In this document: one piece after another, positions 1-64,000 of the stretch
How positions within the stretch are numbered: position 1 is the stretch's first letter
How the letters are laid out: each line of letters opens with the position of its first letter
NCBI GenBank assembly: GCA_963555755.3
Contig: OY820905.2
Span: forward strand, 704,001 to 768,000
DNA: 64,000 bases
DNA from: Nitrospirales bacterium
Lineage (GTDB): Bacteria > Nitrospirota > Nitrospiria > Nitrospirales > UBA8639
Direction: 5' to 3'
The notes under the pieces: generated by a model
Told to the model about the DNA's origin: nothing
Databases searched by the model: none
Seen by the model: only the letters and a program-made list of their open reading frames with translations
Made by a program: the position numbers and the translations under genes

Positions 1-2384
1 TATAACACCCAAGGCCCTACTGCCTGTGGCAGCAACCACAGGGCCAAAAATTCCGGATACAGAGAGCGGTGCAGAAAGGGTAGAAGTCACTGCAGAGGAT
101 AGACTAAAATTATCAAAGACATTGATTGGCTGATTATTTCTGACATCGGTAATAGCATTACCGGCAAACTGCCCAGCCACGTTTCCAGATAGACCGAGGA
201 TAAAATTCGCTGCAATCGAACCAAAACGGTTTGACAACGCCGGGTTATTGCTAAAGAATCCAGTCACAGCCCCAACTACCCCTCCTACGCCTCCTCCGAT
301 AACCCCCTCGACGACACTCTCATTCTTGGCAAAACCCGTAACCGCACCACCGACCAAACCGGAAAAGAACCCTATAGCAGCTCCTGGAGCATTAACTTTC
401 CCACTCGGATCATTCGCATTAATCGGGTTATTCCCAACATACGCATAAAAATTCACATCGCCTGCACCAAACCCCAATGGATCTTCGGTAAGGAACCGCC
501 CAATTGATGGATCGTAGTAACGCGCTCGATAGTAGTAGAGCCCAGTCTCTGCATCGCGCTCGCGCCCCGTGTAACGCAGCACTGAACAGCTCGCACCGGC
601 CCCATCACGCTCACTCCCAAAGGGCGCATACTGCGTCGTTTGGATTGTTGCTCCCTCGTGTCCCGAGAGTCCAACAACCGATCGCAGCGAATCATGGGCG
701 TAGGTGTAGTTGGTCCACACGCCCTGTGGGTCGTACTGATAGCCATTCACGATTTCATCGACCACGACGCCCCGGAAAAACTGTGCCGGTTGGTGGCTCC
801 CCGTCACCTTTTCAACATGCTCTCCTTCGAGAAGATAGTCCGCCGTGACGCCTGGGCCGGCTTTGCTAATGCGGTAATCCATGGGGTCGTAGGCATAAGT
901 AAAGAGATCTCCGCCGGTGATCATTTGCGTGATGCGGCCTTTGGCATCGGTGGTGTAACTTTGCAGGAGTGTGCCGATACCATCACGGCGCTCGCTCATG
1001 TTGCCTTCATCGTCGAAATTAAACTGATTCACTAAGGGACCGGTGACGCTCCCATCTCGAATTTCGAGTAGCCGATTCCCTTCGTTATAGATGTAGGCTT
1101 GGGTAGTGGTACCTATGATTTGGGTGAGGCGATTGCCGACTTTGTCGTATGTGTAGTTATAGGTATTTCCAGCGCCTGGATAGACCGCATCGGCCAGGCG
1201 ATACAGAGGATCGTAGGTAAACATTGTCGTGCCTTCGCTAGTTGTGACCGTTTGGATATTTCCTACACGATCCCGAATGTAGGTCTCCTCCCCCACAACA
1301 CTGCCACTGGCATGGTCGGTCTTCAGACTTACCAGCCGGTTATTGTCGTCATAGCCATAGGACGTTGTGGTCCCATTCGACAGTATTCGCGTCAGCAACC
1401 GGCCAGCAGGATCATACTGATACGATACTTCGACGTAGTCGGGATTGCGCATGCTGACTAAACGATTGGCGCTATCGTAACGATAGTCCGTTATAGCCCC
1501 CTGGTAATCGGTCTTGGTTGACACGTTACCGACTTGATCATAGGTGTACTGTAACGAGTTGGTAATTACGGACGGTGGACGATTATCCATCTTGGTCGTC
1601 ACTCGATGCTTCGTATCGTAGGCAAAGGTATAGGTGACGTCGTCATTTTTCACCATAATTCGGTCGCCAAAGTGATCGTAGGCAAAATCTTCTTGGTAGG
1701 TCACATTTCCACTCACTAGATATTCTGCCTTCACAACACGATTCAGATCGTCGTAGGTGAAACGTGCGACTTCATCTTTGCGATTTGTCCGCGTCAGGAC
1801 ATTCCCGGCCTGGTCATAGGTTAACGTTGTTACTTTATCGGTGGGTGTCTCGATCAAAGGATCGGTCATCGTGACCAGCCGACCAAGATCGTCAAAAGTA
1901 AATATTGTGCTTCGGCCTTCTGCATCAGTCACGGATGTACGATTCCCTAACAAATCATAATCAAATAGCGTGTCACCGTTGAGGGCATTGCGCTCTAGGA
2001 TTACTCTGTTTAATTCGTCGTATTGCCGAGAGAGTGTGGCGCCATCATTATTAATTGGCTGGAGTGCAGCCGTCGCGTTCGCATCCGTCAGACTGATAAG
2101 GTTTCCATTACCATCGAAAGCCTGTTCCGTTTCAAACCCCAATGGATCTGTCGTTTTGATGTGACGACCCAGGTTATCGTAGCCGAATTGGGTGATTTCC
2201 CCATTAGGATCAATGGTCTTAATTTTTCGACCAGCAAGATCATACGCCGATTCCACTCGATGTCCTGTGGCATTGATGACTACCGTTCTTCTTCCCATCG
2301 CATCATATTCAAATCGCGTGATATGGCCATTGGCATCAGTTATTTCAATGAGATTCCCGGCTTCGTCATGGCGAAACTGTGTTG
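1..2384 (-). pseudogene. Rhs/YD-repeat toxin gene, 5'-truncated by IS1380; the C-terminus runs off the window
   Basis: Manual minus-strand translation at both ends, in the same frame: YD repeats (ITRFEYDAMGR, QFGYDNLGR) and the Rhs core end NFYAYVGNNPINANDPSG (DPSG at 411-400). Absent from the ORF track, presumably because there is no stop in the window. Confidence 0.9.
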
Positions 2385-3971
2385 CCCAAGATCCGCGATG
2401 GATTTATTTTGGGCATAAAAAAACCTCGTTGATTTGCTAAGATACGGGTGCCCACCCACTTAGCCACTCCTCACCAACGAGGTGAAACGAATGATGCCAC
2501 AAACCGTTCTTCCGTTCAAGCTTGAGCCCACCGACGAACAGCTCACCGCTCATGGCGGGCTGGCGCTGTTCGGGGAGTTTCTCCAAGCCATGAATGTGCC
2601 CCGGCAACTCAATGCGGCCTTGCCCGCGCCCGGGAGCCGCATCGGCTATCACCCCGCCCAATTTGTCGAGCCCCTGCTGCTGATGTTGCATGGCGGGGGC
2701 CGGACGCTGGAGGATCTGCGCCAGATTCGCGAGGATGCGGGCTTGCGGGCCGTGCTGCGACTCCCCGTGGTTCCCAGTGCCGATGCCACGGGCGATTGGC
2801 TGCGACGCATGGGGGAGAAGGATGGTTTAGCAAGTTTAGCCGTCGTCAATCAGCAGCAGATCCGGCGGGCGTTGAAGCGGGAACCGCGCACGGACTATAC
2901 CCTCGATCTTGATGCCACGCAGATTGTCGCGGAGAAGCAGGCAGCCAAATGGACGTACAAGGGGGAGCGAGGCTATCTGCCGATGCTGGGGCACCTGGCG
3001 GAAAATGGGCTGGTGCTTGGGGAGGAGTTTCGTGAAGGGAATGAGGCTCCGGCGTCCCGCAATCTTGAATTCACCCAGGCGTGTGCGGCGCAGATGCCCA
3101 AAGGCAAACGGATTGCTCATGTGCGGGCGGATAGTGCGGCGTACCAAGCGGAGTTGTTCAATTGGTGCGAGGAGCACAACGTGACGTTTGCGATTGGGGG
3201 CGTGCAGGATACGGCCGTGCAGGCCGCCATTGCCGCCATCCCTGAGAGCCAGTGGCAACCCTACCGAGATGGCCATCTCGCTGAAACGGTACATTGTATG
3301 GCGAAGACCAAGCAAGCCTTTCGCCTCATCGTGTTGCGACGGCCCGTGCAACAGGATCTGTTTGCCCCCGAGGCCCCCAGCCTGCGCTACACGCTGATTG
3401 CGACGAACCGAGACGGAACCCCTGAGGAGATTGTACGATGGTACAACCAGCGGGGCGAGACCAGCGAGAATCGCATCAAAGAACTGAAGAGTGGCTTTGG
3501 CATGGAACGGCTTCCGTGTGGGACCTTCGCGGCCAATGCCGTCTTCTTTCGCATTGGCGTGTTAGCCTACAACCTGTTTGTGTTGTTCAAGTTGTTGGCG
3601 TTGCCCTATGCCTGGAGCCAGTGCCAAGTGCGCACGGTGCGTTGGCGGCTGTATCAGGTGGCGGGCAAAGTGGTCCGGCATGCTGGTGCCGTGATCCTCA
3701 AAGTGCAACAACAGCTGTGGGGCTTGTGTGAGGAGATTCGGACGCGCTGTGCAGAAGCTGCCCAGCCTTATTAAGCCGGGGCAGGGGACAGCACAAGAGA
3801 AGAAGGAAGCAGGAAGGGAGTGGTCTGCCCAAAAGGCTGGTCGATCCCATGTCAGGACAGGCAACTCTGGGAGGTGGCTCAAATCCAGCCAGACCATTGA
3901 CTAAGCAACGGCGCGAACACGTGGGTTTTGCCAAAGGACCTCTGTTGACCAAACCCATCGCGGATCTTGGG
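2385..3971 (+). mobile_element. IS1380-family insertion sequence
   Basis: Terminal IRs CCCAAGATCCGCGATGG / CCATCGCGGATCTTGGG flank a transposase. No target duplication. Confidence 0.9.
2482..3774 (+). CDS. IS1380-family DDE transposase
   Basis: 430 aa with LTAHGGL, LDLDAT, RADSA and YNQRG..ENRIKELK motifs. Confidence 0.9.
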   Translation: MKRMMPQTVLPFKLEPTDEQLTAHGGLALFGEFLQAMNVPRQLNAALPAPGSRIGYHPAQFVEPLLLMLHGGGRTLEDLRQIREDAGLRAVLRLPVVPSADATGDWLRRMGEKDGLASLAVVNQQQIRRALKREPRTDYTLDLDATQIVAEKQAAKWTYKGERGYLPMLGHLAENGLVLGEEFREGNEAPASRNLEFTQACAAQMPKGKRIAHVRADSAAYQAELFNWCEEHNVTFAIGGVQDTAVQAAIAAIPESQWQPYRDGHLAETVHCMAKTKQAFRLIVLRRPVQQDLFAPEAPSLRYTLIATNRDGTPEEIVRWYNQRGETSENRIKELKSGFGMERLPCGTFAANAVFFRIGVLAYNLFVLFKLLALPYAWSQCQVRTVRWRLYQVAGKVVRHAGAVILKVQQQLWGLCEEIRTRCAEAAQPY

Positions 3972-4280
3972 AACTGCGTCCCGGTTGTGTACGAGCCGCC
4001 GGCAAAGTAAAATGGCCGGCGACTTCCAGCTCACGCAGCGCCTTCAGGCATCCGCCCCGTTGTTCCTGACCACGGACGTCGTAGAATTCAAACTGCTTGC
4101 ATACACGTGAGGCCAGTTCGCTTCGGTGAGGGATTTCGTTGCTCTCAAGCAGACTGCAAACATATTCTATGCGCGTGGACTCCGACAGAGTCGGTTTAAT
4201 TTGGTTTTGTGTGTTCATGCCGCAAGAATACGCGACACGGGTACTGTTGTTCAGTCTTTATTTATGGGGAAAGGGCAGGG
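3972..4280 (-). mobile_element. Remnant left end and N-terminus of an IS4-like (DUF4338-associated) transposase
   Basis: ORF starting at 4218 (RSELASRVC...CLKALRELE..GHFTLP) is cut at the IS1380 IR. End-like sequence CCCTGCCCTTTCCCCATAA near 4262-4280. Confidence 0.55.
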
Positions 4281-4289
4281 CTAGCCTCA

Positions 4290-4313
4290 CTCCACCAAAA
4301 TTGTGATTGATCC
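4290..4313. repeat. Orphan ISL3 terminal IR
   Basis: CTCCACCAAAATTGTGATTGATCC matches 33521-33544 with 1 mismatch. Confidence 0.75.
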
Positions 4314-4426
4314 AAAGAAAGCTGCTGTCCAGGAACGTCTGGAAAAACTGGAATATATCGTGGTTGCGAATATACAGCAGGCACAAAAACTTCCAGACGT
4401 GTTCTTCCCTGAAAAAAGTGGTGTGG

Positions 4427-5824
4427 CTAAGGCTCTAGCGTGCGCTGACAGGTATCGAGTTCCCCTTCGAGATAGGAACGGATGGTGGTGAGCCTACCTT
4501 GGGAAGTGGCTTCGAAACGAAGGACTAGGGCAGGTTGAGTGTTTGAGGCACGAATGAGGCCCCACCCATCGTCGAACCGCACGCGGATGCCGTCGATGGT
4601 CACGACGTCACGAACGACTAACTGAGGTCGGGTGGGATCAGGGTTTTTATGCAGGTCAAGAAAACGGTTACGTACTTTTTCGACCAACTTAAATTTCACA
4701 TCGTCGGAACAATCCACGCGAATTTCCGGTGTGACGGCTGTGATCGGTAAATCTGCCAACAACGAGGAGAGCGGTTTCCGTTTTTTGGCGAGAATTTCTA
4801 CAAGCCGACACGAAGCGTAGATCGCGTCATCGTAACCGAAATACCGATCGGCGAAGAACATGTGGCCCGACATTTCTCCGGCTAACACGGCGTTCTCTTC
4901 TTTCATTTTGGCTTTCAGAACAGAATGCCCCGTTTTCCACATGATGGCACAGCCTCCACGTTTTTCAATATCGTCATAGAGGAGTTGGGAGGCTTTGACT
5001 TCGGAGATAAATGTGCTGCCGGGTTGAGTTTCCAACATGTCGCGAGCAAAGATGAGCATCAACCGATCGCCCCAGAGAATATTGCCTTTTTCGTCAATGG
5101 CTCCGATTCGATCGGCATCTCCGTCATATCCAATGCCCACATCTGCGCCCTGTTCCTTCACCGTGCGAATGAGGTCTTGAAGGTTCTCCACAACGGTTGG
5201 GTCGGGATGATGGTTCGGGAAACGCCCGTCCAGGTCGCAGTACAAGGCGGTGACTTTGCACCCCAATTGCTCTAGCGCATCCTTTGCGACCAAGCTGGCT
5301 GCGCCATTGCCGGAATCGATCACGACATGGAGCGCCGATCCGTCAACCCTGGCAAAATTCTCTTTCAGATAGGCCATGTATTGTGGAAGAACTGGCGTCT
5401 CTGTCACGGTACCAGCCCCTGTGGCATACCGGTGGTTATCCAGAATACACTTTAATTGTTGAATCCCTTCGCCATACAGGGCGTCTTTGCCTACACACAT
5501 TTTAAAACCATTGTATTCCGCAGCATTGTGGCTTCCCGTGATCATCACGCCACCATCAACGGGAAGGGTGAACAATGAAAAATATAAGTGCGGTGTCGCA
5601 CAGACGCCGATATCCACAACATTCATCCCGGTTGAAATCACGCCAATAATAAATCGATCTCGCAATTCCAGAGAGGTCAATCGACCATCCCGACCTACCG
5701 CAACGGTTTTGCAACCTCGTTCAAGGGCCAAGGTCGCATAGGCACGACCAATGGACTCTGTCACCTCGACCGTCAGATCTTTGCCCACAATTCCACGAAT
5801 GTCATACTCGCGAAAAATGCTCAT
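4427..5824 (-). CDS. algC: Phosphomannomutase/phosphoglucomutase (AlgC-like)
   Basis: FREYDIRG, TGSHN, DGDADR and GEMSGH motifs. Confidence 0.93.
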   Translation of the reverse strand: MSIFREYDIRGIVGKDLTVEVTESIGRAYATLALERGCKTVAVGRDGRLTSLELRDRFIIGVISTGMNVVDIGVCATPHLYFSLFTLPVDGGVMITGSHNAAEYNGFKMCVGKDALYGEGIQQLKCILDNHRYATGAGTVTETPVLPQYMAYLKENFARVDGSALHVVIDSGNGAASLVAKDALEQLGCKVTALYCDLDGRFPNHHPDPTVVENLQDLIRTVKEQGADVGIGYDGDADRIGAIDEKGNILWGDRLMLIFARDMLETQPGSTFISEVKASQLLYDDIEKRGGCAIMWKTGHSVLKAKMKEENAVLAGEMSGHMFFADRYFGYDDAIYASCRLVEILAKKRKPLSSLLADLPITAVTPEIRVDCSDDVKFKLVEKVRNRFLDLHKNPDPTRPQLVVRDVVTIDGIRVRFDDGWGLIRASNTQPALVLRFEATSQGRLTTIRSYLEGELDTCQRTLEP

Positions 5825-5854
5825 GAATATCTTCTCCTCATTTCAACCGGCTCA

Positions 5855-5979
5855 AGGGAATGTTCAAAAAGGTGCGTCCAGCAAGGCCGCAGGCCCTTTG
5901 GCGCGCGGAGCGTACAGGCCAGTACGTGAGCACGACAAAGGGCCGAGAACGCTGCTGGCGCCCTTTTTCAACATTCCCC
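5855..5979. mobile_element. Hairpin MITE family A (other copies 25951-26095, 27425-27570, variant 49031-49152)
   Basis: GGGAATGTT...AACATTCCC ends. Flanked by TCA on both sides; the right TCA is the manC stop codon. Confidence 0.8.
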
Positions 5980-7428
5980 TCAATATTTTTTCGTGCGCCC
6001 ATAATCATCCTGATACCGTACGATATCGTCTTCGCCGAGATAGGGCCCATTTTGAACTTCAATAATTTCTAAGGGGACTTTCCCAGGATTTTCCAAACGA
6101 TGCTTTGTTTCAACGGGAATGGCTGTGCTTTTCCCGGGACCAAGATCGGAGACCTTGTCCCCACACGTCACACGGGCGGTCCCTGCGATGACGACCCAAT
6201 GTTCACTTCGCTTGTGATGCAGTTGAAGCGAGAGCCGGCCTCCGGGCAACACACTAATACGTTTGACTTTATACCCTGGGCCTTCTTCCAGAACGGTATA
6301 CGATCCCCAGGGCCGATAAATGGTCACATGTTCCAGATGCTCAGGAGCTCCGCGACGTTTGAGTTCTTCGACAAGTTTTTTCACATCCTGCGATCGGGAC
6401 TTAGGGCAGACTAATGTGGCATCCGGCGTATCCACCACCACCATATCCGATAACCCTATGGCTCCGACCAGTCGTTTATCCGTAAAGAAGACCGTGTTCT
6501 TACTATCCAATTCCACGACGTTTCCGGTTTTCACATTGCCGCGCGTATCACGAGGAACCACCTCTTCGAGGCTTCCCCAACTGCCAACATCGGACCAAGA
6601 GAAATCGACCGGCACCACGGCTGAATGGGAAGACTTCTCCATGATCCCATAGTCAATCGAGACCGATGGTAGTTTTTTATATCGCGCGGCAAACAGATTC
6701 CCGAGTTTGCCTGATTCCATCATCTTGTCGATGGCCTGTAATCCGCGAAGTAACGCGGGTTGGTGGCGAGCGAACTCTTCCAATACCGTAGAGGCTCGCC
6801 ATAAAAATATGCCGCTGTTCCAATAATAGTTGCCGGACCGTACATATTGTCGCGCCTTCTTTAAATCGGGTTTTTCCACAAAGCGTGCGATCTTATACCC
6901 TGACAAGGTCCCCTGCGTTCCCAGTCGAGTCCGACGATTCGGTTGAATATATCCGTAGCCGGTTTCCGGTCTCGTCGGTTGAATGCCAAAAGTCACCAAA
7001 CTTCCTTTTTGCGCTAATTGATAGCCTACCGAGATGGCATTTTTAAATTTGGCATCACCATGAATGACATGATCTGCGGGAAGCACCAGCATGGTTGCGT
7101 CGGGATCACGCCGGATTAATCGAAGCGCAGCCAACCCAATGGCCGGCGCCGTATTACGTCCTTCTGGCTCCAAGACAAAATTGTCCGCCAGGTCATCTTT
7201 CCATTCTGATAATTGCAGTTTGATGGATTCCGCTTGAAAATGGTTGGTCACAATACAGATGTGATGAACCGGCACTGATTTCAGCACACGGCGAACCGTC
7301 TGCTGAATCAAGGTCTCTTCACCAATAATTTGAAGAAGCTGTTTGGGAAACCGCTCCCGGCTCATGGGCCAAAATCGCGTCCCACTTCCTCCAGCAAGAA
7401 TCACGGCATACAAATGTGGTTGTTTCAT
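5980..7428 (-). CDS. manC: Mannose-1-phosphate guanylyltransferase/mannose-6-phosphate isomerase
   Basis: ILAGGSGTRFWP, EPEGRNTAPAI, WSDVGSW and a C-terminal cupin (RPWG, RSEHW). Confidence 0.95.
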   Translation of the reverse strand: MKQPHLYAVILAGGSGTRFWPMSRERFPKQLLQIIGEETLIQQTVRRVLKSVPVHHICIVTNHFQAESIKLQLSEWKDDLADNFVLEPEGRNTAPAIGLAALRLIRRDPDATMLVLPADHVIHGDAKFKNAISVGYQLAQKGSLVTFGIQPTRPETGYGYIQPNRRTRLGTQGTLSGYKIARFVEKPDLKKARQYVRSGNYYWNSGIFLWRASTVLEEFARHQPALLRGLQAIDKMMESGKLGNLFAARYKKLPSVSIDYGIMEKSSHSAVVPVDFSWSDVGSWGSLEEVVPRDTRGNVKTGNVVELDSKNTVFFTDKRLVGAIGLSDMVVVDTPDATLVCPKSRSQDVKKLVEELKRRGAPEHLEHVTIYRPWGSYTVLEEGPGYKVKRISVLPGGRLSLQLHHKRSEHWVVIAGTARVTCGDKVSDLGPGKSTAIPVETKHRLENPGKVPLEIIEVQNGPYLGEDDIVRYQDDYGRTKKY

Positions 7429-7568
7429 AAAAGGCCTCAGGCAAAGACAATCAGGTGATGTTGTATTCGTTTTCCCTCAATACCTACCACTTCCCGCTTC
7501 TTAGTACTTTTTTCGGATATTTCCCACCAAATCTGAAGATACCCAACGGGAAAAACCTTCACCAAGGA

Positions 7569-7749
7569 AGGACCTGAGAGAAAATAACTTGGACAATATC
7601 GCGCCAAGATTTGGGTCGGATTTGGACGGAACGATTGAGGAAAACCCGAGGCATAGCACAGCTATGTTGAGGGTTTTTCGATTGAGGCCCGTTCAAAGAT
7701 GGCCCGAAGATTGGATGCGAGATGTCCAAGTTATTTTCTCTCAGGTCCT
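7569..7749. mobile_element. Hairpin MITE, interior related to family B
   Basis: 27-bp IR AGGACCTGAGAGAAAATAACTTGGACA. It supplies the kdsC C-terminus and stop codon. Confidence 0.75.
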
Positions 7750-8285
7750 AAGCCACGCTTTGATTGAGCCGCGAGAATCATATCCGCGAGTTCCCGGACT
7801 GCTCCTTCTCCCCCCTTGGCATTACAGACATAGTGTACGGATTTTCGGATTTCAGGTCGCCCGTCAGCCGGAGACGCGGAAAAACCCACGGCCTGCAACG
7901 CCTTGAAATCATTGATGTCGTCCCCGATAAAAGCCATTTCCTGAAGGGTCACGCCATACCGTTTTCCTAACTCTTTCAGAACCCCAAGTTTATCCCACAC
8001 ACCTTGATGCACTTCGGTGATTTGTAACTTTTTCGCCCGCTGCGCGACGAGTTTTGTTTTCTCCGTGGTGATAATTCCTAAAATGAGACCAGCCTGCCTC
8101 ATGAGGGCTAAGCCCATGCCATCCCAGACATTGAACCGCTTCATCTGTTGACCGGAATCAGAATAGTACATCCCACCATCGGTCAGAACACCATCGACGT
8201 CTGTGGCAAACAGACGAATCCGCCGCAGTTTGGCCTGAGCAGGCATCCGTCGCTTGGATAATTTTGGTGGTGATGATTGGGCCAT
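7731..8285 (-). CDS. kdsC: KDO-8-phosphate phosphatase (HAD, KdsC family)
   Basis: DVDGVLTDG, IGDDIND and GGEGAVRE motifs. The ORF-track start at 8384 lies inside a MITE, so ATG 8285 is preferred. Confidence 0.85.
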   Translation of the reverse strand: MAQSSPPKLSKRRMPAQAKLRRIRLFATDVDGVLTDGGMYYSDSGQQMKRFNVWDGMGLALMRQAGLILGIITTEKTKLVAQRAKKLQITEVHQGVWDKLGVLKELGKRYGVTLQEMAFIGDDINDFKALQAVGFSASPADGRPEIRKSVHYVCNAKGGEGAVRELADMILAAQSKRGLGPERK

Positions 8286-8311
8286 AGGCAGCTTGACTCG
8301 CAATAAGATAA

Positions 8312-8468
8312 GGGCTCGCGCAACAATAACTTCCCATGTTTGGGTGCTGAGACGCCTGTCTGGCAAGGCGCGAGGACTGCGCATACTCTCCGTATGAAAA
8401 GGACGAGCAACGCAACCAGTCAGGATGGATCGACGCCAAAACTTGGGAAGTTATTGTTGCGCGAGCCC
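8312..8468. mobile_element. Hairpin MITE family C (other copies 40972-41119, 42537-42684)
   Basis: IR GGGCTCGCGCAACAATAACTTCCC with TAA on both sides. Confidence 0.8.
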
Positions 8469-8584
8469 TAATTAAAACACACTCCGGATTTTATGCAAAG
8501 AACAATTTTATAAGTCTGAACACTGCACAATCAATTGGAATTGTCGAGCGGGATAGACGACGAGACTATTATTGGGAAAGTCGC

Positions 8585-10333
8585 TTATGAGACGGCTGTG
8601 GTCTGTGAGGATTTGGAACGAATTTTGGCAGATCGGGGATCGAAGATTTTAAGGAGATCAAGATCTTTTTCCTCTTCACTTGTCACAGGGGTGAGTGAAA
8701 TATCCGTATAGGTGTGCCGATCAGGGGAACGCTTGACGCGATTTCGAATCTTTCCTAGCTTCCAGAACAACGTCATTAACGCGACATGCTCATAGCCTAT
8801 TTCCCAAAGTCGACGCGGGTAAAATACAATCGGATTTTCTAGAGGAAAGATCGGACGCCGCTGCGTACGCACTTTACGCCGAAAATACCCACCTTCCAAC
8901 GGATGTAGTTTATTGATGGTAATACACCCATAAAATAACACGATCAACGTCTTGAGAAAACCGCCACTGATCCGCTTGGCATCAACCCGACGCATTAGAG
9001 TTTCAACATGTTCAGGGGTATAAAATTGATCCCACGCATCCCTATACATTTTACTCCACTCTTCCTTTGACATGAGGGGATGTTCCATCGTGACATGCTC
9101 AAGAGTATATTTGTTCATGTCTGGGTCCATCCACACGCCTTTGGCGGCAAGATTCTTATGGTCCTCAGAACCTGGCAGTGGTGTAAGACAAAAGAATTCA
9201 AGCAAGTCTACCGGCAATTCCCGTTTGATAATATCAATGTTCCGAGCCACGGATTCAGGAGTATCTCCCGGAAATCCTAAAATATACCCAGCATAGGTAA
9301 TGACCCCATGGTCTTTCCACGCTTGCAACATTTTTCTATATTCCCAGATCTTATTTTGTCCCTTCTTCGCGATCTTCAAATTTTCGGGATCAATATTTTC
9401 AAGTCCAATGAATACCGACTTGCATCCTGCACGAGCGGCTTTTTCAATGAAATGAGGAAGACGATGGCATCCGGTATCAACCTGAATGATAAATTTTACT
9501 TTCAAATTTTCTTCTTCTCGGAGTTTGATGAGACGATCAAAAATAGCTTCCCAATTTTTATTTCGAGCAAAATCGTCGTCGGTGATAAAGAACCCACGAG
9601 CACCTTGCTTGATATTAGCTCGAATACACGCCTCAATATCATCCGGGGTGCGCCAACGCGACTTTTGCCCTTGCACATTAATAATGGTGCAAAAACTGCA
9701 TTGAAACGGGCACCCACGTCCTGCATCAAAACTCCCCATATTCACGAGCGATTTTTGAAATTTTCCTTTTGGCAAAAAAGGCACGACGGCGTTGGTTAAT
9801 TCGGGCAGATCGTTGAGGTGATTGTACAGACGTTGAAGCGTACCTTCCCACACATCCCGCAATACCGAATCCAGGCGTCCCTCGGCCTCTCCTGCGTAGA
9901 GGGAGATTCCCATCTCCATCGCCGCCTGAAGATCGGCTGGGATTTCAGAGAGCATGGACAAACACCCACTCACATGAAATCCGCCTAGGACCACTGGAAT
10001 CCCAGCTTCACGAAAAGGACGGGCAATTTCTATAGAACGCGGAAAGTGGTTGGATTGCACCCCCACAAGTCCAACGAACCCACCATCCGCGTGTTGAATG
10101 TCTCGAATAATCTGTTTAATTGGTATAACCGTATTCGTTTCATCATGGGCGTCGATGACAATCTCAACATCGTCGCCAAGCACCTTCCGATTCGCACAAT
10201 CCGTGGCTAATGCATACAAGACAGCCAAAGAATTGGATGGAATAATGGATCGGACCCATTGAACGACATATCCATCCTCATCGTAGCGAGAAGGTTTAAT
10301 GAATATGATCCTGAAGGTTTTTGTGGCAGTCAT
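8585..10333 (-). CDS. B12-binding-type radical SAM protein, paralog 1
   Basis: GRGCPFQCSFC (CxxxCxxC) and GGFHVSG in the N-terminal domain; 582 aa. Confidence 0.85.
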   Translation of the reverse strand: MTATKTFRIIFIKPSRYDEDGYVVQWVRSIIPSNSLAVLYALATDCANRKVLGDDVEIVIDAHDETNTVIPIKQIIRDIQHADGGFVGLVGVQSNHFPRSIEIARPFREAGIPVVLGGFHVSGCLSMLSEIPADLQAAMEMGISLYAGEAEGRLDSVLRDVWEGTLQRLYNHLNDLPELTNAVVPFLPKGKFQKSLVNMGSFDAGRGCPFQCSFCTIINVQGQKSRWRTPDDIEACIRANIKQGARGFFITDDDFARNKNWEAIFDRLIKLREEENLKVKFIIQVDTGCHRLPHFIEKAARAGCKSVFIGLENIDPENLKIAKKGQNKIWEYRKMLQAWKDHGVITYAGYILGFPGDTPESVARNIDIIKRELPVDLLEFFCLTPLPGSEDHKNLAAKGVWMDPDMNKYTLEHVTMEHPLMSKEEWSKMYRDAWDQFYTPEHVETLMRRVDAKRISGGFLKTLIVLFYGCITINKLHPLEGGYFRRKVRTQRRPIFPLENPIVFYPRRLWEIGYEHVALMTLFWKLGKIRNRVKRSPDRHTYTDISLTPVTSEEEKDLDLLKIFDPRSAKIRSKSSQTTAVS

Positions 10334-10365
10334 GAAAGAGGCGCCCTTTTTTTCAAGGTCCTGGG

Positions 10366-12114
10366 CTAATTGACCGCGACAGTTTGACTTTTAGTGGATC
10401 GGGATTTGGAAGATCGAGGATCGAAGAGTTTAATGAGATCAAGATCTTCTTCCTCTTCAATGGTGATGGGAGTCAAGGAAAGGTCAGTATACAGCTTCCG
10501 ATTCGGATCAGTTTTGACCCGACGTCGAATCTTGGCATACTGGAGAACGAGTTTTAAAAACCGCCCGTGATCGCGAATAACCTCCCACAGTCGTTTGGGA
10601 TAGAACACCAAGGGGTGTTCAATGGGAAAGGTCGGACGCCGTTGAGTTCGAACCTTCCGGCGCATATACCCATTTTCCAAAGGATGCAAATGGTTAATGA
10701 AAATACCACCGTAAAACCATAAAATCAGAAACATCATATTGCCAACGCTCATATGCCGCGCGGCGGCCCGGCGCATCAACGTTTCCACATGTTCCAACGT
10801 ATAATATTGTTTCCAGGCATTATCATAGGCCTGATTCCACTCGGCTGCCGTCATTTTTGGATGATCGGTGGTCACGTATTCTAAGGTATACTTGTTCATA
10901 TCCGTTTCCATCCGTACACCTTGGGCATAAAGCTTCTGATGATCTTCGGACCCAGGCAACGGAGTCAGACAGAAAAATTCCAACAAATCAACCGGCAATT
11001 CCTTTTTTATAATTTCAATATCCCGCGCGATCGACTCAGGCGTGTCCCCAGGAAATCCCAGAATATACCCTGCATAGGTCATACACCCCTGCTCTTTCCA
11101 GGCCTGAAGCATTTGGCGATATTCCCAAATTTTGTTCTGATGTTTTTTGGCCGCTTTAAGATTATCTGGATTGATATTTTCCAACCCGATAAAGACCCGT
11201 TTACATCCCGCGCGTGAGGCTTTTTCAATAAAATTCGGAAGGCGATGGCACAAGGCATCGACCTGAATGATAAACTTAATATTGAGACCTTCTCCTTCCC
11301 GGAGCTGTATCAACCGATCGAAGATCGCCTCCCAATTTTTATTGCGGGCAAAATCATCATCTGTGATAAAAAATCGATTGACCCCCTGGGCAAGATTCGC
11401 CCGAACAATACTTTCGACATCATCCGGCGTTCGCCACCGCGACTTTCGACCTTGGACATTGATGATGGTACAAAAACTACATTGGAAGGGGCACCCCCGT
11501 CCTGCATCCAAACTCCCCAACCCTTCAATGGTCTTCTCAAGGTATTCCTTGGGCAAGAAGGGAGCGACAGCACCAGCCAACTCAGGAAGGTCATCAAGAT
11601 AATTATAGAGCGGGTTCAGTTTTCCTTCCCACACATCACGTAACACCATATCAAACCGCCCCTCGGCTTCACCCGCATAGATCGCAATACCCATGTCCAT
11701 GGCTTTCTGAATATCAACTTGGATGTCAGGAAGCATCGAGAGACAGCCACTGACGTGAAAACCGCCAATGACAACTGGGATTCCAGCATCACGCAATGGC
11801 CGTGCGATGTCTACAGATCGCGGGAATTGGTTGGTCTGTACCCCAACGAGCCCAACCATCCCTGCGTCGGCTCGTTGAATATCACGAATGATCTTTTTAA
11901 TGGGAATGATGGTATTGGGTTCATCATACGCATCAATCACAATCTCGACATCATCCCCGAGTACTTTGCGATTCGCACAATCTAATGCGAGGCCATATAA
12001 TGTAGCCAACGTATTGGAAGGAATGATGGATCGAACCCATTGCACGACATATCCATCGTCATCATAACGAGAGGGTTTGATCAAAACGAGACGAAAGGTC
12101 TTAGAAGCACTCAT
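10366..12114 (-). CDS. B12-binding-type radical SAM protein, paralog 2
   Basis: Same motifs, colinear with paralog 1; 582 aa. Confidence 0.85.
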   Translation of the reverse strand: MSASKTFRLVLIKPSRYDDDGYVVQWVRSIIPSNTLATLYGLALDCANRKVLGDDVEIVIDAYDEPNTIIPIKKIIRDIQRADAGMVGLVGVQTNQFPRSVDIARPLRDAGIPVVIGGFHVSGCLSMLPDIQVDIQKAMDMGIAIYAGEAEGRFDMVLRDVWEGKLNPLYNYLDDLPELAGAVAPFLPKEYLEKTIEGLGSLDAGRGCPFQCSFCTIINVQGRKSRWRTPDDVESIVRANLAQGVNRFFITDDDFARNKNWEAIFDRLIQLREGEGLNIKFIIQVDALCHRLPNFIEKASRAGCKRVFIGLENINPDNLKAAKKHQNKIWEYRQMLQAWKEQGCMTYAGYILGFPGDTPESIARDIEIIKKELPVDLLEFFCLTPLPGSEDHQKLYAQGVRMETDMNKYTLEYVTTDHPKMTAAEWNQAYDNAWKQYYTLEHVETLMRRAAARHMSVGNMMFLILWFYGGIFINHLHPLENGYMRRKVRTQRRPTFPIEHPLVFYPKRLWEVIRDHGRFLKLVLQYAKIRRRVKTDPNRKLYTDLSLTPITIEEEEDLDLIKLFDPRSSKSRSTKSQTVAVN

Positions 12115-12320
12115 AAGGATTTATTCATGGGTAATGGGGTTAAGAATGGCACAATACTAAGGTACTTTGCACCCACCTTCTACAAGAGTCACAGACCTAC
12201 CAGCGTCTATCACACTTTTTCGTCGCTGTCAACGAAATCTAGTGCTTGTTAAGGTCACAGACTACAAGGTGTTGATGGCCACTGTTCAATACCTGTCATC
12301 CTGAAACTTGAATCAATTGA

Positions 12321-12462
12321 GGGCACCTCTAAAAACCCGGCATTTTTTGTGAGGGCAAGGAAGCCGCGCGCGGAAAACCGGAGTGTATGGGCGAATACAT
12401 GAGGATTTGAGCACGCGGCTGACGCCGCCATCACGGAAAAGGACGGTTTTTAGAGGTGCCCT
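12321..12462. mobile_element. Hairpin MITE family D (near-identical copy 18955-19096)
   Basis: GGGCACCTCTAAAAAC...GTTTTTAGAGGTGCCC with TGA flanks. Confidence 0.85.
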
Positions 12463-12586
12463 TGAGAGTTTTATTTCCCACGGCAGCCAAAGAGTCCCGA
12501 GATTACCAACTGCTGTTTTTGGTTCAACAGTCATGTAAAGAAAGAGAGATGTTTTTCCCCGCGAAAGAACCCATGCTTCTGTTCCA

Positions 12587-12615
12587 TTTACAGCATCACC
12601 ACCCTACGCTATGAT
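12587..12615 (+). promoter_or_regulatory. Candidate sigma70 promoter for lptF
   Basis: TTTACA-17 nt-TATGAT. Confidence 0.4.
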
Positions 12616-12730
12616 GGCCTCGACAAAAGTTGGATGTACCGCCTCTGATAACACCAAGAAACTCCTTTCAGAGGGAATCTCTACAAGGGCATGAATTGGA
12701 CCCCCAACTTTCCACTCCTCTCGTACGACC

Positions 12731-13813
12731 ATGAGAATCCTCGATCGCTATATTTATAGAGAACTCATGACCCCCTTCATCGTGAGCTTGGGGGCCCTGT
12801 GTTTCATTATGTTCACGAAGGAAATGTTGCGCCTTGTCGAGCTTTTGGTGTCAAAAGGCGCCGGGATTATGTCCGTTCTCACAATCCTGGCGCATCTGAT
12901 GCCGTCCTTTCTCGTCCTGACCTTGCCCATTGCCTGCTTGATCTCTTCTCTCACTACATTTAACCGGCTGTCCTACGACAATGAAATCATCGCCCTGCGG
13001 GCGGCCGGAGTCAGTTTGCTGCGCCTTGCCCGCCCTGTCCTTGTGTTTTCGTTTCTGGTTTTTCTGCTGACGATGTATCTTTCCCAGTGGGGACAACCGT
13101 GGTCGAATGTGTCCTTAAAACAACTGGCCATCAGCCTGATCCAAAATCAACTCACGTTGGCTCTTGACAAAGGTGTATTCAACGAACCAACCAAGGGATT
13201 GATGATTTTTGTCCCCGAACCTAAAGCTGGGAATAAAGCAAAAGGGATTTTTATCGCTGATCAACGGGATCCGTCCAAACCCCTCATCGTCACGGCGAAT
13301 ACCTTCAGCATGGTTCAGGACCTCAAACACAAACAGCTGGGCTTTCGATTGTTCGACGGCACTATTCATGCCATCCCCCGAGGCGTGACCCAACATCACC
13401 AAATAACTTTTGCGACCTACGATCTAAAAATGGACCTCCCCTCCATCTTTAATGTAACCAAACCCGGACGAAGGGAGTATGACTACCTCGTAGACAAACT
13501 CGACAAATCCGGGTGGAGGGATACCAACTCGCTCCGGCGGTTGATGGAATACTACAAGGATCTAGGGTTTCCCGTTGCGACACTCATTCTGGGAATGCTT
13601 GGACTTCCGGTGGGCATCATGTCCAAACGATCAGGTGGCATCGGAGCGTTTGCCGTGGGCATTCTGATTATGGTGGGATTTTTTCTGTTGAATGTCGTGG
13701 GAGAATTTTTCGTCACCACGCTCATTCTTCATCCGTTTGCCGGCGCGTGGTTCCCGAATGTCATTTTGCTACTCATCACCGTCATCCTTTTTTACCGAGC
13801 CAGTCAGCATTAG
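12731..13813 (+). CDS. lptF: LPS export ABC permease LptF
   Basis: MRILDRYI start, RLSYDNEIIALRAAGVS, TM layout of the LptF/G family. Confidence 0.88.
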   Translation: MRILDRYIYRELMTPFIVSLGALCFIMFTKEMLRLVELLVSKGAGIMSVLTILAHLMPSFLVLTLPIACLISSLTTFNRLSYDNEIIALRAAGVSLLRLARPVLVFSFLVFLLTMYLSQWGQPWSNVSLKQLAISLIQNQLTLALDKGVFNEPTKGLMIFVPEPKAGNKAKGIFIADQRDPSKPLIVTANTFSMVQDLKHKQLGFRLFDGTIHAIPRGVTQHHQITFATYDLKMDLPSIFNVTKPGRREYDYLVDKLDKSGWRDTNSLRRLMEYYKDLGFPVATLILGMLGLPVGIMSKRSGGIGAFAVGILIMVGFFLLNVVGEFFVTTLILHPFAGAWFPNVILLLITVILFYRASQH

Positions 13814-13814
13814 C

Positions 13815-14906
13815 ATGGGCATTCTCTTTTGGTACATCCTCCGGCAATACCTGAGCATTTTGGTCATGTGTTTCACGGGCCTCACCTCAATCTATCTCGT
13901 TATTGATTTCTTCGAAAAACTTCGGAAATTCATTCGCTATGATGCCGAACTCACCTCGATGCTGATGTATTTCTTCTTTAAAATCCCTGAGATTTCCTTT
14001 ACGATCGCCCCGTTTGCAGCATTGATGGCCTCCCTGTTGGTCATTGGCTTCTTGCATAAAAGTCATGAAATCACTGCCATGCGAAGCTCTGGGTTTAGCC
14101 TGCTCTATTTTTCCGCTCCGTTTTTGTTCGTGGCCTCGGTGGGCACGGTTATTTTTTTCGGTTTCACCGCGATCGTGATCCCCTTGGGCAACGCAAAAGC
14201 CGAGCAAATTAAAATCGTCGAGATTCAGAAGAAACCGCAGCCACTCGCCTTTACGGCAGAAAATCTTTGGCTTCGCATACGAGACAATACCATCATGAAC
14301 GTCAAAGCAGTTTCACCCGATGGCGCGCAACTCCAATCGATTCACCTCTATCGCCTGAATTCTGATTTTCAGCTTCATCAAATGCTCTCAGCGGAAACCG
14401 TTGATTACGAGGCCACTGGGTGGACGCTTAAACACGTGGTTCAACGAACCATAACCCCGAATGGACCGGTCACCGTTGCACAGCACGAACGCATGCCCTT
14501 AGAACTATCCTTGACCCCGGAAGATCTCAAAACCTGGATTTCGTTAGAACCGGAACATATGACCCTCGGTCAACTGAGAGACCATATCACACACCTGGAA
14601 ATGGAAGGGCATAACATTACACGGTTTCTGACCGATTATTGGGGTCGCATTGCCTTTTCATCCGTGACATTGATCATGACAATTCTTGGATTATCCCTAG
14701 GCCTTCGTAGACTTGACTCACGAACTTCAAGCATGGCCATAAATATTGGGCTAGGCCTCGGCATAGGCCTTGTGTTTTGGGCTACCCATTCTGTCGGGAT
14801 TTCCCTCGGACGAAGCGGCGCACTTCTCCCCATTATTGCCGGATGGATTGCCTGTATCATGTTTCTCTTAGTCAGTTTGAATTTTTTTCTCAAAGTACGG
14901 TATTAA
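13815..14906 (+). CDS. lptG: LPS export ABC permease LptG
   Basis: EITAMRSSG motif; ATG 13815 directly after the lptF stop. Confidence 0.85.
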   Translation: MGILFWYILRQYLSILVMCFTGLTSIYLVIDFFEKLRKFIRYDAELTSMLMYFFFKIPEISFTIAPFAALMASLLVIGFLHKSHEITAMRSSGFSLLYFSAPFLFVASVGTVIFFGFTAIVIPLGNAKAEQIKIVEIQKKPQPLAFTAENLWLRIRDNTIMNVKAVSPDGAQLQSIHLYRLNSDFQLHQMLSAETVDYEATGWTLKHVVQRTITPNGPVTVAQHERMPLELSLTPEDLKTWISLEPEHMTLGQLRDHITHLEMEGHNITRFLTDYWGRIAFSSVTLIMTILGLSLGLRRLDSRTSSMAINIGLGLGIGLVFWATHSVGISLGRSGALLPIIAGWIACIMFLLVSLNFFLKVRY

Positions 14907-14920
14907 CTACCCACTCATGA

Positions 14921-15075
14921 ACCTAGAAACGGCAGTTGGGCGCAAAACACACGTGTAAGGTATTGGTGTGCATGGTGAAATACAAAAAGTCGTGGTCACC
15001 TCGGTGGTGATGAGACATTTTTTTATTTTGCCAGATGCGCCAAGGACTTTTGTGATCCAACTGCGGTTTCTAGGT
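14921..15075. mobile_element. Hairpin MITE family E (copy 32947-33111; partial copies about 20393-20477 and 48018-48043)
   Basis: ACCTAGAAACGGCAGTTGG...CCAACTGCGGTTTCTAGGT. Confidence 0.85.
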
Positions 15076-15122
15076 TAAAATAACCCTCCCAGGTTGAGGT
15101 TATAGAAAGGCACAGCTCTCGC

Positions 15123-16382
15123 ATGGCACCACAGGTTGTCGTTACCGGTCTTGGCATCATCACTCCCATCGGCATTGGACTGAATCAATTTTGGAACGCA
15201 GCTATTGAAGGGCGATCTGGCATCTCCAAAATTCCCTCATTCGAAAACCTGCCGATCGATGCGTACCGGTCCCGCATCGCCGGCCAAATTCATGACTTTA
15301 ATCCGCTGGACTATATTGATGAAAAACATGCAAACCGCATTGATCGCTATGCCCAATTAGGACTCGTGGCGGCACAAGAAGCGCAGGAAGATGCAGGGCT
15401 TCACATGGAACGGGAGAATCCCGATCGAGTCGGCGTGATTGTTGGGGCGGGCATGGGGGGAATGCTGATGGGTGAGCGTGAAATCAATCACCTCTACAAC
15501 ACGAAAAAACCCAATCGCGTGCATCCAAACTTTATTCCCGCCATAACCTTGAACTCGGCGTCTGGGATTATCGCGATGGTCGTGGGAGCCCGAGGCCCCA
15601 ATCTCACCATTTCGACAGCCTGTTCATCGAGTATTCATGCCATCGGCCAAGCCATGAACACGATTCGAATGGGCAAAGCCGATGTGATGATTGCAGCCGG
15701 TGCCGATGCGAGCATCACGCCGTTGGTCTTCGCGGGATTTTGCTCTTTGCGAGCCTTGTCGAGCCGGTACAATGAACACCCCACCCAGGCCTCCCGACCC
15801 TTTGACCGCGGTCGAGACGGATTCGTTATGGGAGAGGGCGCCGGGGCCTTAATCCTGGAAACCCTACAACATGCCAAACGGCGTCGTGCACGCATTTACG
15901 CTGAGGTCGCTGGCTATGCCACCTCCAGTGAAGCGTATCATATGGTCATCCCCAAAGAAGACGGGGCTGAGATCGCCAAAACCATGCGACTGGCCCTGGA
16001 CGATGCGAAACTTCGACCAGCACAGGTTGACTATATCAATGCACATGCCACCTCGACCATGGTAGGTGACGAAGTCGAAGTTCGCGGCCTTCGTCATGTG
16101 TTCAAGAGCCGAGCCAACAAGTTATTGATTAATGCCACGAAATCGTTGATCGGCCATACCTTGGGTGCTGCCGGCGCCCTGGGTGCTATTACATCGATTA
16201 TGGCTTTGAAAACCGGCATCGTGCATCCCACACTGAATTTGGATGATCCTGATCCTGAATGCCACTTGCCTGGCATTTCAGGGGACACTCAGGAAGGTCG
16301 ATTAAAAGTCGCCATGGCCAATGCATTTGGATTTGGTAGCAATAATGGTGTATTGATCTTAAAACGTTTTGCATCTCGATAA
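15123..16382 (+). CDS. fabF: Beta-ketoacyl-ACP synthase II
   Basis: STACSSS, INAHATST, GHTLGAAG and FGFG motifs. Confidence 0.92.
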   Translation: MAPQVVVTGLGIITPIGIGLNQFWNAAIEGRSGISKIPSFENLPIDAYRSRIAGQIHDFNPLDYIDEKHANRIDRYAQLGLVAAQEAQEDAGLHMERENPDRVGVIVGAGMGGMLMGEREINHLYNTKKPNRVHPNFIPAITLNSASGIIAMVVGARGPNLTISTACSSSIHAIGQAMNTIRMGKADVMIAAGADASITPLVFAGFCSLRALSSRYNEHPTQASRPFDRGRDGFVMGEGAGALILETLQHAKRRRARIYAEVAGYATSSEAYHMVIPKEDGAEIAKTMRLALDDAKLRPAQVDYINAHATSTMVGDEVEVRGLRHVFKSRANKLLINATKSLIGHTLGAAGALGAITSIMALKTGIVHPTLNLDDPDPECHLPGISGDTQEGRLKVAMANAFGFGSNNGVLILKRFASR

Positions 16383-16455
16383 TGTCGTTATTGTGGAAAG
16401 AACCGAGAAGGCCGCTGGCTGGTTTGTTCAACAGGCCCAGGAAAGGAATAGTGGA

Positions 16456-16917
16456 ATGGCTCTAGAGTCCCCAGTTGGCAAACAAATTCGAGAAGTTCTG
16501 GCGACCTCGCTTCGACGAGATGCCTCAACGATCAAACCGGAACACCACCTTCGTGACGACCTTGGTTTGGATTCCTTAATGACCTTTGAATTGTTATATG
16601 ATTTGGAAAAAGCCTTCGATCTTGAAATTCCGAATGACGACCTCCCCGGACTTCAAACCTTGGATGATGTCGTGAAATATATCGAAGGGCGAGTGAATTC
16701 AGGTCCAAAGACCTCAGCACCAAAAACCAAAGAGAAAAAACCAGCCTCGACGAAACCAGCCAAACCCGCACAAGCCAAGAAAGCCACAGCCAAAACTCGA
16801 AAAGCCCCTGCACCGACCAAACCTCGAGCTGCCGCCACGGCAACCAAACAAGAAGCCACCACCGCCTCATCCAAAAAACGTACGACCACCTCAAAACGTA
16901 AAGTCATCAAGAAATGA
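16456..16917 (+). CDS. Acyl carrier protein with a Lys/Ala/Thr-rich C-terminal tail
   Basis: DLGLDSL phosphopantetheine site, then about 70 aa of low-complexity basic tail. Confidence 0.85.
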   Translation: MALESPVGKQIREVLATSLRRDASTIKPEHHLRDDLGLDSLMTFELLYDLEKAFDLEIPNDDLPGLQTLDDVVKYIEGRVNSGPKTSAPKTKEKKPASTKPAKPAQAKKATAKTRKAPAPTKPRAAATATKQEATTASSKKRTTTSKRKVIKK

Positions 16918-17990
16918 ACACACCTCCTTCCGATGGCATTTCGCTGAAACAACTTGCTGTCGCCATTACCGCTAAGCTTCAGGGCAAAGGTGACTCGCTC
17001 ATTACCGGAGTCAATAACCCCGAAGGGGCGGAGTCAGGTGACTTGACCTATCTGGGCGACGAACGGCATCTTGACACGGCACAACGTTCACGCGCCTCTG
17101 CCTTCATAGTATCGAAACATTACAAACAACTTCGTCAACCACAACTGATCGTCCCCAATCCCCAATACGCCTTTATTCAAGTCATCACCAAGTTTTTTCC
17201 ACAAGGACAACCAACGCGTGAAATTGCCAAGGACATCTGGAAAGGAAAACATGTAAAAATTGGCCGTGATGTTTCCATTGGCCCATTCGTCACTCTGGGT
17301 GATCGTGCCAAAATCGGGGATCGAGTCACGCTGTACCCTGGAGTCTTCATTGGGGAAGGCGTGAAAATTGGCCACGATTCCATTCTGTATCCACGGGTCA
17401 CGATTCTGGACCGATGTACAATCGGCGCCCACGTGATCATTCACTCGGGGACGGTCATTGGATGCGATGGATTCGGGTACCTCCAACACAAGGGACAACA
17501 TCATAAGATTCCCCAACGTGGGACAGTCGTCATTGAAAATGACGTTGAACTCGGCGCCAACGTCACCATTGATCGAGCCACGTTCGGATCCACGCGTATT
17601 CACCGAGGGTGCAAAATCGACAATCAGGTCCAAATCGCCCACAATGTGACAATAGATGAGCATTGCATTGTTGTGGCCCAAGTAGGAATCGCGGGAAGCA
17701 CCAAGGTGGGAAAACACGTGATCATCGGAGGACAAGCCGGACTCATTGATCACCTGACCATCGGTGATAAAGCGATGATTGCGGCAGGATCCGGCATTGA
17801 AAAAAGTGTGGAACCCGGGGCGATTATGTCGGGCTGGCCGGCCAAACGACACGAGGTGTCATTACGCACACACGTCTTAGTGCAACGACTTCCGGACCTG
17901 CATCAGCAAGTGGCCGCTCTTGAAAAACGGCTAGCGGTGTTAGAGGCTGCAAGCACCACGTCGAAGAACACACAACCAAAGAGACGATAG
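16914..17990 (+). CDS. lpxD: UDP-3-O-acyl-glucosamine N-acyltransferase
   Basis: Hexapeptide repeats, DGFGY, KIDNQVQIAHNV. Confidence 0.93.
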   Translation: MNTPPSDGISLKQLAVAITAKLQGKGDSLITGVNNPEGAESGDLTYLGDERHLDTAQRSRASAFIVSKHYKQLRQPQLIVPNPQYAFIQVITKFFPQGQPTREIAKDIWKGKHVKIGRDVSIGPFVTLGDRAKIGDRVTLYPGVFIGEGVKIGHDSILYPRVTILDRCTIGAHVIIHSGTVIGCDGFGYLQHKGQHHKIPQRGTVVIENDVELGANVTIDRATFGSTRIHRGCKIDNQVQIAHNVTIDEHCIVVAQVGIAGSTKVGKHVIIGGQAGLIDHLTIGDKAMIAAGSGIEKSVEPGAIMSGWPAKRHEVSLRTHVLVQRLPDLHQQVAALEKRLAVLEAASTTSKNTQPKRR

Positions 17991-17998
17991 CAACCCAT

Positions 17999-18541
17999 CT
18001 ATTTGATTCCAGTGGGCCCGGCTGGCGGAATGACCTTATGCCAGGTAAATAATTTCCCCCAAAAAAACCCTGCCCATGGAAGAAAAAACGCCGCCATATA
18101 ATCCAAGGACCCTGTACTAAAACTCCAGGCTGACAATCCAAGTAATGTCCCCATACCAAGGATAACAATCAGGGGCATCAAGCTTCGCCCCGGATGATCA
18201 AGTTCGACTTCAGCCTGTTGTTTTTTCCCGCGGGCCACACGTCGTACGGCAGAGGACTTCATCCGCGAAGCAAAAAACTCCGGATGTGTACGAAAGATAT
18301 ATCGGTGATATCGCGTCTGCCCCCAGCCAAATACAATACCAATAATCAGAAGCATGGAACTATTCGCAAACGTCCACTCATCATAGGTATCGATGATGAG
18401 TTGATAGACTAACGCCACGATACCAATCACCATGGTTAACAGACCCATCACCCCCGCAGGAAAGAGAATATACGTTCTGATGTAGATTGTGGCCTGATCG
18501 ACCTCGCTTTCTTTTTTCTTCGCGGTAATAACTTTTCCCAT
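17999..18541 (-). CDS. Hypothetical membrane protein (about 4 TM)
   Basis: Hydrophobic segments; GGAG RBS upstream. Confidence 0.7.
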   Translation of the reverse strand: MGKVITAKKKESEVDQATIYIRTYILFPAGVMGLLTMVIGIVALVYQLIIDTYDEWTFANSSMLLIIGIVFGWGQTRYHRYIFRTHPEFFASRMKSSAVRRVARGKKQQAEVELDHPGRSLMPLIVILGMGTLLGLSAWSFSTGSLDYMAAFFLPWAGFFWGKLFTWHKVIPPAGPTGIK

Positions 18542-18576
18542 ATTAATGACTTACTCCACTCGCTCAACGAACAATG

Positions 18577-18765
18577 TTAAGATTCCTGATCCTCCTGCGG
18601 GAGAGACGATGGGCTCTCTTCATCTTCTGAAACGGTATAATCTCCAGACGCCCACGCCCCTAAATCAATGACCTGGCACCGTTCGGAACAAAACGGACGA
18701 AAGGCATTCTCCTCCCACTGAACTTCACGCCGACACATAGGGCACTGCTGCATCATCGTTGGCAA
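18577..18765 (-). CDS. yacG: DNA gyrase inhibitor YacG
   Basis: CPMC...[17 protein letters not shown]. Confidence 0.9.
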
Positions 18766-18954
18766 TTATAGCAGGCCTGCTCTCAGCTTTGAACATGAAG
18801 ATTCTGGCAAATTCCACCTCCTCCTCACTCACACCCTCAGACTCATTCCAGAAAAACTTAGGAGGCAATATTTGAGAGTATAAAGATGAGGAAACCGGAA
18901 GGACGAACAAGCTGTCAACTTGCTATTGCGTACTGATCAGAGTAACGTATTTCA

Positions 18955-19096
18955 GGGCACCTCTAAAAACCAGGCATTTTTTGTGAGGGCAAGGAAGCCG
19001 CGCGCGGAAAACCGGAATGTATGGGCGAATACATGAGGATTTGAGCACGCGGCTGACGCCGCCATCACGGAAAAGGACGGTTTTTAGAGGTGCCCT
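18955..19096. mobile_element. Hairpin MITE family D
   Basis: Near-identical to 12321-12462; TCA flanks. Confidence 0.85.
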
Positions 19097-19152
19097 TCAG
19101 AGTATACGAGAATAAACCACTTATGAACCGAAGAAATAGGAAGGAGTCATAG

Positions 19153-19344
19153 TTGCCAATGAAAAATGTGCAACTCATTTTTAATATTCAAGTCCCCGAT
19201 CACATTTCCGAACAAGAAGTCAGTACGCGACTCCACCAAATTATTGGCTCAATCCTTGACCAGGAGTTTGGATTATCTGGAAATGTCGCAGATCCATTCT
19301 CCTCTTCCTTTGAAGATCACGACCACCAAATTGGCCACGCCTAA
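19153..19344 (+). CDS. Small hypothetical protein
   Basis: AAGGAG RBS upstream; 63 aa; no family recognised. Confidence 0.45.
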   Translation: MPMKNVQLIFNIQVPDHISEQEVSTRLHQIIGSILDQEFGLSGNVADPFSSSFEDHDHQIGHA

Positions 19345-19847
19345 TGTTAGGCGTCTAACATCTCCCACACGACATTTTGGAAGTCAATCACCTCTTCGTG
19401 TTCCTCTTAACAACTCGCTAAACGGGAGACGAATCCGGATCATGCAGAATTTAGAGTTCTGGCAGCACAATACGATCAGGTGCCAATAAATTTATGGCAC
19501 TCCTCGTGGGTTATGTCGGCTCTCCTTTTGAGCGAATGGCGTCGTCTGGTATTTTTAGGTCGCTGCAGCATCTCATGCTGCCTCTTCCTGGCGTCATAGC
19601 CCCTTGGTCCGTGGGAAGAGGGCACGATACGATCGTGCAACTACACAAGCAAGAACGCTCACAGGAAGCAACGCCATGGCCAAGAAACTCCATGTGGCCA
19701 GAATTGGATGGCGGTAGGATAGAACCATATATTCTGTATGATCCACGAATCCCCTCTTATCACCGCCTTCCGTTTCACGAAAGCCATCGGCCGTTTTCAT
19801 GTAACAAGCACTGATGGGCTACAGGTCATGAGGAATTTCACGGTAGA

Positions 19848-20180
19848 TTAGGCAGCACTTCTAGATTGTACGTTATCCGGAACGATGTATAGCATGCTGG
19901 GTAAATCCGCCCGCTGTATCTGGTCACGCACTGAGGGTTTCGGGTTTACCACAAAGGTTTCGCCTCCAAGTTTTTTGAGCCTATGGGCGACGAGAAAAAG
20001 AATTCCCAGTCCCGATCCATCAATCGATGAGACCTGTGTTAAATCAAATGTCACTTGGGTATATCCATGGATACGACCACGCCTCAACAATTTCAACAAT
20101 TTTTGGGCGGTTTGATGATTAAAGCAGCCATGCAGTCTGATAAAAAGAACCTGATTTTGAACCAGCAGGGAAAACTTCAT
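19848..20180 (-). CDS. STAS-domain anti-anti-sigma factor
   Basis: FDLTQVSSIDGSGLGIL motif; GGAGG upstream of ATG 20180. Confidence 0.8.
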   Translation of the reverse strand: MKFSLLVQNQVLFIRLHGCFNHQTAQKLLKLLRRGRIHGYTQVTFDLTQVSSIDGSGLGILFLVAHRLKKLGGETFVVNPKPSVRDQIQRADLPSMLYIVPDNVQSRSAA

Positions 20181-20578
20181 CAATAAAGCCTCCACGATGG
20201 TGAAAGGTGTGTACAAAAATCAACTCTTCCGAGCGCCAGATTTCATTAGGCACCCAAACTGACGTTTTGACAATTACCGAAATGACGTACATGTTATGAC
20301 CTATTTTTTTTAGCATTCGCCTTTGAATTCAGACCAACCTACTTAACTTTGGGCGTCTCGCCACCATACCAGCCCAGCTTCATCAATCTTCAACCTCAAA
20401 ACGGCAGTTGGCGCAAAACAGCCGCGCAGCCTCTTGGCGCACCCGGCACCATAAAAAACTGTCTCATCACCACCGACACCGAGTGATACTGATCACCCGG
20501 TAGAAAAGACCTAAACCAGCTCCATCCCCACCTTCAAGGAAACCCCGCCACAGAAGCGGAAACCAGTTGATTGATTAA

Positions 20579-20838
20579 TTAGTTAGGTCCGCCGACAATG
20601 TAGCACTGAGTCACATTAGGATGTGGGGGGGTGTGACTGCCGTTTCCAAGACGGATGGTCTCATAGGTCACTGTAATGCCGCGTTCGGCGAGGAGGTCTT
20701 CGACATCACGGAAGCTGAGGCAGAATCGATGGTAGGGCCAAACAGCATGTCTGATAATTTCGGAAGGAAAGCGATGGCGTTGGTAACTGAGTGTTTGAAT
20801 TTTCATCACGCCAGTCTGCCAAAAGCGAGTTAAGTTGA
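20579..20838 (-). mobile_element. IS6-family remnant
   Basis: YQRHRFPSEII...LSFRDVEDLLAERGITVTYETIR, then truncated. End-like TCAACTTAA. Confidence 0.85.
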
Positions 20839-20860
20839 TTTGTGATTTTTTCTAGCGTTG

Positions 20861-21868
20861 TTAATTGTAGATAAGCGACTTGAGGTAGTGGGGGGCCAGC
20901 CTGAACAGGGACAGGTCAAGTAGGGTGAGGGTGTCTTTTAAGGTCGGCTCCAGTCCCCCCAGGGTATTGCTATCAAAGATATTTTCATGGGGAATTTTAG
21001 CGTAGCGTTTTGCAAAATAGCCTCCGCTGTGGACTATATCCACTTGATAACCCTTGTTGTGTGCTACACCTTGAATGCTTTTTTGGGCCAGCACTTGATC
21101 AATAAACTCACCTTTTGTTTGCTGGTTTTTATAGATCTCCCCGGAGAGGAAGGCAGGCACAGCAAACTGCGTGTACGGGAACACCCCGAGAGTTTCCGGG
21201 TAATAGGTAAAACCTTCAAAATAGTTGCGGTACCCCAGTTGCGGGATTTTCATCAGGTCCTCAAAAACATCCGACTGAAAACCATCCACCCAAATATGCA
21301 GAATATTTTGTTGGCTTGAAAACTGATAGAAGTTCTCAAGCGCTGTGGTATCGCTCTTGATTTTTTCTTGGGTAATGGCGCTCCAATGTATGAGGACTTG
21401 TGAGCTACTGGTGATCAGTTGCAGTACAAAGACTGCGATGGCCCCATGTGTCATCAGCTTATGTCGACAGGTTGCTGCCAGATACAAGCTAGTGGAGATC
21501 ACCAAGATCCATAATCCCAGGTCCACCACACCGCGCCAACTGTCTTTATCCCAGTCGATATTTAAGCCGTTAAGGGTACCGTAGTTCCAGTTCAAGGCAT
21601 TGGCCTGAAACCACACGAGAAGGCCAAGGGCGCTTAGCAGGCAGATATAAAACACCTGTTGTTTTTGATTGAGCAGGCGGCCGGTGATAAACAAGACAAT
21701 ACAGCTTAACAGTGCTGGCACCAACACAAGTTTTAAAATAGGCCCAAGCGCCACAGAGAATTCATCCACATTGCCCAGGTAGAGGGTGGTGGGAATAAAC
21801 AGAAAAATATGCAGGATGAGAATTGAAATTATCAGGGGGAGTAAGTTGTTTTTCACGCCAAGTATCAT
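20861..21868 (-). CDS. Membrane-anchored sulfatase/LTA-synthase-like protein, probably C-terminally truncated
   Basis: About 5 TM, then NILHIWVDGFQSD and T...P...SG motifs. It ends next to the IS6 remnant. Confidence 0.6.
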   Translation of the reverse strand: MILGVKNNLLPLIISILILHIFLFIPTTLYLGNVDEFSVALGPILKLVLVPALLSCIVLFITGRLLNQKQQVFYICLLSALGLLVWFQANALNWNYGTLNGLNIDWDKDSWRGVVDLGLWILVISTSLYLAATCRHKLMTHGAIAVFVLQLITSSSQVLIHWSAITQEKIKSDTTALENFYQFSSQQNILHIWVDGFQSDVFEDLMKIPQLGYRNYFEGFTYYPETLGVFPYTQFAVPAFLSGEIYKNQQTKGEFIDQVLAQKSIQGVAHNKGYQVDIVHSGGYFAKRYAKIPHENIFDSNTLGGLEPTLKDTLTLLDLSLFRLAPHYLKSLIYN

Positions 21869-21961
21869 TGGGGGAATAGAAGATATAGACGCCCCCCTTT
21901 CGCATAGAGACGAGGGCTAGCATCAATGATGGATACCTCAATGTGGTAAGCTTTGTTTCTG

Positions 21962-22097
21962 CGTAACTACTCAGGTGGATAGGCTGAAGGCCGAAGGCTT
22001 TTAGGAAGCAATCATAATATGATCATACAAAACGCCGGGCATTACGAGGATTAGCCTTCAGTCTTTAGCCTTCAGCCTAAATACCTGAGTAGATACG
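21962..22097. mobile_element. MITE family F (other copies 38305-38439, 47461-47599)
   Basis: CGTAACTACTCAGGT...ACCTGAGTAGATACG with a 6-bp direct repeat TTTCTG. Confidence 0.85.
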
Positions 22098-22250
22098 TTT
22101 CTGCAACCACATGAACAAAAGGAGGCGTCTAGACGAGGAGAGAGAAATTTGCTCTTAAGCATACCTTGTCACTACAATTTTGATGTATAGTGGAAACGAA
22201 TGGATCCCTCTCCACGAGCATGTGCGCCGTGACAGAGAAATGGAAATTCC

Positions 22251-23588
22251 GTGAAACGACATTCTCCGTTAAAATCCTCACATGCTGTTTGCCAAATGAC
22301 GTGGTCTTTTCTACTAATCTTGATCCTCCCGTTGAATTCAAATGCCATTGACACTCTTGAAAATGAACAGAAAACAGAGCCAGTCACGACAGCACCCCTT
22401 TTGCCCTACCTTCAACGCGGGTTAGAAGTCACGACCCAGTATGAGGAATACACAGCACGCCTAGCCGCCGTTCATAATCGCCTCCGTAACACATTGGGCA
22501 AAGAGGCGCCAACGCTTCTCCCGAAACTGACCAAAGAGCCGCCAAGGCCCGTTCCATTTGGCTATCAGATGATTCCGCAATTGATCCCATCGAAACCACC
22601 GACCACACACCATCCACACATCATCACAACTTCTTACAGCTGGCCACGTACAGAACAAATGGTCGCTGCCGAACTCCGTAGACTGGACCAGTTGGAACAA
22701 CAGTTGGAATCCATTTCCACACAACCTCGTCGGATACAACACGGCTCGTTTGAACAGGTAGTGGCCCAGTACCTGAAACGAGAAAAAAATCAAATATTAA
22801 TCGACCGGCTCATGAAACACAATCGGTTTTGGCAACAAGCTATTCATAAAAACAAAACACGGTTCGACCGGCAGACACGACTCTATGATGCGACCATCGA
22901 ACGCCAAAAAATCCAGGAAACGTTGAACACGGCTCATTCTCCTGACCAACACACAACCTTAAAGAAACGCCACGATACCCTTACCCAGTTCATTGAGACG
23001 CATCGGGATGCCGAGCCATCCGCCCGATTTATTGTAGTCCTCCATCCCAACCCACACCTATGGATCATCCAAGTTCCCCTGTATTCCGACATTCAGGACC
23101 AATCATTCCTCCAGGCTTGCAAAGAGGCAATCGAAGAAGCCTGGCAGTTTAAAAACCAGAGCGTGGAATTTCGTGTTGAGGTATTGATGACAGCCATAGC
23201 ACCCCAGGATTTATATCGCCCGGCTGCGCACCCGCCCGATGGCACCCATATCAATCTTAAGGCCCATGTCGCACGATTTCCGAAAGCTGGAGGGGTGCTG
23301 ACCACTGGAACAAAATCGACCCATGCCATCCCTCGCCGATCCATTGTTTTAGGTCCCAAAATAATCGGGACCAGAACATTGGCACATGAATTTGGACACA
23401 TCTTAGGATTTGCCGATCGTTACTTCAGGGGTTACCGAGACCTGGGAGTAGAAGGATATAAAATTCTAGAAGCTGTACCAAACCTTTTCGACATTATGGC
23501 CTCGCCTGGAAATGGGCAAGTATTGCGCTCACATTTTAACGACCTTCTGTCTGGGAGAACCTCTGAATTCACCAAACAGACTCCCTGA
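22251..23588 (+). CDS. Secreted protein with a C-terminal zincin motif
   Basis: Signal-like hydrophobic N-terminus, helical region, LAHEFGHILGF and a DIM Met-turn-like motif. Confidence 0.7.
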   Translation: MKRHSPLKSSHAVCQMTWSFLLILILPLNSNAIDTLENEQKTEPVTTAPLLPYLQRGLEVTTQYEEYTARLAAVHNRLRNTLGKEAPTLLPKLTKEPPRPVPFGYQMIPQLIPSKPPTTHHPHIITTSYSWPRTEQMVAAELRRLDQLEQQLESISTQPRRIQHGSFEQVVAQYLKREKNQILIDRLMKHNRFWQQAIHKNKTRFDRQTRLYDATIERQKIQETLNTAHSPDQHTTLKKRHDTLTQFIETHRDAEPSARFIVVLHPNPHLWIIQVPLYSDIQDQSFLQACKEAIEEAWQFKNQSVEFRVEVLMTAIAPQDLYRPAAHPPDGTHINLKAHVARFPKAGGVLTTGTKSTHAIPRRSIVLGPKIIGTRTLAHEFGHILGFADRYFRGYRDLGVEGYKILEAVPNLFDIMASPGNGQVLRSHFNDLLSGRTSEFTKQTP

Positions 23589-23616
23589 CCGTCTGTGCTG
23601 CCAGGGCAAATATCCT

Positions 23617-25821
23617 TCACTTTAAATTGAGTAGGATTGGCGTAGCCCCTGCTGCAACAAGCCTTTTCTTAGACTGCATCCGTAGATCACGGTGTGGACC
23701 CTGTTCCAAATATCGTTGATCGTAGAACACGGCTTCGGTTTCCTTTTCGAGTTTCCAATAAACAGTCGCAAGACGGTGAAGTGCTTCAAAATACTGGGGG
23801 TCGATCTTGATCACTTTATGAAAGAAAATCGCACTTCGCTTCCATTCCGTTTGACCAGTCCCATGAAGGTACGCATAAGCCAGATTGAAATTCCCCTGGC
23901 GATGATTTGGGTCAACTTTGAGAAGTTGTTCGTATCGTTGGATCGCAAGCGCTCGCTCCCCTTGCTTTTGATAAGCAAATGCTTCAGCAAAAATTTGAGC
24001 CGCAGCTGGTGAATGCGGTCTGTTCTGTAACAGCGCAATGCGGTTTCCTACCCATACCTGACCCGGATCAAGGGCCTGCAATCTTTTGAGTGCGAGAATG
24101 GCATCGGATAGCCTTCCCTGTTTCTCATAGAAAGTCGCCAAAAACCGGTACCCCTTTAAATAATTCGGTCGCAGCTTTAGCGCTTGGCGAAATTCTTGTT
24201 CGGCCTCGGCGAGGTTCCCGTTTTCTCCCAAGCCATAGGCTAGATACAAATGGGCTTCCGGAAGACTAGGCCACAGCCGCACCGCCGTCCGAAGATGCGC
24301 AAGGCCCTTGTCTATATTGTGTCGTTTGACGTGGGCAAACCCCAGATTCAAATGGGCAAACGCATAAGACCCCAGCCTGACCGCTTCCTCAAATTGAACC
24401 AGCGCCTCGTCGGCTCGCCCCGCGCCTTCCAGGGCCAAACCATAATTCATGTGGGCCCGCCAGGTCCCATCGTGCAAAGCGGCATCGCCCCAGAGAGTCA
24501 GGTCTGATGACCAAATGTGGTTGCGAGCTCTGGTCTCATAGCCCATCCCAAAGAAGATAACAAGCATTAGAATGATGGTGAATGGTTTTCCCCAATGCGC
24601 ACCAATGGACCACTTTGAAATCCGAACCGGAAACATGTGCCAAAACTTGACCCCCAGGAATCCGGTCACTGCACACAAGCCTGCCAATGATAAATAGACC
24701 CGATGTTCATTCACCAATTGCCCAAGAACTACCACATAGGATGTGAGTAGTAGACCGGTTGGAAACCACAACGTCCAAAACACGAGGTATTTGTAATGTC
24801 GAAAGCGAAATAAGAGGTAGGCAATCCCAATGATGATGACGATGGAGAGAAGCACCTGCACGTCCAAGATTGAGTCTGAAAGGGGATACTCACGATCGAC
24901 GTTTAACCCAACCGGTAGGATCGCTAGCTTCAGGTAGTACCACACCAGTGCCTTGGTTTGAGTCAGGTAATAAAACAATATTGGATGCCCTTCCTTCACG
25001 ACTTCGCCTGGACTAGGAACCACAACTTGGCGGATTCCAAGATACAGAAGAGAAATCGCCCAATAGGGACAATGCTTAAGAAATTGCGTTCCAAGGGATT
25101 TCCATAGAAGACGCCCCTTTAAAAAAAAGGCATCCCCATAAATGAGATCCCAGAGAATGAGCATCAAGGGTAGGGAGATAGCGGTGGGTTTTCCGAGCAA
25201 TGCCAAGAAATATGCAGCCAAAGATCCGGCAAGGTACAGCCATTTCCGTTTTCCCGAATCGGCCGTATCTCGGCCATAGACAACCAGAAAACCATAGAAA
25301 CTAAGAAGGTAGAAAAAAACTGTGAGAGGAACTGCCTGAGAACTAATGTAGTTCACCGATTCCGATGCCAAGGGATGAAGAGCAAATAGAGCAGCCGACA
25401 AGAACGGTACCCAGGCATACTGGTCTGAAGGTAATCCCCCTGCCGAACGCCCCCCTCGACAAAGAAACACACGAAGAATCGCAAAAAGCAACAACACGTT
25501 ACCCATGTGTAAACAGACACTGACGATATGGAAAGGGAATGTGTCTCCCCCTCCAACCCACCAACTCAAAGCCATGGAAGTCAGAAAGAGGGGCCGATAA
25601 TCGCGGTTCCCTGGCAGAAGGGAAAACGTGGAAATATCCACGAAAAAGGAGGGGATATTTTCGGGGCCCCTGACCGCAGGGTTTTGCGGAATGACATGCC
25701 AATCATCAAATTCAAATGGATTATGAAGAGAGTTTCCGTACGCCCCCCAGACCAAAAGGGCCAAGACGATTGCTTGCCCCAAGGGTTTATTCAGGAAAGT
25801 CATGAACTGTTTAATAAACAT
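23617..25821 (-). CDS. TMTC-like membrane glycosyltransferase (GT-C) with TPR repeats
   Basis: FDD, YRPL, LFALHP..ESVNY, EHRVYL, RNHIW and C-terminal TPRs. Confidence 0.8.
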   Translation of the reverse strand: MFIKQFMTFLNKPLGQAIVLALLVWGAYGNSLHNPFEFDDWHVIPQNPAVRGPENIPSFFVDISTFSLLPGNRDYRPLFLTSMALSWWVGGGDTFPFHIVSVCLHMGNVLLLFAILRVFLCRGGRSAGGLPSDQYAWVPFLSAALFALHPLASESVNYISSQAVPLTVFFYLLSFYGFLVVYGRDTADSGKRKWLYLAGSLAAYFLALLGKPTAISLPLMLILWDLIYGDAFFLKGRLLWKSLGTQFLKHCPYWAISLLYLGIRQVVVPSPGEVVKEGHPILFYYLTQTKALVWYYLKLAILPVGLNVDREYPLSDSILDVQVLLSIVIIIGIAYLLFRFRHYKYLVFWTLWFPTGLLLTSYVVVLGQLVNEHRVYLSLAGLCAVTGFLGVKFWHMFPVRISKWSIGAHWGKPFTIILMLVIFFGMGYETRARNHIWSSDLTLWGDAALHDGTWRAHMNYGLALEGAGRADEALVQFEEAVRLGSYAFAHLNLGFAHVKRHNIDKGLAHLRTAVRLWPSLPEAHLYLAYGLGENGNLAEAEQEFRQALKLRPNYLKGYRFLATFYEKQGRLSDAILALKRLQALDPGQVWVGNRIALLQNRPHSPAAAQIFAEAFAYQKQGERALAIQRYEQLLKVDPNHRQGNFNLAYAYLHGTGQTEWKRSAIFFHKVIKIDPQYFEALHRLATVYWKLEKETEAVFYDQRYLEQGPHRDLRMQSKKRLVAAGATPILLNLK

Positions 25822-25950
25822 GGATAACGAGATACCGCTCCAACGAAGGGGTTGTTGATTCTATGGCATTCAATTTCTTTGTGGGCCTGTCAAATATATT
25901 ATTCCGATACCCACCAAAAGCTCCTGAAGAGCTATACATTATTAATGGGC

Positions 25951-26095
25951 GGGAATGTTCAAACAAGCATGCCCTGAGTCTTTCCGAAGGGTCTATCCAG
26001 CAAGGCCGCAGCCTTTTTGACGCGCGGAGCGTACTCATGTACGTGAGCACGACAAAAGGGCGAGAACGCCGCTGGCGGCTTTTTTCAACATTTCC
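25951..26095. mobile_element. Hairpin MITE family A
   Basis: Near-identical to 27425-27570. Confidence 0.8.
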
Positions 26096-26284
26096 TGTAT
26101 CAGTTATTGCAAAGCAGGCAAGTCGAATCAATCTTTATCGGTACGTAGTTTGACGTATTCGGACCCTTACCCTATTGCAGAGGTTTGACCGTCGATGCCA
26201 AACTTCAGCACACTTCCCTAGGATAACAACAATGCTTCGTGTGAATCTTGGTACAACACATGACCATCATGCCGTGAACTCATA

Positions 26285-27274
26285 ATGCGATCTGAATCAA
26301 AACCCCACTCACCCCTCTCCCTCCTGGTGGCCATTCCATGCTTGAATGAAGAGCAGACAGTTGCCCGTGTTATCAACGACATCCCCCGTGAGATCAAAGG
26401 GATCGGACGCATAGACGTCCTCGTCATTGACGATGGATCTACTGACCAAACCGCCTTGCAAGCTCGAAAAAAAGGAGCTCAGGTGATAAAGCATCAGACC
26501 ACCCTGGGGTTAGGCATGACATTTCGAGAAGCGGTTGAGGTCGCACTCATCAAAGGTTCAGACGTGCTCGTCCATATTGATGGGGACGGGCAATTTGACT
26601 CAAATGACATTCCATTACTCGTCGGTCCCGTGATAGAGAATCACACCCACATGGTGACGGCCTCAAGATTTGCAGATCGCAAACTCGTGCCCACGATGCC
26701 AGCGGTAAAACGATGGGGAAATAAATGGATAGCGCGCATTGTGTGGTTACTGACGGGACAACGATTTCATGACGTCTCCTGTGGATTCCGCGCGTATTCA
26801 CGGGAAGCCCTTCTACGCATGAACCTCTTCGGAAGCTTCACCTACACGCAGGAAGCGTTTCTTGATTTGGCCTTTAAAAATCTTTCTATTGTAGAAGTGC
26901 CTGTTAAGGTTCGAGGGACTCGTGAGTTTGGTACCTCTCGTATGGCTGCCAGCATCCCGCGGTACGCCCTTCGCTCGCTTCAAATCATGCTCCGAGCATT
27001 TATTTCGTACCGTCCCTTTACCCTATTCAGTCTTCTAGGTTGCCTGTTTTTGGGTGTCGGCCTAAGCTTTCTTTCATTTCTGGGATGGCACTATGTACAC
27101 ACAGGAACGTTCTCACCCCATATTTGGGCTGGATTTATTGGAGGTTCCTTTGGTTTCCTGGGTATCTCCACCCTCATCATTGGCCTCATTGGGGATATGC
27201 TAGTGCGCATACGAATGAATCAAGAACACATTCTGTATCATCTGAAAAATAGAGGTAGCAGCCACCGAGATTGA
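26285..27274 (+). CDS. GT2 glycosyltransferase (polyprenyl-phosphate sugar synthase-like)
   Basis: IPCLNEE, DDGSTD, DGDGQ, D..CGFRAY and 2 C-terminal TM. Confidence 0.88.
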   Translation: MRSESKPHSPLSLLVAIPCLNEEQTVARVINDIPREIKGIGRIDVLVIDDGSTDQTALQARKKGAQVIKHQTTLGLGMTFREAVEVALIKGSDVLVHIDGDGQFDSNDIPLLVGPVIENHTHMVTASRFADRKLVPTMPAVKRWGNKWIARIVWLLTGQRFHDVSCGFRAYSREALLRMNLFGSFTYTQEAFLDLAFKNLSIVEVPVKVRGTREFGTSRMAASIPRYALRSLQIMLRAFISYRPFTLFSLLGCLFLGVGLSFLSFLGWHYVHTGTFSPHIWAGFIGGSFGFLGISTLIIGLIGDMLVRIRMNQEHILYHLKNRGSSHRD

Positions 27275-27424
27275 TCAACCGAAAAGTCAAAAGGGTGAGC
27301 AAAGACATTCATTTAGGATCTAACCATCATATCCGTACAAAAAGTTTAATCTACTTGGGGCTGTTGAATTTTTCACGCAAATTGCAAAAAAAGGGTCAGG
27401 ATGAGCCAAGCATTTTCAAGGGGA

Positions 27425-27570
27425 GGGAATGTTCAAAAAAGCATGCCCTGAGTCTTTCCGAAGGGTCTATCCAGCAAGGCCGCAGCACTTTTGACACGCG
27501 GAGCGTACTCATAGTACGTGAGCATGGCAAAAGGGCGAGAACGCCGCTGGCGGCTTTTTTCAACATTCCC
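27425..27570. mobile_element. Hairpin MITE family A
   Basis: GGGAATGTT...AACATTCCC. Confidence 0.8.
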
Positions 27571-27605
27571 TCCTTGGTCTTATCGATCAGTCGCTGTAAA
27601 AGCCA

Positions 27606-28727
27606 ATGCCAAGTAACAAGCGCCTCCCTCCACTGACAATATTTACTGGCACCAAGGCCCAGTTCATCAAGATGGCGCCACTCGCCATGGAATTTCAGCG
27701 CCGTGGGTGGCGACATCAGATCATCGATACCGGTCAGCACGCCACCCTCGTAAAGCACATCATTGACCAATTTCACATTCAAAGTCCGATTCGCTATTTG
27801 GCGCCTGGAGAATCTGGTGTGGCCACGATACCAGCTGGCTTGCGGTGGATGTTTCGCCTCCTTTGGATGCTCACGAACCAGACAACCGTCTTGAAAAAGG
27901 ACTGGTTTTGTGGGACAGAAGGATGGTGTTTTGTCCACGGTGACACCGCCTCAACACTTCTTTCGACATGGTTAGCCAAACGGGCGAATCAGCGTGTGGC
28001 CCACGTGGAAGCGGGGCTTCGTAGTCATCGGTTGCTCCATCCTTTTCCAGAAGAACTGATCAGAATTCAGGTGATGCGCAGCGCTGATCTGCTCTTTGCC
28101 CCTTCCGTAACAGCCTATCGCAATCTTCAGAACATGGGACTCGCTGAACGTTCTCACCTATTGCCGGGCAATACAAATCTTGACACCCTGAATTTTACCC
28201 TAAAGCAAGAGCCACCCAACCTTCCCGATCTTCCACAAAGGTATGGCCTCGCCACGATCCACCGTTTGGAGACCCTGTATAGCCCGAGCCGTCTCAAACA
28301 AGTCATTCAATATGTCCTGCAGGCTCAAAGGAGCATGTCCCTGGTGTTTGTATTACACACCCCAACCGAACGACGCTTGGAAGCAACAGGTTTGGATCGA
28401 CAATTAAAAAAGGCTGGCGTCTTGTTTCTTCCACTTCTAGACCACACGAGCTTTATCCATATATTGAAAAAGGCGCAGTTTGTGATGACTGACGGAGGGA
28501 GCGTACAGGAAGAGGCATGTTATCTTGGAGTACCCTGCCTTCTTCTCAGAAAGGCAACGGAGCGAGACGACGGTCTTGGTGAAAATGTGGTTCTTTCCCA
28601 ATTGAAAGCGGATGTGGTCCAGGATTTTCTCGACCATTACACAAGCTACCAAAGGCCCATGCGCACGTTACAATTCGAAAGTCCCAGTGCGGCTATCGCT
28701 GATAAAATCATGGCATTGTACAGTTGA
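27606..28727 (+). CDS. wecB: UDP-N-acetylglucosamine 2-epimerase
   Basis: TGQH, HGDT, HVEAGLRS, PFPEE and TDGGSVQEE motifs. Confidence 0.88.
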   Translation: MPSNKRLPPLTIFTGTKAQFIKMAPLAMEFQRRGWRHQIIDTGQHATLVKHIIDQFHIQSPIRYLAPGESGVATIPAGLRWMFRLLWMLTNQTTVLKKDWFCGTEGWCFVHGDTASTLLSTWLAKRANQRVAHVEAGLRSHRLLHPFPEELIRIQVMRSADLLFAPSVTAYRNLQNMGLAERSHLLPGNTNLDTLNFTLKQEPPNLPDLPQRYGLATIHRLETLYSPSRLKQVIQYVLQAQRSMSLVFVLHTPTERRLEATGLDRQLKKAGVLFLPLLDHTSFIHILKKAQFVMTDGGSVQEEACYLGVPCLLLRKATERDDGLGENVVLSQLKADVVQDFLDHYTSYQRPMRTLQFESPSAAIADKIMALYS

Positions 28728-28850
28728 GGATGGGATCACATTTTGCTGTGCTCCCATCTGGAATGTTACACATGATTTCATTACTCGCGAGCCCGTCCCT
28801 GTGAATTATTCAATTGATACGCTGCACAAGAATCTCATGTCCTCTGAGCG

Positions 28851-29792
28851 GTGGAAAAAGGAACTTGCGTGAGCATCGAAGAATTCACGGCAAAGGGGAT
28901 TTCTTGGTGGAGAGAGCGAGGCTCGCAGTTCGCCTCCGGTAATCCGAAAGTACGTTCATGGTTCTGGAGTGGCGGGCTCGTCCTCTTCCTTGGTGGCCTC
29001 TATATCGCTGTGCGTGAATTTCCGGGAAACTGGGAGGGCGTCAACCTAGGCCCCGCGCTCTTCGTGTTGTTGGGGTGGGTCCCGTTGACGCTCGCTATCG
29101 GGTCGCTTGAACTGTGCATCATGGCTCGGCAACTCAACACCCGCCTCGCCTTTGGTGCCGCCTCTCGCATTGTGATCCTCGGCGCCGCAGCAAATATACT
29201 TCCTATCCCCGGCGGCCTCATCGCGCGGGTCGTGGGGCTCCGGGCCGCAGGCGCTGGGGTCAAAGGCAGCTTCACATTGACGATGTGTAACGCCGGTTTG
29301 TGGATTGGCGTATCTTGCATCGTGGGCGGAATCTCTCTTCTTCGAGGAAACAGGATGGAACTCGGTGTTGTACTCATCAGCGCCGGGGTATGTATGTCAC
29401 TCGGGATGGTCTGGGCGATGCTCTGGCTAGGCAGTCGGCTTGGGTTTGCCCTCCAGGCCGTCATTCTCAAGCTGATGCTGGTGCTGGCCGACGCGGCACG
29501 CATCTGGTTCTGTCTGCAAGCGTTCAATTTCCCTTATGCCTTCACCCAAACGATGGTGCTCGTTCTCGCGAGTGTGTTGCGAAATACTGTGACTGTAGTG
29601 CCCGCGGGCCTTGGCGTCGGTGAGGTCCTTTCTGCGATTCTGGCGCCACTCACCGCCATGTCCGCTGCTGGTGCTTTTATTGCGGCGGCACTCAATCGTA
29701 TCCTTGAATTACTGGTCATATTCCCAGTGGCGGCAGCGCTTGCCGCAGCAGACAGCCGGCATACCACCTCGGGAAACGATAAGAAGGCATGA
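28851..29792 (+). CDS. Membrane protein resembling the lysyl-PG synthase TM/flippase domain
   Basis: Multiple TM segments; VPAGLGVGE motif. Confidence 0.6.
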   Translation: MEKGTCVSIEEFTAKGISWWRERGSQFASGNPKVRSWFWSGGLVLFLGGLYIAVREFPGNWEGVNLGPALFVLLGWVPLTLAIGSLELCIMARQLNTRLAFGAASRIVILGAAANILPIPGGLIARVVGLRAAGAGVKGSFTLTMCNAGLWIGVSCIVGGISLLRGNRMELGVVLISAGVCMSLGMVWAMLWLGSRLGFALQAVILKLMLVLADAARIWFCLQAFNFPYAFTQTMVLVLASVLRNTVTVVPAGLGVGEVLSAILAPLTAMSAAGAFIAAALNRILELLVIFPVAAALAAADSRHTTSGNDKKA

Positions 29793-29861
29793 GAACGCCA
29801 AACCATGAATTATTCGTGCTTCGGCGATATTCCGAAGACCGCAACAGAAGTGTAAACGAGA

Positions 29862-30704
29862 ATGCCTGATCCTCATTTCGCGATGCCATCCGGGGTGCCG
29901 ACGGATATGCAATACGCGCATGTCGTCGATTCCGAATTGTTCAGGACGCTCGAAGAATTTTCGGACAGTTTCCTCACCAACCATCCCAACGTGCAGGAAT
30001 CCTATGGCTGGGTGCGCGACCCCCTGCACCAGTGGAGCCGCCAATGGGAATATCCTTTTGTCATGCAGAGCATTATCAGCAATGTGCAACGCCAACCAGG
30101 CAACGAAATTCGTGTGTTGGATGCTGGATCCGGAGTCACGTTTTTCCCGTACGTGCTGCAAAGCAGGATGCCCAACCTCACCGTCACCTGTTGTGACTAC
30201 GATACGTCGCTCGCGGACATCTTTCGAATAGTCAATGACGCCGGCGGTTCGGGCTCACCGGTGGAGTTTCGACAGGCCGACATGCGCCAACTGCCATTTG
30301 ACGATTCCAGCTTCGACGTTATCTATTGTGTGTCTGTATTGGAGCACACGGATTCCTACCCGAAGATCGTCAAAGAATTCTATCGGGTGCTGCGACCGGG
30401 TGGATTGTTCGTGACCACGTTTGATATCGGACTGGATGGCGTGTCGGATATTCCGCCGACAGAGGCGCTGCAGCTGACGAAATGTATCGAGGCAAGTTTT
30501 GATCCGATTGATCTGCCGCCGGATTCCACAGTGGTTAATTCCGAGTCAGTTTCCTCGAGAAAAATCGGGGCGCGGAATCCTGAATTGCTACCCTGGCGAT
30601 ATCCGTCCTTGTCGTGGCTAACAACCGTGGTGAAGCGGCGGCGCGTTCCCCGCAGAATTGGCAAGAATCTTTCGGTCTTTTGTGCCGACTATAGAAAAGT
30701 GTAG
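29862..30704 (+). CDS. Class I SAM-dependent methyltransferase
   Basis: SRQWEYP, VLDAGSG, LPFDDSSFDV, SVLEH and RVLRPGG motifs. Confidence 0.88.
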   Translation: MPDPHFAMPSGVPTDMQYAHVVDSELFRTLEEFSDSFLTNHPNVQESYGWVRDPLHQWSRQWEYPFVMQSIISNVQRQPGNEIRVLDAGSGVTFFPYVLQSRMPNLTVTCCDYDTSLADIFRIVNDAGGSGSPVEFRQADMRQLPFDDSSFDVIYCVSVLEHTDSYPKIVKEFYRVLRPGGLFVTTFDIGLDGVSDIPPTEALQLTKCIEASFDPIDLPPDSTVVNSESVSSRKIGARNPELLPWRYPSLSWLTTVVKRRRVPRRIGKNLSVFCADYRKV

Positions 30705-30975
30705 CCACAGGATAGATGACGCAGACAATCATGATGATCCCGACGCTCTGTATGACGCCGAGTATTTTGGAGGTTGCCCCGTCGAGCCCCATCCAATTCA
30801 ACAGATTCTCGCACACCTGAAACTTGATTCGTCCGATCATGTTTGCGAGTTCAGCTCCAGGTTACGCTTAGAAACGGAGCCAAAATTTTTGAAGGTGTCT
30901 GGGAACCCCTGCCGTGACTCCAGTGCCTTGGCAAAAAAAAAGATCGACCAAGCCGCGCAATGTACGTTTTGTCCC

Positions 30976-31919
30976 TCAGGGGCTACCGGTATGCACGACG
31001 TCACCATGACGAGCGGCTTCGCGGGCTTCCATATTGGCCAACCTGGTGGCCAACGCTTGCAAATGCTCATACTGTCGTTGCACCAAGGTCAGGAGGGACT
31101 GAAGCTGTTCAAGTTGTTCCGCCTGGGCTTGCATCGTCGACTCTTGCGCAAGATTCTTATCCGATTCAACTTCAAGTTTCCCGTGTTGTTTCTTCAGTTC
31201 ATTCAGCAGAATCGCGATGAGCTTAAAATACTGCACGGTTTCCACTTGCCCGTCCTTGCCATACACCACCAACTCAGGAAACACCTTCGCCACTTCTTCG
31301 GCAATGAGTCCAAATTGAATCGGTTGCGACCCATCAGCCGACGGTTGCTTGTATCGAAACGTCACCGGCCGTAAGGCAAGAAGTTTCTCGCTAATCCCAT
31401 TCATATCCTGGATGTCTTCTTTGTAGCGTTGAGAAGAAGACACCGTTCCAAGTTGTCCTTGGGAATCAATTACCACATCCGCCACCCCCGTGGTTGTGCC
31501 ACGGATGCCAGCGATAAAGGCATGGTCATGGATAGACCCATCCCCGATCCGGATCGTGTTATCTTCACCCGCAACTCCGTCGTGGTTCATATAAATATTG
31601 TCACTGCCAGTCGTCTGGTTAATTCCCGCTGCTTCCCCAATATAAAAATTGCCATCGCCACTGGTTTGGTTCATCCCTGCCGCTCGCCCAATATACGTAT
31701 TGTCATCGCCGCTGCTCTGGAGTTGTCCCGCCGCCTGACCAACGGCTGTGTTGCTACTACCTTGATTATTGAGAAGTGAAAGTCCTCCAACACCGGAATT
31801 CTGACTTCCTGAAACATTATTCAGGAGTGACCGGTTGCCCAGGGCCGTATTGGCAGCACTTCCCACATTCGAATTCAGAGACAAATTTCCCATAGCCGTA
31901 TTGAAACTGCCGGTATTTC
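30976..31919 (-). pseudogene. Tail-fibre/adhesin-like protein with peptidase S74 chaperone domain, 5'-truncated by ISL3
   Basis: NTAxG repeats, SSQRYKEDI, LRPVTFRYK, FGLIAEEV..VFPELV and a coiled coil. The ORF start lies inside the IS. Confidence 0.8.
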
Positions 31920-33544
31920 GGATCAGTTGCAATTTTGGTGGAGTTGGGGGTAAACGGTGAGGGGAAGAAAGGAGGGAGCATGACCGGATGGACACCACCG
32001 ATGAACGTCAGATGTTGGCCTTCTTCTTACCCGAAGGCCCCTTGGAGTATTTCGAGCTGAGTCGAGGCACGAAGACGGCCCACGCGATCCACTTGGTACT
32101 GGAAGAGAAGAATCACCCTCCGCTGGCGGATGCGCAGCCAGGCCCACGCGTCTGGTCCAAAGGATTCCAGGACAGCACCATCACCGATTGTCCCGCCAGG
32201 GGCCGACCCGGTTCCCTCACGTTTCGCCGCCGGCGCTGGCAGGTGGAGGGCGAGCCCTCGCTTCTGAAGCGCGACATGGCTCTTACGGCCCCCGGGACAC
32301 AACTGGCGACGGAATGTGCGGCTTTTGTAAAAGCACGCGGCTGCCCACAAGCCGCTGGCCTGGGCCACGATTGCCGAGGCTCATTTCCTGGATGTCAAGG
32401 GGTTTGTGCGGCACTACCGCGAGCATCGCAGCGACGTCCCCACGTGGGAGGCGCGCACGCATGCCGCCGAATGGCTCGTGTGTCCGGAGAACGTGGGGAG
32501 GCACGTGCGCCTTGCTGCAGTGGCAAGCAGCCAAGGCGAGCGCGACACCGTCCTCACGAACAACGCGCGCCACGGCAAGCACGGCGCGCTGGTTGCCATC
32601 GTCAAGGGCCCCAAGACCGAGGTCGTCAGCGAGGGCTTGCGCCGGATCCCTGAATCCATACGAGAGACGGGCCAGCCCGTCACCCGCGATCTCGACGCGA
32701 GTATGGCACAGCTTGCAACGGTCTGCTTCCCGAATGCGCAGCAGATCGAGGACCGCGTCCAGGTCCAGCAACGCGTTTCTGAAGCGTTCCAGGAAGTCCG
32801 TGTGGCCTTGCGCAAGGAGGCGATCACGGACGACAACGCCCAGGTCAAAGCGGCTCGGGAACGTGGGAGCCACTACCAGGCCCCCCGCTACGAGAATGGG
32901 GATACCCACAAGGCGGTACTGGCAAGAAGTCGCGACCTGCGGTTCAACCTAGAAACGGCAGTTGGGCGCAAAAAAGCCGTGTAAGCTATTGGTGTGCATG
33001 GTGAAATAAAAAAAGTCGTAGTCACCTTCGTGGTGATGAGACATTTTTTTATTTTGCCAGGTGCGCCAAGAGCTTGCGCGGACTTTTGTGATCCAACTGC
33101 CGTTTCTAGGTTCAAGGCGAGGAGCACATGGACCGCCTCACAGCAGGAACGGGGCGCCATGCTCTTCTGCGAGTATCCCGTGCGACAGAAAGCCTACAAC
33201 CGCTCCATGATGTTCCGGGGAATCTACGAATACTGTGAGACGCAAGGCCATGCCCACGAGAAGTTGCAGGAGTGGTACAACAAACTCGACACCTCCATTG
33301 AGATCCTGCCGGCCTTCGAGACGCCGATGCAGACGATCAAACTCCATGAGACAACCATCTTGCACTACTTTGATGGCCGGCGGACCAATGCCAGCGCTGA
33401 ATCGTTTCATGCAAAGATTAAGAATTTCCGTGCGCTGCAGCGAGGTGTCCGAGGGGTGCCCTTTTTCCTCTACCGCCTCGCGAAGATCTACGGCTAAGAA
33501 CATGAAGGATGGTACCCTGGCTCCACCAAAATTGCGATTGATCC
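31920..33544 (+). mobile_element. Degenerate ISL3 (ISAon1-like) element
   Basis: IRs GGATCAGTTGCAATTTTGGTGGAG / CTCCACCAAAATTGCGATTGATCC. Transposase pieces at 31988-33497 (RRRW, TNASAESFHAKIK), interrupted by a MITE. Confidence 0.85.
32947..33111. mobile_element. MITE family E inserted in the ISL3 transposase
   Basis: TCA duplication; removing it restores ...LRFKARSTWTASQ. Confidence 0.9.
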
Positions 33545-33722
33545 CCGAAAACCAAATACCTTTAGACCAAACCTTTCTGCTATGTAGGGAAGAATTCATC
33601 GTATTGACTCACATCTTTTTCCCAACCAACGGACAACATATTTTTCAGGAAAAACTAGCAAGTTCCCAAACCCTTTGCCGTAATATTAAGGAGAAAGATT
33701 CTGTGAATTGATACAGACGGTT

Positions 33723-34223
33723 TTAAGCCGAGGCTTCGGTGGGAGATTTATGCAACCAATCCGGCTGTGGAGAAGGATCTTCCTTGGAAGTGATGTCCCA
33801 AGCGGAAGAAGGAACGGTGGTTGCTGAGGGAAACTGAGGGGAGGATGCTTGCCAAAAGAGTGCGGCGTCATCGGATTCAAACACTCGTAGAATTTTCGGG
33901 ATTTCGACTAGCTCAAGGATTTTTCGAACACTCGGTTTGGGGTGGACGAGGCTCAAGCAAATCCCCTTTTGTTTAAGCTGAAAGAATGTTACATACAATC
34001 GACCGATACCAGCAGTATCAATAGTAGAAATCTGCTCAAGATTAAACACCACATGGAGAACTTTCTGTTCCTGGCCACGTAGCATCGCCGTTTCCAATGC
34101 CGTATCGTTTTTCTGGTCGAAACGACCGGAAAGAGTGAGGATTAATGTTGAGGGATAAAATCGTTCGGTAACCAGCATAGACTCAAATTCCGCGAGTGTT
34201 GTAATAGGCTTATTCTCCCTCAT
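33723..34223 (-). CDS. STAS-domain anti-anti-sigma factor
   Basis: FNLEQISTIDTAGIG. The longer ORF-track start lies inside a MITE. Confidence 0.78.
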   Translation of the reverse strand: MRENKPITTLAEFESMLVTERFYPSTLILTLSGRFDQKNDTALETAMLRGQEQKVLHVVFNLEQISTIDTAGIGRLYVTFFQLKQKGICLSLVHPKPSVRKILELVEIPKILRVFESDDAALFWQASSPQFPSATTVPSSAWDITSKEDPSPQPDWLHKSPTEASA

Positions 34224-34263
34224 TGAAACGACACACGTCAATACGCCATTTTCAGTACGTTTT

Positions 34264-34526
34264 GGGTCCGTCACGAAATAACCGGGACAATTGGCCGAGA
34301 CGATTTTGGAGCGAGCCAAGGAGCGAAGAGCGCGCATACCGGGAGTATGGAAGCGATGAGAGACGCCGACGGAGCCCAAAAGCGTCCGGCCCTCCGGGGA
34401 TGCCCATCTTTGGCCCGAGGCAGCGTTGCTCCTCGGTCACAGAGCCCCGCTATGCTCCCTCGTCGCGCCTTACCCCGATCACAAATCTGGGCCTCCCAAT
34501 TGTCCCGGTTATTTCGTGACGGACCC
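34264..34526. mobile_element. Hairpin MITE family G
   Basis: 31-bp IR GGGTCCGTCACGAAATAACCGGGACAATTGG. Confidence 0.8.
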
Positions 34527-34547
34527 TTCCATCCCAATGACGGCATA

Positions 34548-34654
34548 TATAGCGTTTTAACCATTCGTTAAGACCCCCTCACCCTTGCCCTCTCCCCCAT
34601 TCCATGGGGGAGAGGGAATTGTAAGATGTCTTAGTCGAAGGTTAAAACACTATA
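34548..34654. repeat. Small IR element containing a CCCTCACCC...GGGGAGAGGG REP-like hairpin
   Basis: TATAGCGTTTTAACC / GGTTAAAACACTATA ends. Confidence 0.65.
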
Positions 34655-34796
34655 GTAGAAGGAGGTGATCACAGGGAAAATTGTTGGCAGGAAATATTCG
34701 TACATGGGAGGGATTGGGAAGGCATGCCCCTGAGAAGGCGAGATGCCCGACGCTTCACGTATCACGGTTCACGCCCACAAAATGTGAAATGGATTT

Positions 34797-35729
34797 TTAA
34801 CTGTGGGTACCGCTTGGACTGAGGCTCTGCAATAACGCGTTCAATCCCTCCGCTAAAGTAGCCTGGGGCGTATAGCCTAGCACTTCCCTGAGACGATCAT
34901 TGTAGGCGGCTGAATGCAGAATGTCCCCGTCTCGAGGGGCTTTATGCTCTACGTGTAGCGTTTGATTCACACAGGTCGAAAGCGTGTCGATCACCTGCAA
35001 CAGCGTCCACGCTTTCCCTGTGGCGATATTACAGGCTCCCGTCCCCGCCCCTTCCAGTGCGGCTCGGTTGGCTTGAGCAATATCTTTGACATAAATAAAA
35101 TCACGTGTCTGCAGACCATCCCCAAACACGACAAGAGGCTTATTCTCAGAAATCCGTTCAATGAATTTGCTGATGACGCCGGCATAGGGAGACTTGGGAT
35201 CTTGCCGCGGGCCAAAGACATTAAAGTATCGAAGTCCTATCGAACGAAACCCATATAACGATTCAAATAATGTCGCATATTGTTCGTTCACATATTTCTC
35301 CAACCCGTAGGGTGAAATCGGAGCGAGCGCACTTGTTTCAGATAACGGCACCTGTTCCGGCACCCCATACACCGCCGCACTGGAAGCATACACAAAACGC
35401 TGCACCTTATTTTGACAGGCCGCGTGTATGACATTCACAAAACCATAGATATTTTGCGTGCACGATGTTGGCGGATCTTCCACCGATGCTTGCACCGAGA
35501 CCTGGGCAGCCAAATGTAGAACATGCGTGACACCCTGCATGGCCGCGTTGACTTCCTGGGGATTCCGGATATCCCCAACCTGCAATTCTAATTGAGGATG
35601 ATACGGCAAATTCCCGCGATTCCCAGTGGATAAATTATCAAAAACACGAACCCAAGCCCCACCCTCCAATAACGCCTCAACGGAGTGAGACCCGATAAAC
35701 CCGGCTCCTCCTGTAACCAGTACCAACAT
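34797..35729 (-). CDS. NAD-dependent epimerase/dehydratase (extended SDR)
   Basis: TGGAGFIG, YGLEK, RYFNVFGP. Confidence 0.92.
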   Translation of the reverse strand: MLVLVTGGAGFIGSHSVEALLEGGAWVRVFDNLSTGNRGNLPYHPQLELQVGDIRNPQEVNAAMQGVTHVLHLAAQVSVQASVEDPPTSCTQNIYGFVNVIHAACQNKVQRFVYASSAAVYGVPEQVPLSETSALAPISPYGLEKYVNEQYATLFESLYGFRSIGLRYFNVFGPRQDPKSPYAGVISKFIERISENKPLVVFGDGLQTRDFIYVKDIAQANRAALEGAGTGACNIATGKAWTLLQVIDTLSTCVNQTLHVEHKAPRDGDILHSAAYNDRLREVLGYTPQATLAEGLNALLQSLSPSGTHS

Positions 35730-35952
35730 GACACAACCCCTTTATTCTGGAGGCAAATTGAACATTTCCATTCCGGATGTTTTGGATTGACGAAAAACTT
35801 TGGAAATTCAAAGGTCTTACTTAATTGAATCGGTTAAAATTGCAGGAAAAATAAGGAAAAAATTGGGGAAAGAACCGAAAGAAACCCGGTCCAATAACTT
35901 GGAAATACTAAACTCTGTGGTTAAGAGATTCAGAAGAATTTGTAAGCGGCTC

Positions 35953-36657
35953 TTAAGAGGTATGTACACCGGTGAAAGCATCAACCATCGATCGAAATAA
36001 CAAGAGACCATCCTGATTGCCCAGAACAGTTTCGGCACAACGTTCCGGGTGGGGCATAATGCCTAAGACATTGCCTGCGGCATTGCGAATACCAGCGATG
36101 TTGTCGAGTGAGCCATTGGGATTAGCTTCTGGCGTGACTTGACCATCCGCCGTGCAATACCGAAACACCACTTGGGCATTAGCTTGAAGTGAAGACAACG
36201 TGACAGGATCGGTATAATAATTCCCTTCCGCATGGGCGATGGGAAGTTTCAAAATTTGTCCCGATTGACAGGCATTGGTAAACGGTGTCGCGGCGTTTTC
36301 AACTTTGACATAGACGTCTTCGCAGATAAAAGACAGGTCACGATTCCGCATCATCACCCCAGGAAGCAGCCCAACTTCAAGGAGAATTTGGAACCCGTTG
36401 CAGATTCCCAGGACTAATCCGCCTTTCGCCGCAAACAATTTTAGGGCTTCCATGATCGGCGAAAATTGCGCGATGGCTCCAGTGCGCAGGTAATCGCCAT
36501 ATGAAAATCCTCCTGGTACGATGACAGCATCTATGCCCTCTACCAATGTTTCTTGATGCCAAATTAATTGAACGTCTTCCCCCAAGCCCTCTGACACGGC
36601 ATGGGCACAATCGTGATCGCAGTTGGATCCAGGAAATACAAGAACGCCAAAATTCAT
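35953..36657 (-). CDS. purQ: FGAM synthase subunit PurQ
   Basis: [24 protein letters not shown]. Confidence 0.96.
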
Positions 36658-36917
36658 GGTGTTGTGGAGGGGTTGGAAGTCTCGATTTCGTACCGGTAGT
36701 CTTCAATGATCGTATTGGCCAAAAGCTTTTCGCACATGGCTTTCAACTGAGATTCGGCTTGGGTGTGATCAGTATCCCCTAGCTCAATTTCAAGAAACTT
36801 ACCAACTCGTACATCATTAACTGTTGAGAAACCCAACGTAGCCAATGACTGTTGAATTGCGCGTCCTTGGGGATCTAAAATTCCTGATTTCAACGTCACA
36901 TGAATTTTCGCTTTCAT
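36654..36917 (-). CDS. purS: FGAM synthase subunit PurS
   Basis: LDPQG and [14 protein letters not shown]. Confidence 0.95.
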
Positions 36918-36920
36918 GAT

Positions 36921-38270
36921 TTATGCACGTCCTTTTTTGCGTGTTGGCTTGGCGCTCTTCTTTTTTGTCATTCGCAACGTTCCGAACACTCGACGATATA
37001 CCTGAGGTAAGTTCTTTAGATACGCGTGCGGATCAAAACACGATTGAATGTCTGATGCGCGAAGTTTTCGACTGATGAACGGATCTTTGATAACCAGGTC
37101 TTGGAAATTTCCACGTCCTTGCCACGCATCCATCGCATTGCGTTGTACAGCCTCATAGGCGGCTTTCCGTTCAGCGCCACGATCCACTAAGGCCAGTAAC
37201 AAACGTTGGGAATAGATCAAGCCGCCGGTGAGGTGTAAATTTTTGAGCATCCGATCCGGGTATACCACCAAGTTGGTCAGCAGCTTGGTGAGACGAACTA
37301 GCATGTAATCAATCAGAATGTTGCTGTCTGGAACAATGATGCGTTCGACAGAGGAATGACTAATATCCCGCTCATGCCAGAGGGCGACATTTTCCAGGGC
37401 AGCTAGACTGTTACTGCGAATCACCCGGGCCAGGCCACAGAGATTTTCCGATCCCACGGGATTTCGCTTGTGCGGCATGGCCGAAGACCCTTTTTGACCT
37501 TCGCTAAAATATTCTTCGGCTTCTAATACCTCTGTCCGTTGAAGGTGTCGGATCTCGGTGGCCACCTTTTCTATGCTGGCAGCCAATAAAGCCAAAGCCG
37601 TGAGATAGGCTGCATGTCGATCTCGTTGGATTATTTGATTTGAGACCGGTGCCGGCTTTAACCCCAGTTTTTTACAAACCACAGATTCGATGCGTGGGGG
37701 TAAATGCGCGAACGTCCCCATGGCGCCGGATAATTTCCCGACCGCGATATCCTCACCTGCCGCAACAACCCGTTTACGATGGCGCTTAAACTCTTCAAAC
37801 CAGAGAGCAAACTTCACACCCAAGGAAATGGGTTCGCCATGAATTCCATGGGATCGCCCGACCATGATGGTCTCTTGGTGATCGATAGCCCGCTTCTCTA
37901 ACACTTCCAACAACAGATCAATGTCTTCGAGAATAATCCCGACGGACTCGACCAATTGAAGAGCTAGCCCTGTATCCAGGACGTCAGAAGAAGTCAACCC
38001 AGCATGAAGATGACGCGCCTTGGGACCTGCCTGCTCAGCCACGGCTTCCAAAAAGGCAATGACATCATGTTTGGTCACCTTCTCGATCTCATCAATGCGA
38101 TCTGGATCAAGCGTGACCTTCCGCCGGACATGAGCTGCCGTCCCCTTGGGAATTTTTTTTGCCTCCTCAAGGGCTTCGCAGGCAGCCAATTCGACTTGAA
38201 GCCAGGCATCATATTTACGGCGTTGAGTCCAGATTGCACCCATGCGGGGCAAGGTATACCGTTCAATCAT
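36921..38270 (-). CDS. purB: Adenylosuccinate lyase
   Basis: KHDVIAF, GRSHG, GSSAMPHKRNP. Confidence 0.96.
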   Translation of the reverse strand: MIERYTLPRMGAIWTQRRKYDAWLQVELAACEALEEAKKIPKGTAAHVRRKVTLDPDRIDEIEKVTKHDVIAFLEAVAEQAGPKARHLHAGLTSSDVLDTGLALQLVESVGIILEDIDLLLEVLEKRAIDHQETIMVGRSHGIHGEPISLGVKFALWFEEFKRHRKRVVAAGEDIAVGKLSGAMGTFAHLPPRIESVVCKKLGLKPAPVSNQIIQRDRHAAYLTALALLAASIEKVATEIRHLQRTEVLEAEEYFSEGQKGSSAMPHKRNPVGSENLCGLARVIRSNSLAALENVALWHERDISHSSVERIIVPDSNILIDYMLVRLTKLLTNLVVYPDRMLKNLHLTGGLIYSQRLLLALVDRGAERKAAYEAVQRNAMDAWQGRGNFQDLVIKDPFISRKLRASDIQSCFDPHAYLKNLPQVYRRVFGTLRMTKKKSAKPTRKKGRA

Positions 38271-38304
38271 GCTTTGTTCCGTTTACAATGATGGGGTGGG
38301 AATA

Positions 38305-38439
38305 CGTAACTACTCAGGTGGATAGGCTGAAGGCCGACGGCTTTTAGGGAGCCAGCATGCGTGATCATACAAAACGTCGGACTGGATGATTAATAGCCTT
38401 CAGTCTTTAGCCTCCAGCCTCAATACCTGAGTAGTGACG
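38305..38439. mobile_element. MITE family F
   Basis: Homologous to 21962-22097. Confidence 0.8.
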
Positions 38440-38469
38440 GGGAAACTTATATAAAAACGAGGACATCGG

Positions 38470-38964
38470 TCACGTAATCATGGCTCGCTTCGCTTCAAGA
38501 CGTGGGTCGTGTTTTAAAATCTTATCCAAGATACCGTTCACAAAGCGCTTGGCATCATCATCCGCAAAACTCTTGGCCAATTGGAGGGCTTCATCAACCG
38601 TCACTTTTGCCGGAATATCTGAGATCCATACCAATTCATAAATGGCCTGACGAAGAATATTGCGATCCACAATGGGCATCCGATCGAGGGACCAGTTCTC
38701 GGAAGACTGCTCAATGAGTTGATCTAATTCCTCTTTTTGGGCCTGGACACCAGCAACAATCTGATTCGCAAATTCCCGAACCGATTTTGATGACCGCTGT
38801 TGCGCCCAGAAATCGTCTAGCCACCCCTCAGTCGTTCCGTGAAAATCGAGTTGAAACAGGATCTGCAACACCAGCTCTCTGGCACTGTGGCGTGTTAACG
38901 CAAGGGGAGTGTCAAATTCTGGTGTGTCGTTCACAGGTTCCACCAAGGGATTCAAAACTTTCAT
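38470..38964 (-). CDS. nusB: Transcription antitermination factor NusB
   Basis: RHSARE..LQ, NWSLDRM, FVNGILD. Confidence 0.92.
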   Translation of the reverse strand: MKVLNPLVEPVNDTPEFDTPLALTRHSARELVLQILFQLDFHGTTEGWLDDFWAQQRSSKSVREFANQIVAGVQAQKEELDQLIEQSSENWSLDRMPIVDRNILRQAIYELVWISDIPAKVTVDEALQLAKSFADDDAKRFVNGILDKILKHDPRLEAKRAMIT

Positions 38965-38967
38965 TTA

Positions 38968-39129
38968 GGAGCCTGTCCAAGATTAGACGGATCTACTGCG
39001 GGGGCGCTGGATTTGGCCAGATTTTCCGATCCTTTTCGTTGAATAACCCAACTATTCGCCTCAAACGATCGAAATATCTGACTCAAACCAGCTCCCCCTC
39101 GCTACGATCGCTAATCTCGGACAGGCTCC
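38968..39129. mobile_element. Hairpin MITE family I (copy 42687-42847)
   Basis: GGAGCCTGTCCAAGATTAG...CTAATCTCGGACAGGCTCC. Confidence 0.8.
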
Positions 39130-39147
39130 CAGAGGCGATGGGGGAGG

Positions 39148-39651
39148 TTACGATTGACGGAATCCCGTAAGATTCCGATCACTATCTTGCAACACTTTCA
39201 TCAACGTGGCCATCTCAATGGCCGTTCGAGCTGCGACAGCACCACGATTCTTTTCAGGTCCCCCTGAACGTTCAAGGGCTTGCTCTGCCGTATTTGCCGT
39301 TAGCACACCAAACACAATAGGAATCCCCGTGTCCCAGGATGCCTGAGCAATCCCTCGACTCATTTCTGTACTGATGTAATCGAAATGCGGGGTCTCACCA
39401 CGAATGACCGCCCCGAGGCATATCACGGCATCATATTGACGAGACCGGGCTAACTGTTTGGCTAATAGCGGAATCTCAAACGCACCAGGAACACGCACGA
39501 CTTCGATGTTGTCTTCCTCCACGCCTTCCTTGTGGAGGGTTGCAAGAGCACTGCTCAGGAGTCGGCTGGTGACGAATTCATTAAAATTACTCACAACTAT
39601 ACCGATCCGGCACTCTTTCCCATCAAGACTTCCTTCTTTAATTTTTTGCAT
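39148..39651 (-). CDS. ribH: 6,7-dimethyl-8-ribityllumazine synthase
   Basis: VPGAFEIP and GAVIRGETPHFDY. Confidence 0.95.
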   Translation of the reverse strand: MQKIKEGSLDGKECRIGIVVSNFNEFVTSRLLSSALATLHKEGVEEDNIEVVRVPGAFEIPLLAKQLARSRQYDAVICLGAVIRGETPHFDYISTEMSRGIAQASWDTGIPIVFGVLTANTAEQALERSGGPEKNRGAVAARTAIEMATLMKVLQDSDRNLTGFRQS

Positions 39652-39736
39652 TTAATAAATCCATAAAAACAAGTACTTACAATATAAAACTATACAACAA
39701 CATGAATATTTACTTTAATAATAACACGCCAGAAAT

Positions 39737-40939
39737 CTACACATTGTTCAGTAGATGTCCTAGCTTCGCCTTCTTGGTTTGAAGGTATCGAACATTGGAT
39801 TCTTTCGGATCAATTTCAATCGGAATCCGCTCAACCACATTCAGACCATACCCATCAATCCCGACGATCTTGCGTGGGTTATTCGTAATCAATCGAATCT
39901 GCTTTAAACCCAAGCTCACAAGAATTTGAGCCCCAATTCCATAATCACGAAGATCGGGCTTAAACCCGAGTTGAAGATTGGCCTCAACCGTATCACTGCC
40001 CTGGTCTTGCAAGCGATACGCCCGAATTTTGTTGAGCAAACCGATTCCCCTGCCCTCTTGGTTCAAATAGAGCACCACGCCCTTTCCTTCTTTTTCAATC
40101 ATCTCCATGGCTCGATGAAGCTGATCCCGGCAATCACATCGAAGGGATCCAAACACATCTGACGTCAGACATCCTGAGTGAACCCGGACGAGCGTTGGAG
40201 ACTCATCAATAGGCCCTTTAACCAAGGCAATATGGGTTCCACTATCCAATTCATTTTCAAACACCCTCGCCTCAAAGTTGCCAAAGATAGTAGGCAACTG
40301 AGCACTGACCGACTGCTTCACCAAGGTCTCACGTGACAGCCGATATTGGATCAGATCTTTAATCGTGATGAGTTTGAGCTGATGCGCTTTGGCGAAGGTG
40401 ACCAAATCCGGAACACGGGCCATGGTGCCGTCGTCATTCATGATTTCACAGATCACGCCCGCTGGGAACATACCGGCCAGACGTGCCAAATCTACCGAGC
40501 CTTCCGTTTGCCCTGCCCGTTTGAGCACTCCGCCATCATGGGCGCGAAGCGGAAAGATATGCCCGGGTTTTGTAAAATCAGAGGATTTGCACGTCCTATC
40601 GACAGCCATTCGAATAGTCGTGGCACGATCGGATGCGGAGATGCCCGTAGTCACATCTCGCGCGGCATCAATGGATATTGTAAATGCCGTGCCAAACGGT
40701 GCGGTATTTTCAACCGTCTGCGGGTGAAGCTGGAGTTCATCGGCACGAGTAGAGGTCAAGGTAAGACAGATCAGCCCTCTAGCATTTTTGGCCATGAAAT
40801 TGACGGCTTCGGGCGTCACGCATTCAGCCGCCATCACCAAATCCCCTTCATTTTCTCGGTCTTCGTCATCTACCAGAATGACGCATTTCCCATCCCGAAT
40901 ATCCTGAAGGGCTTCATCTATCGAATGAAACGGTTCCAC
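39737..40939 (-). CDS. ribBA: Bifunctional DHBP synthase/GTP cyclohydrolase II
   Basis: [36 protein letters not shown]. Confidence 0.96.
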
Positions 40940-40971
40940 GCTACTGTCTTCCTCCTGTCATGTTCAGCTTA

Positions 40972-41119
40972 GGGGCCGCGCAAGGATACATCCCCCTGTT
41001 GGGGTGCTGAGACGCCTGCCTGGCAAGGCGCAAGGACTGCGCATACTCCTCGACGAGCAACGCCCCCAGACGGGATGGATCGACGCCCAAACGAGGGAGA
41101 GATATTCTTACGCAAACCC
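40972..41119. mobile_element. Hairpin MITE family C
   Basis: Interior shared with 8312-8468; TTA flanks. Confidence 0.75.
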
Positions 41120-41143
41120 TTATATGAGGTTTACTGGTCCCTG

Positions 41144-42358
41144 TCAATCTGAACTTTCTTTACTTAGCGTTTCAACAGATACCCGCAGCCATCGTTGCAT
41201 CACCAGGACACTTATTGCGGCCACACCAGAAAATAGCCCGAAAATCAGAAACCCACCGGCATAGGTTCCTGTGAAATCTTTGAGTAACCCAAACCATGAT
41301 GGAAGCAGAAATCCCCCAATTGCTCCAGCTGCCCCTATAAAACCCGAAGCCGTTCCCATCACCCCCTGGAATCGTAATGAGACAACCTGAAACACCACCC
41401 CATTTCCGAAGCCAAGAAATAACAGGGTTGAAAAAATTAAGGGTAACGAAAAAATAAGGGGAAACAGCCCACATAAAAAAACACTCAGGATGGCGGTCAT
41501 TGGGAAAACCGCTAAGAGAAGGCCGATTCCTCCTACCCGGTCAGCAACATAACCTCCCACAGGCCTTGCCAAACTTCCGGCTAATCCGCACATGGCGGTA
41601 ATGGTCCCAGCGGATACCATATCCAACTGATATTGGTCGTGAAAAAAAATAGGCAGAAAGCTTGAAAAACCGACAAATCCCCCAAAGGTCACCGCGTACA
41701 GAAAACACAGCCAGTACATCATGGGTTGTTGAAGAACGGACCGGACGGACAAAGAAGCCCGTGGCGTCACGTGAAAGGTAGCTTGGCCGAAGCCATCGGG
41801 AACAAGGAAATAAAATAGGACGGCCGTGATGACGACGGGAATAATCATGACGCCAAATGTCCCATGCCACCCTATCAACTCAGCGATTCGAGGACCAAAG
41901 AAGGTGGCCAGCAACACACCACTATTCCCGATAGCTGCGACCCCCATCGCCAGCCCTTGACGTTCCGGGGGATAAGCCCGACTCGCGAGTGGCAAGGCAA
42001 TGGCAAAACTTGCTCCGGCAAATCCTAGCAGCAACCCCACGCCCAACATGTGAAAATAGTTCTGCCCGAACCGCCAACCTAAAACCAGGGCTACCACTTC
42101 AAGCCCTAACAGAGCCATTCCGACCCGTTTGGCGCCAAACTGATCGGCAAACGGACCAACCACCATTCTCAGAAGAGCCCCGCCTAATAAAGGGACTCCC
42201 ACGAGAAATCCTTTTTGTGTGGCACTGAGGTCAAAATCTTGGGCAATCGCCACCCCCAACGCCCCAACCAAAAGCCACACCATAAAGCTGACTTCAAAAT
42301 GCAGCCAGGCCCCGAGCAATGACGGCCAATGTCCGTCTTTTAAGGCTTGCAGTCTCAT
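41144..42358 (-). CDS. NarK/NasA-type nitrate/nitrite MFS transporter
   Basis: GHWPSL, GALLR, YAVTFGGFVG, RPVGG..ADR, GFGNGVVFQ. Confidence 0.85.
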   Translation of the reverse strand: MRLQALKDGHWPSLLGAWLHFEVSFMVWLLVGALGVAIAQDFDLSATQKGFLVGVPLLGGALLRMVVGPFADQFGAKRVGMALLGLEVVALVLGWRFGQNYFHMLGVGLLLGFAGASFAIALPLASRAYPPERQGLAMGVAAIGNSGVLLATFFGPRIAELIGWHGTFGVMIIPVVITAVLFYFLVPDGFGQATFHVTPRASLSVRSVLQQPMMYWLCFLYAVTFGGFVGFSSFLPIFFHDQYQLDMVSAGTITAMCGLAGSLARPVGGYVADRVGGIGLLLAVFPMTAILSVFLCGLFPLIFSLPLIFSTLLFLGFGNGVVFQVVSLRFQGVMGTASGFIGAAGAIGGFLLPSWFGLLKDFTGTYAGGFLIFGLFSGVAAISVLVMQRWLRVSVETLSKESSD

Positions 42359-42485
42359 GATCCAAAAACCTTCAGGCTTCCAAAAACGGTGAAGCTAGGT
42401 TCTCCCCAAAACACATCAAAACGTGGAATTCACAGCTTTCGCTGCATTTCATTCTGCTCTGATCCCTGCTTCAACACGCGTGAGT

Positions 42486-42515
42486 ATTATAGAAGATCTG
42501 GTTTTGCTATCGCAA
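42486..42515 (-). promoter_or_regulatory. Candidate sigma70 promoter for the transporter
   Basis: Minus strand TTGCGA-18 nt-TATAAT. Confidence 0.4.
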
Positions 42516-42536
42516 TTCAATATGCGTTGGTAAGAA

Positions 42537-42847
42537 GGGTTCGCGCAAGAATAACTTCCCCTTTTTTGGTGCTGAGACACCTGTCTGGCAAGGCGCGAGG
42601 ACTGCGCATACTCCTAGGACGAGCAACGCCGCCAGACGGGATGGATCGACGCCCAAAAAGGGGAAGTTATTTTTGCGCGAACCCTAGGAGCCTGTCCAAG
42701 ATTAGGAATGTTGCGAGGGTGCGCTGGATTTGGCCAGATCTTCCGATCCTTTTCGTTAAATAGGCACCACTATTCGCCTCAAACGATCGAAACATCTGAC
42801 TCAAACCAGCACCCCCTCGCAACGATCCCTAATCTTGGACAGGCTCC
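42537..42847. mobile_element. Two abutting MITEs (family C 42537-42684 and family I 42687-42847)
   Basis: Both IR pairs are visible and are joined at TA. Confidence 0.8.
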
Positions 42848-42950
42848 TAGGGGTATACCCGGCAGATCTTTGTCATTCCGTCAAATGGTGTATATTATTT
42901 TCTAAGAATTTCGTACATTTCACAAAACTCTCTTAACGAAAAACGCTGAG

Positions 42951-43961
42951 ATGAAAAATCCCAACACACCTACACACAACAAGACCCTACCGGACGAGGA
43001 TGATGCGATTGATGTCCAGTTTTCTTCAGACGACAGTGACTCCGCATTTCCCAAGAATGCACCGCACCTAGAACCTGGTGAAAAGGCCTCCTCTCCCAGC
43101 GATAGTTCGCTTGTTCCCAGCACAGCGTTACACCGGTATTTAGCTGAAATCCGACGATATCCGTTTTTGTCCAAAGAAGAAGAGATTCAGCTTTTTCACG
43201 AATATCAACACAAGGGCAACCGGGAAGCAGCCGTCAAACTTATTCTGGCCAATTTACGACTATCCGTGTCCATCGCCTCGGAATATGCCCACACCGGGGC
43301 GGATCAGATGGATTTGATCCAAGAAGGCAATGTGGGGCTCATGCAGGCCATTAAAAAGTTTGATGTGACCAGGAATGTACGCTTTTATGCGTATGCCGCT
43401 TGGTGGGTCCGAGCGTTTATATTAAGATATCTCTTGAATACGCACCGGTTGGTGAAAATTGGAACAACCCAGGAGCAACGTAAGCTCTTTTACAATTTAA
43501 AAAAAGAAAAGGCCAAACTGGAACGTTTGGGCTTCGTCCCCGATGCCAAGCTCCTCGCCGATCGGCTTCAGGTTCGCGAGCGAGATGTGGTGGAAATGGA
43601 CCAACGGCTCGGGGGAAGGGAATTATCCCTGGACCAGCCCATAAACAGCGAAGAAGGCGACAGCACCTTTCTCGATCTCCTTCCGGCCCAAACCCAGGCC
43701 ATCGATGACACCTTGGCGGAGAACCAGCTTCGACTCTTGTTTCGGAGAAAACTCGGAGAGTTTGCCAAAACACTTAATGAACGCGAAGAGGACATTCTGA
43801 GAAATCGACTTCTGTCCGAGAACCCCCTGACCCTTGAGGAATTAGGGAAAAAGTATTCAATTACCAAGGAGCGTTCACGGCAACTGGAAGCGAAAATCAT
43901 CAAAAAATTACGAGAGTTCATGAAGGCTGAGGTGAAAGATTTCGATGAAATTCGCCTGTAA
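42951..43961 (+). CDS. rpoH: RNA polymerase sigma-32 factor
   Basis: DLIQEGNVGLM and the RpoH box QRKLFYNLK; next to groESL. Confidence 0.88.
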   Translation: MKNPNTPTHNKTLPDEDDAIDVQFSSDDSDSAFPKNAPHLEPGEKASSPSDSSLVPSTALHRYLAEIRRYPFLSKEEEIQLFHEYQHKGNREAAVKLILANLRLSVSIASEYAHTGADQMDLIQEGNVGLMQAIKKFDVTRNVRFYAYAAWWVRAFILRYLLNTHRLVKIGTTQEQRKLFYNLKKEKAKLERLGFVPDAKLLADRLQVRERDVVEMDQRLGGRELSLDQPINSEEGDSTFLDLLPAQTQAIDDTLAENQLRLLFRRKLGEFAKTLNEREEDILRNRLLSENPLTLEELGKKYSITKERSRQLEAKIIKKLREFMKAEVKDFDEIRL

Positions 43962-44025
43962 GACAGACCTGTAACCCAGAAGGCCGTAATGATAATGAGG
44001 AGGCCCCAAAACTTGAAAGGATTGA

Positions 44026-45037
44026 TATGCCTTCCCATTTAACTAAGGTTGCTTCAGTTTATTGAATCCCAAGGGTTTTGAGCTGCTGGTCAGGATTTTC
44101 AACAAACTCTGGAAGGTACTCATTGGAGTCTCACGGCGGTTATAGCGAAAGACAAACTCATCAAGATAGTGTTGCAGGTATTTTGAATCCACTCCATGGT
44201 GAATCCCGTTCAGCCAGGTCTGCAGATTGCCGAACGCTCTATGGATGTGTGGAGCGTGCTTCCCAGCACTTGCTGGGTCACCCTGGGTCCGTCTCAGGTG
44301 TTCGTATCCTGCCAAGGCTTTTGCCGAGTATCCCTTCCAACCATCGGACTTGATCTTACTGCCCTCAGCGACATGGCTATTGAGGAATGCTTTGATCTCG
44401 TTCTCTCCAGCGTCTTGAAGAATCGCTAATCGTAAACGCCCTGCTTTCTCTCGAAAGTGATCCCCTTGTGTGTACGTGACAATTTCTACGGCTCCGGCTA
44501 TTAACGTCTTGGTTTTCGCTTTCGCGACGCCACGGCCCGTTTTGCCTTTTACCGGTCCACCGATATGGGTTTCATCGGCTTCAACTGTTCCTGCGAGCCG
44601 TTCACGGTTCTGTCGTACCATTCCTCGTCGCAATCTGTGGAGCAAATACCAGGCGCTATCCACCTTCTTGATACTGAGTTGACGCTGCAATTGCACAGCA
44701 CTGATGCCAGGTGTGTGCGTGGAGACGAAATAGGCAGCCCAAAACCAAAGCCGTAGCGGCAAGTGCGATCTATGCATCACTGTGCCGCTTAGCGGTGATG
44801 TCTGTCTATGACACGACGAACACTCAAACCGGAAATATTTTTTGAGCCACCAACCACCGCGATGACCGCAAGCTGGACACATAAACCCGTCTGGCCACCG
44901 AATCGCCCGCAAGTACTCGAAGCACGCTTCTTCGGTGTGGAACCTAACAGAAAAATCCAAGATATCAGCAGCATACCCTGTGTCCATAGTCCAGCAGACT
45001 AGTCTAGGGACTAACCTTAGTCAAATGGGAAGGCATA
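44026..45037 (-). mobile_element. IS1595-family element, apparently intact
   Basis: IRs TATGCCTTCCCATTT; 8-bp TSD AGGATTGA at 44018-44025 and 45038-45045. Confidence 0.93.
44043..44987 (-). CDS. IS1595 transposase
   Basis: Zn ribbon CPAC..CSSC, VEADET, SDG, YLDEFVFRYNRR. Confidence 0.93.
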   Translation of the reverse strand: MDTGYAADILDFSVRFHTEEACFEYLRAIRWPDGFMCPACGHRGGWWLKKYFRFECSSCHRQTSPLSGTVMHRSHLPLRLWFWAAYFVSTHTPGISAVQLQRQLSIKKVDSAWYLLHRLRRGMVRQNRERLAGTVEADETHIGGPVKGKTGRGVAKAKTKTLIAGAVEIVTYTQGDHFREKAGRLRLAILQDAGENEIKAFLNSHVAEGSKIKSDGWKGYSAKALAGYEHLRRTQGDPASAGKHAPHIHRAFGNLQTWLNGIHHGVDSKYLQHYLDEFVFRYNRRETPMSTFQSLLKILTSSSKPLGFNKLKQP

Positions 45038-45072
45038 AGGATTGAAAAAGAAGAATTTTTCTCCTGAAAGAC

Positions 45073-45100
45073 CTTGACTTTGGACAACCCGGATATATCT
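45073..45100 (+). promoter_or_regulatory. Possible sigma32-type promoter for groES
   Basis: CTTGAC...ATATATCT upstream of groES; loose match only. Confidence 0.3.
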
Positions 45101-45204
45101 AGTCTAAGGACATGCATTGAATTGAATGGATTTTCATGATTACCACGACATTTGTGACCTTTACAATCAGGTCATTGGTGAACCAAAGGAGGCAGTAATC
45201 GATT

Positions 45205-45537
45205 ATGGCTACGCAAACCAAGGAAAAGGAAAAAAAAGAGAACAAAGAAGAGAGCAAAGGGACCGCTGCTAAAGGGTTTCTTCCATTAGGCGACCGGGTT
45301 TTTGTGACCTATACTGAAGAGTTAGAACGCACGGCGGGTGGCATCTATGTTCCTGACTCAGCGCGGGAAAAACCCCAACGTGGAACCGTCGAGGGAGCAG
45401 GAAAAGATGTTCAAAACCTGAAGGTTGGAGATCAAGTACTGTTCGATAAATATTCCGGGACAAAAATAAAAATTGAGAATGATGATTGCCTGATTCTTCG
45501 CGAAGAAGACATACTGGGCGTCTTTGTTGACGATTAA
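45205..45537 (+). CDS. groES: Co-chaperonin GroES
   Basis: PLGDRV, TAGGIYVPDSAREKP, KYSGT. Confidence 0.95.
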   Translation: MATQTKEKEKKENKEESKGTAAKGFLPLGDRVFVTYTEELERTAGGIYVPDSAREKPQRGTVEGAGKDVQNLKVGDQVLFDKYSGTKIKIENDDCLILREEDILGVFVDD

Positions 45538-45622
45538 GTCTACATTCGTCAATCACCCAGTTCTGACTTACATGAATATCTAGAATTTGAAGTTACACTT
45601 TAAAGTTTGATGGAGGAAGATT

Positions 45623-47278
45623 ATGCCGAAACAGTTACTATATGGTGATCAAGCCCGGGCTGCGATTCTCCAGGGTGTGAACCAATTGGCCAATGCAGTG
45701 AAAGCGACGTTGGGCCCGAAAGGCCGGAACGCCATTTTAGACAAGAAGTTTGGTGCACCCACGATCACCAAAGACGGTGTGACCGTGGCGAAAGAAATTG
45801 AACTGTCAGACCCCTACCAAAACATGGGTGCCCAACTCGTGAAAGAGGTAGCCAGCAAAACCAGTGATGTGGCTGGTGACGGAACCACCACGGCTACCGT
45901 GTTGGCCCAAGCTATTTACCGCGAAGGGGTGAGGAACATCAGCGCCGGCGCCAATCCAATGGAATTGAAGCGCGGGATTGATAAAGCCGTTGAAGTAGTC
46001 ATTGAAGAGTTGAAGAAAATCAGCAAGCCCTGCCATTCCAAGAAAGAAATCGGCCAAATCGGTTCTATTTCTGCCAACAATGACCCCACCATTGGCGATC
46101 TCATTGCCGAAGCCATGGACAAAGTTGGAAAAGATGGCGTGATCACTGTGGAAGAGGCCAAATCCATGTCCACCTCCTTGGACGTAGTTGAGGGTATGCA
46201 ATTCGACCGGGGTTACATTTCCCCCTACTTCGTCACAAATGCCGAACGCATGGAAGCTGTCCTGGAAGATGCCTTCATGTTGATCAACGAGAAAAAAATC
46301 AGTGCCATGAAAGATTTACTCCCCATTCTGGAGCAAGTCGCCAAAATGGGCAAACCCTTGGTGATTCTCGCTGAAGATGTAGAAGGCGAAGCCTTGGCAA
46401 CCCTCGTGGTCAACAAGCTTCGGGGAACCTTAAATATCTCCGCCGTGAAAGCCCCAGGCTTCGGTGATCGCCGCAAGGCCATGCTCGAAGACATTGCCAT
46501 TCTCACCGGAGGTCAAGTCATTTCAGAAGAAGTCGGTCTGAAATTAGAGAATGTGAAACTCACCGATCTTGGCCGTGCCAAACGCATCACCATCGACAAA
46601 GACAACACCACAATCGTGGAAGGTGCTGGAGATCCCAAGAAGATCGAAGGCCGCGTGAAGCAAATTAAAGCTCAAATTGAAGAAACCACTTCTGAGTATG
46701 ATGGCGAAAAGCTCCAAGAGCGGTTGGCAAAAATCGTAGGTGGTGTGGCTGTGATTAACGTAGGTGCCGCAACGGAAACTGAAATGAAGGAAAAGAAAGC
46801 CCGCGTCGAGGACGCCCTTCATGCGACAAAAGCCGCTGTTGAAGAAGGGATTGTCCCTGGAGGCGGCGTGGCTTTTCTCCGAGCCCTTCCAGCTTTGGAC
46901 AAATTGAAATTAGAGGGCGATCAACAATTCGGTGTGAATATTATCCGTCGCGCCCTCGAAGAACCAATTCGGTTGATTGTAGAAAATGCCGGTGTCGAAG
47001 GTTCCATTGTCGTGGATAAAGTGAAACACGATAAGACGAACCGAGGATACAATGCCGCCGTTGGTGAATACGTCGATATGGTGGAATCCGGTGTGATTGA
47101 TCCAACCAAAGTCACCCGTTGCGCATTACAAAATGCCGCGAGTGTCTCAGGGTTAATGTTGACCACCGAGGTAACCATCACCGATCTTCCAGAAGACAAA
47201 AAAGATGGCGGCATGGGCGGCCATGACCACGGTATGGGTGGCATGGGCGGTATGGGTGGCATGGGCGGAATGATGTAA
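45623..47278 (+). CDS. groEL: Chaperonin GroEL
   Basis: [14 protein letters not shown] and a GGM tail. Confidence 0.98.
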
Positions 47279-47308
47279 TTTTCGTCTAATCGAAAGTAGG
47301 TTATTGTC

Positions 47309-47352
47309 CGAAGGCCCGAGGAAGAATATCTCCTCGGGCCTTCGTGTTTATT
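47309..47352 (+). terminator. Intrinsic terminator after groEL
   Basis: CGAAGGCCCGAGGA / TCCTCGGGCCTTCG stem followed by a T-rich tract. Confidence 0.75.
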
Positions 47353-47460
47353 GTCAAATCCATCCCTTTGAGAACTTTCCCATTCCATTTCCTCGCCTGA
47401 TGAACAGCTTCTGTGTTATATACGAACAATCGAACACACTGAAGCATAACACCGATTTTT

Positions 47461-47599
47461 TGTAACTACTCAGGTATTTAGGCTGAAGGCTGAAGGCTAA
47501 AGACTGAAGGCTATCACTCATAATGCTTAACGTTTTGTATGATCACGCATGATTGCCCCCTAAAAGCCTTCGGCCTTCAGTCTATCCACCTGAGTTACG
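47461..47599. mobile_element. MITE family F, inverted orientation
   Basis: 6-bp direct repeat ATTTTT. Confidence 0.8.
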
Positions 47600-47621
47600 A
47601 TTTTTTTACTGAAAGGACACC

Positions 47622-48017
47622 GTGATGAAGCAGTATATGATTGGATTCCTGATGATTGGTTTAATGTGTGGCACCCTGCTGCTGGGACACACATCTACGT
47701 CCTTTGCAGCCCCTCAGACAGAATCCATGTGCACCATCGGTATGGTCAAGGGAGAGAAAGGTCGAACTTGTGAAGTACCTATTCCTGATGGCTGTACTAC
47801 CGCGAAGGTACCAGGCTATGATCAACTTTGGGCGGATATTTCTAAAGGTGGGGCAACCACATGCCAATTTGATACACAAAAAACTGATTGGGCCACCATC
47901 ATCACTGGATCCTGTGGACCCTGTACAACTGATAACTGCTCAGCACAATTCAGCGTGAAATTCAATTGTTCAGGTAGCACGGGGGGATACAAGCCTCAAT
48001 CTCGAAAAACCCATTAA
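47622..48017 (+). CDS. Small secreted Cys-rich hypothetical protein
   Basis: AAGGA RBS, signal peptide ending SFA, 8 Cys in the mature part. Confidence 0.7.
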   Translation: MMKQYMIGFLMIGLMCGTLLLGHTSTSFAAPQTESMCTIGMVKGEKGRTCEVPIPDGCTTAKVPGYDQLWADISKGGATTCQFDTQKTDWATIITGSCGPCTTDNCSAQFSVKFNCSGSTGGYKPQSRKTH

Positions 48018-48046
48018 ACCTAGAAACAGCAATTGGATCACAAGCC

Positions 48047-49066
48047 GTGCCATCTTTATCAGAGTCTATAAAACAGGCTGCCAACGCGCTTGGATTTGAT
48101 GCCGTGGGCATTGCCTGCCTGGATCCCTTAGATTCACAGTCCCTTCCCCCCAGCACCCACGCAAATTCGTCCTCTCCCACCTCGCTCCTTCAATACCTCC
48201 AGGAGTGGCTCTCAATGGGGTATCACGGAACCATGCAATGGATGGCCAAAGACCCCGAGCGTCGGGCTGATCCACGAAACATTTTACCAGGGTGCAAATC
48301 CATTATCTGTGTCGGCATGAACTACTGGACCGACATCCAGCCAGAAGAGGGACCAGGTTTCGGCAGGATTGCGCGCTACGCCTGGGGAAAAGACTACCAT
48401 CAACTTTTGATAAAGCGCCTAAAAAATCTCGAACAATCAATTTTGGGATTCGCCCCGGAATCCACCACTCGTAGTTACGTCGATACCGGCCCGATCATGG
48501 AAAAGGTTTGGGCGCAACGAGCTGGCTTGGGATGGATCGGGAAACACTCGAATCTGGTGTCACCCACCCTTGGATCGTGGCTACTGTTGGGAGAAATTTT
48601 AACGACGCTAGAGTTAGAACCAGACGAACCTGGCAGTGATCTCTGCGGGACCTGCACGCTGTGCATTCGAGCCTGTCCCACTCAGGCAATTACCGAACCC
48701 TATATCGTTGATGCCACGAAATGCATATCGTATTTGACCATCGAATACCGTGACGACCTGAATTCTATCCCCCAAGAACTTCGCTCACAAATGGGCAATC
48801 GAATCTTTGGCTGCGATGACTGCCTGGACGCCTGCCCATACAACGTCTACGCCTCACCAACCAAAGAAACAGCTTTTTTCCCAACCCCACTCACACGAAG
48901 CCCGAAACTCAATCAACTCTCACAGATGAACGAAGAATCTTTTGCGAACACCTTTCAGGGCAGTCCCATTCGCCGACCAAAACATTCCGGGTTTCAACGC
49001 AATATCCAAGTGGCCCTATCCAACGATATAGGGACTGATCAAAAAGGCCGTCCAGCAAGGCCGTAA
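48047..49066 (+). CDS. queG: tRNA epoxyqueuosine reductase
   Basis: ARYAWGKDYH, VDTGP, CGTCTLCIRACP, FGCDDC. Confidence 0.93.
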   Translation: MPSLSESIKQAANALGFDAVGIACLDPLDSQSLPPSTHANSSSPTSLLQYLQEWLSMGYHGTMQWMAKDPERRADPRNILPGCKSIICVGMNYWTDIQPEEGPGFGRIARYAWGKDYHQLLIKRLKNLEQSILGFAPESTTRSYVDTGPIMEKVWAQRAGLGWIGKHSNLVSPTLGSWLLLGEILTTLELEPDEPGSDLCGTCTLCIRACPTQAITEPYIVDATKCISYLTIEYRDDLNSIPQELRSQMGNRIFGCDDCLDACPYNVYASPTKETAFFPTPLTRSPKLNQLSQMNEESFANTFQGSPIRRPKHSGFQRNIQVALSNDIGTDQKGRPARP

Positions 49067-49152
49067 GCAGCGAAGAGAGCGAGGCGTCGGGATGAGTACC
49101 TTGAGCCCTCCGAGCAATGAGAACGCAGCTGGCGGTCTTTTTCAACAGTCCC
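49031..49152. mobile_element. MITE family A variant overlapping the queG 3' end
   Basis: GGGACTG...CAGTCCC with ATA on both sides. Confidence 0.75.
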
Positions 49153-49173
49153 ATACAACCAGCTCAAAAAATT

Positions 49174-51609
49174 CTAACGCAGCTCAACAATCGTCACCCC
49201 ATCCCCACCCTCTCCCTGCATACCCGGTCGATACGACTCGACATAAGGGGAATGTGATAAATATTGTCGTGTCGCAATTTTCAGTTTGCCCGTTCCATGG
49301 CCATGAATGACATGCAGCGATTTGGCAACCGTGAGCGCAGCTTCATCGAGACGTGAGGCCAGACATTCCAGAGCCTCTTCCACGGTTTGCCCACGAACGT
49401 CAATCGTCAACAACCCAGAAGGTGATGGGGACGTGCGATTCTGTTCGGCAAATCCTTTTCCTGTTTTTTTATTGGGAGAAGCATGAGTGGCCGACAAAGA
49501 ATTTGACGGTATATCGCCCCCTTGACTTCTCCCGATGAGAAGCTCAACGGCAACCGACAGCTCTGAATCCCCTACCTGAAGACGAACTCGCTTCTTTCCT
49601 TGAGGGTTTTCAAGCAACGTTCCAGATGTGCCTAAATGGGAGATTTCGACCAAGGCGCCGACCCCTAAGGAATCGAGAGGAATCGTCTGACTGTCATCTT
49701 GGGTATTTCGAATCAATTCCCCTTCAATAGCACTCACGCGTTGTTTGGCTTCTTTCGCTTTTACCAGAGACTTGTCCTGCTTCAAGGCATCAAGTGTTTG
49801 CCGGATTTCCGTTCGAGCCCGAGCGAGATCCTCTTTGAACTTCTTTTTGACTTTGCGCAATTCCTCACGCTCCGTCGTGCGGAGACGATCAACACGCTCT
49901 TGTATTTCGGCTGCAGCGCTCTCAGCCGTGTGTCGATGTGTTTCGGCATCTTCGAGTTCTTGACGAAGCCGATGGTGCATAGCCTGTAGGTCTGAAAAGA
50001 TATGATCCAATTGGCGGTCCTGTTGATGCACAATATTCGCCGCCTGTTTGAGAATGCCTGGATCCATGCCTAGGCGACCCGCAATATCCAACGCAGAAGA
50101 ACCTCCGGGCACTCCCTGAATAAGCCGATAGGTTGGCGTCAGAGTCGCCACATCAAACTCGAGGCTCGCATTGAGAAATCCAGGAGTCGAGAGAGCTAAC
50201 GTCTTCAAGGAATTGTAATGAGTCGTCACCACAACCTTAAAACCCAACTGAGCAAAGTGGATGAGCACCGCCTCGGCCAACGCCGCGCCCTCTGCAGGAT
50301 CGGTCGAACTGATCACTTCATCGAGTAACACTAAAATGGGACCGGAAGTACCTGAAGATCGAGAATGCCCGATGTCCAACAGTTCGACTATTTTGGTCAG
50401 GTGCGCGGAAAAGCTGGACAGATCCTTGGCCAAATCCTGAGTATCCCCAATATCCGCATACGTTTCCCCAAAAAACCCCATCTCCGATCCTTGACCACAG
50501 GGAAGATGCAGCCCGGCTCGAACCATGAGACTGTACAGACCGAGAACTTTCAGATTGACGGTTTTCCCACCCGTATTCGGACCGGAAATCACCAAAATAT
50601 TTTGATCTTTTTCAAAAAAGATGTCATTGGGAATCACGGTGCTGCGAGCAAGCAGCAATAAAGGATGCCGTGCCTTGGACAAACGAATATGCCCATCCTC
50701 CGATAGTTGCACAGGATGCGCCTGCAGACGTTGGCTCAAACGCGCCTTCGCCCCAATGCTGTCCAAAATCGTGAGCACCTTCAGATACTGTTGAATAGCC
50801 GGGATATGCTCAACAATCATCGAACTCAGTTCAGCAAGGATTCGATGAATTTCTCGAGCCACCGCCAGTTCCCCGACCTTGATACGATTATTGAGTTCAA
50901 TCAATTCCCGAGGCTCCAGAAAGACCGTTAAGCCGCTGGAAGACACATCGTGAACAATACCGTCCACTTGATGCTGCATATCAACCTTGATCGGGAGCAC
51001 ATACCGATTCTCTCGTTGGGCAAAGTAGGGTTCCTGCAAGGCGTCGCGATAAGACGACGAGGTCAACATGGATTCCAAGCGTTGCCGCATTCTCAACTTT
51101 AATCCCTGAGCTTCCTGAATCGCGTCATACAACGCGGAGGAGGCACGATCCAAAATCTCTCCCTCCGGGCTGATGCATTGATCAATGTCGGACCGCAGAG
51201 GAGAAAGATCATCAAGATGCTCAATATGGGCGAAGACATGCGGGGCAAGTTCCTTCTGCGCTTTGAGGCAGCGCTGCACACTGACAATGAGGGCCATAGC
51301 ATTGGCCATGCGCCGCAACTCTTGTGCATCCAACACCGCACCTTTTTCAGCACGAATAAGCGCACTCCCACTATCGTGAAACGTCAAAACCGGAAACGGA
51401 AGAGTCCCCTCGGACAGAGCAATCATTTCCGATGTCTCATGAATACAGCCCTGAGCAGAAGAACAACTTTCTGCCAACGGAATAGATCGACAGTAGTCCG
51501 CGCCAAGGGAGGAATGAGCTTGAGAGGCCAAAAGCTCAAGCAGTCTGGGCCACTCTAACGCCTGCTGTGTTTGTTGGAATAAGGTTTCGTGGGACATAAA
51601 AAGTGGCAA
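49174..51609 (-). CDS. mutS2: Endonuclease MutS2
   Basis: SGPNTGGKT, ADIGD, SSFSAH, VTTHY and an Smr domain (IHGHGTG). Confidence 0.95.
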   Translation of the reverse strand: MPLFMSHETLFQQTQQALEWPRLLELLASQAHSSLGADYCRSIPLAESCSSAQGCIHETSEMIALSEGTLPFPVLTFHDSGSALIRAEKGAVLDAQELRRMANAMALIVSVQRCLKAQKELAPHVFAHIEHLDDLSPLRSDIDQCISPEGEILDRASSALYDAIQEAQGLKLRMRQRLESMLTSSSYRDALQEPYFAQRENRYVLPIKVDMQHQVDGIVHDVSSSGLTVFLEPRELIELNNRIKVGELAVAREIHRILAELSSMIVEHIPAIQQYLKVLTILDSIGAKARLSQRLQAHPVQLSEDGHIRLSKARHPLLLLARSTVIPNDIFFEKDQNILVISGPNTGGKTVNLKVLGLYSLMVRAGLHLPCGQGSEMGFFGETYADIGDTQDLAKDLSSFSAHLTKIVELLDIGHSRSSGTSGPILVLLDEVISSTDPAEGAALAEAVLIHFAQLGFKVVVTTHYNSLKTLALSTPGFLNASLEFDVATLTPTYRLIQGVPGGSSALDIAGRLGMDPGILKQAANIVHQQDRQLDHIFSDLQAMHHRLRQELEDAETHRHTAESAAAEIQERVDRLRTTEREELRKVKKKFKEDLARARTEIRQTLDALKQDKSLVKAKEAKQRVSAIEGELIRNTQDDSQTIPLDSLGVGALVEISHLGTSGTLLENPQGKKRVRLQVGDSELSVAVELLIGRSQGGDIPSNSLSATHASPNKKTGKGFAEQNRTSPSPSGLLTIDVRGQTVEEALECLASRLDEAALTVAKSLHVIHGHGTGKLKIATRQYLSHSPYVESYRPGMQGEGGDGVTIVELR

Positions 51610-51825
51610 TACGTTTGATGAGAATCGGTGTTTCTTCAGTAGATCCGGAACCAGATATCATCAATTGGCTTTGACAAATCTACAGGAAGAATAGCGAAGT
51701 CTTGCCCGAAACGGAAGCGAAGAGAAAAGATGAGATGTGGAAAAATAATTACATTTCGTGATTCACCAGTACTCGGCACGGGGTAACCCTTAAGATCTAC
51801 CCTGAGTCAGGTCGTAGGGATCCTC

Positions 51826-51855
51826 TTGACAGTGAACATTTGTTCACCGTATCCT
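51826..51855 (+). promoter_or_regulatory. Sigma70 promoter with an embedded GAAC-N4-GTTC (LexA-type) palindrome
   Basis: TTGACA-GTGAACATTTGTTCAC-CG-TATCCT. Confidence 0.7.
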
Positions 51856-51864
51856 TAAGCCCTC

Positions 51865-51933
51865 ATGGATTCCCGCTCGCATTTCCCGGCCATTGTCGCG
51901 TTCTATCGTACGCACCGGCGCATGCCTACCTAA
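51865..51933 (+). pseudogene. N-terminal fragment of a LexA-like repressor
   Basis: MDSRSHFPAIVAFYRTHRRMPT* resembles the start of the LexA DNA-binding domain (..G.PPT/MPSY). Confidence 0.6.
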
Positions 51934-52133
51934 TCAGGCCTGAGTATGGCCCGACTCATGGAAGAAAAAGCGTTTGTTGCTTATTACTTTGACCCCGGTT
52001 CCTGCAGTTCGCGTAGCGTCGATGGCTATTTCTGGGACGAAATCCCAAGCAATGCTTGAAAAGCCGCCCTGCCTGCAAAGTGCCAACTCCCTCAACCGGA
52101 GCAAAAGTAATAAGCATCAAGCGTTTTATGAGA

Positions 52134-52424
52134 TTACGCCGCTGTTCGTCTGACTCGAACGTCGACGACCAAGCCAGCATGGGTAAGCATTCCAATGAGG
52201 GTATCCACACTAAAGAGTCCAATTTTCCCTCGGATTAAGTCACTGACTCTGGGCTGAGTGACTCCCAGGCGTGGGGCGGCTTCCTTTTGGGTGAGTTTAT
52301 TCGTTCGAATATATTTTCCCACCTCGGTCATGAGCATGGCGCGTACTTTTAAATTTCCGGCTTCTTCAGCTTCAAATCCGACATCTTGGAAGACATTCCG
52401 TTGTGATTTACTTTTTGGTGCCAT
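52134..52424 (-). CDS. HigA-like XRE antitoxin
   Basis: NVFQDVG, LTQKEAA..LGVTQPRVSDL.RGK..FS.D. Confidence 0.88.
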   Translation of the reverse strand: MAPKSKSQRNVFQDVGFEAEEAGNLKVRAMLMTEVGKYIRTNKLTQKEAAPRLGVTQPRVSDLIRGKIGLFSVDTLIGMLTHAGLVVDVRVRRTAA

Positions 52425-52746
52425 GACTTTTTCTCCTGATTAATGTCTGCAGTCGATCGCGCGCGACTGTGATATCATTTTGCCGTGTTTTCATGGTTTT
52501 CTTTTGAAACACGTGTAACACATACACCGCGTCTTTGAATGTCGCCACATAGATCACCCGATAGGCATTTTGGGTTTGAACACGGATTTCTTGAACACCT
52601 GATCCCACGCTCGGCAGGGGCTTCCAGTCCGATGGGTCAAGACCATTTTGGACTCGATAGAGCTGATAGCCGATCTCGGCCCGGGCCGTAGTCGGAAAAG
52701 ACCGCACCTCTTTACGGGCCGTGCCTAACCATTCAACAGATTTCAT
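52408..52746 (-). CDS. HigB/RelE (Gp49-like) toxin
   Basis: GYQLYRVQ.G..P.DWKP, GVQEIR, VLHVFQKKT. The toxin lies upstream of the antitoxin. Confidence 0.88.
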   Translation of the reverse strand: MKSVEWLGTARKEVRSFPTTARAEIGYQLYRVQNGLDPSDWKPLPSVGSGVQEIRVQTQNAYRVIYVATFKDAVYVLHVFQKKTMKTRQNDITVARDRLQTLIRRKSHGTKK

Positions 52747-53022
52747 TTTTTAAATTATACAAGAATTTGTATATTCGTCAATGGCTAGGGCTGATAAGGC
52801 GCGTCAAACAATAAGGTGTCAGAAACCATTTCCCCACCTTGTGCCCTCCGTGGGATTGACGGGTTTACCCGAGAGAGGGCCGGAGAATACTTGCACACCA
52901 TTGCTCTTCACAAACTAATCCGACAGCGTCACGGGGTCCCGGATGTGTATGAGTTTGATGCGGACCCCAATTCTCCTTTCAATCAAGGTGAAGGGGATGT
53001 CAATAAATCTTTGTAGATTCGC

Positions 53023-53391
53023 CTGTTGGGCACCGTGGAAGCCGGCATCCCCTCGGCGGCGGAAGAGGTCCACCTCGAAACGATCAATTGGGAGGAACAC
53101 CTCATCCGCAACCCGCAGGCCACCTACCTGCTCCGCGTGCAAGGGGAGTCAATGATTGAGGCCGGGATTCTTCCCGGCGATGCCGTCCTGGTGGAGCGAC
53201 GGAAAGAGGCCAAGACGGGGGACATCGTGATGGCAGAAGTCGAGGGCGACTGGACGATGAAGGTATTCCGCAAGCGGGGACGGCGAGTCTTTCTGGAACC
53301 CGCGAACCAACATTTTCCGACGATTGTTCCAAAGCAGCACCTGCGCATTGCCGCCGTGGTCATCGCGGTGATACGCACCTATCCCACCTAA
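53023..53391 (+). pseudogene. C-terminal S24 peptidase domain of a LexA/UmuD-like protein
   Basis: LGTVEAGIPS cleavage loop, VQGESM (Ser) and TMK (Lys). No convincing start of its own. Confidence 0.8.
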
Positions 53392-53409
53392 CCCCCGGGT
53401 GCCCAAACG

Positions 53410-55030
53410 ATGCCGGCGGCCCTTGGGACAGCGATTCCGTCAACGCGAGGTGGCGCGTGTCTCAAGCCTACTAGCCCCTCTCCAGCCAGTGACACTCCCG
53501 CTCCCTATGAACGCCGGCAGCCCGAAGAGACCACGCTCTACCAGGTCATCCAAGACCACCTCGACACCTTCCTGGCCCAAGTCGAACAGGAAACCGGGAC
53601 AGGTTTGCCCCAGTTTGTCAAAGATGAGTTCGAGGCATTTCTGGAAGGCGGCATCTGAGGGCTCGCGAAACAATACCTTCCCAGAATTCGCGCCCAGATT
53701 TGGGGCAGATTGAGTCGATCTGAGGGAGCAAAACCGCAGGCGTAGCAACGCCCACGTTGAGGATTTTGCGAGTGAAGATCGGCTCAAGATGGCCTGAAGC
53801 TGGGATGCGAAAATGGGAAGGTATTGTTTCGCGAGCCCTGAGCGCATGGGTTTCTGCGCCTGCGGTGTGGGGATTGCGCCCATGAAAAACTGGTGGCCTT
53901 CTCTTGTAAACGGCGAGGGTTTTGCCCGGCGTGTGGCGCCCGCCGCATGGCCGAGACTGCAGCCCATCTGGTTGAGCAGGTTATTCCTCACGTGCCGGTG
54001 CGCCAATGGGTGGTCTCGTTTCCCATCCCGCTGCGGCATCTGTTCGCCACCCAGCCGCACCTGCTTTCCCCGGTGTTGCAAGTCATTCACCGCGCCCTCT
54101 CGACCTTCGTGATCCACCAAGCCGGCTTGACCCATGCCCAGGCGCAAACCGGCGCGGTGCCCCTCATCCAACGCTTTGGCTCCGCCGCGAATCTCAATAT
54201 TCATCTCCATTGCCTCATGCTCGATGGCGTCTATCGCCTCACCGACGGGGTCCCCATCTTCCAGGCCATCCCGGCCCCCACCACCGAGCAACTGCAGACC
54301 GTCCTCACGCGGATCATCACACGGCTGCTGAAGGCCTTAACGCGCCACGGTGCGCTCACGGAGGAAGACACCGAGATTCCGTATCTGACCGACCCCGATG
54401 CCGATCCCGCCTTGGCGCCGCTGCAGGCGGCCGCCTGCACCTACCGCATTGCCCTTGGCCCCCGAGCCGGCCAAAAAGTGCTGCCGTGGAAAGACCCGTC
54501 GTTGCGCCTCGCGAGCCCAGACATGCCGCAATCCCAGGGGTGTGTCAGTGCGCAAGGGTTCAGTCTGCATGCGGACACATGGTGTGGTCCCCATCAGCGA
54601 CAAAAACTCGAACAGCGCTGTCGCGACATCACCCGTCCGGCCCTGGGCCATAAACGCCTGCGCCGTACACCAGCCGGCGAGGTCGTCCTCCAACTCAAAA
54701 CCCCGTACCGCGATGGCACCACCCATCTCGTGATGACCCCGCTGGAATTCCTGCAACGCCTGGCCGCCCTCGTCCCACGTCCCCGACTCCATCTCATTCG
54801 CTTCCATGGCGTGCTGGCGCCCAACGCGGCGCTACGCTCCCAGATCGTGCCCGGCGAGGCCGACCCGGCAACGGACACCGCCCATGAGGATGGCGATTCC
54901 CTCGCTCCTTCAACACGAGCCCACCTGAGTTGGGCGCAATTACTCAAACGCGTCTTCGCCATCGACCTCACCACCTGCCCGCAGTGCGGCGTGGCATTGA
55001 CGCTCCTGGCGGCTATCGAAGATCCCGCGG
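53410..55030 (+). pseudogene. IS91/ISCR-type rolling-circle transposase, copy 1, interrupted by a MITE
   Basis: FSCKRRGFCPAC, QRFGSAANLNIHLH (HUH), PRPRLHLIRFHGV. An oriIS-like remnant lies at 56116-56141. Confidence 0.88.
53659..53838. mobile_element. Hairpin MITE family B in IS91 copy 1 (same insertion in copy 2 at 58701-58880)
   Basis: IR GGGCTCGCGAAACAATACCTTCCC; TGA duplication. Confidence 0.88.
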
Positions 55031-55162
55031 GGTATTGTCAAGTTAAGTGAATTTGACCAAAAATTAGGCAATACACGAATTCATAACTCATTGATTATTC
55101 AGCATTCAGGTTCCTGCCCCGAGGTAGAAAATCAACCCACTTTGACTTAAGTTGACAATACC
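55031..55162. mobile_element. MITE with IS6-like ends
   Basis: GGTATTGTCAAGTTAAGT / ACTTAAGTTGACAATACC (1 mismatch). Confidence 0.7.
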
Positions 55163-56106
55163 GGGAAAACGCACAAGCAGATTGCTGAAGCACTTGGCCG
55201 ACACCCCTCGACACTCAGTCGAGAAATCAAACGGAATACATATGCGCAGTGTCATGTGTATACCTATCACTGGGCCAGGCAGGTCGTGAAACATCGAAAA
55301 CAAGATGCGAATCGACACAAGTCTCGCAAGCTCACGGATGAACACGCGCAATTGATCACGCAGCTCGTGCGGCAATACGTAAGCCCGGAGCAAATCAGCG
55401 GGTATCTCAAACACCATCAGGCTCTGAGCCTCAGTCACGAAACGATTTATCGGTTCATCTACAGTGATGTCACCCGAAAAGCGGAATTGAAGCCGTTTCT
55501 TCGTCAAGGGGGTCGCCAGCGCCGCACGCGATATGGCTCGGGAGCCCGCGCCTCCTGTATTCCCAATCGCATCTCGATCACGGAGCGCCCCCAAGAAGTA
55601 GAAAAGAAAGACCGCCTCGGGGACTGAGAATGTGATACGGTGATGGGGAAAGATCGAAAAAGCGTGCTGGTGACGGTGGTGGACCGAGCCTCATTGTCTA
55701 CGGTCTGCTCTTGAGTCTTGAGCCGTTCGCCCACGTGGTGAGTCACGCCATCATCCGAATCCTTCGCCCCTTCAAAGCGCGCCTGAAGACCCTCACCTTT
55801 GATCATGGATCAGAGTGTGTGAAGCATGAACGGATTGCCCGTGCCCTGGATGCGACTACCTATTTTGCCCATCCCTATTCATCCTGGGAGCGAGACATCA
55901 ATGAACACACCAACGGACTCCTTCGACAGTGTTTCCCGAAGCAACCGGATTTCAGGAAGATATCCTGGCAACAGGTGAATGAGGCCGTCGACCACCTCAA
56001 TAATCGTCCAAGAAAAACCCGCGGGTATCGAACCCCCAACCCACTATTCAACAATCACTTCGTCCCGCTTGTTGCGAGATCATTGCACTTGCTACTTGAA
56101 TTCAAG
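55163..56106 (+). pseudogene. Degenerate IS30-family transposase
   Basis: SPEQIS, SHETIY, TLTFDHG.E, FAHPYSSWER..NE.TNGLLR, LNNRPRK. Contains stops and frameshifts; IS30-like end TTGCACTT..TTGAATTCAAG. Confidence 0.88.
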
Positions 56107-56248
56107 CCCTTTTGTAAAGGCCTTTTAAAATTTCTATTCCCTCTCCTGACTGGCGAGGCACAATGACGGGTCTTTCCACGTCAGCTCTTTTTGTCCCGTT
56201 CGGGGTCCGAGCGCAATGCGGTAGGTGCAGGCCGCCGCAGGTCTTCTA

Positions 56249-56285
56249 TTGACAAAATTGTTATTTGTGGTCACAATGACTACAG
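56249..56285 (+). promoter_or_regulatory. TA promoter with palindromic operator
   Basis: TTGACA-17 nt-CACAAT overlapping the imperfect palindrome TGTGGTCACAATGACTACA. Confidence 0.55.
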
Positions 56286-56296
56286 GAGGAATTGCC

Positions 56297-56584
56297 ATGG
56301 ATAAAGTCGTTGGAGCAAGGGAATTAAAAACACGGTTGGGCAGTTACATTCAACAAGTCCGAAACGGAACGACGTTTGTCGTCACCGAACGAGGACAACC
56401 AGTGGCCGAGTTGCGCCCATTGACATTGAAGGGCACAAAAGAAGAAATTCGTTTGCGCGAATTAGTCGCCACTGGGAGGATTTCGCATGCCTCTTCTGAC
56501 TCGTTTCGACCCTTTAAACCTATTCGGATGAAAGGGAAACCGTTATCCAAGACCATTATTGAAGATCGAAAGGATCGACTGTGA
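56297..56584 (+). CDS. Phd/YefM-family antitoxin
   Basis: VGARELKTRL..Y...V..G...VVTERGQPVA; AGGAGG RBS. Confidence 0.88.
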   Translation: MDKVVGARELKTRLGSYIQQVRNGTTFVVTERGQPVAELRPLTLKGTKEEIRLRELVATGRISHASSDSFRPFKPIRMKGKPLSKTIIEDRKDRL

Positions 56585-57006
56585 CACGGTATTTCGACGC
56601 CAGCGCTCTGGCCAAACGATATGTACACGAAGCAGGCAGCCAACAGATGACACGGCTCTTGGCCCAAAGCCATCCTGCCACCAGTCGCTTCACAGAGGTT
56701 GAGGTAGCGTCCGCGTTGGCCAGACGCGCACGAGAAGGCTCGTTGACCTTACGAGAACGTGATCGTGCGCTCGCCGCATTGCAACAGGATATGGCAACAT
56801 TTTATGTTGTCGAAATGATTTCTGAAGTAACCGATCAAGCTGTGGCGATACTCACACGACATCGATTACGCGCTCCGGATGCCATCCAACTGGCCTCTAC
56901 CCTTTACTTACAGAAACACTTGCCAGACCAACTTGAACTGGTTGCATTCGATCAGCAACTCCTCGATATTGCGGATCGTGAAGGGATAAGAGTTTGGGAG
57001 GCGTGA
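56581..57006 (+). CDS. vapC: VapC PIN-domain toxin
   Basis: YFDASALAKRY..E.GS, EV.SAL, LRAPDAIQLAS, FD..L. Confidence 0.88.
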   Translation: MTRYFDASALAKRYVHEAGSQQMTRLLAQSHPATSRFTEVEVASALARRAREGSLTLRERDRALAALQQDMATFYVVEMISEVTDQAVAILTRHRLRAPDAIQLASTLYLQKHLPDQLELVAFDQQLLDIADREGIRVWEA

Positions 57007-57050
57007 TTTTCCTTAGAAAAATTAGAAGTGCTACTAACTAATGCGAAACG

Positions 57051-57507
57051 CTGAGTATCCCCGATATCCGCATACGTTTCCCCAAAAAACCCCATCTCCG
57101 ATCCTTGAGCACAGGGAAGGTGCAGCCCGGCTCGAACCATAAGGCTGTACAGACCGAGAACTTTCAGATTGACGGTTTTCCCACCCGTATTCGGACCGGA
57201 AATCACCAAAATATTTTGATCTTTTTCAAAAAAGATGTCATTGGGAATCACGGTGCTGCGAGCAAGCATCAATAAAGGGTGCCGTGCCTTGGACAAACGA
57301 ATATGCCCATCCTCCGATAGTTGCACAGGATGCGCCTGCAGACGTTGGCTCAAACGCGCCTTCGCCCCAATGCTGTCCAAAATCGTGAGCACCTTCAGAT
57401 ACTGTTGAATCGTCGGAATATGCTCAACAATCATCGAACTCAGCACAGCAAGGATTCGATGAATTTCTCGAGCCACCGCCAACTCCCCGACCTTGATACG
57501 ATTATTG
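57051..57507 (-). pseudogene. Internal mutS2 fragment, a duplicate of 50437-50893
   Basis: 457-bp colinear copy with about 14 substitutions counted by eye. Confidence 0.93.
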
Positions 57508-57595
57508 TAAAGGGGTCATAAAGGGGTCATAAAGGGGTCAAATCTTTGGTTGAGTAAAGGGGTCAAATCTTTGGTTGAGAGTTTCAGATGGAACG
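57508..57595 (+). repeat. Ladder of truncated copies of the HUH element left end (11, 11, 25 and 41 bp)
   Basis: Each unit starts TAAAGGGGTCA and is an exact prefix of the sequence starting at 57596. Confidence 0.93.
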
Positions 57596-58616
57596 TAAAG
57601 GGGTCAAATCTTTGGTTGAGAGTTTCAGATGGAACGAGGTAGACTCTCGGGATGGCACGACCTCTCCGCATAGAGTATCCGGGCGCGGTCTATCATGTGA
57701 TGAACCGCGGTCTGGCGCGGCAAGCCGTGTTCCGCGATCCCACCGATTATGAGACCTTTCTCCAGGTGTTGAGTGACACCCATGCGCTGTGGGGTGTCGA
57801 GGTGTTCGCTTATTGTCTGATGGGGAATCATTATCATCTTTGCCTCCGCACGCCAACCGCCAATTTAGGCCGCGTGATGCGCCATATAAATGGCCTCTAT
57901 ACGCAACGGTTTAATCGCGCGCATCGGCGAGATGGCCCCTTGTTTCGAGGGCGGTATAAAGCGATTGTCGTGGAAGCGGACGCGTATTTGGCTGACGTGA
58001 TCCGCTATATTCATCTCAATCCCGTACAGGCCAAGCTGGTTCAGACCCCGGAAGCCTACCGGTGGAGTAGCCATGCGCGGTATCTCACTCCCCGATCTGC
58101 CCCTCCCTGGCTGGGCGTTCGTGAAGTGTTGGCCAGTATTGGTCCACCCCGCGTCTTTCATGAGTTTGTGCTGTCGGGCAATGAGGACGCCTTGGAGGCC
58201 TTTTATGCCGCAGGTCGTCAAGTGCCGGTATTAGGCACGGAAGGGTTTGGGGCCTGGGTGCGGAAAAAGGTTCGGCGGCTCTCGGCGGAACATCCACGGT
58301 ATGAGCGAGTGAAGGTGCGGCCGTCGGTCCGGCAGGTGCTGCAGCGAGTCGCGACGGTTTTTCAGGTCAAGAGGGCGGCGTTACAGACCAGTCGGCGGGG
58401 GGAAACCAACGACGCGCGCAAGGTGGCGATGTATCTGGTGAAACGGCTCTGTGATCTGACGTTGCCCGAGACGGCCCGGGAGTTTGGCGTGACCAGTTAT
58501 GGGGCCGTCGGGTGGGCCTGTGCGCAGGTGCGGGCAAAACAAGATGCGGAGCCACGGTTCAAGAAGCGAGTGGAAGAGGTCGAGGCATTATTTAGTCAAC
58601 CAAAGATTTGACCCCT
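57596..58616 (+). mobile_element. Y1/RAYT-like HUH element with 21-bp terminal inverted repeats
   Basis: AGGGGTCAAATCTTTGGTTGA / TCAACCAAAGATTTGACCCCT. Confidence 0.85.
57652..58611 (+). CDS. Y1 (RAYT-like) HUH transposase with a DnaA-C-like HTH tail
   Basis: MARPLRI, YHVMNRG, LMGNHYHL, LFRGRYK, YIHLNP, RWSS, ARKVAMYL. Confidence 0.9.
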   Translation: MARPLRIEYPGAVYHVMNRGLARQAVFRDPTDYETFLQVLSDTHALWGVEVFAYCLMGNHYHLCLRTPTANLGRVMRHINGLYTQRFNRAHRRDGPLFRGRYKAIVVEADAYLADVIRYIHLNPVQAKLVQTPEAYRWSSHARYLTPRSAPPWLGVREVLASIGPPRVFHEFVLSGNEDALEAFYAAGRQVPVLGTEGFGAWVRKKVRRLSAEHPRYERVKVRPSVRQVLQRVATVFQVKRAALQTSRRGETNDARKVAMYLVKRLCDLTLPETAREFGVTSYGAVGWACAQVRAKQDAEPRFKKRVEEVEALFSQPKI

Positions 58617-58619
58617 ATT

Positions 58620-60405
58620 CAAGTCGAACAGGAAACGGGGTCGGGGCTGCCTCAGTTTGTCAAAGACGAGTTCGAGGCATTTCTGGAAGGCGGGATCTGA
58701 GGGCTCGCGAAACAATACCTTCCCAGAATTCGCGCCCAGATTTGGGGCAGATTGAGTCGATCTGAGGGAGCAAAACCGCAGGCGTCGCAACGCCCACGTT
58801 GAGGATTGTGCGAGTGAAGATCGGCTCAAGATGGCCTGAAGCTAGGATGCGAAAAGGGGAAGGTATTGTTTCGCGAGCCCTGAGCGCACGGGTTTCTGCG
58901 CCTGCGATGTGGGGACTGCGCCCATGAGAAGCTGGTGGCCTTCTCCTGTAAACGCCGCGGGTTTTGCCCGGGGCCTGTGGCGCCAGACGCATGGCCGAGA
59001 CTGCCGCCCATCTGGGGGAGCAGGTGATCCCTCACGTGCCCGTGCGCCAATGGGTGGTCTCGTGTCCTATCCCCTTGCGGCATCTGTTCGCGACCCAGCC
59101 GCAGCGGCGTTCCCCGGTGTTGCAGGTCATCCACCGCGCCCTCTCGACCTTCGTGATCCACCAAGCCGGCTTGACCCATGCCCAGGCCCAGACCGGCGCG
59201 GTGACCCTCATCCAACGCTTTGGCTCCGCCGCGAATCTCAACATTCATCTGCATTGCCTGATGCTCGATGGCGTCTATCATCTCACGGACGGGGTCCCGA
59301 TCTTCCAGGCCATCCCGGCCCCCACCACTGACCAGCTGCAGGCGTTACTCACGCGGATCATCACGCGCCTCCTAAAGGCCTTAACAGGCCACGGCGCACT
59401 CATGGCAGAAGACACCGAGATCCCATATCTGACCAACCCCGATGCCGATCCCGCCTTGGCCCCGCTGCAGGCAGCCGCCTGCACCTACCGCATTGCCCTT
59501 GGCCCCCGAGCGGGACAAAAAGTGCTGACATGGAAAGATCCGGCCGTGCGCCTGGCCAGTCAAGAGGCACCACAGCCAAAGGGCTGTGTGAGTGCCCAGG
59601 GATTTAGCCTGCATGCGGATACCTGGTGTGGACCTCATCAACGGCAGAAACTCGAACAGCTCTGTCGCGACACCACCCGTCCGGCCCTGGGCCATAAACG
59701 CCTGCGCCGCACCCCGGCCGGCGAGGTCGTGTTGCAACTCAAAACGCCCTACCGCGATGGCACCACCCATCTCGTGATGACCCCGCTGGAATTCCTCCAA
59801 CGCTTGGCCGCGCTCGTCCCGCGTCCCCGGCTGCATCTCATTCGCTTCCATGGGGTGCTGGCCCCCAACGCGGCGCTGCGGTCCCAAATCGTCCCCGGTG
59901 AGCCCGACCAGGTGCCGAACACCACCGAGGGGAACGACGATTCCCTCTCTGCCTCCACACGGGCTCGTATGAGCTGGGCCCAATGACTCAAACGCGTCTT
60001 CGCCATCGACCTCACCACCTGTCCACAATGCGGCGGGCCATTGACCATCCTCGCGGCGCTCGAAGATCCCACCGTGATCATCAAGATTCTGGGCCACCTG
60101 GGCCTACCCCGCCGCGCCCCACCACGCGCCCCAGCCCGCCTCGACGCATTCATGCAAACAGCCTAATCCCTCCCCGGATTCCGGTTCGGTACCCGAACCG
60201 ACACTCCCCCTTTGCCCGTTTCCACCCTACACGCCACGAGCAAGCAACAGATTTGGCATAATCCCTGGCAAAAGGGCCAGGAAGCCCCGACTCACCGGAT
60301 GCACTCCCGCCTTTCAGACGGCGAAGTGTGCGGATGGACCCCTCACCGCGTTCTTTGGTACGTTGCGGTCTAGTCAAAAAGGCCTTTTGAATTTCCTATT
60401 CCCCG
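58620..60405 (+). mobile_element. IS91/ISCR-type element, copy 2: 5'-truncated, frameshifted, MITE-containing
   Basis: Homologous to 53578 onward, with an internal stop at 59984-59986. Ends in oriIS-like AAAGGCCTTTTGAATTTCCTATTCC. Confidence 0.88.
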
Positions 60406-60711
60406 TTACGGGTTTAATTTGATGATCTATTGAAGCTGGAATTTCAAGGGACGATGATAAGTAAGGAGAAGTCCGTTTAACAAAGTTCGAGGGTTGAAAT
60501 TTTCCTCCCAAAAGGGCTTGCCTATACAGAAAAATGGACATATGCTAATAGAGTCATATTCAAATAAAATTTTAGGTCGCAAAAGATGGAAAATCCCAAT
60601 TGAATCGGGTTGAACACGGCACATGGGGATTATTTGAGGCCAGGAGCGAAGCTGGTCGGAATGTTTACTCTCATCCGAAATAAAAAACTGTCGTTAATGG
60701 AGAACAAGAAT

Positions 60712-61211
60712 ATGTTGAATTCGAAAAAAATCGCCATCACGCTCCTGGCGCTTCTGGGATCTTTGCCGTTGCCGGGCCAGCCACGGCGACAGAGTTTGAT
60801 CTCAAGGTATACAACAAGACTCAGGAGAAGACTGACACGGACAAGGGGACGAAAATCATGCTGTCACTCTACGATTACAGTAAAAAGAATGGTCGCGGGG
60901 GCCTAATTAAAAGCAGGATCGTCGATCCGGGGAAAATGCAAAAATTCATTATAAGCACCTCAGACTGCGACAAGAGAAAGCACAAGGTATTCACGATCAA
61001 AAGAGCCGATTCTGACGGCAACGCCGGTCAACAGATCGCTAGTAGCATTATCATGATGAGGACCGGCAGCTGCAGGAGAGCCAATAAGACGTACGAAGAA
61101 TTCACGGACGTCCAAAATGACGCCTTCGGACTCCGGAAAGAAAATTTGAGCGGCGGCCAGTACCGCGTCAACGTCAGATGCTTGACTGCGGGTAGTTGCG
61201 AACAACAATGA
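60712..61211 (+). pseudogene. Secreted paralog unit 1 (1-bp deletion in the signal peptide)
   Basis: CTGGGATCTTT versus GTGGGGATCTTT in its sisters. The shifted frame joins ORF 60858-61211, which ends CLTAGSCEQQ. Confidence 0.85.
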
Positions 61212-61326
61212 TGGCATTCAGGAAGTTGAGCATGGTACATGGGGATTATTTGGGGCCAGGCCCAAGCCAGTAAGAAGCCTTACTCTTATCCGAAATAAAA
61301 AACTATGATTAATGGAGAACAAGAAT

Positions 61327-61860
61327 ATGTTGAATTCTAAAAAAATCGCCATCGCGTTGCTAGCCCTGGTGGGGATCTTTGTTGTTGCCGGGCCAGCTAC
61401 GGCGGATACGAATACGGTGTTTTCTCTCAAGGTGTTCAACAAGACTGAGAAGAAGGCTGACGCGGACAAGGGGACGAAAATCTTGCTATCACTCTACGAT
61501 TACAATAATAAAAAACGGGGCAGCCTTCAGGACCACAGGATCATCAACCCGGGGGAAATGACCAACATCGATTTTAAATTCTCCAGCTGCTACAAGACCA
61601 AGCACCGGGAGTTCGTGATCAATACAGTCGATAGCAACAACAAAGTCCTCCGTGAGATCGCTTACAGCAGGATCAGGATGCAGATCAAGGATGGTTGCTT
61701 TGCTAGCGAAGTAGAGTTCCAGGACTTCACAGATATCCCAGGTGACAACTTCAAGTTGACTAAGGACAGATCTAATGGTCTCAGGTTCAAAGTCTACGTC
61801 AAATGCGAGAGTGCAGGTAGTTGCGAACAACAAAAGGGGGACGGTTCTAACATAGAGTAG
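61327..61860 (+). CDS. Secreted paralog unit 2
   Basis: GGAG RBS, signal peptide MLNSKKIAIALLALVG..PATA, C-terminal CESAGSC. Confidence 0.88.
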   Translation: MLNSKKIAIALLALVGIFVVAGPATADTNTVFSLKVFNKTEKKADADKGTKILLSLYDYNNKKRGSLQDHRIINPGEMTNIDFKFSSCYKTKHREFVINTVDSNNKVLREIAYSRIRMQIKDGCFASEVEFQDFTDIPGDNFKLTKDRSNGLRFKVYVKCESAGSCEQQKGDGSNIE

Positions 61861-62053
61861 CCTCCTACGGGCCTGGGAAAATAGGGGAAGTAGCCTTTAC
61901 GGAGCAGGTAGCCTCGACAGGGTAGTCTTCTCCAGATTTCATCCAGGAAGTTAAGCATGGAACATGGGGATTGTTGGGTCCAGGCGCGAAGCGGGTGGCA
62001 ATGTTTACTCTAACCCAAAATAACAAACCATCAATAAACAGGAGAACAAAAAG

Positions 62054-62569
62054 ATGATAAATTCTAAAAAAATCGCCATCGCGTTGCTGGCCCTTGTAGG
62101 GATCTGTTTTGTTGCCGGGCCAGCCATGGCGAGTGAAACGTATTATCTCTATGTGTACAACAAAACTGATAATCGGATGAAACAATACAAAGGGACGAAA
62201 ATCAGCGTGTCAGTCTACCATGTCAAAAATAGTGTAAAGGGTTCCCTTAAGGCAACAAAGGAAATTCCAATAAAGGGAATTGCAACAGGAATAGGAACGT
62301 TCAAGTTTGGCTCCGGCGGTTGCACCGGAACCAAGCACCGGTTGTTTGAGATCAAAACAATCGACAAGGCCGGCATCGTCGGCCCTCTGATCGCTAGCAG
62401 CAGGCTCAGGATGAAGAACACGTCGTGCGTGACTGATCCCGAAATAGAGTTCCAGGGCTTCGTTGACGAATCAAATGACAACTTCAATATCACTAAAGAA
62501 AAAAGGTATAAAAACAAGTTCTACGTCTACGTCAACTGCAATGGTGCGGGTAATTGCGAAAGACAATGA
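62054..62569 (+). CDS. Secreted paralog unit 3
   Basis: Same signal peptide and motifs; CNGAGNC. Confidence 0.88.
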   Translation: MINSKKIAIALLALVGICFVAGPAMASETYYLYVYNKTDNRMKQYKGTKISVSVYHVKNSVKGSLKATKEIPIKGIATGIGTFKFGSGGCTGTKHRLFEIKTIDKAGIVGPLIASSRLRMKNTSCVTDPEIEFQGFVDESNDNFNITKEKRYKNKFYVYVNCNGAGNCERQ

Positions 62570-62740
62570 GGGTAAATTACGAACTCTACGGATCAGGAAA
62601 CGAGAGTAGGTGGCAGACAGCCTCGACAGGGCAGTTTTCTCTAGATTTCATTCAGTAAGTTGAGCATGGCACATGGGGCTGACAGGAATGTTCACTCTGC
62701 CCCGAAATAACAAACTAGCAATAAACGGGAGAACAAGAAG

Positions 62741-63247
62741 ATGATAAATTCGAAAAAAATCGCCATCGCGCTACTGGTGGCCCTGGTGGGGACCTTTGCT
62801 GTTGCCGCGCCAGCCATAGCTATGAAGTTTAAACTCTATGTGTACAACAATACTGGTGAGAAGGCGGACAAGGACGAAGGGACGAAAATCCAGGTGTCAA
62901 TCTACAAATACAGCAATGGCAAAATTGGCAGCCTTAAGGAAACCATGATAATTTCACCCAAGGTAAATGAAGCAACTGGAATAGGAAAGTTCATTTTTAA
63001 TACCGCGATCGGCAACACTCAGCACCGGAGGTACCTGATCAAAACAGTCGACAACGATGGCAAAATCGGCAAAGCGATCGGGAGTGGTAGGGTCATGATG
63101 AGGGTCAAAACCAGTTCTAGCAAATTAAAGCTCGAGGACATCGTGGACTTCAAGAATGACAATTTCACTACTACTACAAATATAAAGTTTAGAGACAGTA
63201 TCTATGTCTACGTCACGTGCAATAAAGCGGGCGTTTGCGAAGACTAA
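62741..63247 (+). CDS. Secreted paralog unit 4
   Basis: Same signal peptide and motifs; CNKAGVC. Confidence 0.88.
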   Translation: MINSKKIAIALLVALVGTFAVAAPAIAMKFKLYVYNNTGEKADKDEGTKIQVSIYKYSNGKIGSLKETMIISPKVNEATGIGKFIFNTAIGNTQHRRYLIKTVDNDGKIGKAIGSGRVMMRVKTSSSKLKLEDIVDFKNDNFTTTTNIKFRDSIYVYVTCNKAGVCED

Positions 63248-63446
63248 GGCAGTTGGTTCGGCCCCTGGAAATCCAGTTGAAATATTGACCGGGAAAAAAG
63301 GGCAACGCCCTTTACGGAGCAAATAGTCTCGACAGGGCAGTTTTCTCCAGATTTCATCCAGGAAGTTGAGCATGGCACATGGGGCTGACAGGAATGTTCA
63401 CTCTGCCCCGAAATAACAACCCATCAATAAACGGGAGAACAAGAAG

Positions 63447-63699
63447 ATGATGCATTCGAAAAAAATCGCCATCGCGCTCCTGGCCCTGGTGGGGATCTTT
63501 GCTGTTGCCGCGCCAGCCATGGCGTCAACACTTAAACTCAGGGTGTACAACAAAACTAATGAAGCGGTGGGCGATGACGGGACGAAAATCAAGGTGTGGG
63601 TCTTCAAATACGATAATGGCCGGCGCGACTTGCAGAAAAGTCAGATCGCCAAACCGGGAGAAAAGAGCAAATTCAAATTTAATTTCACCGACTGTTACA
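63447..63699 (+). pseudogene. Secreted paralog unit 5, truncated by IS256
   Basis: Homology stops after TDCY at the IS end. Confidence 0.85.
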
Positions 63700-64000
63700 G
63701 AGCTATTGTCAAATCTAGTGTCTGAAGCGTTACTCACGCGGCGACCGGGTCCGTGGTTGTCTGTTCGATTCCATCGATAAATTGAATGTCCGCAACGACT
63801 TTGGGCAACTCTCGGAATCCTCGCAAGCGCCTCCATGTTTTCTCTGCGCATTGACCTAACTTGAACATCCTGTGCAATATGCCATCTCGCGTGAGACATC
63901 CCTTTGTGCGGATCGTCCGATGCCGAATCGTTCCAAAGGTCGATTCTCGATGGGATTGGTGGTCCGGAGACTCGGCCAATGGGCAGCCGGAAACGTATAG
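63700..64000 (-). mobile_element. IS256-family element, right end and transposase C-terminus
   Basis: ESTFGTIRHRT..TKGC, AEKTWRRLRG...F.DG; end sequence GAGCTATTGTCAA. Confidence 0.8.

Follow-up and report, generated by a model that had tools for sequence, protein, structure and literature searches.

Ladders of one-sided tip copies at the ends of TIRtrons in a Nitrospirales genome and at homologous loci

Ends of TIRtrons, a known and named family of elements with a Y1 HUH transposase, carry ladders of partial tip copies stacked outside the full end. These widespread ladders are a real footprint that appears to be unpublished, and we infer its mechanism below. Such copies, here called rungs, were present at 91 of 311 ends and at none of 1000 random anchors. 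The focal element lies in a window of 64,000 nt of a Nitrospirales bacterium (contig OY820905.2, positions 704,001 to 768,000). Coordinates without a prefix are positions within this window, and C1 positions refer to this genome. The features of the element are as follows.

57043..57507, minus strand: left flank, a 465-nt partial mutS2 copy (96%), cut off exactly at the outer rung
57508..57518, plus strand: rung 1, exact 11-nt prefix of the left end
57519..57529, plus strand: rung 2, exact 11-nt prefix
57530..57554, plus strand: rung 3, exact 25-nt prefix with the whole terminal inverted repeat (TIR) inside, left-end allele
57555..57595, plus strand: rung 4, exact 41-nt prefix with the TIR and sequence unique to the focal element
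57596..57599, plus strand: left 4-nt head TAAA, outside GGGG; a constant head over differing flanks in sister miniature elements
57599..57619, plus strand: left 21-bp TIR, pairing perfectly with 58596-58616
57616..57645, plus strand: predicted promoter, with a -35-like TTGAGA within the TIR and a -10-like TAGACT 6 nt before the ATG
57652..58611, plus strand: 319-aa TIRYT gene, Y1 HUH core plus a DnaA domain IV-like helix-turn-helix (residues 227-293)
58596..58616, minus strand: right 21-bp TIR, overlapping the stop codon
58616..58619, minus strand: right 4-nt head AATA (read on the minus strand); rungs absent at this end
58620..59986, plus strand: right flank, an IS91/ISCR-like remnant, truncated precisely at the right head

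A first-pass annotation of the window had described four stacked prefixes of 11, 11, 25 and 41 nt, and each of them is indeed an exact prefix of the end at 57596. The 11-mer of the tip occurs in five copies, starting at 57508, 57519, 57530, 57555 and 57596. Shuffled sequences held a mean of 0.96 copies, and five or more were seen in 0 of 100 shuffles. The 25- and 41-nt rungs have an ambiguity of 1 nt because a G stands before the rung and again before the next start. Rung 4 ends ahead of the predicted -10 box. The 21-bp inverted repeat with the transposase stop codon, also described in that annotation, was found perfect over 21 bp, with the TGA at 58609-58611 inside the right repeat. Going by the left end, the right one probably extends 3 nt beyond the inverted repeat, to 58619. 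A stable hairpin was absent at both focal ends (z -0.55 to +0.93), and hairpin recognition as in IS608 or REP was rejected for these ends without a stable fold.

The 319-aa protein matched Pfam Y1_Tnp (E 8e-12) and, above the cut-off, Bac_DnaA_C (PF08299, E 8e-10). It scored 73.5 with the NCBIfam RAYT model NF047646, below the cut-off of 80, and had no match to Y2_Tnp in Pfam. Its core residues are H60-Y61-H62, Y119, N123 and W138-S139-S140. An alignment of 32 homologues shows no variation at H60-Y61-H62, Y119 and S139-S140 and almost none at N123 and W138. The predicted structure (pLDDT 88) matched the fold of TnpA-REP 4ER8 first, followed by ISDra2 TnpA and IS608 TnpA, and the C-terminal tail matches DnaA domain IV both by sequence and by fold. 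With the Y1_Tnp match, the invariant H60, Y61, H62 and Y119 and the perfect 21-bp repeat, the earlier description of an HUH Y1 element with true TIRs is borne out. According to its fit to the published description, from sequence and the modelled fold, we assign the protein to TIRYT/TIRtron, subclass 2.1.2. By analogy, it would cleave single strands via a 5'-phosphotyrosine.

A -10-like box ending 5-8 nt before the start codon was found in 31 of 42 homologues versus 53 of 960 control positions, and a Shine-Dalgarno-like site in only 2 of the 42. The focal transposase mRNA is likely to be leaderless, judging from the sequence upstream of its ATG. The same is likely for TIRYT mRNAs in general (homologues L001-L079 and the focal gene), with the -35 region inside the TIR, a position that would permit self-repression by TIRYT.

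TIRtrons and TIRYT were named in 2013 (Di Nocera et al., PMC3733652), and TIRYT is subclass 2.1.2 of TnpA-Y1 (Quentin et al. 2018, PMC6006769). A Y1 enzyme with TIRs had been put forward as a novelty; it is already known, because the focal protein fits that description, namely a Y1 HUH domain with a Bac_DnaA_C extension, TIRs with a GGGG motif, no REPs and dispersed TIR repeats. The published motif GGGG[AT][CG]A[CG] is given for some or most TIRs, not all (PMC3733652, PMC6006769). The focal TIR matches 7 of its 8 positions, the eighth being A rather than C or G, as in many homologues. The TIRtron/TIRYT passages covered speak of TIR 'dimers or clusters' and mention neither the one-sided nested prefixes nor the 4-nt heads, unrelated flanks and local clustering seen here. 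No description of a ladder was found in the literature text covered, although Fig. 9 of PMC3733652 and the supplements of PMC3733652 and PMC6006769 could show such copies. TIRYT biochemistry was likewise not found in that part of the literature. TIRYT is a large branch of RAYT-like HUH enzymes. According to the passages covered, subclass 2.1 is present in 14.9% of strains (PMC6006769), one RAYT group has a raised duplication rate (PMC5581495), and in vivo repeat amplification by RAYT-like enzymes is stated to be unresolved (PMC8266576).

REPtrons (TnpA-REP/RAYT with REP/BIME; Ton-Hoang 2012, PMC3333891; Corneloup 2021, PMC8266576) share the fold, 4ER8 being the top match, and are described as having low cut-site specificity (between C and T or between C and A) and a proposed nick-prime-rejoin amplification of BIMEs. 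In contrast, the focal ends lack a GTAG-tagged hairpin and do not fold, and G or A is preferred before the break. Flanking GTAG-tagged REP hairpins, as in REPtron/RAYT groups 2-3, were absent at both focal ends. REPtrons are also said, in the text covered, not to move as a unit, whereas one further TIR family of this genome has three whole copies of 99.4-99.6% identity. These copies occupy different flanks, indicating that TIRtrons move as units. IS200/IS605 TnpA, according to PMC6006769 and PMC3333891, shares the HUH-Y1 core, the absence of target duplication and a segment of about 4 nt beside the break that travels with the end. It differs in length (about 150 aa versus 319 aa in the focal protein) and in having subterminal hairpins instead of true TIRs; here the ends are symmetric and the flanks were non-contiguous in all cases tested. 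Membership of IS200/IS605 was rejected on the TIRs, the 319-aa length and the lack of subterminal hairpins. In IS91/ISCR elements displacement synthesis is primed by a nick at an end, and an end can join on its own; they have a Y2 enzyme and unlike ends (oriIS/terIS). The focal element differs from them in its Y1 enzyme and in two like ends that face each other, and IS91/ISCR membership was rejected on the inverted-repeat ends and the missing Y2_Tnp match.

Ladders are a trait of the family and recur in all three sets of ends. Rungs were found at 44 of 108 ends in this genome (113 innermost ends minus 5 occupied by an intron), at 25 of 98 ends at homologous loci and at 22 of 105 metagenomic ends. 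The homologue set comes from 79 loci, 52 of which have a TIR pair, with 6 ends dropped for short flank; the 25 ends were obtained with a looser parser, and a strict first parser gave 16 of 98. The metagenomic ends come from 126 loci, with 18 dropped for short flank and duplicates merged. Recurrence at homologous ends, which the first-pass annotation had made a check of its reading, is thereby supported. At the ends of seven other multicopy repeat families in the same genome, each family counted once, a tandem duplication was detected at 2 of 246 ends, and one of these two is itself a TIRYT ladder. Other GGGGTCA sites had a rung at 12 of 307, most of which look by eye like further TIR-family ends. 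Copies of the tip 9-mer at homologue ends numbered 34 outside and 0 inside.

Rungs had been called progressively longer, and no such rule was found: adjacent pairs went up in 20 cases and down in 14, with 14 ties (p=0.39), and 21 of 34 multi-rung ladders were non-decreasing. The spacing from rung to rung ranges from about 5 to about 410 nt. Counted from the motif start, matched lengths are most often 6-9 nt; others form a group at about 19-24 nt, and the tail reaches 52 and 405 nt. Locus-specific heads, alleles and flank bases are found in rungs, as is even coding DNA, with 41 nt at the focal element and matches of 52 and 405 nt at other places in the genome.

An unconditioned search near the 311 ends gave 105 tandem duplications, of which none started at -3 to -1 and one started inside the end. 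Rungs start 4 or more nt before GGGGTCA. In this genome the commonest starts are -4/-5; in homologues they extend to about -13, and the boundary is therefore one-sided and not fixed. The shared start of the focal rungs had been read as a fixed cleavage or strand-transfer site. A boundary that looks enzyme-set is supported by the empty interval from -3 to -1; the fixed position is not, since starts vary from -4 to about -13. At 32 rung-free ends the base before the head was G in 21 and A in 6, with G nearby at about 23%. The heads are A-rich, and within a subfamily the 4-nt head is constant despite different flanks, likewise in a related genome.

The reading that fits best, which we hold with moderate confidence, is that the ladder consists of local tandem duplications of the tip and that copying and resealing of a nicked end is the main source of rungs. 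Repeated abortive copying of the end had already been suggested in the first-pass annotation, and the one-sided rungs, the boundary at -4 and the local template agree with it. Cleavage by HUH enzymes produces a 5'-phosphotyrosine and a free 3'-OH (PMC3333891). In the proposed series of events the DnaA-type domain would bind the double-stranded TIR, and Tyr119 would nick the GGGG strand at least 4 nt outside the motif, usually following G or A, the enzyme remaining bound to the 5' end of the element. At the focal left end this nick would fall just 5' of the head at 57596..57599. The 3'-OH of the flank, which points into the element, would prime strand-displacement synthesis, and the new 3' end would attack the phosphotyrosine once about 5 to about 410 nt have been copied, with 10-13 and about 23-28 nt the commonest lengths. 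Replication would then fix flank, prefix and full end in the order that is seen, and a rung retaining the whole TIR could be nicked again. Extension followed by sealing to the enzyme-held end would yield a one-sided, locally templated product without a reciprocal. If the held end were joined to a distant 3' end instead, unrelated cut-off flanks on both sides would result.

The GGGG strand is modestly favoured as the putative cut strand because the preferred G or A lies 5' of the break there; related TnpA-REP enzymes have a specified base 5' of the cut (C before T or C before A, PMC8266576). The proposed copying and resealing is close to the nick-prime-rejoin model of BIME amplification drawn for TnpA-REP in Fig. 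7B of PMC3333891, with or without the second cut of that model. Counting against it are the non-fixed starts, the rungless right end of the focal element, the 220 of 311 ends that have no rung, and also the microhomology excess and the signs of joins from another copy that are set out below. The term telomere-like, also used earlier for the ladder, appears to hold for the likeness of pattern only, because a rung is local DNA that has been duplicated in tandem at an internal position.

Repeated insertion that involves no local synthesis is the less likely main source, and part of the data speaks for it. Here the enzyme would cut inside a resident TIR, on the sister chromatid or in a nearby copy, and join a fresh full end to it, leaving the rung as the stump of the earlier end. 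Strand transfer between two cut sites by TnpA-REP is described in vitro (PMC3333891). Ends joined into other ends and into the interiors of sister miniature elements were found at C1:1568764, 2226344 and 789118 and at locus L005, and the miniature elements are locally clustered (15 of 19 have another one no more than 10 kb away, versus 1.4 expected). At C1:4104646 and C1:2167759 a G at -5 of the inner junction is supplied by neither the outermost flank nor the template, which repeated insertion accounts for, and outer copies differ from the inner end at the left end of L005 and at C1:1568764. Taken together, the unsupplied G and the differing outer copies point to joins from another copy. However, reciprocal exchange predicts 5'-truncated ends about as frequent as rungs, and clean ends of this kind are nearly absent. 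The outer motif was missing at only 3 of 76 inner-TIR sites, and none of the three (an internal change, a join to another end and possibly a chance match) is clearly such a product. The locus-specific flank bases in rungs exclude a distant donor but could be provided by a sister chromatid. In some places a fresh end probably is joined into a resident end that has been cut, because ends joined into ends and junction bases missing from the local template are both observed.

Host replication slippage at the G-run or the A-rich tip, independent of the transposase, is improbable. Microhomology was 0-2 nt at 69 of 80 innermost junctions and absent at 28 of them, which is little for recombination by homology. 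It does exceed a random-breakpoint null (0 nt in 35% versus 54% expected, p=0.0003), which means that pairing or a shared preference for certain bases contributes to some extent, and this mild excess would suit slippage, as would the A-rich heads. The junctions without microhomology, the sharp inner boundary at -4, and the low counts at other repeat ends and at other GGGGTCA sites argue against it. That assembly produced the focal ladder can be practically discounted: no single contig or long read spans the full ladder, but read-derived contigs of four public runs (from 2 studies, one run possibly being the source sample) extend across 57452-57583 and 57566-57624 with zero differences, overlapping contigs thus cover every rung junction, and ladders recur in independent genomes and metagenomes. 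No ladder-length variants were listed among the contigs of the four runs, and contigs drop rare variants.

The flanks of the focal element bear no relation to one another, and no target duplication was found there. The mutS2 fragment on the left sits 6.6 kb away from the intact gene (49174-51609), of which it repeats 50429-50893. A target-site duplication or a clean empty site was rejected for the seven two-ended elements whose uninterrupted paralogue or orthologue could be read (the focal element and C1:88390, 686886/687373, 2226344, 4096400, 4100383 and 4362716): on inspection by eye, the continuation matched the other flank in none of the 7. Among 41 Microbulbifer genomes searched, no usable empty site turned up. 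Non-contiguous flanks mean either that the ends join separately or that later end-adjacent deletions rewrote the flanks.

The focal TIR has 80 sites in the genome with up to 2 mismatches, among them 19 two-ended miniature elements of about 110-150 bp, and at least three further TIR families are present. A wider reading, which we offer tentatively and rate somewhat below even, is that TIRtrons form a separate class of transposons. A Y1 nickase would be guided by a DnaA-type domain that binds double strands, two rolling-circle-like origins would face each other, and ends would fire and join singly. Aborted rounds would give ladders; completed or misdirected rounds would give local moves in which neighbouring genes are cut off and gene fragments shuffled without target duplication. 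If so, ladders would be an in-genome record of the cut sites of the enzyme. They predict which strand is cut, in what window (at least 4 nt outside GGGG, following G or A) and how the product is built, and the mechanism is therefore directly testable by a cleavage assay with short oligonucleotides. If that mechanism is true, it would lend in-genome support to the nick-prime-rejoin model of BIMEs, and TIRtrons would be local genome shufflers.

Locus L080 (G000:C1:87500-97500) has four miniature elements, near-identical and all within 8.3 kb, with cut-off gene fragments between them. The fragments are an NmrA-like piece (our own reading) and a duplicated piece of a neighbouring gene, a case of local shuffling. 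At G000:C1:2174385-2174650 there is a second-order ladder, in which a block of rungs is apparently duplicated together with a 55-nt prefix.

A group II intron family (Rfam RF02003, RF02005, RF00029) resides in TIRtron ends, for example at G000:C1 687542, 240691, 2166639 and 2226039 (L081, L086). GGTCA follows one intron boundary in 12 of 12 copies, and GG precedes the other in 17 of 19. From these boundaries it looks as if the intron homes into TIRtron ends between GG and GGTCA, which would disable them.

DNA resembling a different part of mutS2 adjoins another TIRtron end at C1:490027. Two broken IS91/ISCR-like elements (53399-55050 and 58620-59986) flank the focal region, and TIR ends are joined into IS91/ISCR-like elements both here and at C1:4362716. 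A Phd/YefM and PIN-domain toxin-antitoxin pair lies beside the left flank at 56225-57006. Several tandem paralogous ORFs of 90-180 aa occupy 60858-63725, most of them with near-identical N-termini resembling signal peptides.

Follow-up and report, generated by a model that had tools for sequence, protein, structure and literature searches.

Towards the end of a 64,000-nucleotide stretch of a Nitrospirales genome (hereafter the window), small genes follow one another with almost constant beginnings and strongly different remainders. What do these genes encode, and why do they differ so much? We propose, with a probability of roughly 0.4, that they form a tandem repertoire of small signal-peptide proteins with a predicted aegerolysin-type fold, which a rare lone lipo-secretin likely exports to bind lipids or glycans of other cells and whose surfaces selection is likely diversifying.

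Architecture and probable recombination of the array

A first reading of the window, made without database searches (the sequence-only reading), had claimed a tandem array of at least five secreted paralogs in units of about 600–730 bp, and both claims are borne out. A leader motif recurs at 60609, 61225, 61950, 62659 and 63365 on the + strand (spacings of 616, 725, 709 and 706). The array thus has five head-to-tail units, of which units 2–4 are intact, unit 1 is frameshifted and unit 5 is cut by an insertion sequence:

60609..60711, +, leader of unit 1, from the GTTRRRY-containing motif to the ribosome-binding site (motif recurrence)
60694..60722, +, 29-nt segment with an identical copy at 61309-61337; contigs of sample S3 break here
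60712..61211, +, unit 1 gene, frameshifted in the signal-peptide region near 60756-60760 (ORF reading)
60789-61211, +, open mature-domain frame of unit 1 (ORF reading)
61225..61326, +, leader of unit 2 (motif recurrence)
61327..61860, +, intact gene of unit 2 (177 aa, Sec-type signal, four Cys); the modelled protein
61950..62053, +, leader of unit 3 (motif recurrence)
62054..62569, +, intact gene of unit 3 (171 aa)
62613..62740, +, spacer and leader of unit 4 (repeat comparison)
62741..63247, +, intact gene of unit 4 (168 aa), without the inner Cys pair
63319..63446, +, spacer and leader of unit 5 (repeat comparison)
63447..63699, +, unit 5 gene, truncated and mosaic (ORF reading, permutation test)
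63700..64000, -, end of the multi-copy insertion sequence truncating unit 5, no target duplication

The proteins share 35–61% pairwise identity over the aligned part, with E values down to 1e-38 (tblastn of the genome), and this similarity is far beyond chance. At the DNA level, identity among units is 0.74–0.98 in the leader and 0.80–0.91 in the signal region, against 0.51–0.73 in the mature region. That is, the contrast between constant leader and signal and variable mature part, as previously described, is real. The spacers and leaders of units 4 and 5 are 93% identical over 165 nt, with 57 nt exact. In units 1–4, the mature domains have 140–151 aa, a pI of 8.8–9.5 and 11–13% Lys, in agreement with the Lys-rich composition noted before. 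The residue skeleton that had been read from the units is correct overall, except for small variants (KHK and DAF in unit 1, QHR in unit 4, and MMHS in the signal of unit 5).

The frameshift of unit 1 is no assembly error, since contigs assembled from the short reads of X1, X4, X6 and X7 span it with neither a difference nor a gap. The element at 63700 is presumably IS256-like. Of three further copies that were checked, two carry 8-bp target duplications; the copy in unit 5 has none, so the rest of unit 5 was lost. The suggestion that the array continues beyond the window does not hold. A search of the whole genome (4.62 Mb, G000) gives six matches, namely the five units and one distant solo paralogue at G000:C1:493k. 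Counts in a promoter and terminator scan were at shuffle level (4 vs 4.7; 5 vs 3.8). By eye, a possible -35/-10 pair can be seen at 60518-60546, with a score of only 8/12.

The units had also been called cassette-like. In the integron sense, that they are integron gene cassettes can be regarded as largely refuted. GTTRRRY does stand in register in all five leaders, and the genome does have an integron integrase. However, four of the five units have no inverse core RYYYAAC in the 160 nt before them, a hairpin appears in none of 20 folds (lowest z -1.7), and only 13 nt lie between the unit 1 stop and the next motif. In addition, the only TIGR02249 match over the cutoff is at C1:319k, ~445 kb from the array (C1:764-768k).

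Recombination via the constant segments, also suggested earlier, has fared better. Unit 5 is a mosaic whose 5' part is unit-4-like and which then becomes unit-1/2-like (permutation p=0.0005). In sample S3, contigs break at the 29-mer common to units 1 and 2, as deletion of unit 1 by recombination predicts, while the equally long 29-mer shared by units 2 and 3, an internal control, shows no break. The junction k-mer of the unit 1 deletion could be a library chimera. Copy-number variation of unit 4 was considered as well and dropped, with the contig-depth variation in X1, X4 and X7 not reproduced in X6, another run of the sample behind X7. Overall, tandem duplication is practically certain to have produced five units with conserved leader and signal, two of which were removed by the insertion sequence and the frameshift. 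That mosaics and deletions arise by recombination within the constant parts, leader and signal, is likely and well supported. The variation extends across the whole mature region of all units and does not suggest a diversity-generating retroelement.

Probable selection on the mature domains

Among units 1–4, dN/dS is 0.3–0.7 in the signal region and 0.9–1.5 in the mature region, where dS is low. For the mature domains, the M0 model gives a dN/dS of 1.19, and M2a is preferred over M1a with a likelihood-ratio statistic (LRT) of 26.1. This comparison is significant at nominal p<0.05 in 12/12 mask and frequency settings, and the LRT exceeds all 112 null simulations (maxima of 11.0 in 56 clonal and 14.4 in 56 mosaic ones). 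The test draws on just four sequences, and confining it to the first half lowers the LRT to 8. Once double-nucleotide changes are allowed, M0 dN/dS falls to ~0.9 and the LRT to 7.6–12.7, values that null simulations with single changes also reach. Of the 25 putatively selected sites, 15 are on strands, and the sites are spread without loop clustering.

These values near 1 can also be read as neutrality, i.e., the units would be horizontally acquired cargo drifting under relaxed selection, and the secretin described below would have been co-transferred on one mobile island. Two of the five units are indeed broken, the M0 value with double changes is close to neutral, GC is 46% against 51%, and the genome is rich in insertion sequences (10.6% of the chromosome is in 31-mers of three or more copies). 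The family is also confined to 1 of 401 genomes of the host phylum and absent from the other 400. On the other hand, three frames have stayed open with only in-frame indels at a dS of 0.4–0.5, the core and Cys positions are kept, the signal region has a dN/dS of ~0.3, and M2a fits better than the neutral model. We consider drift improbable. Array pairs have a pS of 0.31–0.42, against a median of 0.74 in paralogous ORF pairs of similar protein identity (150/153 pairs, shadow frames included).

Returning to selection as the preferred reading, the mature-domain surfaces are likely diversifying, and probably, with the above caveats, about one third of the mature-domain codons would evolve at a dN/dS near 5 around a fixed core. 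This agrees with the birth-and-death diversification of exported proteins that the sequence-only reading had inferred. Of the findings which it had named as evidence against itself (assignment to a characterised family, invariant array content across strains, uniformly purifying selection), none was obtained outright; nevertheless, the unit sequences are identical in three samples.

Predicted fold and the linked secretin

The family is very rare and unnamed, with ~20 members in public data. As had been stated, no known family is recognisable: Pfam profiles gave no usable match for the five array proteins and 21 members, and a sequence search of the PDB gave none. Nothing usable came from tblastn of plasmids and phages, from viral contigs or from Rfam, nor from plasmids when the secretin described below was the query, and pattern scans of metagenomes and genomes with the array alignment found no relative. 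Several candidates were rejected. Of 60 relatives, one matched at E 3e-4, but the gene is Skp/OmpH-like and belongs to an operon for outer-membrane biogenesis (identified by eye), the sole pattern-scan match for P0002 (L008) overlies an unrelated repeat protein, and 4 of 19 matches of the representative search were dropped as long or repetitive (P0013, P0018, P0019 and P0020, all but P0019 after inspection). By pattern test rather than SignalP, a hydrophobic N-terminus is present in 19/19 members and an AxA site in 17/19, while a lipobox and a Tat motif are each found in 0/19. The pI is above 7 in 16/19, and units 1–4 contain no Trp by count.

The AlphaFold model of unit 2 (pLDDT 91.4) is a nine-stranded beta-sandwich. 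In a search of 48,161 chains, the best structural matches are OlyA (Z 10.3, rmsd 3.3, 113 aligned), Cry34Ab1 (Z 10.1, rmsd 3.3, 108 aligned) and RahU (Z 9.4, rmsd 3.4, 115 aligned). Further down come the actinoporins and NttC, a type II substrate (Z 7.9), and several non-aegerolysins are nearly tied with the top aegerolysins, i.e., MoHrip2 (9.2), the pilin FctB (8.9) and a thaumatin-like protein (8.8). Identity to the structural matches is only 8–9%. Foldseek returns nine matches at E<=0.001, all of them aegerolysins including OlyA, PlyA and AfIP-1A, with TM-scores of only ~0.5. Thus, the array proteins are predicted to have an aegerolysin-type beta-sandwich fold. Very likely, Sec would export them to the periplasm, where they would take up this fold and form one or two disulfides. 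A model for the cluster at C1:378-381k reached a pLDDT of only 62 and had no Foldseek match at E<=0.001.

A common fold by itself shows no function, and the family is not a member of the aegerolysins (PF06355), since there is no profile match, the proteins are basic, Sec-signalled and free of Trp, and no MACPF gene was found. PF06355 matched neither the five array proteins (E<=1) nor the 21 members (E<=0.5); genome-wide it gave 0 matches, with the positive control likewise without match. The search for a pore partner covered the MACPF type and gave no match in this 99%-complete genome, while its control matched. These results also bear on the idea that the units are the membrane-targeting part of a two-part pore-forming toxin, diversified for lipids, with the pore partner elsewhere or lost. 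The three best structural matches and the Foldseek aegerolysins speak for it, and PlyA and Cry34Ab1 work with partners according to passages of PMC9505663. However, besides the lack of a MACPF match and of an aegerolysin profile match, no neighbour gene of partner size other than the secretin and a kinase exists in G000, G431 or G432, and we judge this toxin distinctly improbable. Still further from our expectation are immunity or inhibitor proteins that would stay in the periplasm and counter a variety of incoming toxins or enzymes. Divergent paralogues in tandem behind constant leaders do resemble orphan immunity arrays, and a thaumatin-like xylanase inhibitor scores Z 8.8, but no toxin gene lies beside any family locus examined and the secretin is left unexplained. 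Of the two, the predicted fold speaks for the binding of ligands or membranes rather than for immunity.

The putative link to export comes from other genomes. In G431 and G432 (Vicinamibacterales lineage), a lone secretin (PF00263 + PF03958) directly follows two family genes; as both genomes represent one lineage, this adjacency has been observed directly only once. P0023, the gene next to the secretin, branches together with the array clade (support 93/91; tree drawn open). For G431's third family member, reading of the ORFs listed in its locus shows no secretin. The orthologue in our genome (49% identity over 453 aa) also stands alone, ~1.04 Mb from the array. A single insertion sequence separating the two was rejected, with the elements beside the two loci having no mutual blastn match. 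The secretin subfamily (38 proteins at E<=1e-60 among 7,997 candidates scored) occurs in 1/401 genomes of the host phylum and 1/401 of G431's class, each time in the same genome as the family, which is likewise found in 1/401 of that class; the orthologue is absent from all 800 background genomes. P0004 and the secretin P0033 have the same longest contig of 4,152, which is a length match only. The secretins have an invariant N-terminal Cys, lipobox-like in 28/31. By ORF reading, the secretin is on its own in L028, L029 and L032, unlike in a canonical type II locus, where it is clustered with ATPase, platform and pseudopilin genes. At other places this genome carries, as judged by eye, two Tad clusters and a single pilus/ExeA-type cluster.

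That two different paralogues follow each other right before the secretin may also mean that the proteins are its structural partners, i.e., periplasmic plugs or chaperones, or surface-fibre subunits or tips, varying to escape antigenic recognition or phages using them as receptors. The scores of the pilin domains near the aegerolysins (FctB 8.9, SpaC 8.4) and the spread of selected sites over strand faces instead of one pocket fit this. However, pilotins are lipoproteins and a lipobox occurs in 0/19 members, no type IV pilin leader is visible, and the partner of a conserved secretin should be conserved rather than at a dN/dS near 1. We regard such a role as unlikely. Instead, on gene neighbourhood and co-occurrence, we lean towards export of the array proteins by way of the orphan secretin, for which pilus or type II machinery encoded at other loci would probably supply the energy. 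On fold and evolution, the chances are about even that they bind a target that keeps changing, on the surface of a host, a predator or a neighbour.

A bolder and rather unlikely version is an undescribed minimal secretion module, in which a lone lipo-secretin would be reserved for a library of aegerolysin-fold surface binders that recombines and is under positive selection. Such a module would move horizontally between phyla and, in this host, serve a wider arsenal of secreted orphan proteins with disulfides, in an arms race with a eukaryote that is either partner or predator, as a bacterial parallel to venom multigene families. If our reading is right, the aegerolysin/actinoporin sandwich would extend to a Sec-exported, disulfide-bonded, basic bacterial branch, and a rare orphan secretin subfamily would gain a candidate cargo. 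Effector-style evolution, with fixed signal, fast surface and recombination in constant segments, would then occur in a bacterium of a nitrifier lineage (as gene content suggests), where such arsenals are unexpected. With three intact natural variants on one scaffold, the binding question is directly open to lipid and glycan arrays.

Comparison with known systems

Aegerolysins bind sphingolipid/sterol membranes, generally lack a classical signal peptide and carry Trp at the lipid-binding tip. Like the array proteins, aegerolysins (PF06355: ostreolysin A, pleurotolysin A, Cry34Ab1, RahU, AfIP-1A) are small all-beta sandwiches of similar size, and both groups have a patchy distribution and varying copy number. 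Passages of PMC9505663 describe aegerolysins as 15–20 kDa proteins of low isoelectric point, patchily distributed in varying copy number, and terrelysin as having no classical signal peptide. In contrast, the array family has a basic pI, a Sec signal peptide, conserved Cys pairs and Trp-free units 1–4; it shows 8–9% identity and no profile match to aegerolysins, is linked to a secretin with no MACPF gene found, and has a dN/dS near or above 1. Among the open-access papers listed on orphan or lipo-secretins and tandem secreted paralogues, titles and abstract openings gave nothing on the family, and aegerolysin, secretin and type II secretion were not found together in the open-access literature.

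NttC (PF24268, PDB 6sjt) resembles the array proteins at Z 7.9 (rmsd 3.0, 95 aligned), and its Atlas matches to the family (0.87 and 0.85) are leads only. As described in parts of PMC7325957, this type II substrate of Legionella pneumophila is a small beta-sandwich with signal peptide and disulfide that leaves via a secretin system. It is shorter, reported in the same parts as Legionella-confined, and served by a full type II system (PMC7325957), whereas the array is tandem, diversifying and associated with a lone secretin.

Actinoporins, thaumatin-like proteins, the C-terminal domain of DdCAD-1 and MoHrip2 belong to the same sandwich class (Z 7–9.2), but share no sequence similarity with the array, whose model is without the N-terminal pore helix. 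These proteins are secreted and mostly target lipids, glycans or cell surfaces. The linked secretin, with its Secretin and Secretin_N domains (PF00263 + PF03958) and N-terminal Cys, is like other stand-alone or lipo-secretins, but forms a distinct rare subfamily; in the three loci read, genes of type II, type III, Tad or type IV pilus systems are missing from its neighbourhood.

Finally, eukaryotic effector and venom multigene families such as conotoxins combine a conserved signal with a hypervariable mature region. By analogy only, the array shares with them the conserved leader and signal, the disulfide scaffold, the accelerated mature region and the tandem birth and death, while it differs in being bacterial and in having a folded 140-aa domain with no propeptide.

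The array and its surroundings

The window is C1:704001–768000 of the source genome G000 (two contigs, 4.62 Mb, 99% complete), whose genes point to a Nitrospirales-like bacterium. In it, five head-to-tail units (u1–u5; genes 60712–63699) lie between an insertion sequence (IS) end near 60403 and a second IS at 63700, and all five have the leader and signal peptide in common. The intact ones are:

Unit 2, + strand: intact, 177 aa
Unit 3, + strand: intact, 171 aa
Unit 4, + strand: intact, 168 aa

The sequence-only reading had described unit 1 as frameshifted and unit 5 as cut by an IS. Both breaks are real: the frameshift, in the signal region, recurs with zero differences in short-read contigs from four runs, and unit 5 ends at 63700. 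The IS there lacks the 8-bp target duplication present at two of three other copies checked, and the second half of unit 5 is absent from the whole genome. The suggestion that the array continues past the window did not hold, as the six profile matches in G000 are the five units and one solo distant paralogue:

Contig C1 at 493k (L007:1465–1947): solo paralogue between IS remnants, 27% to unit 2

Upstream of the array, 53400–60403 holds stacked remnants of what we take to be rolling-circle-type transposases, and presumably a REP-associated-type transposase with inverted ends and a toxin-antitoxin pair. The same stretch also contains a duplicated mutS2-like gene fragment. Elsewhere, an integron integrase gene occurs once in full and twice as a fragment (C1:319k, 325k and 332k). 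The leader matches no Rfam family and was rejected as an attC site; that the head-to-tail units are integron cassettes is hardly credible.

Divergence and recombination of the units

The signal-versus-mature comparison proposed from sequence alone gave the expected direction. Among units 1–4, pairwise dN/dS is 0.27–0.72 for the signal and 0.88–1.49 for the mature region at dS 0.39–0.66, with confidence intervals that include 1. We have further applied custom-written codon models to four sequences of 135 codons. M0 gave a dN/dS of 1.19, and M2a was favoured over M1a with a site class of 35% at ~5 (LRT 26.1), a result that nominally holds in 12 of 12 settings. No null simulation reached this LRT (maximum 11.0 in 56 clonal runs, 14.4 in 56 mosaic runs), though the nominal p-values are too small because the null simulations run above chi-square. 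The support weakens when double-nucleotide changes are allowed, with the LRT falling to 7.6–12.7 and the M0 dN/dS to ~0.9. There are 25 fast sites, 15 of them in strands; 23 fall among 106 non-core columns and 2 among 29 core columns, although this contrast is circular in part. Besides, the synonymous difference (pS) of array pairs is 0.31–0.42 versus a median of 0.74 in 150 of 153 pairs of paralogous ORFs with comparable protein identity, and the proteins have therefore diverged unusually fast for the age of their DNA. Overall, selection on the array proteins is statistically supported, and the reading of the array as relaxed cargo appears improbable.

Recombination in the array is likewise statistically supported, and exchange through the constant segments, an earlier proposal, is supported. 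Unit 5 is unit-4-like at 40 of 50 informative sites until the early mature region; beyond that it agrees with unit 4 at 10 of 35 and looks like unit 2 instead (permutation p=0.0005). In a third triplet the same test gave no sign of a mosaic (p=0.21). In sample S3, contigs from two runs break exactly at a 29-nt segment common to units 1 and 2, a pattern which requires a k-mer joining the unit 1 leader to unit 2. Units 2 and 3 share a segment of the same length, yet contigs run through it unbroken, and no such break occurs in samples S1 and S2. In run X6, the unit-1 contig has a depth of 120 versus 128 and 135 on its two sides. A minority deletion of unit 1 in S3 fits these data, with a library chimera as an alternative.

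A 340-nt contig in runs X6 and X7 (same sample), at about one quarter of the array depth, carries an additional leader and signal start that corresponds to window 62659–62770 with 13 differences. Next comes a motif, presumably the end of an IS, of which G000 has four copies. The sequence upstream in this contig is absent from G000, thus indicating another broken unit in that sample. The unit sequences are otherwise identical across all three samples. Metatranscriptome contigs match unit 2 and parts of units 3 and 4 with zero differences (61318–61836 in run X8; pieces of units 3–5 in run X9), with DNA carry-over as a possible source. Unit-4 depth differences between runs failed to replicate.

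Family, predicted fold and related repertoire

The earlier reader recognised no family, and our searches agree: Pfam gave nothing over cut-off for the 5 array proteins or 21 family members, and the PDB sequence search gave no match. When 1.84 billion representatives were searched exhaustively by profile, 19 matched, of which 4 were dropped as long or repetitive; 4 of the 15 kept are G000's own. Additional searches brought the family to ~20 members. It is found in none of 400 other genomes of the phylum, and a single match among 60 close relatives was rejected as spurious. By pattern test (not SignalP), 19 of 19 members checked have a hydrophobic N-terminus and none has a lipobox or Tat motif. 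Two Cys pairs are kept in most members, which suggests disulfides. That the array encodes immunity proteins seems to us very improbable.

The unit-2 model (21-row alignment) has nine strands and a pLDDT of 91.4. Foldseek against PDB gave nine matches at E<=0.001, all aegerolysins, with TM-scores of ~0.5. In exhaustive structural alignment the order was OlyA (Z 10.3, rmsd 3.3, 113 aligned), Cry34Ab1 (10.1, 3.3, 108) and RahU (9.4, 3.4, 115), closely followed by MoHrip2 (Z 9.2), pilin FctB (8.9), a thaumatin-like inhibitor (8.8), actinoporins (8.3) and NttC (7.9). Because aegerolysins rank first in both, the proteins are predicted to be built on an aegerolysin-type scaffold. They are not aegerolysin family members, as they have no profile match, a signal peptide and zero Trp in units 1–4, and are basic, whereas aegerolysins have low pI (PMC9505663). 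No MACPF gene was found in G000, and a binary-toxin component, which the Cry34Ab1 likeness would favour, is quite improbable.

Other tandem groups in G000 encode at least 12 more Cys-rich secreted orphans, for which prediction assigned no fold; the array is therefore part of a larger repertoire. Loci in G000 with orphan secreted proteins include:

C1:375–385k (L017:1983–11981): second cluster, of ten small Lys- and Cys-rich orphans with signal peptides
C1:1,020k (L018:5355–6615): tandem pair of secreted Cys-containing orphans among IS elements, 59% identical, unsaturated pS 0.42
C1:784,948–785,472 (− strand): orphan signal-peptide protein of 174 aa in the downstream IS field beyond the window; no significant match to the array profile

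The second cluster contains at least two paralogue sets (c2–c5, c6–c8), is interrupted by a group II intron-like ORF, and has more relatives at C1:372k, 1,011k, 2,966k and 3,547k. None of its ten proteins passes the Pfam cut-off, and one weakly matches the array profile (E 0.2 genome-wide). Between c6 and c7 (L017:7938–8871), DNA identity is 93–100% at both ends and 72–77% in the middle, the same constant-ends, variable-middle pattern as in the array units.

An orphan secretin and the proposed export

Scanning genome contigs with a distant subfamily reached two syntenic records (G431, G432), each with three family members, two of which form a tandem pair immediately upstream of a secretin (PF00263, PF03958). 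No other secretion genes adjoin it, and in both records the gene just before the pair encodes a Ser/Thr kinase with a PD40 beta-propeller (L028:7405–10401, L029:7493–10525). This adjacency is seen in one lineage only. G432 (L021) is labelled Bifidobacteriaceae, probably wrongly given its synteny with the Vicinamibacterales record (82–84% protein identity; 70% GC at L029). The G000 orthologue is 49% identical over 453 aa and is joined by a broken paralogue elsewhere in the genome:

C1:1,805,897–1,807,318: intact stand-alone lipo-secretin beside IS elements, 1.04 Mb from the array
C1:3,535,057 / 3,542,809: second paralogue of the secretin, broken up by stacked mobile elements

The secretin subfamily is rare, with 38 proteins at E<=1e-60 among 7,997 candidates scored, with the N-terminal Cys kept in 27 of 27 aligned. 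Among 401 genomes of the phylum, family and secretin each occur once, in the same genome, and likewise among 401 of G431's class. Since the search centres were picked for the family, the fair claim is that the secretin subfamily is present in both lineages that carry the family, and that none of 800 background genomes, which include incomplete ones, has it. The longest contigs of family member P0004 and secretin P0033 both have 4,152 bases, a third hint of the link.

Most likely, the proteins would be exported by Sec and then fold oxidatively in the periplasm into a basic aegerolysin-type sandwich. This would pass through the orphan secretin, perhaps powered by pilus or ExeA-type machinery that is encoded at other loci and that we presume from naming by eye. 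Its targets would be anionic lipids or glycans at the surface of a host, a predator or a neighbouring cell. The repertoire would turn over as units duplicate, recombine in the constant leader and signal, change at exposed residues under selection, and are lost via IS or frameshift. We give this diversifying, secretin-exported repertoire a probability of about 40%; the export route and ligand are its inferred parts. The adjacency could also mean that the proteins are a structural partner of the secretin or a fibre subunit, for which the FctB likeness may speak and the diversification may not; we think this unlikely. The boldest reading, a minimal secretion module of undescribed kind with a diversifying cargo library, is doubtful.

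The closest functional precedent is NttC: this small sandwich protein with a disulfide bond leaves through a type II system and is required to infect some amoebae, by a mechanism reported as unknown (PMC7325957). In the open-access literature searched, no description was found of the array family or of an aegerolysin fold paired with a secretin. Overall, the scaffold and the pore class are of known kinds, whereas the family and their combination are undescribed, and the evolution resembles that of effectors.
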